NCBI GenBank assembly: GCA_964529965.1
Contig: CAZHAD010000006.1
Location: 615 to 47,244, forward strand
Length of the DNA: 46,630 bases
Direction of reading: 5' to 3'
Origin: an uncultured Leptospirales bacterium
GTDB lineage: Bacteria; Spirochaetota; UBA4802; UBA5550
Shown: piece after piece, positions 1 to 46,630 of the stretch
How positions within the stretch are numbered: the stretch's first letter is position 1
Layout of the letters: every line of letters begins with the position of its first letter
Notes under the pieces: model-generated
The model's input: the letters and a program-made list of their open reading frames with translations, nothing else
Database searches by the model: none
What the model was told of the DNA's origin: nothing
Program-made: the position numbers and the translations under genes

Positions 1-516
1 ATAAGAAAGCAACGACGAATAATCGTTATCAATTTTAAGCATATCCAGCAATTCAGACACCTGGCCCCGGTGATGGGTCTGATGATTAAACATGTGCATC
101 AGAACTTTCCATATCTCCTTTTCAATTTCTTCGCCCTTATGATTTTTATACCTCAAGGCCTTTTCGTAATCCGCTTCCTGCAAATCATTTACAAATTTGT
201 CAATGGCTTGATCAACCTCCCCTCGTAAGTTTGAAAGCTTTTCACGGTCGCCACCGAGATCTTCCTTTAATTTAGACAGATCGATGGAGGGAATTATTGT
301 TTTTTCCAGACTTGGAGATTTTTCGAATACCTTGGCGATTCGCTTCATCCAGAACAAATCTGAAACCATGATATGAAACAATGTATCATAAATCGACGTG
401 TGGTATACCTCGAATTTCCTCGTGAGCTGGTCATCAGGCAAGCCAAGGATAATACCATAGAGGTTTTTATTAACATTCTGGTTATATTTTGCATATGAAT
501 AAAATACGTTTTTCAT
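1..516 (-). CDS. DinB/YfiT-family putative metalloenzyme, 3'-truncated by window edge
   Basis: Not in the ORF track; translated by hand from ATG at 516 (RBS AAGGAGG): MKNVFYSYAKYNQNVNKNLY...SIYDTLFHIMVSDLFWMKRI...KVLMHMFNHQTHHRGQVSELLDML. Has the DinB His motifs. Frame stays open to base 1. Confidence 0.88.
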   Translation of the reverse strand, partial: MKNVFYSYAKYNQNVNKNLYGIILGLPDDQLTRKFEVYHTSIYDTLFHIMVSDLFWMKRIAKVFEKSPSLEKTIIPSIDLSKLKEDLGGDREKLSNLRGEVDQAIDKFVNDLQEADYEKALRYKNHKGEEIEKEIWKVLMHMFNHQTHHRGQVSELLDMLKIDNDYSSLLSY

Positions 517-572
517 TGTTCCTCCTTTACTTTGTTTTAATCAAATTTTTTCACTACAATAAAAGACCTAAC

Positions 573-600
573 TTGTACCCTTCTGCAGGAAAAAGGTTCC
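573..600 (-). promoter_or_regulatory. Possible ECF-type promoter for the DinB-family gene
   Basis: Minus strand GGAACC-N16-GTACAA, ~55 nt upstream of ATG 516; resembles GGAAC/GT ECF promoters. Pattern only. Confidence 0.25.
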
Positions 601-639
601 CATTTCCTTCCATAAAATACTCAATATTATCAATACATG

Positions 640-877
640 CAAAAAATAAAATACCCGAGCAATACCGGCGTGCCAGGACAGGGTATTTTTTCGCACAATG
701 CTTATGCACCTCAACCCCGGAGCTCGGGACGGGGTCTTCGGGTGATGCGATAAGAAAACTCAGCAGCAATCTACGAAATTTTATTACGCAAGGTTTTGCA
801 CTCGTAATAACGAAGCTTTGCTTCGGAGTATTCTTACACAGCAATAAAAACTTCAAAGCAAGCTACAAAGTTTTCTC
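640..877 (-). ncRNA. Candidate structured non-coding RNA, family not recognised
   Basis: Five helices on the minus strand, several with G.U pairs that would be A.C mismatches on the plus strand; sigma70-like promoter immediately upstream; U-rich 3' end. Confidence 0.45.
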
Positions 878-881
878 TTGG

Positions 882-910
882 ATAATGGTTTATCCTTTCT
901 TCCATGTAAA
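882..910 (-). promoter_or_regulatory. Putative sigma70-type promoter
   Basis: Minus strand TTTACA (910-905), 17-nt spacer, CATTAT (887-882). Predicted +1 near 875-877 matches the 5' end of the first helix. Confidence 0.4.
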
Positions 911-998
911 AAAGTGATTAATTTTGTATAAAAAGATATTCGCATATCCCAAAAAACTATAATAATTAACTATTATGCAGATTTATGTGACATAACAG

Positions 999-1050
999 AT
1001 ATAAAACAAATAAAAAACCCATCTGGATGGGCTTTTTATTTGTTTTATAT
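999..1050. repeat. 52-bp near-perfect palindrome
   Basis: ATATAAAACAAATAAAAAACCCATC-TG-GATGGGCTTTTTATTTGTTTTATAT: 25-bp arms, one mismatch, 2-nt spacer. Confidence 0.85.
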
Positions 1051-1110
1051 ACTAAATGTTCCGATATTATATATGAAAAAACCAGGATATTTCAACGGAG
1101 GGAAATAACT

Positions 1111-2145
1111 ATGAAACTAACAGAAAACCCACTCAATATAATAATTCCTTTAATTTCTATTATAATTTTAATCGCTAATTGCTCAAATCCAGCGGGAAAA
1201 TCGTATCTCCCGCTCCTGCTTGGATCAAATTCTCAAGAATTTCAAGACACCTCATTGAGTAATGACACATCCATTTCCACAAGTATCGGTAAGATACAGG
1301 GAACCGCAATCATTGAGATACCTTTCGGCACAACTGTTGAAAGCCTGAGAGCCGCTATACAAATCGCCCCTCATGCGATTTTTGAAATAGTTGATGCCGA
1401 CGGTACGACTCCCGCCGCGACTTTGTCGCGAAATTGCCTGGTAGCGGTAACCGCTGAAAACGGCACCGAAGCATTGTATACCCTGTACATATTGCCCGAC
1501 CCGGCCATCCTGGCCGAATGGATAGGCTTTGACCCTGCATCGCCCGATTACACGATCATCAATGCCCGGAATGTGGATGGATACGATGGCAATACGGGAG
1601 CCCTCCAATTTGACGGAGATCCTGACACCCTCGATTATGTGATTATACCCGACAGCGATGCTCTGACCCTCGGAAGCAGCGGCACGGTTGAGGTGCTGTT
1701 CAGGGCGGATACGATTTTCCCGTTCGCCGGCATAGTCCACAAGGGCGAGAAAAAAGACTTCAGCGATGAATCCTGGGGCCTGCAGCTTTATTATTACCAG
1801 AATTCCCAGTCGCGCCTCCTTTTTTTGATCACGGGCAATGACGGGAACTGGATCGGCGTGCACGGCTCGTTCGATATAGTCCCGGGGCAATGGTACCACG
1901 TCATCGGGACATGGGACGAAACATCACTGCGTCTGTATGTAAACGGCGTTCTCGACGGGAGTGTGGCCAACACTACGGGCAGGGTACGGGATACGGATGG
2001 CGGGTTGATAATCGGCGCACAGCTTTCCGAAATCTACAACGGGTCTTATGGAAATCTCGGTTGGAGCGGTGTGATCGACCGGGTCATCATCAGAAGCGAT
2101 TCGGTAAGCGATGAACAAGTGATGAGCTCATACCGTGGTCTTTAA
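1111..2145 (+). CDS. Lipoprotein with Ig/cadherin-like segment and C-terminal LamG (ConA-like lectin) domain
   Basis: ATG 1111 after GGAGG; signal peptide ending IIILIAN-C; VTAENGT..YTL motif; LamG motifs GALQFDG, GQWYHVIGTWD, LRLYVNG, WSGVIDRVII. Confidence 0.8.
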   Translation: MKLTENPLNIIIPLISIIILIANCSNPAGKSYLPLLLGSNSQEFQDTSLSNDTSISTSIGKIQGTAIIEIPFGTTVESLRAAIQIAPHAIFEIVDADGTTPAATLSRNCLVAVTAENGTEALYTLYILPDPAILAEWIGFDPASPDYTIINARNVDGYDGNTGALQFDGDPDTLDYVIIPDSDALTLGSSGTVEVLFRADTIFPFAGIVHKGEKKDFSDESWGLQLYYYQNSQSRLLFLITGNDGNWIGVHGSFDIVPGQWYHVIGTWDETSLRLYVNGVLDGSVANTTGRVRDTDGGLIIGAQLSEIYNGSYGNLGWSGVIDRVIIRSDSVSDEQVMSSYRGL

Positions 2146-2225
2146 AAGCATAGAAACGCTGGCAAAAAAAATTAATGTAACCGTTGACTGGACCAGGACG
2201 GATTAAAAATAGAGCACCGATATGA

Positions 2226-2663
2226 CTACTGAATGGCGCCGCATTCACGGCATTTGCGGCCGCCGCGAAAAAGTATGGATCCGCACGTCGAACATGAAAA
2301 GAGTTTTTCCTCGGCCTTGACCCATTCCTCGGTGCCAAGTCTACGCCACTCCGGCACGGCGCGGAGAATATTCTTTTTTCCTTCAGGCACGGGGAAGGAT
2401 TCAACTTTATTGCAGGGAAATTCAGCACACTGGTGGCAGCCCTCATGACCCTTTTCAATTGTACAGCTTTTAATAGGACACGCTGAACAATACCAATACA
2501 CCATGGATGAGAGGCAGCCATGACACGCGATTTTATCGGGCAATTCATGGTAAGCCGCAGCCAGTTTTTCCTTCAACTTCCGGTCATTTTTTACCGTGGC
2601 ATAATATATGCCGCACACACCGCAGTATAGTCCGCAGGGGGAAATAAGATCTTTGTTGAGCAT
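2226..2663 (-). CDS. DUF3795-like Cys-rich putative Zn-binding protein with C-terminal zinc ribbon
   Basis: SPCGLYCGVC, CHGC, CSACPIKSC, GCHQCAEFPC, then CSTC...CREC. Confidence 0.8.
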   Translation of the reverse strand: MLNKDLISPCGLYCGVCGIYYATVKNDRKLKEKLAAAYHELPDKIACHGCLSSMVYWYCSACPIKSCTIEKGHEGCHQCAEFPCNKVESFPVPEGKKNILRAVPEWRRLGTEEWVKAEEKLFSCSTCGSILFRGGRKCRECGAIQ

Positions 2664-2832
2664 ACTTTCCTCGTAATTTTTATAAATATTTCCACGTGTT
2701 TTCGTTATTATTTATAGCGCTACCTGCAAAAAAATATTGTTGTTAATATAAACCTACTCCATATGAACAACCAACAGATAAAAAATTTCTATATTAGGTG
2801 CCAAAACAAAGCGGTCTCCCATAGATACCATC

Positions 2833-3714
2833 TTAATTCATGGCAAACAGGCTTTTAATATCGGTCCTGCTTAGCAGATTGCGCAGCCATTGAACCGTGT
2901 CGGGTCCCTTGAAAAAAGGCTGCCCCTTGAACAGGGCGAGAAACTCATAATACGAGCTCTCGAGATCCCTGACCGAATCGCCCAATACCTCTTGTATGGC
3001 GCCGAAAGAATCACGATTCATTGCAAGATCTCTTATATCGATCATGCCGGCTCTGATGAGAAAATCGGTTTGTTTTGCGCAGGTGCAGGGATTGTTCTCA
3101 TGCAAGAGGCTGCAATTGCTGTCGAAAAAATTAAATACTTTTTTGCGCGATCGGGACAAAATTTTACGAAAATTCCCCCTGGAGATGCCGCATATTTCGG
3201 AGCCAATGCGATCAGTGACATCAAACAGCACTCCAAGGATGAATATGATACGTTCCATCCGAGAAAGGCATAACAATATGCAGAGGACGCATGATGTCTT
3301 TGTCTCCTCCGCGATGAGTGCATGTCCAGGGCGAAAGGATTTTCTCGTATCAGGGTGTAAATCGATATGTTCGCCATGGTTATAGCTCAATACAATTTCC
3401 GAGAAAAATTTTTCCTTTTGATTGTATTTCAAATTCACGATATGATTTACAACGATTCGATACAACCATGTCCTGAACGCGGCCTTATGAGAATCATACG
3501 TCGAAAGTTTGGTTATTACCTTGATCAATACTTCCTGCGTTATGTCTTCGGCACCGTGAACGTCGCCGGTCATGGTCAATGCGATATTGTAAATCCAGGA
3601 CTGATGGCGCAGGATGATCTCCTCCAGGGCACCGGTATCGCCTTTCAATGATCGCGCGATGAGGTCGATATCGTTTGAACAGTCGCCAGTTTGTTCCTTA
3701 AATGGATTGTACAT
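2833..3714 (-). CDS. ECF-family RNA polymerase sigma factor with Cys-containing C-terminal extension
   Basis: Region 2: AEDITQEVLIK, FRTWLYRIVVNH. Region 4: LSRMERIIFIL...ISRGNFRKILSRSRKK. ~95-aa extension starting CSLLHENNPCTC. Confidence 0.88.
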   Translation of the reverse strand: MYNPFKEQTGDCSNDIDLIARSLKGDTGALEEIILRHQSWIYNIALTMTGDVHGAEDITQEVLIKVITKLSTYDSHKAAFRTWLYRIVVNHIVNLKYNQKEKFFSEIVLSYNHGEHIDLHPDTRKSFRPGHALIAEETKTSCVLCILLCLSRMERIIFILGVLFDVTDRIGSEICGISRGNFRKILSRSRKKVFNFFDSNCSLLHENNPCTCAKQTDFLIRAGMIDIRDLAMNRDSFGAIQEVLGDSVRDLESSYYEFLALFKGQPFFKGPDTVQWLRNLLSRTDIKSLFAMN

Positions 3715-3746
3715 GGTTTTTCCTGTTTATTTCTGTTTCATTTCCT

Positions 3747-3774
3747 GATACCGGAAATAAATTCAAGTGTGACA
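3747..3774 (-). promoter_or_regulatory. Possible autoregulatory ECF promoter
   Basis: Minus strand TGTCACA-N16-GTATC, ~33 nt upstream of the ECF start codon. Confidence 0.3.
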
Positions 3775-3922
3775 CGACAATGACATTTTTCTACAACAAA
3801 ATTCTCTTCAGGTCCTCCTGCTTTTTGAGCAGATACTGTAATATTTTATTTATATTGCTAAATAGTATTGACAACAATATTCTCCGGATTTAACCCCCAC
3901 TTACAAGTGGAGGAACTGGCGG

Positions 3923-5005
3923 ATGATCGTAAAAGCATATCTCATCCTTGAAGACGGCGCAATATTCGAGGGCACCATGTTCGGTTACGAAGGCGAGACG
4001 ATGGGCGAGGTCGTGTTCAACACCTCGATGAGCGGATACCAGGAGGTGCTCACCGATCCCTCATACGTGGGCCAGATCGTGGCCATGACCTATCCGATGA
4101 TCGGCAACTACGGCGTCAACGACGAGGACGTCGAATCCGACCGGATTCAGGTAGCGGGCTTCATAGTCAAAGAGTACAGCAAAACCTATTCGAACTTCCG
4201 GGCCGTCGGCTCACTAGCAAATTACCTGATCAAGGCCCGCGTTCCGGGAATCGAGGGCGTGGACACGAGAAGGCTGACCCTCCACATCAGGGACAAGGGC
4301 GCGCTCAGAGGGGGAATATTCTTTGATACGAAAAATGCCGTGGAACGGCTGCTCAACCATCCCGGCATGGAGGGTTTGGATCTTGCGACCGGCGTTTCAT
4401 GCAATGAGCCCAGGGACTTCGGTGAACAAAACCCCTCGCTACCGCTGGTGGGGGTGTATGATTTCGGCGTGAAGCTCAATATCCTCCGCATGCTGGTTAA
4501 ATCGGGCTTTTCAGTGCGGCTGTATCCGTCCAAAACCCCTGTTGAGCAGGTCGTTAGGGAGGGAGCGAAAGGAATTCTCCTGTCCAACGGACCGGGCGAT
4601 CCGGACGCGATTTCTTATTGTAAAGAACTGGTGAGAGAAATCATGAAGCGACGTATACCCTGCTTCGGGATATGCCTGGGCCATCAGCTCATCGGGCTAG
4701 GTTTGGGCGGCTCGACCTACAAGCTCAAATTCGGCCACCGGGGCGCTAACCAGCCGGTCATGAATCTTTCAACAGGAAAGGTCGAGATATCGACCCAGAA
4801 CCACGGCTTCGCCGTCGATTTTGATTCATTGAAAAACAATCCGGGTGTCGAGATAACGCATATCAATCTGAACGACCGTACGGTCGAGGGACTCAGGCAT
4901 ACATCGCTTCCGATATTCTCGGTTCAATATCATCCTGAAGCGAGCCCGGGACCACACGACTCACGCTATCTGTTCGATCAGTTCTGCGGCCTTATCGCCG
5001 GATGA
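3923..5005 (+). CDS. carA: Carbamoyl-phosphate synthase small subunit
   Basis: GEVVFNTSMSGYQEVLTDPSY, SNGPGDP, GICLGHQ, KFGHRGANQPV, SVQYHPEASPGPHD. Confidence 0.98.
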   Translation: MIVKAYLILEDGAIFEGTMFGYEGETMGEVVFNTSMSGYQEVLTDPSYVGQIVAMTYPMIGNYGVNDEDVESDRIQVAGFIVKEYSKTYSNFRAVGSLANYLIKARVPGIEGVDTRRLTLHIRDKGALRGGIFFDTKNAVERLLNHPGMEGLDLATGVSCNEPRDFGEQNPSLPLVGVYDFGVKLNILRMLVKSGFSVRLYPSKTPVEQVVREGAKGILLSNGPGDPDAISYCKELVREIMKRRIPCFGICLGHQLIGLGLGGSTYKLKFGHRGANQPVMNLSTGKVEISTQNHGFAVDFDSLKNNPGVEITHINLNDRTVEGLRHTSLPIFSVQYHPEASPGPHDSRYLFDQFCGLIAG

Positions 5006-6093
5006 AAATTCGGCCATTTTCTTATTACGTGCACGCTCGTCGCCTTGAACGACGCCACCAGGTCTCTTCCCTTAATAATGCCAAGAATGTCCATTGACCT
5101 GCCGGTCACATACGCCATAAGCGTAAATCCGCAATCCAGGTATACCTTCTGAAAATATCCGAGCGGAACCGTTTTCACCACCGTACACCGGAAGGAATTG
5201 CGGGCGCTGGTGTCCGGGGACATTGAGGAAAGGATTATATTCTCCGGATGGATGCAGAATGTAACATTCATTCCAGGCTCGACACTCCCCGCAACATTGA
5301 CGGTCATGCCGTTCACCGAAACAGAGAACACCCCATTGTCCGAGCCGGTGACCTTTCCGGTCAGGATTGTCTCAGTACCGATAAAGGATGCGACAAACTC
5401 ATCGGCGGGCGTCTGAGTAATTTCGGTCGGTGTACCCGTTTGCAGGACCGCGCCCTTGTTCATAATGATGATCTCATCGGCAAGTCGCATGGCTTCACTT
5501 CTGTCGTGGGTTGCAAAGATGACGGTGATCCGCCTGCTACGGATGATCCGCTCCAGATCGCTGATGAGCGATTCCCTCGTCGGCGCGTCAAGGGAGGAAA
5601 AAGGCTCGTCCATGAGCAGAATCTCCGGGCGAACGGCAAGGGCCCGTGCAAGGTTTACGCGCTGTGCCTCTCCGCCTGAAAGGCTCGAGGCCCGGCGCTT
5701 CCATAAATGGGTTATGCCGAAAAGCTCAGCCATCTCTTCCGCTATGGAGCGGATATCATATCGTCTCATCCCCCTGATATTGAGACCTGAGGCGATGTTG
5801 CGGTAGACCGAGGTGGAGAAAAGTAAAGGCTCCTGGAACACCAGTGAGAGCTTTCGCCGGTATTGATTGATTGACCTGCCGTGAAGAATGCTTCTGTCGC
5901 GGTACAGAATGTCTCCCGAGTCGGGCTTTACGAGACGCATGAGCGAAAGGAGGAGCGTCGTCTTGCCCGCACCATTGGGCCCGATGAGGGACACGATCCT
6001 GCCTTCATGAAACGCCATGCAGGGAACCTTAAGCACGAATTGGTCGCCCCTTGAAACGAGGAGATCCCTCAATTCAATGACCGGCTGGCTCAT
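4978..6093 (-). CDS. tupC: Tungstate ABC transporter ATP-binding protein with TOBE domains
   Basis: Start moved to ATG 6093 (ATGA overlap with permease stop); GPNGAGKT, LSGGEAQRV, LLMDEPFS; TOBE-like tail ASFKATSVHVI; operon context. Confidence 0.85.
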   Translation of the reverse strand: MSQPVIELRDLLVSRGDQFVLKVPCMAFHEGRIVSLIGPNGAGKTTLLLSLMRLVKPDSGDILYRDRSILHGRSINQYRRKLSLVFQEPLLFSTSVYRNIASGLNIRGMRRYDIRSIAEEMAELFGITHLWKRRASSLSGGEAQRVNLARALAVRPEILLMDEPFSSLDAPTRESLISDLERIIRSRRITVIFATHDRSEAMRLADEIIIMNKGAVLQTGTPTEITQTPADEFVASFIGTETILTGKVTGSDNGVFSVSVNGMTVNVAGSVEPGMNVTFCIHPENIILSSMSPDTSARNSFRCTVVKTVPLGYFQKVYLDCGFTLMAYVTGRSMDILGIIKGRDLVASFKATSVHVIRKWPNFHPAIRPQN

Positions 6094-6785
6094 GGCGTCT
6101 TGCGCTGCTGAATCGTGGTAAGAGTATAATTTACCGCAAACGCGAGTACGAGCAGGATGATCCCCAGGGAAATAGCAAGCGCGAAATTCCCCTTGCCGGT
6201 TTCCATCACCGTGGCGGTGGTGAGAACCCTGGTGTATCCCTTGACGTTGCCCCCGACCATTATCGATGCGCCGATTTCGGACACGACTCCGCCGAAGCCC
6301 GCCATGATTCCGGTGAGCATGGGAAGGCGCGCCTCCCTCATGAGGAGCAGGAGCAGCTGAACCCTGGTTGCACCGAGTGCCAGAATCTGCAGCCGCAGCT
6401 TCTCGGGAAGATGCTGCATCGCCGACAGCGTAATCCCGGTGATAATCGGCGTTGCAATAATGGTTTGAGCGATGACCATTGCGGCGGGCGTATACAGAAG
6501 CCCGAGGCTTCCGAGGGGCCCGCTCCGCCATATCAGGATGGTGATGAATAGACCGACCACGACCGGAGGCAGACCCATGCCGGTATTGACCATGGCCACG
6601 ATGAATCTCCTTCCGGGAAAGCGGACAAGCGCGATTACGGTTCCGGAAATGATTCCGATACCGGTGCTCACCACCGTGGCCGTGCCGGAAATCTTCAGCG
6701 TGAGGAGGGTGATGGCCACCACCTCGGGATCAAGGCCTGAAATCAGATGATAGGCCTTGATTAAACCATCCAGAACAAGATCCAT
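6090..6785 (-). CDS. tupB: Tungstate ABC transporter permease
   Basis: NTGMGLPPVVVGL, GPLGSLGLLYTP, SEIGASIMVGGNVKGYTRVLTTA. Confidence 0.92.
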   Translation of the reverse strand: MDLVLDGLIKAYHLISGLDPEVVAITLLTLKISGTATVVSTGIGIISGTVIALVRFPGRRFIVAMVNTGMGLPPVVVGLFITILIWRSGPLGSLGLLYTPAAMVIAQTIIATPIITGITLSAMQHLPEKLRLQILALGATRVQLLLLLMREARLPMLTGIMAGFGGVVSEIGASIMVGGNVKGYTRVLTTATVMETGKGNFALAISLGIILLVLAFAVNYTLTTIQQRKTP

Positions 6786-6825
6786 GGATTGCCGTCCTTT
6801 TCAGAGCATGCTGATGTCATTCCGA

Positions 6826-7653
6826 TCATTTAACCGCATCAGGAAAGAATAACTGTGATCCGTATTGAGCAACGCCGAATCGCCCGATCATCTTCTGGGT
6901 TTCCGGTGAAATTAAAAAGCGGGCAAAGGCGCGCGCGCCCTCTCCATTTATCTTGGGGAATTTTTTTTCATTGATTTCAATGACATGATAGATGTTCAGA
7001 AGGATTTTATCGCCCTGGAAGAGTATTGCCATGTCCATATTTTTCCTCAGTGCAAGGTATGTCGCCCGGTCGCTGAGCGTATATCCCTGCTTCTCGTTGA
7101 CCACGGCCAGGGTCTGCCCCATGCCGAGTCCGGTCTCCTGGTACCACCTGCCCTTTTCAGGGCTTGCGCCGGCTTTTTTCCATAGGGAAAGCTCCTTCAC
7201 ATACGTGCCCGAATTGTCTGCACGAGAGATAAACAGCGACCGGGCAAGGGCTATTCTTTTGAACGCTTCCACAGCCGATCGGCAGTTTCTGACCCCGGCA
7301 GGATCGCTTCTTGGCCCAACTATCACAAAATCGTTGTGCATCACGATTCGCCGGTTGACCCCAAAGCCCTGCTTTATGAATTTTTCCTCTGCGGCAGGAG
7401 AGTGGACCAGCAGAACATCCGCCTCGCCTCGCTCTCCCATGGCCATCGCCTGGCCGGAGCCCACCGCGATCGTCTTGAGACGGTATCCGGTGCGTTTCTC
7501 AAATGCGGGTACAAGCACGTCAAGAAGACCGGAATCCTGAGTGCTTGTGGTCGTGGCGAGGATGACATCCTTTTTTTCCGCCACTGCGGGAAGAACCGCG
7601 GCACATGCGGCGATAACTATCAATAACAGAATCTTTGTTGTAAGACGATACAT
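6826..7653 (-). CDS. tupA: Tungstate ABC transporter substrate-binding protein
   Basis: TupA signature LATTTSTQDSGLL, AVGSGQA, FISRADNSGT, YTLSDRAT; signal peptide from ATG 7653. Confidence 0.92.
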   Translation of the reverse strand: MYRLTTKILLLIVIAACAAVLPAVAEKKDVILATTTSTQDSGLLDVLVPAFEKRTGYRLKTIAVGSGQAMAMGERGEADVLLVHSPAAEEKFIKQGFGVNRRIVMHNDFVIVGPRSDPAGVRNCRSAVEAFKRIALARSLFISRADNSGTYVKELSLWKKAGASPEKGRWYQETGLGMGQTLAVVNEKQGYTLSDRATYLALRKNMDMAILFQGDKILLNIYHVIEINEKKFPKINGEGARAFARFLISPETQKMIGRFGVAQYGSQLFFPDAVK

Positions 7654-7749
7654 GTTCCTAACACCTTTGCTCATTTGATGTTGAAAAGACTTCAATATAA
7701 GTCCACTGTTTTTTCGGTTAAACTCTGCCGAAGCGATTCATATATTTTC

Positions 7750-8547
7750 TCATCCCTGTCTCTGGAATGCAGTAAGCCGGAAGTCATCGATAATGGCATG
7801 AGCCTGCTGGTGAACCTTCATGATTGCGCCATAACCGGTAAGCCCTGCGAAAATCTGGATAACCTTTTTCTTTCTCTGATCCTCTATAAAAAGCTTATTT
7901 GTTTTAAGCGGGTTTTCCCATTCCGAATCTCTCAGCTCAAGAAGCTCTTCACAGAATCCGGAAATATCGTAAAGCAGAAATGCAGACTCTTTGAGATATT
8001 CATTTTTGTCTTTCTCGATTTCAATCTCCTGCACGTCGGGCCGCCGGAGCTTCGCGATGTGATCTTCAATCCTCGGACTGGAGAGCGCCCCACGGGGAAC
8101 TGCGAAATTCTGAAGGCTTGATTCAAACTGCATGATCCTGTCCCTCAAGCTCTTTTCGGATACCAGAACGAACAGAATCTCGAAATAATAAAGCGCAAAA
8201 TCCGAGAGCGCTCCATATAAGTGAGAAATTTCCACACCGGCCTTAGGATGAAACCTGATCTCCGGATACTTTTTTATGCGGAACAGCTGTTCATCGATGA
8301 TTTGCTCCACCTGCTCGGCAAAAGATTTTACGCTTTTTTTCTTTTCATATCTGTTTTTGATCTGCTCAAAATTCGATATCTCGGCCAGAATGAATCCTTC
8401 CATATTCATCTTATTTTTAAGAGCCATGATAAGCCTTTCCTCAAATGCGTCGCGGTTGAACCAAGTGGGATTCTTTTTGGAATATTCCGTATATTTGTTC
8501 CTCAACTTCCATATGAGTTTGTTAATTTCATCGTCAGACATCGCCAT
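7750..8547 (-). CDS. Hypothetical protein, charged and helical
   Basis: 265-aa ORF, protein-like composition, 14 bp downstream of the HEAT-repeat gene; no recognised motif. Confidence 0.7.
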   Translation of the reverse strand: MAMSDDEINKLIWKLRNKYTEYSKKNPTWFNRDAFEERLIMALKNKMNMEGFILAEISNFEQIKNRYEKKKSVKSFAEQVEQIIDEQLFRIKKYPEIRFHPKAGVEISHLYGALSDFALYYFEILFVLVSEKSLRDRIMQFESSLQNFAVPRGALSSPRIEDHIAKLRRPDVQEIEIEKDKNEYLKESAFLLYDISGFCEELLELRDSEWENPLKTNKLFIEDQRKKKVIQIFAGLTGYGAIMKVHQQAHAIIDDFRLTAFQRQG

Positions 8548-8561
8548 GGTCCGTCTAACCT

Positions 8562-9806
8562 CTATATGAATCTTTTTATATATTCACGAACCGTTTCTTT
8601 AAGGAGCTCATTGAAAACCGGATCCTGCTCCTTGGAATACAGCTCAAAGAGCCCCAGCAGGGATTGTTTATCATTTATTCTCTTGACCGCATACAGGGCC
8701 GCTGTTTTTACGTATAACGGCTCTGCTCTGCTTAAGACCTCAAGCAGGCCTGTCAGAGCCAGCCTGTTCCGGTAATGACTCAGAGAATTACATACCTCCG
8801 CCCTGACCCGGAAATCCGTGTCGTTCAGTGCGCGCAACAGCGTCGACAGGGCCGCGTTGGTTTTTGTATTGCCGAGAACATAAGCTGATTTGATCCTTAG
8901 ATCAGCGTTGGAATCGGTAAGCAAAATCTTCTCAACACCCCTGATATCGCCTGCCATTTTGAAATGAGAGAGGGTTTCAATCAAAAGCTCTTTTATCTCG
9001 CGGTCATCCTCAGCCAAGAGACGTATGGATAAAAATTTTGCCGAAACGGGCGCCCCGATCATTGCTAAAGCCTTTACGCTCTCACACCTGACTTCCCTGT
9101 TCCTGTCATTAAGCATGTGATGAAGCATCGATATCGATCCGATATCCCTGAAAACACCGAGTGCTTCAATAGCCGCGATCCGTACCTCGTCATTTGTATC
9201 ATTAAGCGCGGTATTTCGGATCAATCCCGCTGATTCGCCTACCCTGTTTACCCGCAGGCAATTCAGGACATAGATTCTGACGGATTTACTTTCGTCATGC
9301 AGCATATTTGCAATAAACGAATAAAACCGGCGGTCATACAGGTAGTGCATCGCTTCCAAGAAGTAGATACGATGCACCGGGCTGGAGCTTTCAGCCATTT
9401 TTAGAATCACAGGATACAGCCGATCATCCCCGATCTTTTTCAAAGTCCGCGCCGCAGCCTGTCTGACCACATAATGGGGATTTATCAGATAGCCTGCAAC
9501 AGGCATGACGAACCGCCTGTCATTATATTCGGACAAGGCGTTGATGATTTTCACCTTCGTGCCGGTCATCCACGAACTTTCCAAGACCTCAAGCCAACGG
9601 GATGTCACGGCATCGGAAGGATACAGCCGAAGCTTTTTAATGTATTCCTGTTGCGTATCCTCGTTTTGGTCTTGTAAAATGCCGTGTATAATATCGGCTA
9701 TGTCGGTTGAAACATCCTTTTCTTCCGAGTGTAATGCGGCCGGCCGTACAATCAGCACAAAGAGAATAAAAAAAATTATTCTTTGGTTAGGGCGGTTCTT
9801 GATCAT
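8562..9806 (-). CDS. Exported HEAT/PBS-lyase repeat protein
   Basis: N-terminal hydrophobic signal; repeats such as VRQAAARTLKKIG, VRIAAIEALG, VRCESVKALAMIG, VRAEVCNSL. Confidence 0.85.
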   Translation of the reverse strand: MIKNRPNQRIIFFILFVLIVRPAALHSEEKDVSTDIADIIHGILQDQNEDTQQEYIKKLRLYPSDAVTSRWLEVLESSWMTGTKVKIINALSEYNDRRFVMPVAGYLINPHYVVRQAAARTLKKIGDDRLYPVILKMAESSSPVHRIYFLEAMHYLYDRRFYSFIANMLHDESKSVRIYVLNCLRVNRVGESAGLIRNTALNDTNDEVRIAAIEALGVFRDIGSISMLHHMLNDRNREVRCESVKALAMIGAPVSAKFLSIRLLAEDDREIKELLIETLSHFKMAGDIRGVEKILLTDSNADLRIKSAYVLGNTKTNAALSTLLRALNDTDFRVRAEVCNSLSHYRNRLALTGLLEVLSRAEPLYVKTAALYAVKRINDKQSLLGLFELYSKEQDPVFNELLKETVREYIKRFI

Positions 9807-9986
9807 AAATTTTATCAGGAGAGGAGTAAGCGACGGCCGTTTCCCCCGTCGTCCGTAATGATCGAAATTTTATCTACAGGCCCGATGGCATATTCCATAT
9901 GCAAATTGCCTGACTTGACGAGCTCCGGCGTACGATATTGTAAAGATTTCAATTATTATTGAGCTGAAATATTAAAAAATCTCCGC

Positions 9987-10595
9987 CTACTTTAACACGC
10001 CACGAAGGTAGTACTTAGATATATTTTCTATAAGATTTGCATCCAACGCATTCTTTTTCCTCTTATTATATTCATATATAACGAGCAAAACACCCCCGAC
10101 GACTAATGTCGCGACCACGTCCGGCATGAGGTTATGCTTAAATATGCCCTTTTTCATCAATTCTTCTATTTCAGAAGTTACCATTTTTTCAATTGATATA
10201 ATTGAATTGTTTATCCTTTCATTAACTTCATCGTCTACCCCGACGATTTCTTTAAAAATAAGCTTGATGACAATCGGTTCACTCAGAAGCACGGAAATGC
10301 AGGTGGATAATCTTTTATTTATAAATTCGAGAATAAGTTCGGATGTCGGATTCCCGCTGAAAAATTCATTAAAGTCCTCTTGGTCAAATATATCCTCCAT
10401 TTTCTCCAGCACCACGTCTAAAATCGCGAATAGAATCTCTTTTTTATTTCGAAAGTACTGATATACCGTGCCTCTTGCGATATTCAGCTTTTCACACACT
10501 TGACCGATATGGGTGCTCTGAAAACCTTTGTCCATGAACATCTGTTTCGCCGTATTGACAATCTGCTGCCTTCTTCTTTCTCCCTTCGGTGGCAT
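9987..10595 (-). CDS. TetR/AcrR-family transcriptional regulator
   Basis: RRQQIVNTAKQMFMDKGFQSTHIGQVCEKLNIARGTVYQYFRNKKEI HTH; ATG 10595 after GAGGGG. Confidence 0.93.
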   Translation of the reverse strand: MPPKGERRRQQIVNTAKQMFMDKGFQSTHIGQVCEKLNIARGTVYQYFRNKKEILFAILDVVLEKMEDIFDQEDFNEFFSGNPTSELILEFINKRLSTCISVLLSEPIVIKLIFKEIVGVDDEVNERINNSIISIEKMVTSEIEELMKKGIFKHNLMPDVVATLVVGGVLLVIYEYNKRKKNALDANLIENISKYYLRGVLK

Positions 10596-10603
10596 ATAAC
10601 CCC

Positions 10604-10741
10604 TCAACTTGACCTTAATGTGCTGGCATTTTTATGATTTGAAGAATTTTTTAATATCCTAATCTCCTCTTTAATAGGAATTAACAAATCTTTCAATTCC
10701 CTAATGATTTTATCTGCCTGTTCCTGCAATTCCCTGCTCAT
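10604..10741 (-). CDS. Putative 45-aa small helical protein, below ORF-track cutoff
   Basis: MSRELQEQADKIIRELKDLLIPIKEEIRILKNSSNHKNASTLRSS*; RBS GGAGA; its stop codon overlaps the TetR RBS. Confidence 0.5.
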   Translation of the reverse strand: MSRELQEQADKIIRELKDLLIPIKEEIRILKNSSNHKNASTLRSS

Positions 10742-10946
10742 GATCATCTCCAATTATATTACCTTATCGATCATGATCTGTCTTCTCTTTATATACAAAA
10801 TTATCCCTGCCCTCTTATTCTCAGACACTTCAATACTTTGACATGGCATCGAAGAGCACGCCTATAAATTGGCATCTTTGTATAATTTAATATAAAATTT
10901 AATATATAATAACAAACGCGATATTGTGTATATAAAAACTATATTG

Positions 10947-10962
10947 TTGTTGAGGTCAACAA
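10947..10962. promoter_or_regulatory. Palindrome, candidate TetR operator
   Basis: TTGTTGA-GG-TCAACAA with perfect 7-bp arms; contains TTGACC on the minus strand, upstream of the sORF-tetR pair. Confidence 0.35.
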
Positions 10963-11040
10963 TTTTTCATTATTATCCAGTTTTTTTATTTAAGTATTTT
11001 CGGAATAATTCGGAGGAATTTTGCAGATACATATTTTAGA

Positions 11041-11094
11041 AAGAATAAAATAACACAGCCCCGGTGTTGAAAGCTTTCATTGTCCGGGGCTGTG
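11041..11094 (-). terminator. Rho-independent terminator
   Basis: 11-bp stem CACAGCCCCGG/CCGGGGCTGTG followed on the minus strand by TTATTTTATTCTT, ~45 nt past the stop at 11140. Confidence 0.7.
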
Positions 11095-11139
11095 ATTTAC
11101 CGCATTGAATCTGTTCATTACATTTCCCATATACGAAAA

Positions 11140-11403
11140 TTATACGGCAGTATTGACGGATAATCCGAGAGAATTCTTATCGGTATGAATTCTCAGTTTG
11201 GATCCGATGAGCATATAGAGGAAATTTTGCATTTCCTGCAGATTCATTATCACCTGTTCCCTGACTTCATCACTCACATCGCTGTTTTTCCCAACAATGT
11301 AAGGGAATTCCATCGAGGCCGGAACCGGTTTGGTAGCCCTGTCGGCATTAGGGTGAGAACCGGGTAATGAATATGGTGTATTAATGGGGAATCTGACATC
11401 CAT
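11140..11403 (-). CDS. Small hypothetical protein (87 aa)
   Basis: ATG 11403 after GGAGG: MDVRFPINTPY...VIMNLQEMQNFLYMLIGSKLRI...VNTAV; followed by a terminator. Confidence 0.65.
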   Translation of the reverse strand: MDVRFPINTPYSLPGSHPNADRATKPVPASMEFPYIVGKNSDVSDEVREQVIMNLQEMQNFLYMLIGSKLRIHTDKNSLGLSVNTAV

Positions 11404-11530
11404 TTCTCTTGCCTCCTTCCATGGATTTTTTCTATTGCTATATTCGACATTTTGCAGGAATTCAATAATAAATTTTTTTTGTTTTTTGTGTAATATTCTA
11501 AAGCAATATTTTCTCACGAATAATTCGGAG

Positions 11531-11989
11531 TTATTCTCGAATCTGGTGTAATTTGTGGATTTTTCCTATTTCTGGCAAGAATCCCCAAATGATCCTCCAG
11601 CTAATAATATTATCAATAATTTCTTTTGCCACCATATAGTTCATGAAAAAAGGATAGTTATCGGCAATTCGTTTCCGCAATGGCTTCTTGAGATACTTCT
11701 GCACCGCATAGGCACAAATCAGGGACACCGACATCTTAAGAAGCTTCCTCAGATCCACCATATACTCATAATCATATTCCGAAACCCGCACATGAACAAC
11801 ACGCCACTCCCTGTGCCTGCGTCTTTCCTGATACCGCACCATCGTGCCCATGGGGAGGGAATCGGGGACATTTTCCATTACCTTTTTTATGAGGAAGACG
11901 ATCATTTCTGACCTGGTCATGCCAATCGCACGGGAAGTACGGGAAATCACTTCCAGTATTTCGTAACTCATATTAATTGTGGTTTCCAT
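11531..11989 (-). CDS. Putative tandem ribbon-helix-helix DNA-binding protein (DUF1564-like), paralogue 1
   Basis: TTINM-helix-GMTRSEMIVFLI and VHVRV-helix-MSVSLICAYAV patterns; roughly 50% identical by hand alignment to 35589..36035. Confidence 0.65.
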   Translation of the reverse strand: METTINMSYEILEVISRTSRAIGMTRSEMIVFLIKKVMENVPDSLPMGTMVRYQERRRHREWRVVHVRVSEYDYEYMVDLRKLLKMSVSLICAYAVQKYLKKPLRKRIADNYPFFMNYMVAKEIIDNIISWRIIWGFLPEIGKIHKLHQIRE

Positions 11990-12366
11990 GAATTTTTCCT
12001 CACTCTTTAACGGTATTACTTAATATTATTTACGAACGAAAGTGAACAAATGATAAAAAAAATTGATTCTAAAAACAGTTTAGTCACAGATCATTAATTC
12101 CGTCATTACTGATTAATTTCAAAGAATAACGAATCAAAAATAAATTCTTGACAATAACTGTGACATAATGCTAGCCGGATTCCGATGCAGTTAATCGGCG
12201 ATGATGAATTATCGCCGAGAAATACGATTGCTTCTTTACCGCTTCACCTGAAATGAATCATAATAATATACGTACAACATCAAAGGATTACTTGAGCGTG
12301 CAACGAAAGTTTCAATACAGTAGTAATGATTGACTTTCAGATGAGCACTGGCCATCAAACCGAACC

Positions 12367-13764
12367 ATGAGTGCAATGTTTAAAGAAATCAGCCACATTC
12401 TGGCAAGAGCCAAGTCTTTACTGGCTGGGTGCGGATGCGAATACGCCGAGATACGTCTTTCCAGCGGATCGGGAACCTTCATTTCCCTGTCCGGCAACCA
12501 GATTGACACGGTATCCTCAGGCCAAACCGTTGGTGGTTCAGTGAGGATGCTGTGCAACGGAGCGTTCAGCTTCATATTCTTCAATGACATGGCCCAGATA
12601 GAACATTTTTTCAAGCGGGGGATTCAGGTATCAAGACTGATGAAAACCAAAACGAAGACGAAAATCCGCTCATACAAGCCGGTGATAAAAAAATTTCGCA
12701 CGGAAAAAGCAAAAGATGTGGGCAGCATATCTTTAGAAGAAAAATTCAAGCTGATAAGCTCCTATAATAAAATTTTAAAATCATCGCATTGTATACAGAC
12801 AACCCGTGCAGTTTACCGTGACCTTCAATCAACCTCAGCCTTTCTGAATACCGAGGGTAGCGAAATACTCTACGACAAAACATACTGCGGTATATCGTTG
12901 TCTTCTATCGCGCGAGACGGTGCCGTGATACAGCCTTTTCACGACTCCTTTTCGGGATACGGTGGGTACGAGCTCGTGGAAAACAGGGAGCCCGATGCCG
13001 AAAGAGTGGCGAAGACTGCGGTCGACCTTCTTACCGCCGAATCAATTGCCGGAGGAACGTATCACGTGGTCGTGGATCAAAAGCTTGCCGGTGTCTTCAT
13101 CCATGAGGCGTTCGGCCACCTTTCCGAGGCTGATTTCATACATGAAAATGAACGGCTTAAAATAATAATGGTGAATGGGAAACGACTTGGCCCTGAAGGA
13201 CTCAACGTGATCGATGACGGCAATATTCCCGGCCTTGCCGGATTCATACCTTGTGATGACGAGGGCGTTCTCCCTGAAAAAACGAAAATCATCAACAACG
13301 GTCTTCTGCATGCAAGACTCCACTCACGCGAAACGGCGGAAAAAATGGACGAGGCAGTCACCGGCAATGCAAGGGCCGTGGGTGTAATGAACCAGCCTAT
13401 CGTACGTATGACCAACACCTACATCGAAAACGGCAGCCATGATATGCAAGAGATATTTGAAGCCGCCGGGAACGGCATCTATGCCGTCGGCGCGATCGGC
13501 GGTGAGACGAACCTTGAAATGTTTACCTTTACCTCCGGATGTGGATATGAAATACGAGGCGGAAAGATAGGCAAAATGTACAAAAATATTGTCTTGTCCG
13601 GCAATGTATTCACAACCCTGTCGAACATTATTATGATAGGAAATGACCTTCAGATGTTCGGAGGACTGGGAGGATGCGGAAAGGGGGGTCAGAGCCCCTT
13701 GCCGGTATCGTTCGGAGGACCGCATATTCTTATGAAGAACATACTTATAGGCGGCGCCAATTGA
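12367..13764 (+). CDS. tldD: TldD metalloprotease subunit
   Basis: GVFIHEAFGHLSEAD (HExxGH), DDEG, GNAR, PIVRMTNTYI, GCGKGGQSPLPVSFGGPH. Confidence 0.95.
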   Translation: MSAMFKEISHILARAKSLLAGCGCEYAEIRLSSGSGTFISLSGNQIDTVSSGQTVGGSVRMLCNGAFSFIFFNDMAQIEHFFKRGIQVSRLMKTKTKTKIRSYKPVIKKFRTEKAKDVGSISLEEKFKLISSYNKILKSSHCIQTTRAVYRDLQSTSAFLNTEGSEILYDKTYCGISLSSIARDGAVIQPFHDSFSGYGGYELVENREPDAERVAKTAVDLLTAESIAGGTYHVVVDQKLAGVFIHEAFGHLSEADFIHENERLKIIMVNGKRLGPEGLNVIDDGNIPGLAGFIPCDDEGVLPEKTKIINNGLLHARLHSRETAEKMDEAVTGNARAVGVMNQPIVRMTNTYIENGSHDMQEIFEAAGNGIYAVGAIGGETNLEMFTFTSGCGYEIRGGKIGKMYKNIVLSGNVFTTLSNIIMIGNDLQMFGGLGGCGKGGQSPLPVSFGGPHILMKNILIGGAN

Positions 13765-15053
13765 TTGAACAGGTGGTTAACAAACTTTCAGCCAATACAG
13801 GATGGTTCGATATCATCGAGATCAGCGGTGTCAGCACCCCCATACAGTTCAGAAACAACCGCCTTCATTCCGTGACCGAGTATCAGAATTCCGGATTCGG
13901 GGTGAGGGTGAGCATCAATGGAAAAACCGGGTTCTCCTACACCAATGACGCATCCGGCCTCATGGAAGCCGCAGATCGCGCAGAGGCGACTTCGAAATTC
14001 GGCGATATTGAAGACTTTGAATTACCTTACATTACCAATACGGATTTCGAACCGTATGATCCGCGGATACATGGCTTTGACATCGCCGCTGAGATCGACA
14101 AGGCGGAAGATGCGATGAGCGCCATACTCCGAAAATTCCCTGAGGCGAATATTGAAAGCCGGATAAACGGATCACACGGAAAGATTCGAATCATCAACTC
14201 AAACGGTGTCGATCAGGTATATAAAAGTTCGCGCTATGCAACATATCTGTCCGCAATGCTTTTTCTTGATGACGGCTCAAAAATCGAGATATGGGAGGGG
14301 GCCTCCGCCCTAGCTCCGGCCTCATATAACCTTCTGATAGAAAAAATCACGGATAAATTGTATAATGCAAGGATAAACAAAAAAACAGCCGGGGGCAAAA
14401 TTGCGGTCTTGGCATCACCGAAGGCCACCGCGAGAATGATCGGGATCGTATCCGCAGGCCTCAACGCGGAATCGGTATCTAAGGGGATATCTCCCTTTGC
14501 CGGAAAAATCGATAATCCGCTTTTTTCCGATAAATTGACCATTTCCGATGAGCCGGATCTGAAAAACTCACCCTACAGCTATCCTTTCGACGCCGAAGGC
14601 GTCGCCGCAAGGAAAAAATTTCTTGTGAAAGAAGGCAGAATCAAGAACTACATCACGGACCTTAAATATGCTCGCAAGCTTAATCTAATACCGGAAGGCA
14701 ACGGCCAGCGCGGTTATTCCACACTTCCTCATCCCTCGTTCAGCAATATTGTCATTGATAAGGGGGCGGATCCCCATACCAGCTTGTTGAGGAATATTAA
14801 GCGAGGAATACTTGTCGACCAATTCATAGGGCTCGGCCAGTCCAATACCCTGACGGGTGACTTTTCAGCAGGTCTTGATCTTGCATATCTGATCGAAAAC
14901 GGTGAGATCACCGGAAGGGTGAAAGACTGTATGTTGACCGATAACCTTTTTACGCTCCTCGCAGATGAAATCGTAGTCAGCTCAAACAGGGAGCAGATAG
15001 GGTCGGTGCTCGCTCCTTATCTATTATTTCCCTTGGTAAACTATACGGTTTAG
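13761..15053 (+). CDS. pmbA: PmbA/TldE partner subunit
   Basis: TTG start overlapping tldD TGA; PFDAEGV, GNGQR, SNTLTGDFS, YLIENGEITGRVKD; lacks HExxH, as expected for TldE. Confidence 0.9.
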   Translation: MIEQVVNKLSANTGWFDIIEISGVSTPIQFRNNRLHSVTEYQNSGFGVRVSINGKTGFSYTNDASGLMEAADRAEATSKFGDIEDFELPYITNTDFEPYDPRIHGFDIAAEIDKAEDAMSAILRKFPEANIESRINGSHGKIRIINSNGVDQVYKSSRYATYLSAMLFLDDGSKIEIWEGASALAPASYNLLIEKITDKLYNARINKKTAGGKIAVLASPKATARMIGIVSAGLNAESVSKGISPFAGKIDNPLFSDKLTISDEPDLKNSPYSYPFDAEGVAARKKFLVKEGRIKNYITDLKYARKLNLIPEGNGQRGYSTLPHPSFSNIVIDKGADPHTSLLRNIKRGILVDQFIGLGQSNTLTGDFSAGLDLAYLIENGEITGRVKDCMLTDNLFTLLADEIVVSSNREQIGSVLAPYLLFPLVNYTV

Positions 15054-15151
15054 CATTGAGCTTAAAAAATTGCTTTCCGCGAATTCCATAAATGCAAGGT
15101 GGTTTTTAATACTACAATAAGGGAAAGGCCGCATACTGCGCTCGTGTAAAC

Positions 15152-16960
15152 TTACGCGACCCTGTTCGATTTTTTCCGCTCGTGCCTGTCGAGAATTTTT
15201 TTTCTCATCCTGATGTTTTGTGGAGTGACTTCCAGAAGCTCGTCTCTTTCAAGATATTCAAGAGACTCCTCGAGGTTGAAGGTTTTTGGTGCAATCAAAC
15301 GTATGGCCTCTTCCGAGCCTGAAGCTCTCATGTTGGTAAGCTTTTTCACTTTGCACACGTTTACAACGATATCACCTTCCCTGTGGTGCTCACCCACTAT
15401 CATGCCTTCGTACACGGGTACACCGGGGCCTATGAACAGCATACCGCGTTCCTGGATATTATCCAGTGCGAAAGAAACCGAAACGCCGTCTTCGAACGCC
15501 ACGAGCACTCCGTGGTTGCGGCCGGGAATCTCGCCGCGAAATTCCTCATATCCCTTGAAGCTGTGATAGAGCATGCCCGTGCCCCTGGTCTCGGTCAAGA
15601 ACTCACTTCTGAATCCTATAAGACCGCGCGAAGGCACCATGAATTCGAGCCTTGTATATCCGTCGCTGCCCTGCAGCATGTTTGTCATCCCACCCTTGCG
15701 CATGCCGATCTTTTCAATAACAATGCCGGCATATTCGGCAGCCACATCGATGATTGCGTGCTCAATCGGCTCGAGTCGAATGCCGTTTTTTTCATAAAAA
15801 ATGACTTCCGGTTTCGAGACCTGGAACTCGTATCCCTCGCGCCGCATGTTTTCGATCAGGATGCTGAGCTGCAACTCGCCCCTGCCCTTCACGATGAATG
15901 AGTCGGACGAATCGGTCTGCTCGACCTTGATGCTTACATTTGTCTGCAGCTCGCGCTGGAGCCTGTCCCAGATGTGTCTCGCGGTCAGGTATTTCCCTTC
16001 TCTGCCGGCGAATGGTGAATCATTTACAATAAATGTCATTGCAAGCGTAGGCTCGTCAATTATGATGGATGGAAGCGCTACCGGATTATCCCTGTCCGCA
16101 ACCGTATCACCCACATCTATGGATTCCATACCGGCCAGGGTTACGATGTCTCCGGCAAAGGCCTCTTCTATGTCGATTCTGCCGAGCCCGGCGTAGGCGA
16201 ATATTTTTGAAAGTCTTGAAATAATCAGACCTCCCGACCTTTTTATCAATACGACCTCATCGCCCCGTCTGATCCTGCCGTTATGTATCCTTCCCGTGCC
16301 CATTTTCCCCAGATAATTATCATATTCGATTGCGGAAGTCAAAAACTGAAAGGGCATTTGCTCATCGCCGCGGGCGTCTTCGACGTATTTGATGATGGAT
16401 TCAAACAGTGGCTTGAGATCGAGATTACCATCTTCAACCTTTTGGCGGGCGTAGCCCTTTTTTGCCGATGCGAATATGACCGGGAAATCGAGCTGGTAAT
16501 CCGAGGCGCCAAGCTCGATGAATAAATCGAACACCATATTGAGCACCTCATGGGGACGAGCGTTGGTCCTGTCGATCTTATTGATGACCACGATAGGTCT
16601 GTGACCTTCCTTGAGAGATTTTTTAAGTACGTACTTTGTCTGAGGCATCGGGCCTTCAACTGCGTCAACGAGCAGCAAAACCGAGTCGGCCATTTTAAGT
16701 ATCCGTTGCACCTCGCCGCCGAAATCTGCATGGCCGGGGGTATCGACGAAGTTGATCTTATATCCCTCGTAAGTTAGAGAGGCATTTTTGGAAAATATAG
16801 TTATCCCCCTTTCCCTTTCCAGGGCGTTCGAATCCATTACACGCTCCTCAATATGCTGATTGTCCCGGAAAACCCCAGCTTGTTTGAGCATCGCGTCAAC
16901 GAGCGTGGTTTTTCCATGATCGACATGCGCGATTATTGCGATATTTTTTATTTTTTTCAC
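15152..16960 (-). CDS. typA: Translational GTPase TypA/BipA
   Basis: [69 protein letters not shown]. Confidence 0.98.
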
Positions 16961-17230
16961 GATGATTCCTCAAATATTCCTTATAAGTGCCTGGTAACAT
17001 GCGTCATCAAGTGATGTAATCGACATGTTATCATGAGATTAGCCAGGAATTAAACCCGCTTCCGACACGATTTGTTCCTGAACGTATCAGAAATATCATG
17101 CGTGCTGTTTTCAGCAGTGGCGCCGCTAGGAATTTCGACAGCCCGGCGGCAAATTACACCTTATCTTGAAAGTGGATATGCGAATAACCAACCAGAGGGT
17201 AAGGTTGTAAAGTAAAATTTTAATTCGGGA

Positions 17231-17275
17231 GATAATTTTCAAAAAGCAGCGGCATCACAAATTTTTGAAATTATC
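17231..17275. repeat. Inverted repeat in the divergent typA/patatin intergenic region
   Basis: GATAATTTTCAAAAA ... TTTTTGAAATTATC; arms differ by one T. Confidence 0.5.
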
Positions 17276-17345
17276 ATAGACAGAACACTTGAAATATTGT
17301 AACAAGTGATATATGAAAAATCGTCTCGGATTGCTTTAATCTTTA

Positions 17346-19721
17346 ATGAGTAAGAAACATATAAAAAAACCCATCGCATTCTCAGTCGTCATCCTAATTT
17401 TGATATCATTGAGCATATCAGCATCAGCCCGGGAAAAGAAAAATAAACCCTTTCGAATATTCACCAGAAGGCCGAAGGTAGGGCTTGTCCTATCCGGAGG
17501 CGGTGCCAAGGGAATAGCCCATATAGGCGTGCTGAAGGTAATAGAAAGGGCAGGGGTTCATATTGACTATATCACCGGCACAAGCATGGGAAGCATCGTA
17601 GGCGGGCTGTACGCTTCGGGCTACACCGCGGCGATGCTTGAAAAGATCGTGCTGACGGCAGACTGGGACGACCTGCTCGAAGACAAAGTATCCCGGAGAA
17701 GCGTCTCCATTGATGAAAAAAACGATCATGATAAATACCTCGGTTCCCTGCAGATAAAAAAGGGGGGCATACAGCTGCCGACCGGATACAAGCAGGGACA
17801 GAAGCTCACCTCGTTACTGTCGTGCCTCACCCTGCCGGTCCAGGATATAACTGATTTCGACAAGCTCCCCATCCCGTTCAGGTGCGTGGCGACCGATATC
17901 GTCACCGGAAACGCCTATGTACTTAAAAGCGGATACCTGCCGGACGCCCTGAGAGCGAGCATGGCAATCCCCTCGATCTTCACCCCCATCGAGATCGACA
18001 ACCACCTGCTTGTTGACGGCGGCATTGTCAGGAACCTACCGGTCTCTGATGTGCGCGAAATGGGAGCGGACCTGATCATCGCGGTCGACGTGAGCGCTCC
18101 GTTGTACAAGAAGTCGGAACTGGATTCGATAATCAACATCTTGGACCAGGTCGTCAGTTTCCTGGGAGCACGGAATACGAAGAAACAGCAGCTCCTGGCC
18201 GATATTCTTGTCCTACCTGACATCAAGAGATTCACCGCATCGGAATTCAAGCGGGGCGCCGAGCTGATCGCCGTTGGAGAGGCTGCCGGCAATCTCATCC
18301 TTCCTGAGCTTGCCACCCTGGCAGAGGCGCAAAAAAAATTTCCCGGAGAAGAACAAAAAATTCAGCCGATAAAAAGCATAAAAAAACTGAAAATCACAAA
18401 AATCGAGATACACGGATTGAAGCACGTTTCACGAAATCTTGTCCTGGGAAAGCTTCTCGTCTATCCGCCGGATAGACTGACTCCAGAAGAGCTCATGGAT
18501 GCGGTCGCGAGGGTGTATGCGAGCGGCTTCTTTGATCGGGTCACGTATCAGATTCAACCTGACGAATCTGCCTATGGGGGCTCGACCCTCATACTATCAG
18601 TCGTCGAGGCGAGCGGGATATTCCTGAAACTGGGCTTCAGCTATGACACGGACATGAATGCCGCGGTGCTGGGAAACATCACCATACGCAATCTCGCCGG
18701 CGAGGGATCCAGGTTCGCTATTGACGTCAGATTAAGCGAATTCCCCGGAATCCTGGCTTCCTACTTCATCCACACCGGCATTAGAAGGCCCGGGATCGGT
18801 TTCGGGGCGAAGATCCATTTTGACAGATTTTATATTTACACCTACCAACTGGGCAACGTTCAGTCAGTGTATGATTATTACAACACCGGAGCCGACCTCG
18901 TCATCCAGGCGATTGTATTCAATTCCACTGCTCTTGGGATCGGTGTGCAAAAAGATCTGACATTCATCAGGTCCCAGATCGCGCCCTCCGACCCCCTCAA
19001 GGACAATACGGAAGCGCTGAACTATTACGCATATCTCATGTTCGATAACCTGGACGACACCCTGTATCCCACGTCAGGGGTGCAGTTTTACGGCGAGGTG
19101 AAATATATAACGAACCACCTGACCATGCTTAAATATAGCGATAAATTTCCGAATTTTTTCAAATATACCGGTAAGTTGAAGGGATATATACCCCTCTATC
19201 CAAAACTGGTATCGCTGTACATCGGGTGCACACTTAGTTACATCAACGCGCACGAGCCTTACTATATCTATCCAGACATACTCAGTTCGACCGGTTGGTC
19301 TATATACAGAAACAGCATCCCTTTTATCTATGAGAATTATATGGGCGGTCTGTACGAGTATACCAACAACTGCTTCCCCTTTACCGGCCTGAACTTTGTG
19401 CAGATTTACGGCAAGCAGATGATTGTCGGCGACGTCGGACTGCAGGCAGAAGTGTGGAAGGATATATATCTGATACTGCACGGAAGTGTGGGCAGGGTTA
19501 AAAGCAAATTTGAAAATCTCTTTAGGAAAAGGAACCTTGTCTGGGATCAGGCTTACGGGGTTATCATACCGAGATATGAGCACCTGAAAAACGACCTGAT
19601 ATATGGATATGGAATCACCATAAGCTACAATTCAATAATTGGCCCGATCGAGGCCACGCTCATGCGCGGAAGCGAATCGAACAAATTCCTTTTTCACTTC
19701 AACATCGGATACAGGATATGA
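17346..19721 (+). CDS. Patatin-like phospholipase with POTRA and Omp85-type beta-barrel (PlpD-like)
   Basis: Signal peptide; GGGAKG, GTSMG, ASMAIP, DGG; POTRA-like IEIHGLKHVS...YASGFFDRV; barrel motifs DNLDDTLYPTSG, NSIIGPIE, C-terminal FNIGYRI. Confidence 0.9.
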   Translation: MSKKHIKKPIAFSVVILILISLSISASAREKKNKPFRIFTRRPKVGLVLSGGGAKGIAHIGVLKVIERAGVHIDYITGTSMGSIVGGLYASGYTAAMLEKIVLTADWDDLLEDKVSRRSVSIDEKNDHDKYLGSLQIKKGGIQLPTGYKQGQKLTSLLSCLTLPVQDITDFDKLPIPFRCVATDIVTGNAYVLKSGYLPDALRASMAIPSIFTPIEIDNHLLVDGGIVRNLPVSDVREMGADLIIAVDVSAPLYKKSELDSIINILDQVVSFLGARNTKKQQLLADILVLPDIKRFTASEFKRGAELIAVGEAAGNLILPELATLAEAQKKFPGEEQKIQPIKSIKKLKITKIEIHGLKHVSRNLVLGKLLVYPPDRLTPEELMDAVARVYASGFFDRVTYQIQPDESAYGGSTLILSVVEASGIFLKLGFSYDTDMNAAVLGNITIRNLAGEGSRFAIDVRLSEFPGILASYFIHTGIRRPGIGFGAKIHFDRFYIYTYQLGNVQSVYDYYNTGADLVIQAIVFNSTALGIGVQKDLTFIRSQIAPSDPLKDNTEALNYYAYLMFDNLDDTLYPTSGVQFYGEVKYITNHLTMLKYSDKFPNFFKYTGKLKGYIPLYPKLVSLYIGCTLSYINAHEPYYIYPDILSSTGWSIYRNSIPFIYENYMGGLYEYTNNCFPFTGLNFVQIYGKQMIVGDVGLQAEVWKDIYLILHGSVGRVKSKFENLFRKRNLVWDQAYGVIIPRYEHLKNDLIYGYGITISYNSIIGPIEATLMRGSESNKFLFHFNIGYRI

Positions 19722-19735
19722 CATGTATTGCCGGT

Positions 19736-19872
19736 ATGCCCTCACCCGCGCACCCTTTCCCATTAAACTTTGGAAAAAGGAGAGGGTTTCCGTAACAAAA
19801 AGCTTTGTCTTTTGCTCCCCCTCTCCTTTTTTCAATTTTCTGATGGGAGAGGGGGCCGGGGGGTGAGGGCAT
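19736..19872. repeat. REP-doublet/REPIN-like palindromic element between convergent genes
   Basis: Perfect 12-bp terminal IR ATGCCCTCACCC/GGGTGAGGGCAT extending into imperfect ~50-bp arms, each containing CCCTYTCC...GGAGAGGG. Confidence 0.75.
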
Positions 19873-19874
19873 TA

Positions 19875-20615
19875 CTATATGAAACCCATGATTATCAAAG
19901 CAAGCGCGGCCGCGACAATGAAAGAAACTACGACAGCCCATCTCCTCGTCCACTTCTCACCCCGTCTCACCCCTTCAAGAACCAGATACTGCGATATTAC
20001 AAAAGGAACCGACAAAAGAAAAAAAATCAGAACCGCTAAAACGATGTCCTTTCTCATCAAGAAAAAATAGACCGGGACCATGAGCACCGAGAGAATGATG
20101 ACGGCATTATGATAGCGCAGCAACGCGGGGAATATTCCTTCTTGTGAACCGGGCGGCCTTGACCTTCTCAATTCTACAAAACCTTTAATAGAAACGATGC
20201 AGCCGTCGAAAAATGCGACAACCGCGCATGCAAGCCCGAGGAACAATCCAGTCTTATATGTCACCTCGTCGAACAGAAACTGCAACCTGGGCATAAACAG
20301 AACCACCAGGCTTGAAAAGCCCGCACCCAGGGACCTCCAGCCAGATGCAAATGCTTTGATACTTTTACTGTATCTTCCATTTATAAATGAAAAAATGAAA
20401 AAGGCCGCGAAAATCCCGATCGTGACACAGTAAAACGCGCCCTGATCGTTGACCAGCAGATCATACCCGTGAAAAAGTTGCACCTTCTTGGTGGAACATC
20501 CCCTGACGTCGACATATGGGAGCAGAAATGTGAGGATGAATCCCAGATAAAACAATCGCAACATATGAGGCCTGAGCATTAAAGTTATCCCGGCCAGCTT
20601 TTCATTCATCTTCAT
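19875..20615 (-). CDS. Hypothetical integral membrane protein
   Basis: 246 aa with about seven hydrophobic segments. Confidence 0.75.
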   Translation of the reverse strand: MKMNEKLAGITLMLRPHMLRLFYLGFILTFLLPYVDVRGCSTKKVQLFHGYDLLVNDQGAFYCVTIGIFAAFFIFSFINGRYSKSIKAFASGWRSLGAGFSSLVVLFMPRLQFLFDEVTYKTGLFLGLACAVVAFFDGCIVSIKGFVELRRSRPPGSQEGIFPALLRYHNAVIILSVLMVPVYFFLMRKDIVLAVLIFFLLSVPFVISQYLVLEGVRRGEKWTRRWAVVVSFIVAAALALIIMGFI

Positions 20616-20632
20616 AATGGAACCTCACAGAT

Positions 20633-20660
20633 AAAAAAAAGGTGGGCGGACAGCCGCCTT
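20633..20660 (-). terminator. Possible terminator after holA
   Basis: Minus strand GGCGG-CTGT-CCGCC followed by CACC and T8. Confidence 0.4.
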
Positions 20661-20682
20661 GAAACGGATCGGGAACGTAATA

Positions 20683-21702
20683 TCAGAAGCCGAACACAAT
20701 GTCCGTTGTCAGGTTAAAGACGGGATTCGCGGTCAGCATACCCGGCTTGGTCCCGCTTTTAAGCTGATACTCCGCACTGCTGATAAGCGGGTATATTTGT
20801 GCAATCCTGTCGCGTGAAAAGAGCTCAGCATGGCGCCAGAAGTTCTCTCGGTTTCTGCTGTATACCCCGGCCCGTAGTGCCGCATCTTCTGCATTTGCTC
20901 CGTTTTTGATAAGGGAATGGTAATGCTCGATCATCTCAGCCTGTCGTAAAATCATATACACTATTTTCAATTCAGGTATCCCATCTTCAAATATCTTTTT
21001 TAACAGAGAGATCGATCTTCCCTGCTGTTTGAAGAGCGAATCTATGAATTCAAAAATCGAGGTGTCTCTGAGATCGTCGACACAGTTTCGGATCGTATCA
21101 ATACCGACGGTTCCGGAGGCGCCTGAAAACCGCACCATTTCAATGGCATCATCTATCTTCTTGATGTCGTTTCCCGTGCGCTCGATCAACAGTTCGATCG
21201 CCCGGTCTTCGATCGCGAGCCCCAGCTTCTTGAAACTCATATGGATGTAGTGATAAATGTCTTTGTCAAAATATCTCCAGAACTGGATGACCGTGAATGC
21301 ATTGAGTATATCCGCGTCCATGAAGGAGGGAGGCTTATTCTCAAGTGAGGTCATAATAAGAAGGGTCGAGTCCGGCAGACCGGAAATCAGGTCATGAAAT
21401 ATAAATCGGTTTTTGGTAAATTGTAGACGCTCAATATTATGCATGATGCAAATCCTGCGTGATGAAAACATCGTGGGAGAGAGCGCAAAGTCCGCTGCTG
21501 CTGCAAATTCGTCGTTTTCGATGTGGAATCTGGCTCTTGAATCGGCGCGATCAAGGCCTTCCGGAAGCGTCATATCGATGATCCGGCTGATGAATTTATC
21601 CTTTTCTCCCTCCTCTTCCCCAAGGAAGAGGTACCTGGAGGCGAGCCTTTTTTTATCAAGCTCCTGCTTGAACTGTTTAGCATTCTGGTACCTTGCCGCC
21701 AT
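20683..21702 (-). CDS. holA: DNA polymerase III subunit delta
   Basis: YLFLGEE, SPTMFSSRRI, AIELLIERTGND, SIFEFIDSL, AEYQLKSG; 339 aa. Confidence 0.88.
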   Translation of the reverse strand: MAARYQNAKQFKQELDKKRLASRYLFLGEEEGEKDKFISRIIDMTLPEGLDRADSRARFHIENDEFAAAADFALSPTMFSSRRICIMHNIERLQFTKNRFIFHDLISGLPDSTLLIMTSLENKPPSFMDADILNAFTVIQFWRYFDKDIYHYIHMSFKKLGLAIEDRAIELLIERTGNDIKKIDDAIEMVRFSGASGTVGIDTIRNCVDDLRDTSIFEFIDSLFKQQGRSISLLKKIFEDGIPELKIVYMILRQAEMIEHYHSLIKNGANAEDAALRAGVYSRNRENFWRHAELFSRDRIAQIYPLISSAEYQLKSGTKPGMLTANPVFNLTTDIVFGF

Positions 21703-21974
21703 GAAAACCTCTTTGCCCACTTCTCCTTATCAATGATCGTCACCTGGTCCGCACACCGCACGGTCATCGTTTTGAATAAAATCCTCTTCACCCTGTCGTC
21801 CGGTACGTATTTGTAACCCAAGGGTTCTGTATCTAGCAGAATATCGTGAACTTTTTTTTATCATACCATAATTTTGCTAAACTTTTCGTTATACGCAACC
21901 GAACATATAAATAATCATTTTACACTCTATCGGTCTTCCTTTGATACTAAAGGGCGGTCATTAAAGAAAGACCT

Positions 21975-22020
21975 AATGCAACAAATGGGATAGCAACCCT
22001 ATCCCATTTTTTATTGCATT
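21975..22020 (-). terminator. Hairpin terminator directly after the GH13-GT5 gene
   Basis: AATGCAA..AAATGGGATAG-CAACC-CTATCCCATTT..TTGCATT abutting the stop codon at 22022. Confidence 0.7.
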
Positions 22021-22021
22021 T

Positions 22022-25000
22022 TTATTCTTCCATAATTCGAATCGTTTCGGTAATTCGGTAAATCTTTTCAATATACTCGCGTGCCGGTCTATCCCAGTAA
22101 TATACGGATCTCTGCGCGTTTTCTCTGGCTTGAAAAATCACCGGCTCGCTGTTTTGGATAAAGAACTTCCTGGCGCGCTCCATGCAATCGTAAAAGGCCC
22201 ACGAATTATAATCGGAAAAAAGAAACCCGTTCCCCTCTATGATGTCACCCGCCACACTGATGGGAAACACCGTGTCACGCAGCCCGCCGGTTGCGCGCGC
22301 GACCACGATATCGCCCGCAGCCAGCGCTTCGAGCTGGGATATGCCCCCCGGCTCCTGCATCGACGGCATGACGAAAAGATCTGATGAAAGGAGAGGCACG
22401 GAAATATCCTGGAATCCGAACGATACGTGTACGCTATCAGGATAGTACTGGCCGAGCAGATAGAGCCCGTGGGCGATCTCTTCTCCCCTTCGGTCCCCGG
22501 ACGACACCGCTCCGCCGATGATACCCTGATAACCGAGGTTTTTGAATACCCCCGCGGAAGCCTCCAGGAGGAGCTGAAAGCCCTTTTGTTCGGATATGCG
22601 GTGGATGAAGGTGAAGACCGTGAGATCAGGGTCAGGCGTCAGTCCCCTGCTTACCTGCAACAGGAGCTTGTTTCGCATCCGTCTGACAATCCCGCGGCGC
22701 ACCGGATCCTGCAGCGATTCAACGGCGTTCGGCCCGTCGAATATCTCGGGATAGCGCGTCTCGATCTTTTCTTCAAGCGCGCGATCGGCCTTTATCTGCT
22801 CCAGGAGCTGCGGATGAAAGCGCGCTACGAACTTCAAGCCGTCGAACTTTTTTATGATGCTGGCCCTGAAATCCCCCCCGATCGCGTTGCTGATGCCGAT
22901 AACGTTACGAAGTATCCTTTCAAGCCCGTCGCAGGCGTATTCTATCTGCTTCGCATACGAGGGGCTTACGGTAATATTCCTATCGGCGAATCTGATTCCC
23001 GCGGCCATGCAGTTGAGACGGTCCGGGAATACCGGATCGCAGAAGTCGCCTGCCATCCAGGAGGGAAGGTTGAACAGGTTAAAGAGATCGAAGCCGCTTT
23101 CCCAGCGGTTGTACGCGTCGAAATACTGCCATCCTCCGTTGTGGATTATGTGCAGAAAGGTGTTTCTCCTGAAATTCGGATTATCCATATAGTACCGATC
23201 GCTCTTCACGATGGCGTTGAATATCCCCGCATACGCGTCGTTCGTGAAGGTGTAGCTTGGTTCGAGGTTGAACGCGACGATGACCTCGACGCAGGCTCGG
23301 GAAAAGGCCACCCGCCTGCGGATTTTTTCCATTCCCGTATATCCCCAGTACAGGCCGTCGAAAAACTCATAGTGATCGAGCAGGTAATAATGGATTCCCT
23401 CGACCTCGGCATGATGCACTCCCACCTCATACTCGTCGCCCATGATTCTAAACCGGACGTTTATGCCCGTATACTTCAGGGAATATTTCTTCACCGCATC
23501 ATGCATCTTCCTCACGGAGGTATCGTCTCCGTGCTTGTAATATCCCGATATCACATAAACCTTCTCACCATGCTTGACGAGCTCCCTCGGAAGCTCATAC
23601 ACCACGTTGGCGAGGCCGCCGCTCTTTGAGAAGGGCTCTGCCTCCGCCGACATGAAGACGAGAGCTCCGCGGCGATTATGCTCGATGAGGTATGCGCCGA
23701 GGGCGGCGATGATCTCCTCACCTTCTTCGGCCATGCGGCGCGCGTATCCCATGACCTCCGACGGCTGGAGAACCTTGTTATGAGCCAGGTAGAAGACAGC
23801 GCGCTTCAACCCCAGATCAAGGAAGGAACGGTGCTCCTTCCAGAAGTCATGGATCAAATGCTCTTTTATGAATGCGATCGCGGTCTCGTACGTGCCGAAG
23901 TTTTTCGCAAGCTCGGAAAATGAAAAATTTTTGTGGATCTCCTGGACGTTGGACAGGCTGCAGAGGCGGAAAAAGGAATCGCGTATGAATTCATTGTAGT
24001 GCTCCGAAATTTCGACCGGCTCCAGCTTGAGAAGCTTCACCCGCTCGGTAAAGGAAACGACCGTGTTGATTCTGCTTATTGTAAGCTCCGCGCCGGTGTA
24101 GTAGTTGAAATGACCCGTGAGGTTTGAGTACAGGGGATCGGAAAGCCGGTAATAGCTATCCGGGAGGATGGGGAGCACCGGATTGTCGAACTGAATGGAG
24201 GCGTTCTGGTTTGAGTCCGCAAAGTTGAACGCGCCGATCCAGATGCCGGTATCGACGAACTTGACCGATGCCGCCACCATGTTGTTGTTCGCCCACACCA
24301 GGTAGCCCCTGCCGAGCTCTTCGCGGTGAAACTTATACCACTCCGCGTAAAAGGTCTGAAGGCTCCGGTGCGCCGCGTACTCGAACTGGTTCCAATTGAC
24401 GTAGATGTTGTCGAGATAGACCTTCCATCCCTCGCCCTCGGCGCTTCCCTCGTAGTCCATGATCGCGCTGCTCATGAAGCAGGTGAGTCCCACCGCCGCG
24501 CGGAGACCCCTGAGGCCGAAGGTGTTGAGCGCGCGGCGCTCGTCGTGGTTCCCCAGTATCCCCAGCATCTCCGTGCCTTCCGGAAGCGAGGACGGGAAAT
24601 AGGTGTCGTACACGTGGTAGATCTCCCGCACGTCGGTCTTTCCGTGGATGATATTCTCGCATATTTTAAACAGGGACGAGTTGTAGGGGACCAATCCGGT
24701 CCGCGTGAGGAATCGCTCGTGGCCCCAGTAGCACTCCGCGATGTTCAGAAAATAATCGCGGTTCAGATCCCTTAGCTTTTTCTGGACCCTCAGCATGATG
24801 AAATAATGGATCGGCACCGCGATCAGGTCCCGGCAGGCTGAGTCATAATACCCGGTGGTGATGAAGTGGTCGTCCTCGCGTTCATTGACGATGATCGTTC
24901 CCTCCACCATGTCGGCGGGGTCCCTCTTCCTCTCGTATACGAAGGGGAAGTTGTTCTTCTTCATCATTATCGGTACCGCATGGGCTGAATCGAATCGTAT

Positions 25001-26884
25001 GCCGTCTATCTTGAATTTCTCGATAAGCGTCGTGATCGAATCAGCCAGCCATTCCCATATCTCGAACTTCCGGTAATTCAGAAGCTTGCCGTCGTTCCAT
25101 GAGCCATAGCGCCCGTCGGTCGAAGCGCGGATCACAAGATTTCCCGAATCGTCGTAGGTCCGCACCGAATAGGCGTCGGGGAGGAGCCCGCTCGAACGGT
25201 TGATGTGCGGAATGATGTCGACGATTATCCTGATGCCGATTGAGTGGGCTTTGTCAACGAGCTCGATGAACTCCTCCTCGCCGCCCAGCGTGGGCTCGAT
25301 GTCGACGAGGCTCATCGGAGAAAACGGGGAAGGGGATGTTGCATATGACGTCCAATCCTCGCGGTTGCGGCCCCTCGTCTGCACTCCCAGAAGATAGAGG
25401 GAGGTAACGCGGTAATTCCTCTTTATATCCTCCAGGTGCGCGATGATGTCTGAAAAGCGCCCGAGTCTGATCACCTCTCCATGCTCGTTATATACCAGGC
25501 CCGGATGGCCGTCACGGTCATACCAGTACGCCCTGGTGTGTCCGTGAATATCAGCAAAAATCTCGAGGATGATCTCGCCGCTGACATCGGGTATGACGTT
25601 GACCCTTCCGCTTGAGCCGGGCAGGTTGATCCAGCGGGAGTACTTGCGCTTTTTTACAAATACCAGAAAATCATAATGCCCATATTCATCAAAGCGGTAT
25701 TCCGCGGAATACTTCCCGTCTCCCTCATGCGCGAGCGGAATTTCCAGATAATCGATATCCCCTTCCAGAGAAAGCCCGCCTGCCGCGTTCGCCCGATACA
25801 GCCTCAGGATGTAGGGGGCCGGCACCCCCGGTATATCAAAGGAAAAACGTTTCAAGTGGCCGATGCAGACGTTGAAGAAGCGGGTGGCAAGGGGCGCGTC
25901 GAATTCCTTGGGATTGAATATGCGCTCCAGTATTACATTTGCCCTGTCTCTGATCTCATGCACGTCATGGCCGGATGCAGCCACGAGGATTCGTACTATC
26001 TCCCGGAGCGAATACACGTCGCCCGATGCCTTGTAACGCCTGGCGTGACGCTCGAGCGATTTTATCGCCTCAAGGTTGCGCTGGTAGTGAAAGTTGAGCT
26101 GGTCGCGCGGCATGCGCGCGTCCAGCTCGCGGAGATACCGCTGCCTGCTTGCGTCGCTGAATCTCCTGATCGGCTTCGCGGGCACGATTTCCGGTATCTC
26201 CTCGACCTCAACGAGCTGTGAATTCTGTATCACCTCGTCGACAAGAAAATTCAAGGCGGCGGAAACGTTGGGCGGATACACGACCGAATGATGGTAGCCG
26301 GTCTGTATCGCACGCTCCTCGATCATGAGGAGCAGCTTGAAAGCGTCGAAGAGCCCGCGCCCGCCCTTCCTCTGATCCGCCGTAATGGCATCGAATGTTT
26401 TGAGACCAAGGTATATGGTGGGAATCTCCGCCCAGGGAGGGCCCTGTCCCACGTGGGATATCGCCGCGGTCTCCCTGGAAACGTAAAAGATGGTGGGTAT
26501 CCCATGAAGCTCCTTGAGGATCACGAAGCGCCTGGAGATTATGCTGTCGAAATCGCCTTCGGCGATTGCCTGATGAACAGCCGCCATTGAGCCGGTCAAC
26601 CGGTTTGACAGCCTGATATCGTTTACGAGCCTTCCCTGCGTGGTCTGGTTACCCATGGAACCGAGGCTGAAAGACCTGTCCCGCATATCGATGAACCGTT
26701 CACGGTACAGCTCGACCGGGTCGCCTCCTCTTATTCCGCGTACCACGTCAGGATCCGGATAAAACTCAAAGGAACGCGACTCTTCGAAGGCCCTGGATAT
26801 TTCCTGTTTTACGATCCCATCGGAAATTAAATGCTCGTCACTGATACGGAAACGGCACAACGTGCTGGATATTACTGGTTCCAA
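22022..26884 (-). CDS. 1620-aa fusion: unknown N-terminal region + GH13 alpha-amylase-family domain + GT5 glycogen/starch synthase domain
   Basis: GH13: IIVDIIPH, DGIRFDSAH, AECYW, LGNHDE. GT5: AEAEPFSKSGGLANV, IIHNGGWQ, TVSPSYAKQI, HRISEQKG, MPSMQEPGGISQLEA, RATGGLRDTV. TTG start after GAGG. Confidence 0.9.
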   Translation of the reverse strand: MEPVISSTLCRFRISDEHLISDGIVKQEISRAFEESRSFEFYPDPDVVRGIRGGDPVELYRERFIDMRDRSFSLGSMGNQTTQGRLVNDIRLSNRLTGSMAAVHQAIAEGDFDSIISRRFVILKELHGIPTIFYVSRETAAISHVGQGPPWAEIPTIYLGLKTFDAITADQRKGGRGLFDAFKLLLMIEERAIQTGYHHSVVYPPNVSAALNFLVDEVIQNSQLVEVEEIPEIVPAKPIRRFSDASRQRYLRELDARMPRDQLNFHYQRNLEAIKSLERHARRYKASGDVYSLREIVRILVAASGHDVHEIRDRANVILERIFNPKEFDAPLATRFFNVCIGHLKRFSFDIPGVPAPYILRLYRANAAGGLSLEGDIDYLEIPLAHEGDGKYSAEYRFDEYGHYDFLVFVKKRKYSRWINLPGSSGRVNVIPDVSGEIILEIFADIHGHTRAYWYDRDGHPGLVYNEHGEVIRLGRFSDIIAHLEDIKRNYRVTSLYLLGVQTRGRNREDWTSYATSPSPFSPMSLVDIEPTLGGEEEFIELVDKAHSIGIRIIVDIIPHINRSSGLLPDAYSVRTYDDSGNLVIRASTDGRYGSWNDGKLLNYRKFEIWEWLADSITTLIEKFKIDGIRFDSAHAVPIMMKKNNFPFVYERKRDPADMVEGTIIVNEREDDHFITTGYYDSACRDLIAVPIHYFIMLRVQKKLRDLNRDYFLNIAECYWGHERFLTRTGLVPYNSSLFKICENIIHGKTDVREIYHVYDTYFPSSLPEGTEMLGILGNHDERRALNTFGLRGLRAAVGLTCFMSSAIMDYEGSAEGEGWKVYLDNIYVNWNQFEYAAHRSLQTFYAEWYKFHREELGRGYLVWANNNMVAASVKFVDTGIWIGAFNFADSNQNASIQFDNPVLPILPDSYYRLSDPLYSNLTGHFNYYTGAELTISRINTVVSFTERVKLLKLEPVEISEHYNEFIRDSFFRLCSLSNVQEIHKNFSFSELAKNFGTYETAIAFIKEHLIHDFWKEHRSFLDLGLKRAVFYLAHNKVLQPSEVMGYARRMAEEGEEIIAALGAYLIEHNRRGALVFMSAEAEPFSKSGGLANVVYELPRELVKHGEKVYVISGYYKHGDDTSVRKMHDAVKKYSLKYTGINVRFRIMGDEYEVGVHHAEVEGIHYYLLDHYEFFDGLYWGYTGMEKIRRRVAFSRACVEVIVAFNLEPSYTFTNDAYAGIFNAIVKSDRYYMDNPNFRRNTFLHIIHNGGWQYFDAYNRWESGFDLFNLFNLPSWMAGDFCDPVFPDRLNCMAAGIRFADRNITVSPSYAKQIEYACDGLERILRNVIGISNAIGGDFRASIIKKFDGLKFVARFHPQLLEQIKADRALEEKIETRYPEIFDGPNAVESLQDPVRRGIVRRMRNKLLLQVSRGLTPDPDLTVFTFIHRISEQKGFQLLLEASAGVFKNLGYQGIIGGAVSSGDRRGEEIAHGLYLLGQYYPDSVHVSFGFQDISVPLLSSDLFVMPSMQEPGGISQLEALAAGDIVVARATGGLRDTVFPISVAGDIIEGNGFLFSDYNSWAFYDCMERARKFFIQNSEPVIFQARENAQRSVYYWDRPAREYIEKIYRITETIRIMEE

Positions 26885-26894
26885 GAGGCACCTC

Positions 26895-28175
26895 TTATTT
26901 TATTTCTTTCCACATGCGGAGCGTCTGCCGGTAGAAATCGAAGGGTGGTGCCGACGCCTCGGCACGTTTGACGAGAATGTTCCGTGCCCATCTGCGCTCG
27001 GTGAATTCGCATATATCCTTTATATTCCGTCCGGTGAGTCCGTCGCTTCTGTCCCCCAGATGCGCGCATTCATCTTCAGACAGATGCCGGGCGTAATTGG
27101 AAAAGATGGCCGCCCTCTCCGCGGAGATCGGCATGGGGAAATAGATGGTCTGATCGAAGCGGCTTATCAGCGCATGGTCGAGATCGTCCTTGCGGTTGGT
27201 CGCGCCGATGGTGATGGTGCTTGTTGCTGCATCAATGCCGTCGAGCCGACGCAGCAGCACGGAGAGCACGCGGCGCGTCGCCTCGAACATCTGCTGGTCG
27301 CGCGAGCCGGCAAGGGAATCAATCTCATCGAGGAATATGATTGCGCCCCCCATGTCCTCGCACGCGTCGAAAATCTGGGACAGGTTCTGGGAAGACTGGC
27401 CATACCATTTTGACATGATCGATTCAACCGGAACGTACACCAGTGGGAATTCGGATTCGCTCGCAATGATGCGCGCCGCTGTCGTTTTGCCCACTCCCGG
27501 GGCTCCGTCAAAGAGTATGGCCCTGGGTCGGTTTGATTCATAGATTTTTCTGGTCATCCGGGCGATGGAATCGTAGAGCACGGGATTCTTCAAGGGAAGG
27601 ATGATCGATTCACGGATTTTCCGTTTCACCTCATCGTATCCGGCGATACATTCCCAGTTCAGATTCTTGTCCGGCTCCACAATGGATGAGCCCAGGGCCT
27701 TGAGCCTCAGCGCCGGATTCTGACGGTCCGATGAATTGGCCCTCTTAAACAGCTCGATGACGAGGTTGACCTCCTCCTGGGAGAGGCTTCCTTTTTTTGA
27801 TATCTCAACCCGCGAAGACGATGACAGACCGAAAAACTCGACCTTTAAATTATCAAGAACGTTTTCGGTCTTGAACATGTTCGCGTTCAGCGCCTGAAAC
27901 GCGTAATAGCCGCTGTCAAAGCCGTGCACCCTGACATGCGCAATATGCTGTTTGATGAGAAGAAGAAAATCAACGAGCATTTTGTCGGTTATGGGCTGGG
28001 ATGAAAAAGAGACGTGCGTAGATCCCTTCTCAAAGGAGATACGAGGAGGAGACGTTTCCGCCTGCGCCCCCTTTTCATAAAACGAAGAAAGCTCCTTCTC
28101 TATCTGATCCTTCATCCGGTCATAGGATATGCCGCTTTTTTCTTCTCCCGCTGTCTTTATATCTGCGCTTCTCAT
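26895..28175 (-). CDS. Classic-clade AAA ATPase with unknown N-terminal domain
   Basis: WECIAGY, GAPGVGKT, IIFLDEID, IGATNRKDDLDHALISRFD, GLTGRNIKDIC. Confidence 0.92.
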   Translation of the reverse strand: MRSADIKTAGEEKSGISYDRMKDQIEKELSSFYEKGAQAETSPPRISFEKGSTHVSFSSQPITDKMLVDFLLLIKQHIAHVRVHGFDSGYYAFQALNANMFKTENVLDNLKVEFFGLSSSSRVEISKKGSLSQEEVNLVIELFKRANSSDRQNPALRLKALGSSIVEPDKNLNWECIAGYDEVKRKIRESIILPLKNPVLYDSIARMTRKIYESNRPRAILFDGAPGVGKTTAARIIASESEFPLVYVPVESIMSKWYGQSSQNLSQIFDACEDMGGAIIFLDEIDSLAGSRDQQMFEATRRVLSVLLRRLDGIDAATSTITIGATNRKDDLDHALISRFDQTIYFPMPISAERAAIFSNYARHLSEDECAHLGDRSDGLTGRNIKDICEFTERRWARNILVKRAEASAPPFDFYRQTLRMWKEIK

Positions 28176-28573
28176 CGCACGTTCCTCATCCGCTCCGAAT
28201 CCATTATGCAGGTGGAGGCGATTCCCCCGCGGACATTATACATGGTTTTAACCGTCAGGTGCCGTGGGTTCAAGCAATCGAAAAGATCATTGAAGATCCT
28301 GTTGGTTGCGGCCTCCTGGTATACACCTACGTTTCTGAATGATATGAAATAGTACTTCAGCGATTTCAACTCCACGATCCTGTTTCCCGGTATGTAGACG
28401 ATCACAATTTTACCGGTATCCGGCAGGCCGGAAAAGGGGCATACCGCCGTGAACTCTTCGGTTTCATACGTGATCTCCTGAGGATTCCCGTCATAGGTAA
28501 TGGTCTCAAGAAAATCGGTGCGTATACACTCTTCGCTTTCAAATTTAAATAATTTACCCCCGGCTACGGGCAT
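28172..28573 (-). CDS. queF: NADPH-dependent 7-cyano-7-deazaguanine (preQ0) reductase, short type
   Basis: EFTAVCPFSGLPD, ELKSLKYYFISFRN, YQE, NVRGGI. Confidence 0.93.
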   Translation of the reverse strand: MPVAGGKLFKFESEECIRTDFLETITYDGNPQEITYETEEFTAVCPFSGLPDTGKIVIVYIPGNRIVELKSLKYYFISFRNVGVYQEAATNRIFNDLFDCLNPRHLTVKTMYNVRGGIASTCIMDSERMRNVR

Positions 28574-28713
28574 TGATACGACCTCTCGATATTACAACCT
28601 TCATCAAATAAATCCCTACCTCATGGTTGCAATAAAAATCAAGGAAAAAATATCGAGGTGAAAATAAACCATAGAAACCGGTGAAAAATTAGGCAAGGAT
28701 CAATGAAGCGTAA

Positions 28714-29400
28714 TCAAAAAACCACTGACTGATCAGGCAAGACCGTAAAGCGCGCGTCGCAGTCCGGACAACGGAAGGATCCGCTGCTTTTTATACGAAT
28801 AAGGGAATTGCATTTCGCACATTCGATAACCAGGGTCCCGAAATCCCCGCGGACGCTTACCCCGTCCTTCGGTACAACGCTCCGGTTTATGATCCTGAAT
28901 TCTGAACCGCAATGGGGACAAAGATATGCGCCGTCTTCGAACACGCGCACATTCGACCCGCAGGATGAGCACGCTACTATCGTGCCTCCGCGAGATGAGC
29001 GCTCTTCAGCGCCGTGAGCGGCTTCTCTCATCCCGCCGCCTTTCTGGACGCCCGCCCACAGATCGGCTTTCCGAAGTGCATCAGCCCGGGTATCGGCCAT
29101 ATGCAGATACGAGTCGAACTCCAGAACCCCGAACAGTGTCCGCATCTCTTCCGAAAGATTGAAGATCAGGAAATATCCGCCGGCGTCGGAAACTCGCTTT
29201 GCAAGAAATAAAAAAAGTCCGATCCCCTCCGAACTCGCATATGGCATGTTTTTTGCATCAAAAAGAACGATATGGATATTCCTGTCCAGAAGCTTATTAA
29301 TGTAGGCCTCTGCGTCCGGGCTGGTGGAGCTGTCAAGGGCCCCCTCGACCGCAACGACCGCGCCCCTGCCTTCGAATATCTCGGCATGATTGATTACCAC
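28714..29400 (-). CDS. STAS anti-sigma-factor antagonist with two C-terminal zinc-ribbon modules
   Basis: VEGALDSST, YASSEGIG, LIFNLSEEMRTLF; CSSC..CPHC and CAKC..CPDC. Confidence 0.85.
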   Translation of the reverse strand: MVINHAEIFEGRGAVVAVEGALDSSTSPDAEAYINKLLDRNIHIVLFDAKNMPYASSEGIGLFLFLAKRVSDAGGYFLIFNLSEEMRTLFGVLEFDSYLHMADTRADALRKADLWAGVQKGGGMREAAHGAEERSSRGGTIVACSSCGSNVRVFEDGAYLCPHCGSEFRIINRSVVPKDGVSVRGDFGTLVIECAKCNSLIRIKSSGSFRCPDCDARFTVLPDQSVVF

Positions 29401-30350
29401 CGCTGCTGCTCCTTATCCGCAACCGGTATTGCATCCTTAATCTGCCCGTCAAGGTCAAGTGATGAATTATTACGTCGGGAATGCATCTTCCTGTCTGAAG
29501 ACCGCGGAATGCGGGCCTGCTCTTCCGCCATCGTCAAGTCATATACTTCTCCCTGAACAGATCCGGAGTCGTAATCCCCAATCCGCTTGTACCCGGAAAA
29601 CCCGCCGTATTTAAGAGCCTTTTTTTGAAGGCTCCGGTATCTGGCAAGCACCACCAGGGAAACCAGCAGTGAAACGGAAAAAGCGAGGATGAGCGATGCG
29701 ACAAGAAGACGCGTGCTGCGCTCGATCTGTTTTTTGATAAATGAATAAATCTTTTCTTTGCTGATGATAAAGCTCACCGTGCCCACGGGCCTTTTCTTTT
29801 TGAATACCGCCATGCTTGAAAGCCACCCGCTGACTTCGATTGTAGGGTATACAAAACGCTTGAGCAGGGACAGCTCGATCCCGGAAAAAGGAACCGGCTT
29901 TGAAATGATATTGTAATCGGTAAATATGACCTTCCTGCTCTTCCGGTATGCCGGTCTGAGAATCATATCCAGATTGTAAGAAAACTCATCGGTGGCCAGA
30001 TTTCCCTTTAATCTTTTTGCCGTTTCCCTGCTCGAATGGACGACGAGTTTTCCGTTTTTCAACACGAAAAAAGCCTCCACCATAATACGATGCTCAAACT
30101 TCTTATGGAACAGGGACCTGAGCCGCTGTATCCGTCTGGTCCGGTAGCTGATCTCAGCGACATCGGCGAACGCAATCGTAAGCGGCGTTATATACGACCG
30201 GACGGCGGATTCCATTTCTTTGATGTTGGTCCTGGCGGTGTACACAAAATAGGATACAGTTGCACCGGCCGCAATGAGCGATTCTATACAAAGGAGCATG
30301 AAAAAAATACCTGCGGGAAAACGCTTTAATCTTAATCTCTTCTCTTTCAC
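29394..30350 (-). CDS. Hypothetical protein with two TM helices flanking a probable periplasmic domain
   Basis: N-terminal TM, ~170-aa soluble segment, second TM, short cytoplasmic tail ending IKDAIPV; overlaps the STAS gene start. Confidence 0.7.
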   Translation of the reverse strand: MKEKRLRLKRFPAGIFFMLLCIESLIAAGATVSYFVYTARTNIKEMESAVRSYITPLTIAFADVAEISYRTRRIQRLRSLFHKKFEHRIMVEAFFVLKNGKLVVHSSRETAKRLKGNLATDEFSYNLDMILRPAYRKSRKVIFTDYNIISKPVPFSGIELSLLKRFVYPTIEVSGWLSSMAVFKKKRPVGTVSFIISKEKIYSFIKKQIERSTRLLVASLILAFSVSLLVSLVVLARYRSLQKKALKYGGFSGYKRIGDYDSGSVQGEVYDLTMAEEQARIPRSSDRKMHSRRNNSSLDLDGQIKDAIPVADKEQQRW

Positions 30351-30639
30351 CGGCCGTGTAAACCCCCGATTCGCGAGGTTAATGTGGGCGGGCCGACTGA
30401 ATCACTTCAGCCCACCGGTTGCGCCAATTCTTCATGACATATTGGTAATACCGTGTCATATAACAATATCGGAGTAAGGATAGTGTAATTTCAACAAAAA
30501 AAGAAAGCCCGTCTTTAAACCACAAAGTTGGAACATACCGAAAAAAATGATTGTCAAGCCCATGCCTTAAGAGAAAAATCAATTGAGCCAATAAGAGGAT
30601 CAAAAACCTAGTGGATTTCAAGAGTTGACTCCGGCCATT

Positions 30640-31314
30640 ATGCATGATACAAAAAAATATCAAGAAATCCTCGAGGTATGGGATTGGGACACCGGGTTCC
30701 CTACCGGGGTCCCCATTGAGAGGAACAAGGCCCACCGCGAGGGAACGCCTCATGAATCGGTACACCTGTGGATATTGAGAAATTACGAGAATATCCGGGA
30801 AATACTTTTTCAGCACAGGGCGGCACACAAGATGATATATCCCGACTGTTTTGATATCACCGTGGCGGGCCATGTGCCGTATGGATTCGGCGGCAATAAA
30901 ATCCTAAAGGAGGCGGATGAAGAAATCGGGTTTACGCCGGAAGCAACCGCACTCATAGACCTGGGGTGGTATCGGTACGAAGAGATGAACGAACGATTAT
31001 TTCAGAGGGAATTTCAGCATGTCTTTATTCTCCTGGACGGCAGAAGTCTCGATTTATATCGTTTCAAGGACCGCGAAGCGGCCGGAATTTACGCGGTATC
31101 TCTCAGCGACATGAAAAACATCCTTACCCGGGATGCTTCAATAAATATACATGGCTTCGACGGTCGTTTTCTTGTCAGAAAAAGCGCCTCCAGAAAAGAT
31201 TTTCATCCCCAGCTTTTCGACCGATCCATGAAGGTATACATGGACGTCATTCTTCAAGCAGCCGTTGAACTATTCGACAAAGGAAAGGTGGCGACAAAAT
31301 TGCCGGATTTATAA
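30640..31314 (+). CDS. Nudix hydrolase, IPP-isomerase-like (YfcD-type)
   Basis: AHREGTPHESVHLWI, LFQHRAAHKMIYPDCFDITVAGHV, KEADEEIG, REFQHVF. Confidence 0.82.
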   Translation: MHDTKKYQEILEVWDWDTGFPTGVPIERNKAHREGTPHESVHLWILRNYENIREILFQHRAAHKMIYPDCFDITVAGHVPYGFGGNKILKEADEEIGFTPEATALIDLGWYRYEEMNERLFQREFQHVFILLDGRSLDLYRFKDREAAGIYAVSLSDMKNILTRDASINIHGFDGRFLVRKSASRKDFHPQLFDRSMKVYMDVILQAAVELFDKGKVATKLPDL

Positions 31315-31317
31315 ATT

Positions 31318-32367
31318 ATGAAAGAAATATCCTTCCGGGAATCCCTTGAATTAACAAACTCGATATACATCGACGTCCGCTCCCCGGCAGAATTCGAGAC
31401 GGATCATGTAAGCGGTTCTTTGAACATACCCCTGTTCGATAACAACGAGCGGAAAGAAATCGGTACTATCTACCGCATGGCCGGAAGGAACGACGCGGTG
31501 GTGCGCGGCACGGAGATAGTTGGCGAAAAGCTCAAGGGAATCATGCATTCTATACTCGAACACAAGGACAAAAATCTTCTGGTGATGTGCGCGAGAGGAG
31601 GAATGCGCTCAGGTTCCCTCGTATCATTGCTCGATTCGCTGGGGCTGCCGGTTTATCAAATAAAAGAGGGATATAAGGGATATCGGAGATTCGTCATCGA
31701 TTCACTCGAATCGTTGAAGCTGGAGGCCCCGCTCTTTGTCCTTCAGGGACTTACCGGATCCGGCAAAACGGAAATCATCAGACAAACACGGTATGCGATC
31801 GACCTTGAGGACTTGGCAGGACACCGTAGCTCAGTCTTCGGAGGCATCGACAACATTCGAAGAACGCAGAAGCGCTTCGAAAGCCTGCTTCTCGACCGCA
31901 TACGCGTCCTCGAACGCGCCCCTTATATTCTCATCGAGGGTGAATCGAGAAAGATCGGCAACCTTCACATACCCGATCCGTTGTACGAATTCATGAAACG
32001 ATCGCCGGTTATGTATCTCGACACACCCATTGAAAGGCGGGTGGAGATAATCTATGAAGAATATCACGATTACTGCGATGATACGAACATCCCTGTAATC
32101 GTCAAAAGCCTCGGGGCGAAATTGGGGAAAAAAAATACCGATGATCTAATTAGCCTATACACGCAGGGAAAGATCAAAGAATTCATTCGATTGATGCTTG
32201 ATAAATACTATGATCCTCTCTATCAATATTCACTGGATAAAAAAAATTATTTTGCCGTGATACCGAATAACAATGCAGGCAAGGCTGCGGCAGAGGTGGA
32301 GCGGCGCATTAAAGAATATAAGGAAAAAAACAGTAACTTAATTGACAATAAGCACGCACGACTGTAA
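31318..32367 (+). CDS. mnmH: tRNA 2-selenouridine(34) synthase MnmH/SelU
   Basis: Rhodanese domain IDVRSPAEF...CARGGMRS...GYKGYR; P-loop GLTGSGKT; IDLEDLAGHRSSVFG; EGESRKIG; YYDPLY. Confidence 0.95.
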   Translation: MKEISFRESLELTNSIYIDVRSPAEFETDHVSGSLNIPLFDNNERKEIGTIYRMAGRNDAVVRGTEIVGEKLKGIMHSILEHKDKNLLVMCARGGMRSGSLVSLLDSLGLPVYQIKEGYKGYRRFVIDSLESLKLEAPLFVLQGLTGSGKTEIIRQTRYAIDLEDLAGHRSSVFGGIDNIRRTQKRFESLLLDRIRVLERAPYILIEGESRKIGNLHIPDPLYEFMKRSPVMYLDTPIERRVEIIYEEYHDYCDDTNIPVIVKSLGAKLGKKNTDDLISLYTQGKIKEFIRLMLDKYYDPLYQYSLDKKNYFAVIPNNNAGKAAAEVERRIKEYKEKNSNLIDNKHARL

Positions 32368-32395
32368 TCATTTCACCTGTTCAAGGAGAATCATC

Positions 32396-32962
32396 ATGAA
32401 ATACGCTACATTCCTCATCGTATCGTTCATTCTTTTGATTGGATGCGGAGGGACCCAGTACAGGGAAGCCTCAAGGGATAAAGGATCAATGGATTGGGGA
32501 CCGCGTGAAATAAAAACCACCGTGAACAAAATGGTCGGCTCCCTTTACAATTATTTGAAAAGCGACTGGAATCAGCCTGCCTTGATAAAAATCCAGAGGA
32601 TAAAAAACGACACCGCCGAGCATATCGACACAAAAATGCTCGCCGACGAGATCGTTACAAATCTGATCAGGAAGAGAATACAGTTCGTCGACGACTCATA
32701 CACCAAAGAGGCCATCCATGAGATGGAAAGGGGAATGACCGGCCTCGTGGACCCGGACAGCGCTGTGCCGGCGGGTAACCTGAAATCGCCAAACTTTTTT
32801 CTCTTCGGCTCCATAAACGAAAATGTGAGATACGCAAGCGGCAAAAAGCTCCAATACCTCGTCGTTACCCTCACCATGAAGGAGTTAAAAACCGGGCTTT
32901 TAAAATGGATGGAGCGTCAGGAATTTCTGAAAGCCACGACAACCGATAGAATCTCCTTTTGA
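32396..32962 (+). CDS. LpoB-like penicillin-binding protein activator lipoprotein
   Basis: ATG 32396 after AAGGAG; lipobox LLIG-C; IKNDTAEHIDT, IQFVD, TGLVD, ELKTGLLKW. Confidence 0.78.
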   Translation: MKYATFLIVSFILLIGCGGTQYREASRDKGSMDWGPREIKTTVNKMVGSLYNYLKSDWNQPALIKIQRIKNDTAEHIDTKMLADEIVTNLIRKRIQFVDDSYTKEAIHEMERGMTGLVDPDSAVPAGNLKSPNFFLFGSINENVRYASGKKLQYLVVTLTMKELKTGLLKWMERQEFLKATTTDRISF

Positions 32963-32979
32963 TAAGTGAGGAAATCCGC

Positions 32980-34323
32980 ATGAAGCTCGTGAAATTAATT
33001 ATTATAGCCGCATGCCTCGCAACCCTGGTCTCCTGCGCAAAGGACTACCGGCAGTTTATAAGCGCGCCTGAGGAAAAATTTTATCGCGGACAACAGCTTG
33101 AGGCTGCACGGCTGCTTCTCCCTTACATCAACGAGGCAGGTAAGGACCAACTCCTGTTCATGATGGAGGCGGGATACGCCCTGCATATCGCTGAAAAGTA
33201 TGAGGACAGCAACAGGGTGCTGCTGAAAGCCTCGCAGATTGCCCAGGTTACGCCGATCAGCATATCAAAAGAGGTCGCCGCCCTTCTCACGAACCAGACG
33301 GCCACGAACTATCGGGGAGAGGATTTTGAAAAGGTGCTTGTTCACATGTACCTGGGTATCAATTATCTCATGCTTAAAAACGCAGAAGAGGCAGCGGTCG
33401 AATTTAAATCGGTCAATAACGAATTACAGAAGATCAAGACGGAAAACGGTCAGGCGCGGTACAAGCAAAACATAATGGCAAAATATCTCGCTGCAATATC
33501 CCATGAGCTTCGTGCGGATTTGAACAACAGCGAAGAAGACCGAGAATACGCCGCAGTGGAGTATCGCCAGATACTGAAGCTTAAACCGGATTTTGCCATG
33601 GCCAGAAGCGACCTCGCGCATCTCCAATCATCAAGGCAAAGTCCTGCCGGCGAATTGGTGGTTATATTCCAGTCTGGCCGCTCTCCAATCAAGGTTTCAA
33701 GGGGTAAGCTTTTGGATGATCCCGGAATGAGGGTGTCGATCTCAGTGGCCATAGGCAGCCATACCCTGGCCGCAGGCGTAACCGCAGCAGCCATTATGTC
33801 TTCGCTGGCAACCGCGGAAAATCCGATCCCGAGATTTAAAATCCAATCAAATAAGACCAAATTTGTAAAAATAACGGTTTTGGGCAAACAGGCTTCTACC
33901 GAGGTGCTCGAGAACATTCAATATACCGCGATGAAAAATCTTGAGGACGATTACGGCAGGCTCCGCGCCAAGGTCGCTGCTTCCATTGTGGTCAAGACAA
34001 TCGCATCGATAGCAGCTGGTATCGCCGCAAAGGAAGTGACAAAGCATGTGGCGAAAGCCAGCAGCGCCCTCTCTTCCCTGGTGGGCATCGTTGTAGGCGC
34101 CGGTACCGGTGCGGCCCTGTTTTCAACCATGCGACCCGATCTGCGGTGCTGGCATTTCCTTCCCGCAACCCTGCAATTAGCCAGGTTGCGCCTCATGCCG
34201 GGCAAATACACTGCTAAAGTCGAATTTATCGGGTTCAACGGCGCGGTCCAAAATACAAAATATTGTAATTTTGAAATCGGCAAGAGGGGCAAATATTTCA
34301 TGAATCTGAGGACGCTCGAATAA
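32980..34323 (+). CDS. COG3014-family lipoprotein
   Basis: Lipobox TLVS-C; DQLLFMMEAG, YRGEDFEKVLVH, A.VEF, RPDLRCWHFLP; this family commonly lies next to LpoB-like genes. Confidence 0.78.
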   Translation: MKLVKLIIIAACLATLVSCAKDYRQFISAPEEKFYRGQQLEAARLLLPYINEAGKDQLLFMMEAGYALHIAEKYEDSNRVLLKASQIAQVTPISISKEVAALLTNQTATNYRGEDFEKVLVHMYLGINYLMLKNAEEAAVEFKSVNNELQKIKTENGQARYKQNIMAKYLAAISHELRADLNNSEEDREYAAVEYRQILKLKPDFAMARSDLAHLQSSRQSPAGELVVIFQSGRSPIKVSRGKLLDDPGMRVSISVAIGSHTLAAGVTAAAIMSSLATAENPIPRFKIQSNKTKFVKITVLGKQASTEVLENIQYTAMKNLEDDYGRLRAKVAASIVVKTIASIAAGIAAKEVTKHVAKASSALSSLVGIVVGAGTGAALFSTMRPDLRCWHFLPATLQLARLRLMPGKYTAKVEFIGFNGAVQNTKYCNFEIGKRGKYFMNLRTLE

Positions 34324-34368
34324 AGAACCAAAACCGATAATCACAGCTGCCGTTTTTCATCATTCAAA

Positions 34369-35352
34369 CTATATAATTTCACTCATTCTCTGCATATCCT
34401 CATGCGTGCCAAGGACCACGAGGATGTCATTAGCCTCAAGGACTTCCGTGGGAAGCGGATTGAAAATCATCTCGCCGCTGTGCTTTTTAATCAAAACAAT
34501 AATGACGCCGTACACCTTGCGTAAATTGCTCTCGATCAGGTTTTTCCCCACCAGATCGGATTTTGGATTGATAAAGCATTCTTCCATTCGCAGGCCGATA
34601 TTGCTCTCCATGACTGCAATATCGATGAATTCGACCACCGTCGGCTTTATTAACACCTGGGCCATCCGCTTGCCGCCGATAAGATACGGCGAGACAACCC
34701 TTGTGGCGCCGGCCCTCTTCAGCTTGATCTCATCCTTTTCATCCGAAGCCCGCGCCAGAACAAATATATCCGGCCTTATTCCCTTTGCCGTCAGGGTTAT
34801 AAATACATTGTCCGCGTCTGAACCGACTGCGGTTACAATACCCCTGGCTTGCATAATACCCGCCTCCAAAAGCGTCTCCTCTACGGTCGCGTCAAGTGGC
34901 AGATACAAAATTTTGTTAAGCTCCATCCGCTCTATAGCGGACGGATTTTTCTCGATGACGACAAATTCCTTATTATGCTCCTGCAATTCTTTGCAGACAA
35001 GGCTCCCGATTCTCCCATAACCGCAGATGATATAATGGTCTTTTAATCCCGATATCTTCTTTTCCACTTTCCTTCTCCCGAATGTTTTACTCAGCTCTCC
35101 TTCGATAAACATCCTTACCAGGGTGCCGATGGTATAGGCGCCGATCATTATGCCCGTGCTGATGACGATCATGGTGAATATCTTGCCCGGGACCGATAAA
35201 GGATGCACCTCCTGAAAACCGACCGTGCTAATGGTGATAATTGTCATGTATAAGGCGTCAAAATAACTCATCCCCTCAATAAGATGATATCCAATTATAC
35301 CTACTGCAATTGTAAAAAAAAGCAGGGTAAACGATAATCTTAATTTTTTCAA
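34369..35352 (-). CDS. Two-TM potassium-channel-family protein with TrkA-N/TrkA-C (RCK) domains
   Basis: DALYMTIITISTVGF pore helix/filter; HYIICGYGRIG; DADNVFITLTAK; GATRVVSPY; FNP...LEANDILVVLG. Confidence 0.92.
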   Translation of the reverse strand: MKKLRLSFTLLFFTIAVGIIGYHLIEGMSYFDALYMTIITISTVGFQEVHPLSVPGKIFTMIVISTGIMIGAYTIGTLVRMFIEGELSKTFGRRKVEKKISGLKDHYIICGYGRIGSLVCKELQEHNKEFVVIEKNPSAIERMELNKILYLPLDATVEETLLEAGIMQARGIVTAVGSDADNVFITLTAKGIRPDIFVLARASDEKDEIKLKRAGATRVVSPYLIGGKRMAQVLIKPTVVEFIDIAVMESNIGLRMEECFINPKSDLVGKNLIESNLRKVYGVIIVLIKKHSGEMIFNPLPTEVLEANDILVVLGTHEDMQRMSEII

Positions 35353-35588
35353 CTATCCATCCCTTTTATGGTCTTGCCTCATTTTGAGGCGAAATTTAAA
35401 ATCAATAAAGAAATCAACTTTTTAATAATTCATACTAATTATCGGACAGTTTGAATCCATGATCGTGCAATTTACTCGCTTTGCAACTTACTAATTTTTC
35501 AAAAAAAATTATTTATAATATAATTTTTTAATAATCGCACATAACCATTCGTATATTCTTAAACAATACATATTAACAAAAGGAGGCC

Positions 35589-36035
35589 GTGTCTATGAAA
35601 ACCACCCTGAATATACGTGTGGAGATATTAAATAAAATCATGCAGGCGGCAAAAATCAAGGGCTTGACCCTCTCAGAAATGATAACCATTATCCTGAAGC
35701 AAGCCATGGGTAATGTCAGGGAACCTAAGCCTATCGGCAGGCTGGTCAGGTACCAGCAGCGTAACAGGCCAGAGGAATGGCGTACGGTTCACGTGACATG
35801 GCAGGTGGATATGTATGAGTATTTGCAGGATTTGAGAAGGCTTCTGAAGCTGTCGGTGTCTTTGATGCTTGCAGATGCGGTTAAGAGATATTTGGACAAA
35901 CTCCTTAAACAGAATAAGACTGATAACTATCGTTTTATGAATTACGTACTTATCAAGGAAACGATTGACAATATTATATGCTGGAGGCACATCTGGGGCT
36001 TCCCACCCGACCTGGATAAGTTCATCACGCCATAG
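35589..36035 (+). CDS. Putative tandem ribbon-helix-helix DNA-binding protein (DUF1564-like), paralogue 2
   Basis: RBS AAGGAGG; shares VRYQ, EWR.VHV, YEY..DLR.LLK.SVSL, DNY, FMNY, KE.IDNII.WR.IWGF with 11531..11989. Confidence 0.68.
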   Translation: MSMKTTLNIRVEILNKIMQAAKIKGLTLSEMITIILKQAMGNVREPKPIGRLVRYQQRNRPEEWRTVHVTWQVDMYEYLQDLRRLLKLSVSLMLADAVKRYLDKLLKQNKTDNYRFMNYVLIKETIDNIICWRHIWGFPPDLDKFITP

Positions 36036-36122
36036 TTCAAAGATTGATAAAACAAATATCTTATTCTAATTGACGCGTTGATTAGCATACTCATAATACA
36101 AACTAACAGGAGTTTGATATGT

Positions 36123-36698
36123 ATGAATGCTGATCCCCCCTTTCTGCGTCTTTTCTTTGCGCTTCCCGCAGACGGCGTACAGGAGCCATTGAAAGATGTA
36201 TACCGGAACATGAAAAAGTTCGATCTTCAATTAAAAACCGTATCTCCTGACAATTTACATATAACGCTAAAATTCCTCGGCAATACCCGATATGATATTT
36301 ACGAAAAGCTGCGTGACGATTTTATAAAAATCTCATTTGACGTACCTCCTCTTATATTCAAATTGAACGGCCTCGGGGGCTTTCCGAATGTGAGAAGGGT
36401 GCGGGTTATCTGGTGCGGCCTCATGGGAGATGTAACCGGCGTAGATTCAATCCACCGTGGTATTGAGGATCTGGCGGAAAAGCACGGCTTTAAAAAAGAG
36501 ACCAGGGGATTTACACCCCACATTACCCTCGCACGCGTGCGTAATGACCAACGATCTCCTGCGGAGCTTATGCAATACTTGGAAGCCAACAGGGACACAT
36601 TATACGGCGAGGTGCAGTTCAGCCGCTTAGTGCTTTTCAGATCCGAACTCAGGAAAGGCGGACCTGTATATACAGCGATGGCGGAAAAACGATTATGA
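36123..36698 (+). CDS. thpR: RNA 2',3'-cyclic phosphodiesterase (2H family)
   Basis: RLFFAL, NLHITLKFLG, GGFP...RVIW, FTPHITLARV, LFRSEL...GPVY. Confidence 0.93.
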   Translation: MNADPPFLRLFFALPADGVQEPLKDVYRNMKKFDLQLKTVSPDNLHITLKFLGNTRYDIYEKLRDDFIKISFDVPPLIFKLNGLGGFPNVRRVRVIWCGLMGDVTGVDSIHRGIEDLAEKHGFKKETRGFTPHITLARVRNDQRSPAELMQYLEANRDTLYGEVQFSRLVLFRSELRKGGPVYTAMAEKRL

Positions 36699-36741
36699 TT
36701 TTCCTGATATCGTAAAACCTTCACCGCGATATCTTGACGAT

Positions 36742-36813
36742 TACCCCCGGGGCGAATCGAACGCCCGCACATGGCTCCGGAGGCCACTGCTCTATCCACT
36801 GAGCTACGGGGGC
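36742..36813 (-). tRNA. tRNA-Arg(CCG), CCA not encoded
   Basis: GCCCCCGTAGCTCAGTGGATAGAGCAGTGGCCTCCGGAGCCATGTGCGGGCGTTCGATTCGCCCCGGGGGTA forms a cloverleaf; anticodon loop CT-CCG-GA; T-loop TTCGATT. Confidence 0.96.
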
Positions 36814-36996
36814 GCAATTCAATTCCGTGAAAATTATTGATATTAATCACGGGCTTTTGAACAGCTATCTGAATGATACAAAAATAACGAATGAACCGTT
36901 GTCAATGAATTTATTATCACAATTTATACTTGACCAATTGTAATAAAATGCATAACAAAGCAAAAACATCAGGGGTACCAAAAAAATCATTGAATT

Positions 36997-37749
36997 ATGT
37001 TTATACTGATTGATAAACCGAAACAAGTAGCGCATCACCATTTTCTATTGAAAATAAAAACCGAAACAGAGCGCTCAACACCGGGACAATTTATCAACAT
37101 ACGAATTTCAAATCAAAATGATCCACTTCTGAGAAGGCCGTTTTCAATCTTCGACCATGAAGGCACCAAAATGAGCATCGTCGTTAAGACGGTGGGAAGG
37201 GGAACCGAGCTCCTATCTCATTTCCAACCCGAAAAAATGGATGTCATTGGCCCCCTTGGAATTGGGTTCACCCTCATGGCGGACCGCAGAGTACTTATTG
37301 CCGGCGGAGGAGTGGGGAATGCTCCCCTGTATTATCTCGCAAAAAAATTAGCGGAATTACAATGTGATATCACCCATATTTATGGCGCCAGATCCGGTAA
37401 TTCGGTGTATCTTCAAAAAGATTTTAAAAAGCATGCACATAAATTCATACTAATAACGAACGACGGATCGGCAGGAAAAAAGGGCTTAGCAACGGACATA
37501 GCAAAAGAAATCATTGATGAAAGCCATTTTGATATGATATACACCTGCGGTCCTTCTTCCATGATGAAAGGGATTGTCGAGGCCGCGCAAAAAACCCCGG
37601 TTGAGGTCTCTTTGGAAAACTATTTCGGCTGTGGAATCGGATTGTGCTCGGGCTGTACTATCGAAACCAGTGACGGCCTAAAAAGGGCATGCGTTGAAGG
37701 ACCGGTTTTTAACGGAAGAATCATCGAGTGGGACACTATGCCGGATTAA
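36997..37749 (+). CDS. pyrK: Dihydroorotate dehydrogenase electron transfer subunit
   Basis: PGQFINI, PLLRRPFSI, VGRGT, GPLG.GF, AGGVGNAP, CGP, CGIGLCSGC...C.EGPVF (2Fe-2S). Confidence 0.88.
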   Translation: MFILIDKPKQVAHHHFLLKIKTETERSTPGQFINIRISNQNDPLLRRPFSIFDHEGTKMSIVVKTVGRGTELLSHFQPEKMDVIGPLGIGFTLMADRRVLIAGGGVGNAPLYYLAKKLAELQCDITHIYGARSGNSVYLQKDFKKHAHKFILITNDGSAGKKGLATDIAKEIIDESHFDMIYTCGPSSMMKGIVEAAQKTPVEVSLENYFGCGIGLCSGCTIETSDGLKRACVEGPVFNGRIIEWDTMPD

Positions 37750-37769
37750 CAGCGAATCATATCATGTAA

Positions 37770-38333
37770 TTATTTAAACAGAGGCGCCAGCTTTTTGAAA
37801 TCATCCGTGCCTGCTTTCTCGAGCAGCATAAATGAAATGGTCTCGGTCGGATACACCACCGCCCCCGCACCGGCAAGCGCCCTCAAAGAATACTCCCAAT
37901 CATGCCTCCGCCTCGAGGTCACCGCATCACTGGCCACAACAACATTATATCCCATGGAAAGCAGACTCATGCAGGTCTGGAGCACGCACACGTGCGCCTC
38001 TATGCCCGCAACGACGAAAGTCTTCCTTTTGACGCTCTTTATTCTATTCCCAATTGCCTCGTCCCTAGTGCAGTCAAAGTGAAGCTTTTCCAAAACATCC
38101 ACGTCCGCCAGCTTGTCCCGAACAGGGAGGACAATCTCCCCAAGCCCCTTCCTGTACTGCGCCGAGGCGACAACAGGCATGCGGAAAAGGCGCGCGGTTT
38201 CGATGAGTATGCCGGTGTTTCTGACGACCTGTTCCATGAGCGTCTGATCCATGGCAGCCGCAAGCCGCTCCTGGATATCGATTACTAATAAAGCCGTGTC
38301 CTCGCGTTTCAGAAAAAATTTATTAATATCCAT
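37770..38333 (-). CDS. Isochorismatase-family cysteine hydrolase
   Basis: ALLVIDIQERL, QYRKGLG, GIEAHVCVLQT, DAVTSR. Confidence 0.9.
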   Translation of the reverse strand: MDINKFFLKREDTALLVIDIQERLAAAMDQTLMEQVVRNTGILIETARLFRMPVVASAQYRKGLGEIVLPVRDKLADVDVLEKLHFDCTRDEAIGNRIKSVKRKTFVVAGIEAHVCVLQTCMSLLSMGYNVVVASDAVTSRRRHDWEYSLRALAGAGAVVYPTETISFMLLEKAGTDDFKKLAPLFK

Positions 38334-38356
38334 GAGTCATTCCCCTTTTTAAAATT

Positions 38357-38971
38357 TTATTGATACTGTATATCAATTGAGACCAGCATGTCAAAGTCAG
38401 CCCTAATAATCCCAGAAATCTCCTCCACACCCAAACGCCCGTCTATGATCAGAAATTTTTTGTCAGCCAGCGAGCGGAATATCTCCCTTACCCTCTTTAA
38501 AAATGTTTCCCTTTCAAAAATATCCTTCGCCCCGTCTCTTTGCGTTATGCGTTGAAGAGCGATATCGGGGGGGATGTCGATATAGTAGACCCGATCCGGT
38601 TCAGGCACATTCATATCGCGGTTTTCCCGGATGATCCTGTCGGGCGGCAACCCCAGAGCGCCCTGATATGCGGCGTTTGAATAATAGTACCGGTCCATAA
38701 TAACGATCCTTTTTTCATTCATTGCGGGAAGGATATTTCTCTCAACATCGTCCTTCCGATCCATAAGGAAAAGCCGGTGCTGCTCAATGGCGGGAATCAT
38801 TGTATCTTTCCGAAGCATCTCCCTGATCTTCCTGCCCCACTCTCCTCCGGTAGGCTCAGTAAGACGCACGGCAGGAAGCCCCATGGACGCTGCATGCCGG
38901 AAGAGAAGTTCGCTCTGAAGGGATTTGCCCGAGCCGTCGATACCTTCGAACACGAGAAAAAGAGGACTCAT
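38357..38971 (-). CDS. tmk: Thymidylate (dTMP) kinase
   Basis: Start moved to ATG 38971 (TGATG overlap with sua5); FEGIDGSGKS, TEP, MDRYYYSNAAYQG, PEPD. Confidence 0.93.
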   Translation of the reverse strand: MSPLFLVFEGIDGSGKSLQSELLFRHAASMGLPAVRLTEPTGGEWGRKIREMLRKDTMIPAIEQHRLFLMDRKDDVERNILPAMNEKRIVIMDRYYYSNAAYQGALGLPPDRIIRENRDMNVPEPDRVYYIDIPPDIALQRITQRDGAKDIFERETFLKRVREIFRSLADKKFLIIDGRLGVEEISGIIRADFDMLVSIDIQYQ

Positions 38972-39981
38972 CACGGTCTCTCCCCTGTTTCCCGACCGCT
39001 CTCCTCCACTGTTTCCTCGCTTCTGCGCGCCGCTCTCCTGAGACGGTCCATAATCGCGACACCCAGACCCCTCTCCGGCACCGGCTCCGCAATAATGAGG
39101 CGTATGTCCATTCGGTCGAGCAGATGCAGGCATGAGAACAGGCTCGCGGCCGCTTCATTAAGATCACCACGTTCAGACAGGAAGAGCGTACGATCGGCTG
39201 GCGTGTCGAATCCCGGCTTCCGGTAAAGGAGAAATCCCGCGTCTGCGCGCAAAAAATCAATCCGACTGATATCGACGGCGATCTCCACCGGTACCCGGGG
39301 AGAATAATGATGCGGCATTTGCCCCGGAGCCGAAGGGTGCTCCCGGGCGCTTTGCTCCATCTCCACGGGACCGATCAGGGCCTCGATCTCCTCCGCCGGT
39401 ATGCCGCCCGGCCGCAGTATTACGTTCCTCCCTTCCGCCAGCCCGATAATCGTCGATTCGATGCCGACCGCGCAATCACCTCCGTCGATGATCATGTCAA
39501 CCCTCTCTCCGAGCTGATCGAGCACGTGCACCGCCCGCGTCGGGCTCAGGTACCCGAAGCGGTTCGCGCTGGGCGCGGCGATCGGGGTGCCGGATCTCCT
39601 GATCAGATCGAGGGCGATCAGGTGATCCGGCATGCGCACCGCCACGGTGTCAAGTCCCGCGGTCACGATTCCCGGCACCGCCTCATGCTTCGGAAGCACC
39701 AGGGTGAGCGGCCCGGGCCAGAACCTGCCCGCCAGCCTCCCGGCGCGCTTGTCGACGACCGATGCGAGCATGCCCATCTGCGAAAGATCCGCGATGTGGA
39801 CGATGAGCGGGTCGAACAGGGGCCTCCCCTTTGCCTCGAAGATCCGCGCCACAGCCATAGGGTTGAAGGCACTCGCGCCGAGACCATACACGGTTTCAGT
39901 GGGAAAGGCGACGATGCCTCCGGACCTGATGGTCGCCGCCGCCCTCCTCATCACCTTTCTGGAGGGATGGGATATTTTCAT
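38971..39981 (-). CDS. sua5: L-threonylcarbamoyladenylate synthase (Sua5/TsaC2)
   Basis: VAFPTETVYGLG, KGRP..DPLIVH, FWPGPLT, AAPSANRFG, GIESTI, APGQMPHHYSP, AIMDRLRRAA. Confidence 0.95.
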   Translation of the reverse strand: MKISHPSRKVMRRAAATIRSGGIVAFPTETVYGLGASAFNPMAVARIFEAKGRPLFDPLIVHIADLSQMGMLASVVDKRAGRLAGRFWPGPLTLVLPKHEAVPGIVTAGLDTVAVRMPDHLIALDLIRRSGTPIAAPSANRFGYLSPTRAVHVLDQLGERVDMIIDGGDCAVGIESTIIGLAEGRNVILRPGGIPAEEIEALIGPVEMEQSAREHPSAPGQMPHHYSPRVPVEIAVDISRIDFLRADAGFLLYRKPGFDTPADRTLFLSERGDLNEAAASLFSCLHLLDRMDIRLIIAEPVPERGLGVAIMDRLRRAARRSEETVEESGRETGERP

Positions 39982-40130
39982 CTGGCCCTTGGTTCTCTTA
40001 TGAATGAATGGGAAGTTCAAATCCGTTCCGCAATAACAATGATCATTAATATCACATTATGAAGCTTATATATATAGAAAAAATTCAAGAAAAATACAAT
40101 GAATATGCGTCAGAGCAGGTCAAAATTATT

Positions 40131-40246
40131 TATGGGCACCTCTAAAAACTGTTTTTTTCATTATTTCAAATAAAGAAAAAAAGCAGTTTTATCCATGATT
40201 GCGCCCAAAAGGAAACATCCATAAAAGGTTTTTAGAAGTTTCCTTA
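40131..40246. mobile_element. Putative MITE / internally deleted IS remnant
   Basis: Imperfect terminal IRs GGGCACCTCTAAAAAC (40134-40149) and GTTTTTAGAAGTTTCC (40228-40243), 13/16 match; TA on each side; internal AT-rich hairpin; no ORF. Confidence 0.55.
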
Positions 40247-40298
40247 TTTTTATCGCAGTAATATTGATAGGAGAATTTTGAGGCAGATATGACGTTGG

Positions 40299-41909
40299 TT
40301 ACTTCAAATTCCCGATTTTTTCAATTATAGTGGCTTCGTACGGGCGAACCGCGAAATGGAGGTCTATGAAGTGCTCGTTTGCTCCCCGATGCGTTGACAC
40401 CACCGTTTTCCATTGCCCCCGGTTACCCGCATTCAGGAACTGCTTTGTATCGGTAAAGTTCAGAATGACGCAACATTTACCGCCTTCATATTCCCTCAAA
40501 TAGGCGAGTATTCCGTTGAGCCCTTTGGAAACAGGCTTCCATGATCCGTACATCAGGGACGGATGCTTCTTTCTGGCCTCGATGAGGTTTTTATAAAAAT
40601 GAAGCAAAGAGTATCGATCGTCTTCCTGCTTTTTTACATTCACGCTTTTATAATCCATGTTGACCGGAAGCCAAGCGTCCCCGGATGAGAACCCCGCGTT
40701 CGGGCCGTCCGTCCACTGCATGGGAGTTCTGGCGCAATCGCGGCCCAGATATAACGGCCAGAACCTCCTGCCTGCCGGATCCGCGATCTTGTCCCTCGGA
40801 ATCCTCCAATTCTTCATGCCGATCTCCTCTCCATAGTAAATGAACGGGGTCCCTCTCAGGGTAAGGAGGAGCATCGCGGCGACCCTGGCGCGCTTTTCAG
40901 AGTCGGAATCGTTTTTATACCGGTTAATGCTTCTCGGCTGATCATGGTTCGAAAGGACGTGGCAGGGCCACCCGGCCTCCGGGATGCCGGCATACCACCG
41001 CTTGATGCAGCGGTAGAATCCGCGGGCGTTCCATTTGTGATACAGAAGCGAAAAATCGAACGCAAGATGCAGCTCGTCATTCCCGTTGCCGAGAAAGCTC
41101 GCCGAAATCTCCGGGTCCCCGGGGGGATAGCTGAATACCTCCCCCACCAGCATCGTGCCGCCGTACTCGTCGGTGAGCGTGCGGAGCTCGCGCATGATGT
41201 CATGGGTTTCAGGCCTGTTGCGGCTGTATTTCGCCGCCTGGTTGTCGAAGGGATTCAATGAAAAGGGGTTGCTGCGGAACCGCGCGTCCTTGACGAACCA
41301 GTTCACCACGTCAAGTCGGAAGCCGTCCACTCCGAAATCGAGCCAAAAGCGGATTTCATCGAACATAGCCTTCTTCAATTCTTCATTACGCCAGTTGACG
41401 TCGGGCTGCTCTCTAAGAAAAGAATGAAGGTAATACTGGCCGGTCCCGCCATGCCATTCCCATGCGCTGCCCCAGAAGGCGGATCGCCAGTTGTTGGGGG
41501 GCCTCCCCCTGAGGTCGTCATGCCAGATATACCAGTCTCTTTTCGCATTGTCACGCGACGAGCTCGATTCCATGAACCAGGGATGCAGGTATGAGGTATG
41601 GTTAAGCGGCATGTCCATGATGATTCGTATGTTGCGCTTGTGCGCCTCCCTGACGAGAGCGGCAAAATCATCGTGGGTGCCGAAAACACGGTCGATGCTG
41701 CGGTAATCACACACGTCGTAGCCGAAATCATGCATGGGCGACGCGTTGATCGGCGAGAGCCAGACAGCGTCCACGCCGAGATCGGAAAGATATTCGATTT
41801 TTTGAATGACGCCCTGAATGTCTCCGATGCCGTCCCCGCTGGCATCATAAAAGCTCCGGGGGTATATCTGGTACACTACCCCGTGTTTCCACCACGTCCA
41901 ATCTTCCAT
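40299..41909 (-). CDS. GH13 alpha-glucosidase / oligo-1,6-glucosidase
   Basis: WWKHGVVYQIYPRSF.D..GDGIGD, DFGYDV, NHTS, PPNNW, QPDVNW, DGFRLDV, VGE, SNHD, YYGEEIGM, RDCARTPMQW. Confidence 0.95.
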   Translation of the reverse strand: MEDWTWWKHGVVYQIYPRSFYDASGDGIGDIQGVIQKIEYLSDLGVDAVWLSPINASPMHDFGYDVCDYRSIDRVFGTHDDFAALVREAHKRNIRIIMDMPLNHTSYLHPWFMESSSSRDNAKRDWYIWHDDLRGRPPNNWRSAFWGSAWEWHGGTGQYYLHSFLREQPDVNWRNEELKKAMFDEIRFWLDFGVDGFRLDVVNWFVKDARFRSNPFSLNPFDNQAAKYSRNRPETHDIMRELRTLTDEYGGTMLVGEVFSYPPGDPEISASFLGNGNDELHLAFDFSLLYHKWNARGFYRCIKRWYAGIPEAGWPCHVLSNHDQPRSINRYKNDSDSEKRARVAAMLLLTLRGTPFIYYGEEIGMKNWRIPRDKIADPAGRRFWPLYLGRDCARTPMQWTDGPNAGFSSGDAWLPVNMDYKSVNVKKQEDDRYSLLHFYKNLIEARKKHPSLMYGSWKPVSKGLNGILAYLREYEGGKCCVILNFTDTKQFLNAGNRGQWKTVVSTHRGANEHFIDLHFAVRPYEATIIEKIGNLK

Positions 41910-41925
41910 TATGCCTGCGGCGCTC

Positions 41926-44592
41926 TTACGCCGCGGTGTTTAAATCTTTCATGAACCGCGTGATAATGGTGTCCGGATCGTATTCACCGGCCCGTTTGAG
42001 CGATTCCTTTCTGAACGACTCCCTCAAGTCGATGTTTTTGAGATACTCAATGATCTTTGCAGCCATCTCAGACCTGGTTTTCACCAGATAGCCGTTAAGT
42101 CCGCTGACGATGATGTCTTTGGGGCCCTTGGTGTTGTAGGCTATGACGGGGAGGCCGCAGGAAAGCGCCTCAAGCACCACGCAGCCGAAGGTATCGAAAC
42201 GCGAGGGGAGAACCAGCATGTCGGCTGCAGAATAGATGTCGGGGAGCATGTCCTGGTCAACCCACCCAAGATAGGTCGCGTCCGGCAGCGCTTCTTTGAG
42301 GTCCTTCTCCCTGGGCCCTGATCCGGCGAAAGCCATGTGCACATCCGGATACGCAGCGCGGACTTTTTCAAAAATGGACGGAATCTCCATCACCCCCTTT
42401 TCATCGGAGAGCCTTCCGGCGAACAGGAGCACGGGCCTGCCGTTTTCAACGTTAAAAATGCTTTTCTTGTCGGACGATCTGGGGCTGAAACCCTTATCCG
42501 CCCAATGCGCGGTGAGGAATACCCGCGAGGGATCGAACCCCATGTCCCTGCCGATGAGCCATTTCCACTGCTCCTTGTTGAGCACGAAAAGGCCGTCAAA
42601 CCCTTTGTAAAAAGCCCGGAGCATGCGTCTCAGCCTGCTCATGTTCTTTTCATCCAGGCGCAGCGTTTTCTCCGCGAACGTCATCCAGTCGGTATGCACG
42701 TAGAAATAAGCGGGCACGGAATATGCGTACTTCAGATACAGGGCGGCAAACCCCATGGGGCCCTCGGTCGAGCAGATTATTCTGCTGTACTCGCCTTCCT
42801 TGAAAAGCTTGTGGATCTCGAGGATATTGGGGATCCGCACCGGCTGCTGCTCATAAAATGAAAGCCTGAATTCAGATAATGGTTTCAGGACGATCAGATG
42901 ATCCCCGGATTCAAGATTGTTGCTTGCAATAAGCATGTCTATGGGCAGGTCCCTCCTCCTGATCTCCTCCAGCATTGATTTGAGGACCATGGCCACTCCG
43001 TTGGAGTCCTCAAGGGTGTCCGTAAGCCAGAGCGTCCTTTCCGGATGGCGCAAGGTGCCGTGAATCTCGGCAAATTCATATAGGAGGGGGCGCGTCTTAT
43101 ACATCACCCGCGCGCTGGTGTAGAAAGCTGCCAGTATGACGGCCAAGGCAAGGAAGGGAAAAGAGAGACCGTCGAGCAGCTCCGGCAGATTAAGCGATTC
43201 CTCATGCATGTTTATCACCGAGGCATCGTCGTCGAACAGCGAGCGGATATGCGCGGGAATCTCTATCCTGTTGATTATATCTTCCACCCCGATCGACAGG
43301 ACATCCGATTCGCGGTCCAGCTTTTCGATTTTTTTCTCAATCCGATTAATCAACGTCAGGTTGAGATTTTCATATATTTCGCATATCGACGAGTCGAATG
43401 CACCGAGGGATCGTTCCGGTTCGTCCCGGCGGATCACCGCCATACTTTGGGCAAGCCTGAAGACTTCCTTGTATGCCTTCGGCACAAAGAGGCGCTTGGT
43501 TCTTGGCGGAACTTTGCCGCTGAAACTGTCATGGAATATCTTTAAAAAATTGAGCGTGGTCTTGTGCCGTTTCAGCTCACTGAATCCGTTTGCGATCATA
43601 AAGGCGATGAGCTTGTCCCTGGTCTCGCCTTTGTGGAGGAGAATCCTCATCATACCGGGATCGCGCATGTTGATGCCGACCTGGCAGAAATAATCGAGAA
43701 AGGCGACAGCCATCTTCTCGCTGTCATTATGCGAGCCGAACGGTGCCATGAGGCCCTTTCGTATCGCGTCAAGGGCGAGCTCTGATGTCTTCTTCCCGGT
43801 GATCGCTTTCAGACCCGGTACATGGAGCCTGGTCCCGGTCAATCCGGTAAAGATGCCCATGTGGTCGTCCGAGCCCCCGGACATCGCCTTCAGGTACGGG
43901 TTGCGGCAGTAGCGGCCGGAGGGAATCTTAAATTTCCTTGAAAATAATTCTATCTTTTCTTTATTCAGCGACTCGAGCCATGTTTTCACCAGCATGTTCT
44001 GCCAGGTGTCGCGCTGGCCGTTTATCACCTCGAAACGCTCGAACAGAAGGGCCATTTTATTGAAAAAATCGACGGGCGGAAGACTGTTCAACTTGTATTG
44101 ATACAAGGGATGCGCCCAGACGGTGGGGATGTCGTGCTCGGCCGCGTATTCCTGGAATTTGTACACGTCGCTCCTGAGCCTGGCGAGCCACTTTTCCTGG
44201 TCCTGCGTGAACCCGTACGCCAGCACATGTATGCCGATCTTGTAATCAGGCACCATGCAACTCCATTCCGCCCCGGGCAGGATGTCGTAACCCCTGTCGA
44301 TGTACTCCCAACATGACCGCGCATTGTTATGGTTGGTGATCGTGAAGGCGTCGGAGCCGTGCTCCCTGAGCACGCTTAGGAGCCTCTCGGTCGAAAGCCA
44401 TGTCTCGGGAAGACCCAGTATCCTGCCGAGCAGCTCGTCAGGAACGCTGCTGTGGTGATCGTGGCAATGGAGATCGATGGTCAATGTTTCATCTTGAGGA
44501 AACCGGCGCGATTCGCGCAGCATGAACTCATTGAGCATGCCTTCGACCTGCCGGTTAAAAGATTTTTCATGGTTCATATATTTTTTGTTCAT
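41926..44592 (-). CDS. PHP-phosphoesterase domain fused to GT4 glycosyltransferase
   Basis: PHP: IDLHCHD, TITNHN, GAE, HVLAY, WAHP, FEVING, GGSDDH. GT4: TDTLEDSNGVA, GRLSDEKG, PSRFDTFGCVVLEALSCGLPV. Start at ATG 44592 or 44577. Confidence 0.88.
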   Translation of the reverse strand: MNKKYMNHEKSFNRQVEGMLNEFMLRESRRFPQDETLTIDLHCHDHHSSVPDELLGRILGLPETWLSTERLLSVLREHGSDAFTITNHNNARSCWEYIDRGYDILPGAEWSCMVPDYKIGIHVLAYGFTQDQEKWLARLRSDVYKFQEYAAEHDIPTVWAHPLYQYKLNSLPPVDFFNKMALLFERFEVINGQRDTWQNMLVKTWLESLNKEKIELFSRKFKIPSGRYCRNPYLKAMSGGSDDHMGIFTGLTGTRLHVPGLKAITGKKTSELALDAIRKGLMAPFGSHNDSEKMAVAFLDYFCQVGINMRDPGMMRILLHKGETRDKLIAFMIANGFSELKRHKTTLNFLKIFHDSFSGKVPPRTKRLFVPKAYKEVFRLAQSMAVIRRDEPERSLGAFDSSICEIYENLNLTLINRIEKKIEKLDRESDVLSIGVEDIINRIEIPAHIRSLFDDDASVINMHEESLNLPELLDGLSFPFLALAVILAAFYTSARVMYKTRPLLYEFAEIHGTLRHPERTLWLTDTLEDSNGVAMVLKSMLEEIRRRDLPIDMLIASNNLESGDHLIVLKPLSEFRLSFYEQQPVRIPNILEIHKLFKEGEYSRIICSTEGPMGFAALYLKYAYSVPAYFYVHTDWMTFAEKTLRLDEKNMSRLRRMLRAFYKGFDGLFVLNKEQWKWLIGRDMGFDPSRVFLTAHWADKGFSPRSSDKKSIFNVENGRPVLLFAGRLSDEKGVMEIPSIFEKVRAAYPDVHMAFAGSGPREKDLKEALPDATYLGWVDQDMLPDIYSAADMLVLPSRFDTFGCVVLEALSCGLPVIAYNTKGPKDIIVSGLNGYLVKTRSEMAAKIIEYLKNIDLRESFRKESLKRAGEYDPDTIITRFMKDLNTAA

Positions 44593-44644
44593 ACTCCTTA
44601 TTTCACTTCCTGTATCAAAAAGGTAGAATAGAACCGTAAAACAA

Positions 44645-45655
44645 TTATGAAGATTTTTTGCTTTTTTTGTTAACATAAAACGTATTATGTCGTTTCATCA
44701 CACGATGACGGCGGTTTCGAATCTTCATGTCTGGATTTGAATTTTTGTGCCCGAAAAAAAAGGCGAACGCCGAAATCAGCTTGAGCACGTCAACCAGCAT
44801 TGACACGCTCAATCTGACATCACCGTGGCTGATGAGCGGGGTGATGAGCAGGCGCAATTTTTTCCCCCTGAGGACCAGGCGGTTGTAAACCTTTATTGAT
44901 TCATCGAACGGTATAACCCGGTCGCCCGCACCGTGTATGAGCGACGGCGTCATTCGTTTACCGCTCTCGTAATCGGGATCATACCCTGATTTTTCCAGAT
45001 CGCCCATGCATCCCGCGAAATTATCCATCGCGTATCCGTCCCGCGGAAACACGCGCGATTCGCCGGTCGACAGATAGTGATCTCTCAGGTAGCGGTACAC
45101 CACCGCAATCTTTTTATTATCGCCGGTATTCATGCTTGAACAGCCGAACAGGTATCTCGCGTCGATTTTCTTCATGTATTCATAAATACCCATGAGGAGA
45201 AGCACGATCGTGACACCGTTCCGGTGCTCTTTCAGGATACATGCCCTCCCGAACTCCAGCTTGATGCCGTAGAGCATCATTATGTTCGATAGATCGAACT
45301 CATTTTCCGAATAAAACCTGTTGGCGTACATCGTGGAATTAAGCCGATAGGTGCCGACGATGAAATTCGTGCTTTTATCGATCAACACGAGGTGGTCCGA
45401 CACCGAGTCGAATTCATCGATATCGATTTCGACGGGGCCGGTTCTGTCGAGCAACTCCCTGCAAAATACCTCATACTTCAAGCGCAGCGCCTGAAAAAGC
45501 TCTCCACCGGTATCCACGGTCTTGATGATATACCCGTTTTTCTCGAAGTTCACCCTGACCTTGGCTTTATAATTTGATATTTTGCTGACCTGATTTACTG
45601 AGGAGATGCTGTCCGCGTGGGAATCGTGATTCTGCTCTTTTAATAAGGCTTGCAT
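44645..45655 (-). CDS. OlsB-like GNAT N-acyltransferase truncated and fused in-frame to an alpha/beta-hydrolase C-terminus; probable chimera or pseudogene
   Basis: ATG 45655 after AGGAGG; ALRLKYEVF, DIDEFD..SDHL, VGTYRL, FYSENEFD, LEFGRACI, YLFGCSS, PSLI; then LIHGAGDRVIPFDES...LITPLISHGD. Confidence 0.72.
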   Translation of the reverse strand: MQALLKEQNHDSHADSISSVNQVSKISNYKAKVRVNFEKNGYIIKTVDTGGELFQALRLKYEVFCRELLDRTGPVEIDIDEFDSVSDHLVLIDKSTNFIVGTYRLNSTMYANRFYSENEFDLSNIMMLYGIKLEFGRACILKEHRNGVTIVLLLMGIYEYMKKIDARYLFGCSSMNTGDNKKIAVVYRYLRDHYLSTGESRVFPRDGYAMDNFAGCMGDLEKSGYDPDYESGKRMTPSLIHGAGDRVIPFDESIKVYNRLVLRGKKLRLLITPLISHGDVRLSVSMLVDVLKLISAFAFFFGHKNSNPDMKIRNRRHRVMKRHNTFYVNKKSKKSS

Positions 45656-45893
45656 GGCGACCTCCTGTAGAATATGTGATGAAGAGTTCATGGAAAAAAA
45701 TTACAGTAGAAATCTGAAACAGGCGTGTTAGGATATTATGAGCATTCGGTGTGATAAATGTGAATAATACTTAGAATGTTGTTTCCGACGAATGAGCAAA
45801 TTGGAAATTATAATTGATTTTTAAACACCCTCCTGTTATTCTGCGCACCTTAAAAAAATCTTTGGTTGGCGTTCCCGGGCAAAAATATTTCAC

Positions 45894-46622
45894 ATGAAAA
45901 AAAAGATGCATACAGCGATTGTGGCGACGTTGATACTTTTAGTGCTCTGGCTGCCCGCCTCGGGAAATAAAAATACGGTCACCCCGGATGAATCCGCACG
46001 CATACTGAGCCTCATATTCAGCAAAAGCGTCGGTATTTACAAAAAATACATCGGAGTGGAGTCGGTCAGAAAAGAGATCCATCAGGAGTTCGATCCGGAG
46101 ACCAACGCCTTGAGAAGCACCTCGGAATTGACGGAATTCAGGAAGGATTACTTTTACGAAAAGCCGGAGGTAAAGGTCCTGTCGTTGACGACAAACGGGG
46201 AAAAAAAGAATCCCTCGAGCTTCCGCATCTGGAAGATGATGCCGATCTATCCCGTGTTCGACGGAAACAGCGGCGAGCACTACGAGCTGAAAGTCACGGA
46301 TAAACAAATCATAGATAAAAAGGAATGCTACAGGATACAGGTCACCCCAAAAGAAGAAACGTCGCGCCACTTCAAGGGGTACGTCTTTTGCACCGTAGAT
46401 ACGCTGGAGCCGGTGTATACAGAGGGAACGCTGGCGAAGCTCGATTTCCCTATAAGGGAGTTCCGGCTGGGGCTCAATACCAGGCTGCTGCAGGGGGTCC
46501 CGGTGGTTACTTCGGGCACGATACGGGTGAGGGTCAGGGTGCCGATATTTTTCCCCGACACCCTGATCGTAACGCGCATCACCGTACTGGAGAACAAGCC
46601 GATCCCGAAAAACGCGCCGTAG
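45894..46622 (+). CDS. Hypothetical exported protein, beta-rich, possibly LolA-like fold
   Basis: Signal peptide MKKKMHTAIVATLILLVLWLPASG; KECYRIQVTPK...FKGYVF..DTLEP resembles LolA-like beta proteins. Confidence 0.65.
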   Translation: MKKKMHTAIVATLILLVLWLPASGNKNTVTPDESARILSLIFSKSVGIYKKYIGVESVRKEIHQEFDPETNALRSTSELTEFRKDYFYEKPEVKVLSLTTNGEKKNPSSFRIWKMMPIYPVFDGNSGEHYELKVTDKQIIDKKECYRIQVTPKEETSRHFKGYVFCTVDTLEPVYTEGTLAKLDFPIREFRLGLNTRLLQGVPVVTSGTIRVRVRVPIFFPDTLIVTRITVLENKPIPKNAP

Positions 46623-46630
46623 AGACGCGA

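What the first reader, a model, noticed from the sequence alone, without database searches (positions are those of the whole stretch)
22022..26884. 1620-aa single-chain GH13 + GT5 enzyme: a possible all-in-one alpha-glucan synthase
Seen: one uninterrupted ORF with ~430 aa of unrecognised N-terminus, a GH13 domain with all three catalytic acids (RFDSAH nucleophile Asp, AECYW Glu, NHDE Asp; ~25580-24000), a helical linker, and a GlgA-type GT5 domain (~23665-22030) retaining KSGGL, R...QKG and the catalytic Glu (QEPGG). Some GlgA motifs diverge (FTNDAY for HxHDW, SNAI for NGID) and there is a ~55-aa insertion. Established: bacteria normally encode GlgA, GlgB and GlgX separately; the well-known GH13+GT5 fusions are fungal alpha-1,3-glucan synthases (Ags1/Mok1), which are membrane proteins. 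This one has no evident signal or TM segment. Inference: a cytoplasmic synthase with a built-in transglycosylase/branching/trimming domain, possibly making a non-standard storage glucan. This is my best candidate for an undescribed system in the window.
Basis: partly seen in the sequence, partly recalled or inferred. Interest (0 to 1): 0.78.

Follow-up and report, generated by a model that had tools for sequence, protein, structure and literature searches.

The report
Spirochaete one-chain amylase-plus-glycogen-synthase enzyme
A real, conserved 1,620-residue cytoplasmic protein of uncultured spirochaetes joins an intact amylase-family domain to an intact glycogen/starch-synthase domain, and in this organism's family it seems to be the only enzyme left that could build, and perhaps branch, storage glucan.

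Summary
Window 22022-26884(-) is one open frame of 1,620 aa. Its parts are an N-terminal domain with no detectable relative (1-225), HEAT-like hairpins, a beta-sandwich, a complete GH13 domain, a helical linker and a GT5 synthase domain. All GH13 and GT5 catalytic residues are invariant in 27 aligned family members. It is not an assembly join: 57 of 301 Spirochaetota genomes carry it as one frame, and contigs from independent runs cross the domain junction.

The scan found this family before on other DNA (e1-5047231); I agree with that report and add the following.
- In the window's own family (11 genomes sampled) no GlgA, GlgC, GlgB or GH57 branching enzyme was found. The fusion is in all 11, and GlgX passes its cut-off in 20 of 26.
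- The fused GT5 is a deep lineage apart from the order's own GlgA. It shares GH13-then-GT5 order and an 'xND' motif with giant Omnitrophota proteins and with eukaryotic UDP-glucose glycogen/starch synthases, whose GH13 part has lost its region-IV catalytic Asp.
- 'FTNDAY' is normal for active starch synthases.

Best reading (about 0.5): a self-contained cytoplasmic alpha-glucan synthase with a built-in transglycosylase or branching domain. Donor sugar, product linkage and the role of the N-terminal domain are untested. No paper found describes it.

The parts
22022..26884 (-). Whole gene: 1,620 codons plus stop, TTG start
   Evidence: Full-length homologues of 1,500-1,653 aa at 58-98% identity. 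One frame without stops in 57 of 301 Spirochaetota genomes.
26891..26894 (-). Shine-Dalgarno GAGG, 6 nt before the TTG start and directly after the stop (26895-26897) of the upstream AAA-ATPase gene
   Evidence: read from the sequence
26210..26884 (-). Residues 1-225: family-specific alpha/beta-plus-helical domain of unknown fold and function, strongly conserved (R118, R119, E125, G146, G148, E189, R191, G196, H199)
   Evidence: Models (pLDDT about 88). No Pfam hit. No Foldseek PDB match at E<=1e-3. The VIA list was filled by residues 235-330 only. Atlas scores <=0.85. Conservation.
25916..26155 (-). Residues 244-323: two HEAT-like helical hairpins (invariant G305-H306-D307, H309). Weakly detectable in 6 of 55 distant representatives too, 5 of them with GH13 and GT5.
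   Evidence: VIA Z up to 10.1 to HEAT/armadillo repeats, a generic level for helical repeats. phmmer hits in P0127, P0137, P0187, P0240 and P0250, plus the fragment P0131.
25556..25882 (-). Residues 335-443: beta-sandwich N-domain preceding the GH13 barrel, as in neopullulanase/TVAII and GlgE; CBM48-like by position
   Evidence: strands; alignments to TVAII, GlgE and others start at model residues 331-343. Eukaryotic relatives carry Pfam CBM48 families on record (PF16561/PF02922); their position in those proteins was not checked. No Pfam CBM hit in this protein.
24017..25555 (-). Residues 444-956: GH13 catalytic domain (A/B/C). Nucleophile D632 (codon 24989-24991), acid/base E717 (24734-24736), D781 (24542-24544). 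85 residues lie between D632 and E717.
   Evidence: VIA Z 32.2 (rmsd 2.8, 383 aligned) to 3dhu, and 27-31 to many GH13 enzymes. Foldseek E 6e-21. Regions I-II aligned to 3dhu and branching enzymes. Invariance.
23687..24010 (-). Residues 959-1066: all-helical linker between GH13 and GT5
   Evidence: helices 959-1049, pLDDT about 90. Conserved within the close family only.
22025..23686 (-). Residues 1067-1620: GT5 (GT-B) glycogen/starch-synthase domain. K1087 (codon 23624-23626), TND 1214-1216, R1429, K1434, E1511 (22352-22354). Extra stretch at about 1340-1400.
   Evidence: GlgA models 140-202 bits, far under the equivalog cut-offs of 459-870. (alignments to E. coli GlgA, rice GBSSI, barley SSI)..

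Best explanation
The gene encodes a soluble, cytoplasmic, bifunctional alpha-glucan synthase found in uncultured Spirochaetota.

Shown:
- It is one conserved chain.
- It has a complete GH13 active site and a complete GT5 active site.
- In the window's own family it is the only GT5 enzyme found. It is also the only GH13 enzyme found apart from a debranching enzyme and an alpha-glucosidase-like protein.

Inferred:
- The GT5 domain polymerises alpha-1,4 chains from a nucleotide-glucose. UDP-glucose or ADP-glucose is unresolved. No GlgC was found in the family, and the eukaryotic relatives are described in print as UDP-glucose enzymes.
- The GH13 module, with its beta-sandwich, cleaves the growing chain and re-attaches segments (branching or chain-joining transglycosylation). 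One protein would then make a glycogen-like polymer that GlgX, phosphorylase and MalQ later dismantle.
- The N-terminal 225-residue domain is most likely regulatory or substrate/primer-binding. This is a guess.
For: Real and conserved:
- 261 homologues; the 120 listed are 1,500-1,653 aa.
- 57 of 301 Spirochaetota genomes carry it, 43 of 45 in the own order.
- 141 loci were confirmed in 185,579 species genomes. All of the best 80 are MAG, SAG or metagenome assemblies.
- Contigs of runs X1-X4 tile the gene. X2 record 11 spans the linker, with no joints or loose ends.

Active sites:
- All catalytic residues are invariant in 27 sequences.
- The GH13 fold matches at Z 32.2.
- The GT5 C-half aligns with E. 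coli GlgA R300/K305/E377. The N-half aligns with rice GBSSI and barley SSI, including xND.

Sole enzyme in family f1:
- GT5 searches find only the fusion in G000 and 10 further f1 genomes.
- GlgC was found in 0 of 11, GlgB in 0 of 11, and the GH57 branching-enzyme C-domain in 0 of 11.
- GlgX passes its cut-off in 20 of 26 f1 genomes.
- The closed f1 genome G092 has just three GH13 proteins: a 540-aa alpha-glucosidase-like protein, GlgX and the fusion.
- GH57-DUF3536 occurs in 1 of 61 genomes of the order, G000 only, so it is not the family's branching enzyme.

Likeness to branching enzymes: apart from 3dhu, the best solved sequence matches of the GH13 part are GH13_8-type branching enzymes (E 2e-8). 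They share W-D-x-x-L-x-N-Y and DG-x-RFD. NCBIfam's GH13 hits are GlgB, GlgX and TreZ, plus MalA and cyclomaltodextrinase models.

Precedent: the Ags1 model has GT5 making chains and GH13 joining them by transglycosylation (passages of PMC12305055).
Against: - No activity has been measured for any member.
- By structure the GH13 core ties with plain amylases, neopullulanases and GlgE (Z 27-32). Branching enzymes rank lower (first at Foldseek rank 50).
- TIGR01515 scores 24.6 bits against a cut-off of 464, so it is not a GlgB.
- In families f2, f3, f4, f6 and f56 the fusion coexists with an ordinary GlgA. In f2-f4 it also coexists with a GH57 branching enzyme. Its role there cannot be simple replacement.
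- GlgX could act on imported dextrins, so its presence does not prove that branches are made in the cell.
- The f1 genomes are 89-99% complete MAGs, apart from G092 (one contig).
- No glycogen gene is a conserved neighbour in 17 loci.
- Donor supply is unresolved. The PF01704 UDPGP-family gene is in every fusion-bearing family, but also in 164 of 301 genomes overall.
Confidence: 0.5

Rival explanations
1. Synthase plus hydrolase. The GH13 domain is a hydrolytic (maltogenic, amylase-like or trimming) enzyme. It limits chain length, releases malto-oligosaccharides or makes primers for the GT5 domain. It does not transfer or branch.
For: The closest structures are small intracellular amylases: 3dhu at Z 32.2, H. 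orenii amylase at 30.7, and Thermotoga maltogenic AmyB at 28.0. Both region I and region IV histidines (H560, H780) are kept. In fungal GH13 transglycosylases an active-site histidine is reported lost (passage of PMC12305055).
Against: A synthase fused to a hydrolase of its own product is a futile cycle unless tightly controlled. In family f1 no branching enzyme was found, although GlgX is kept. Retained histidines do not exclude transferases; branching enzymes and GlgE keep them (recalled).
Confidence: 0.2
2. It makes a polymer other than alpha-1,4/1,6 glycogen. One example would be alpha-1,3-rich glucan as in fungal Ags1. Another would be a distinct second glucan pool in species that also have an ordinary GlgA pathway.
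For: The domain order is the same as in Ags1 (passages). The fusion coexists with a complete GlgC/GlgA/GH57-BE set in families f2 and f3, which suggests a non-redundant product. The GT5 lineage is far from the order's own GlgA (branch support 100).
Against: The eukaryotic relatives in the same GT5 cluster are described as alpha-1,4 glycogen/starch synthases (passages). In f1 the catabolic enzymes kept, GlgX (family-wide) and in G000 also phosphorylase and MalQ, act on alpha-1,4/1,6 glucan. No Ags1 was named among any hits.
Confidence: 0.12
3. A GlgE-like route in one chain. The GT5 domain makes maltose-1-phosphate, as GlgM does, and the GH13 domain polymerises it as a maltosyltransferase.
For: GlgE is Foldseek's first hit (E 5.8e-21). 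It aligns over about 500 residues including the N-domain (Z 29.8). His635 lies three residues after the nucleophile, a spacing I recall for GlgE (recalled, not tested).
Against: GlgE ties with many other GH13 enzymes and lies below 3dhu. No GlgE-specific Pfam or NCBIfam family was among the hits shown. The GT5 domain is of GlgA/starch-synthase type, not GT4 GlgM. Maltokinase was not found in 0 of 4 f1 genomes, although that route would not be needed here.
Confidence: 0.05
4. The GH13 module is only a glucan-holding scaffold for a processive synthase, as is probably the case in the eukaryotic relatives. Its catalytic residues would be relics.
For: In all 14 rows of the eukaryote-type group the region IV Asp is replaced, and in 11 of 14 the region I His is Arg, yet the domain is kept.
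Against: In the spirochaete family every catalytic residue and all four conserved regions are invariant across 27 sequences down to 58% identity. The triad is also kept in P0127, P0137, P0145, P0178, P0185, P0192 and P0253. That is the pattern of a working active site.
Confidence: 0.05

Closest known systems
Bacterial glycogen synthase GlgA and plant starch synthases (CAZy GT5; E. coli GlgA 2qzs/3d1j, rice GBSSI 3vue, barley SSI 4hln)
   Same: GT-B fold families PF08323 and PF00534. KxGGL, R/K of RxxxQKG and the catalytic Glu all align. The xND(W) motif aligns with GBSSI and SSI.
   Different: - Scores 140-202 bits against GlgA equivalog cut-offs of 459-870.
- Separated from the order's own GlgA by a branch with support 100.
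- Carries about 1,066 extra N-terminal residues, including a live GH13 domain.
- Has an extra stretch of about 36 residues between the two Rossmann halves.
Eukaryotic cytosolic UDP-glucose GT5 glycogen/starch synthases (red algae, dictyostelids, ciliates, Blastocystis; e.g. Galdieria XP_005707965)
   Same: - Retrieved by the GH13 part of this protein alone (E 1e-9 to 1e-19 for the rows aligned).
- Same order: beta-sandwich/CBM48, then a GH13-like region, then GT5.
- Same xNDW motif.
- The GT5 domains fall on the fusion side of the tree.
   Different: - Their GH13 region has lost the region IV Asp (14 of 14 rows) and mostly the region I His.
- KxGGL reads TxGGL in 13 of those 14 rows and SxGGL in one.
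- They lack the 1-225 domain.
- The passages I read treat them simply as 'GT5'.
Fungal alpha-1,3-glucan synthase Ags1/Mok1 (GH13 + GT5 + membrane domain)
   Same: GH13 lies N-terminal to GT5 in one chain. Both domains are proposed to cooperate as synthase plus transglycosylase (passages of PMC12305055).
   Different: Ags1 is a membrane protein with an extracellular GH13 domain. This protein has no hydrophobic segment. Sequence kinship with Ags1 could not be tested, because no Ags1 sequence was on hand and none was named among the hits.
Glycogen branching enzymes (GH13_8/GH13_9) and branching-enzyme/synthase fusions (chlamydial GlgA-GlgB; dinoflagellate BE2-GT5)
   Same: Local sequence likeness from region I to region II (E 2e-8). 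A beta-sandwich precedes the barrel. The concept of a synthase fused to a GH13 enzyme is in print (passages).
   Different: - TIGR01515 scores 24.6 bits against a cut-off of 464.
- Structural matches to branching enzymes rank below amylases and GlgE.
- The chlamydial fusion is written GlgA-GlgB; that its order is GT5-then-GH13 is recalled, not in the passage read. Its branching domain is reported inactive.
- The dinoflagellate fusion uses a true BE2 and an SSI/II-type GT5.

Membership tests
CAZy GT5 glycogen/starch synthase superfamily | GT-B two-domain signature (Pfam Glyco_transf_5 plus Glycos_transf_1 above gathering scores) | tested here: met
   128.4 bits against 22.7, and 48.6 against 26.4
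CAZy GT5 glycogen/starch synthase superfamily | KxGGL lysine, Arg/Lys of the RxxxQKG loop, and the catalytic Glu of the E-x7-E region | tested here: met
   K1087, R1429, K1434 and E1511 align to E. coli GlgA and are invariant in 27 sequences. The residue roles are recalled from the GlgA literature.
Canonical bacterial GlgA (NCBIfam equivalogs / TIGR02095) | Score above the curated cut-off | tested here: not met
   Best scores are 201.8 bits against 603, and 197.2 against 328.45. It sits in a separate clade from the order's stand-alone GlgA.
GH13 alpha-amylase family | (beta/alpha)8 barrel with domains B and C | tested here: met
   Model pLDDT 87.1. VIA Z 32.2, rmsd 2.8, 383 aligned to 3dhu; 994 of 1000 chains at Z>=8.
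GH13 alpha-amylase family | Catalytic Asp/Glu/Asp and conserved regions I-IV | tested here: met
   D556xxxH560, R630-x-D632, E717 and H780-D781 are invariant. Regions I and II align to solved GH13 enzymes. The assignment of regions III and IV rests on motif position (recalled consensus).
Glycogen branching enzyme GlgB (GH13_9/GH13_8) | Family model above cut-off | tested here: not met
   TIGR01515 at 24.6 bits against 463.95, and PRK05402 at 33.7 against 741
Glycogen branching enzyme GlgB (GH13_9/GH13_8) | Alpha-1,6 branching activity | not testable with these tools
   Only indirect evidence: no known branching enzyme was found in 11 f1 genomes, while GlgX is kept.
Fungal Ags1/Mok1 alpha-1,3-glucan synthase | GH13 N-terminal to GT5 in one chain | tested here: met
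Fungal Ags1/Mok1 alpha-1,3-glucan synthase | Signal peptide, extracellular GH13 and a multi-pass membrane domain | tested here: not met
   The maximum 19-residue hydropathy is 1.22, and the protein ends with the GT5 domain.
Fungal Ags1/Mok1 alpha-1,3-glucan synthase | Sequence kinship of both domains with Ags1 | not tested
   No Ags1 sequence was available from any tool, and none was named among the hits.
Eukaryotic UDP-glucose GT5 glycogen/starch synthase | GH13-like region plus GT5 with the xNDW motif, grouping in the GT5 tree | tested here: inconclusive
   Order and motif are shared. The eukaryotes form their own clade (support 100), whose nearest row is the unnamed P0137 (support 89). The spirochaete clade joins them only at support 50. 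The GH13 triad and KxGGL lysine are kept here but not in eukaryotes.
GlgE maltosyltransferase (GH13_3) | GlgE-specific domains and maltose-1-phosphate site | tested here: inconclusive
   Structural Z of 29.8, tied with other GH13 enzymes. No GlgE family was among the Pfam or NCBIfam hits shown. The phosphate-site residues were not examined.

The most novel reading that the evidence does not exclude
This spirochaete family is a one-protein glycogen pathway. The GT5 domain polymerises from UDP-glucose and the GH13 domain branches, with no GlgA, GlgB or GlgC needed. Together with the Omnitrophota giants and unnamed metagenomic relatives, it would represent the catalytically intact, prokaryotic form of the ancestor of the eukaryotic cytosolic GT5 glycogen/starch synthases. 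The long N-terminal region of those eukaryotic enzymes would then be a decayed GH13 enzyme.
Probability: 0.25. Interest if true: 0.8.

Novelty: new variant of a known kind. Interest (0 to 1): 0.6.

Why it matters
Bacterial glycogen synthesis is taught as three separate enzymes: GlgC, GlgA and GlgB. Here a whole family of uncultured spirochaetes appears to have kept only a single fused enzyme, plus the degradative side. If the GH13 domain branches or joins chains, this is a minimal, portable alpha-glucan synthase. It would be useful for making designer glucans. It would also be a soluble model for the poorly understood synthase/transglycosylase coupling proposed for fungal Ags1.

The kinship with eukaryotic UDP-glucose glycogen/starch synthases bears on an open question, the origin of an enzyme called 'of ancient eukaryotic ancestry' (passage). 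It would also explain their long, unexplained N-terminal regions.

Tried and rejected
1. Assembly join: rejected.
2. Trehalose link, with the fusion feeding TreY/TreZ: rejected as a general role. TreY is in 13 of 301 genomes and, in f1, only in G000 (0 of 20 others).
3. GH57-DUF3536 as the hidden branching enzyme: it is in 1 of 61 genomes, G000 only.
4. The 844-aa nucleotidyltransferase/phosphohexomutase fusion as a dedicated donor supplier: found in 30 of 301 genomes, f1 10 of 20, f13 0 of 17, f6 0 of 3. It is not co-distributed with the fusion.
5. PF01704 UDPGP as a specific partner: present in all fusion families (f1-f6 45 of 45, f13 17 of 17), but also in 164 of 301 genomes overall. It is compatible but not diagnostic.
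6. Gene neighbourhood in 17 loci: only holA is conserved (11 of 17), with a small ORF between it and the fusion in 8 of 17. AAA and QueF are upstream in the four f1 loci only. No glucan genes are adjacent.
7. N-terminal domain 1-225:
   - Pfam none.
   - Foldseek PDB none at E<=1e-3.
   - VIA-wide rows cover only 232-330.
   - Atlas <=0.85.
   - The domain was not folded on its own, so 'no known fold' is not shown.
8. GH13 subfamily: the Atlas gave only generic alpha-amylase clusters. dbCAN was not available.
9. GlgE route: maltokinase was found in 0 of 4 f1 genomes. The structural match is tied.
10. Origin of P0137: no locus found in genome contigs, so its organism is unknown.
11. Expression: no RNA holder listed.
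12. Papers:
   - Searches found nothing on this family.
   - 'Spirochaet' occurs 0 times in the held text of the 2024 Chem Rev review (300,000 of 445,374 characters held).
   - Supplements were not seen, and the GT5 trees in the supplements of PMC7965971 and the 2026 preprint might include bacterial fusion sequences.
   - Searches failed on term syntax.
13. The first MAFFT run timed out and was repeated with a faster setting.
14. Full-length domain packing (do the two active sites face each other?) was not modelled.
Full report
**The object.** Window 22022-26884 (minus strand) is a single open frame of 1,620 codons. It starts at a TTG. A GAGG Shine-Dalgarno lies 6 nt upstream and directly follows the TAA of the upstream AAA-ATPase gene. 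Homologues of 1,500-1,653 aa cover 93-100% of the protein, so the start is about right. Pfam finds Glyco_transf_5 (1076-1326, E 4.7e-37), Glycos_transf_1 (1418-1561) and a weak but above-threshold Alpha-amylase match. NCBIfam GlgA models score 140-202 bits, far below their equivalog cut-offs. The GH13 part gives only local hits to GlgB, GlgX, TreZ and cyclomaltodextrinase models. No 19-residue window exceeds a mean hydropathy of 1.22, so the protein is soluble and has no signal peptide.

**Is it real?**
- The search for homologous proteins returned 261 relatives. All 120 listed have near-identical length and 58-98% identity. The named ones are called 'glycogen/starch synthase', 'glycosyltransferase' or 'hypothetical protein', nearly all from Spirochaetes/Spirochaetota MAGs.
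- A six-frame search of 301 Spirochaetota genomes found it as one frame without stops in 57. That is 43 of 45 in the window's order, 12 of 17 in a second family (f13), and none in three large families (0 of 45, 0 of 38, 0 of 28).
- A scan of one genome per species (185,579 species) confirmed 141 loci. All of the best 80 are MAG, SAG or metagenome assemblies. Of these, 75 are labelled Spirochaet- or Leptospir-, and 5 carry other or no labels. No cultured isolate appeared.
- Logan contigs of four runs (X1-X4, all labelled salt marsh metagenome, possibly one campaign and possibly including the source sample) tile the gene. One contig (X2, record 11, 23484-24307) crosses the whole GH13-GT5 linker. 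There are no joints or loose ends.
- An assembly join is excluded.
- The scan met this family before on another genome (e1-5047231). My results agree with that report.

**Anatomy.** An AlphaFold model of residues 1-1050 (39-row alignment, mean pLDDT 87.1) and one of residues 1-330 (pLDDT 88.1) show these modules:
- an alpha/beta-plus-helical domain (1-225);
- a disordered loop (about 224-243);
- two HEAT-like hairpins (244-323);
- a beta-sandwich (335-443);
- a GH13 barrel with B and C domains (444-956);
- an all-helical linker (959-1049).

The GH13 module matches solved GH13 enzymes strongly but without a clear subfamily. Z is 32.2 to the L. plantarum amylase 3dhu, 30-31 to H. orenii amylase, SusG and TVAII, and 29.8 to GlgE, which aligns over about 500 residues including the beta-sandwich. 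Foldseek puts GlgE first (E 5.8e-21), and a branching enzyme appears only at rank 50.

By sequence the picture differs. After 3dhu (E 3e-9), the best solved matches are GH13_8-type branching enzymes (E 2e-8). They share the stretch W-D-x-x-L-x-N-Y ... DG-x-RFD between regions I and II.

For residues 1-225 I found nothing. There was no Pfam family and no Foldseek PDB match at E<=1e-3. VIA-align rows covered only the HEAT-like part, at the generic level for helical repeats (Z <= 10.1), and Atlas scores were <= 0.85. Because this domain was not folded alone, a known fold is not excluded.

**Active sites.** In 27 family members (26 picked from the 120 listed, 58-85% identical to the window's protein) the following are invariant:
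- GH13: D556, H560, R630, D632, H635, E717, H780 and D781.
- GT5: K1087, G1089, G1090, L1091, N1215, D1216, R1429, K1434, E1511 and the TGGL loop.

HMMER aligns R1429/K1434/E1511 with the RxxxQKG and catalytic Glu of E. coli GlgA (residue roles recalled). The N-terminal GT5 half matches rice GBSSI and barley SSI best. Their CNDWH and VNDWH align with TNDAY here. Many residues of the N-terminal 330 are also invariant, for example R118, R119, E125, E189, R191, H199, H306, D307 and H309. This argues for a function, not a spacer.

**A wider GH13-then-GT5 family.** Searching 1.84 billion representatives with residues 1-1050 only (no GT5) gave 358 hits.
- Of the 55 listed new representatives of at least 600 aa, plus the Atlas-independent set scanned (56 in all), 33 also carry a GT5 domain. 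In 32 of those it lies after the GH13 part. 22 show only GH13, and many of these are contig-truncated.
- Named members are two Candidatus Omnitrophota proteins of 4,169 and 3,211 aa, the Galdieria 'starch synthase' (1,698 aa) and an Acytostelium protein (2,136 aa).
- A follow-up search with the Acytostelium protein brought in dictyostelids, Physarum, Paramecium, Blepharisma, Porphyridium and Blastocystis. On record, many of these carry CBM48 families along with the GT5 families.
- These are the cytosolic UDP-glucose GT5 glycogen/starch synthases. The literature calls them 'of ancient eukaryotic ancestry' and treats them simply as GT5 (passages).

In an alignment of 25 such proteins:
- 24 have xND or xNE where E. 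coli has HxHD; one (P0185) has His.
- The GH13 triad is intact in the spirochaete pair and in P0127, P0137, P0145, P0178, P0185, P0192 and P0253.
- All 14 eukaryote-type rows lack the region IV Asp. 11 of them have Arg for the region I His. 13 read TxGGL for KxGGL and one reads SxGGL.

A quick IQ-TREE of 40 GT5 domains was built after I dropped two partial rows, P0209 and L062:
- The ten stand-alone GlgA of the same order sit on one side of a branch with support 100.
- The five spirochaete fusions form one clade (100), sister to P0127 (98).
- The 17 eukaryote-type rows form one clade (100), next to P0137 (89).
- Deeper joins are weak (50).

There are caveats. The only canonical GT5 in the tree are this order's GlgA. 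The origin of P0127 and P0137 is unknown. My row labels 'bact' for them were assumptions.

**Genomic role.** In the window's genome (3.36 Mb, 93% complete):
- The fusion is the only GT5.
- No GlgB, GlgC or GalU passes its cut-off.
- Present are GlgX, a glycogen phosphorylase, a second alpha-glucan phosphorylase and MalQ.
- Also present are TreY, a contig-truncated TreZ, a GH57-DUF3536 protein next to TreY, and a 546-aa alpha-glucosidase-like GH13 inside the window.

Across 61 genomes of the order:
- GT5 is found in 61 of 61. In family f1 (G000 plus 10) only the fusion is found. Families f2, f3, f4, f6 and f56 add a 480-550-aa GlgA, and part of f5 adds a divergent one.
- GlgC is found in 33 of 61: f1 0 of 11, f4 0 of 7.
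- GlgB passes its cut-off in 2 of 61.
- The GH57 branching-enzyme C-domain is found in 25 of 61: f1 0 of 11, f5 0 of 10, f6 0 of 10.
- DUF3536 is found in 1 of 61, G000 only.

GlgX passes its cut-off in 20 of 26 f1 genomes. A closed 3.2-Mb f1 genome (G092) has exactly three GH13 proteins: an alpha-glucosidase-like one, GlgX and the fusion.

So in f1 the classical biosynthetic trio was not found, the debranching side is kept, and the fusion is universal. In f6 an ordinary GlgA and GlgC coexist with the fusion, but no known branching enzyme was found. In f2 and f3 a full classical set coexists with it.

**Interpretation.** The simplest account of all this is a self-contained alpha-glucan synthase. 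The GT5 domain elongates and the GH13 module transglycosylates, most plausibly branching. It now rests on four points:
- invariant catalytic residues;
- the absence of any other candidate in f1;
- local likeness to branching enzymes;
- the Ags1 precedent (passages of PMC12305055).

It remains an inference. The structure does not single out branching enzymes, GlgX might serve imported dextrins, and coexistence with a full GlgA pathway elsewhere suggests a distinct role or product there.

The donor is open. GlgC was not found in f1. A PF01704 UDP-sugar pyrophosphorylase-family gene is present in every fusion-bearing family, but also in 164 of 301 genomes. The eukaryotic relatives use UDP-glucose, but they have Thr or Ser where this protein keeps the KxGGL lysine.

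**Leads that failed.**
- TreY/TreZ is peculiar to this genome (13 of 301; other f1 0 of 20).
- The 844-aa nucleotidyltransferase-mutase fusion is not co-distributed.
- No glucan genes are conserved neighbours in 17 loci. Only holA follows the gene in 11 of 17, and the AAA-ATPase/QueF pair precedes it in the four f1 loci only.
- Maltokinase was found in 0 of 4 f1 genomes.
- No RNA run was listed.

**Literature.** Five searches and passages of five papers gave no description of this family. PMC7935935 was seen only in a search listing. Known fusions in print are:
- chlamydial GlgA-GlgB, with an inactive branching domain;
- Neisseria MalQ-GlgB;
- dinoflagellate BE2-GT5;
- myzozoan BE2-GT4;
- fungal Ags1.

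Supplements were closed, and GT5 trees in them could contain bacterial fusion sequences.

**Verdict.** This is an uncharacterised bacterial variant of the 'synthase plus GH13' theme. It is known only from uncultured spirochaetes and has an unexpected kinship to eukaryotic GT5 glycogen/starch synthases.

Noticed in passing
P0187, P0212, P0242, P0301, P0302, P0324 and others: Eukaryotic cytosolic GT5 glycogen/starch synthases (red algae, dictyostelids, ciliates, Blastocystis) carry a decayed GH13 domain before the GT5 domain. The region IV Asp is lost in 14 of 14 rows. Their GT5 domains group with GH13-GT5 fusion proteins that keep the full triad, and the nearest row is the unnamed P0137 (support 89). 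The passages I read call these enzymes simply GT5.
   Followed up: partly
P0145 (4,169 aa), P0178 (3,211 aa), also P0192, P0203, P0209: Giant proteins carry a GH13-then-GT5 pair deep inside. Two are labelled Candidatus Omnitrophota. They have strongly hydrophobic segments upstream (hydropathy 2.66 at residue 833 of P0145, and 2.02 at 1134 of P0178), so these versions may be membrane-anchored.
   Followed up: no
G000:C19:35404-40619 and G000:C23:3-956 (L024, L029, L023): A GH57-DUF3536 gene (806 aa) lies next to treY, and a contig-truncated treZ sits elsewhere. DUF3536 occurs in 1 of 61 genomes of the order. TreY occurs in 13 of 301 genomes of the phylum and in no other f1 genome. This is probably an acquired trehalose-from-glucan cluster in this organism.
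   Followed up: partly
G000:C13:24208-26739 (L026): An 844-aa fusion of a sugar-1-phosphate nucleotidyltransferase (best match a mannose-1-P guanylyltransferase model at 251 bits, under its cut-off) with a phosphohexomutase. It is present in 30 of 301 Spirochaetota genomes, all in the window's order.
   Followed up: partly
G000:C44:11592-12611 and 163 other Spirochaetota genomes: A Pfam UDPGP (PF01704, the eukaryote-type UDP-sugar pyrophosphorylase family) gene occurs in 164 of 301 Spirochaetota genomes. It occurs in 0 of the 14 control prokaryote genomes.
   Followed up: no
window 26895-28175 (-): A single-module AAA ATPase of CDC48/CdvC/PAN type (426 aa) with about 165 unassigned N-terminal residues. 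Its stop abuts the fusion's Shine-Dalgarno. It is adjacent to the fusion in the four f1 loci examined and in none of the 13 others. QueF lies just upstream.
   Followed up: partly
window 17346-19721 (+): A 791-aa patatin phospholipase fused to POTRA and an Omp85 barrel. This looks like a known PlpD-type arrangement (that name is recalled).
   Followed up: no
window 40302-41939 (-): A 546-aa GH13 protein of oligo-1,6-glucosidase/trehalose-6-P-hydrolase type (PF00128 at 463 bits). Near-identical-length homologues are in the four other genomes checked (G092, G188 and G327 of f1; G305 of f6).
   Followed up: no
G291:C60:21185-21871 (L064), G314:C124 and G314:C1: Two f4 genomes have open frames of about 1,429 aa with a weak GT5 N-domain match (32-51 bits), each beside a 427-444-aa weak GT5 gene. 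In one of them (G291) the fusion's N-terminal and GH13 part was not found. The other (G314) was not searched for it. This is another multidomain GT5 architecture.
   Followed up: no
window 28714-29400 (-): A 228-aa protein with an N-terminal STAS domain followed by several zinc-ribbon motifs. It is conserved near the fusion in f1, f2 and f3 loci.
   Followed up: no
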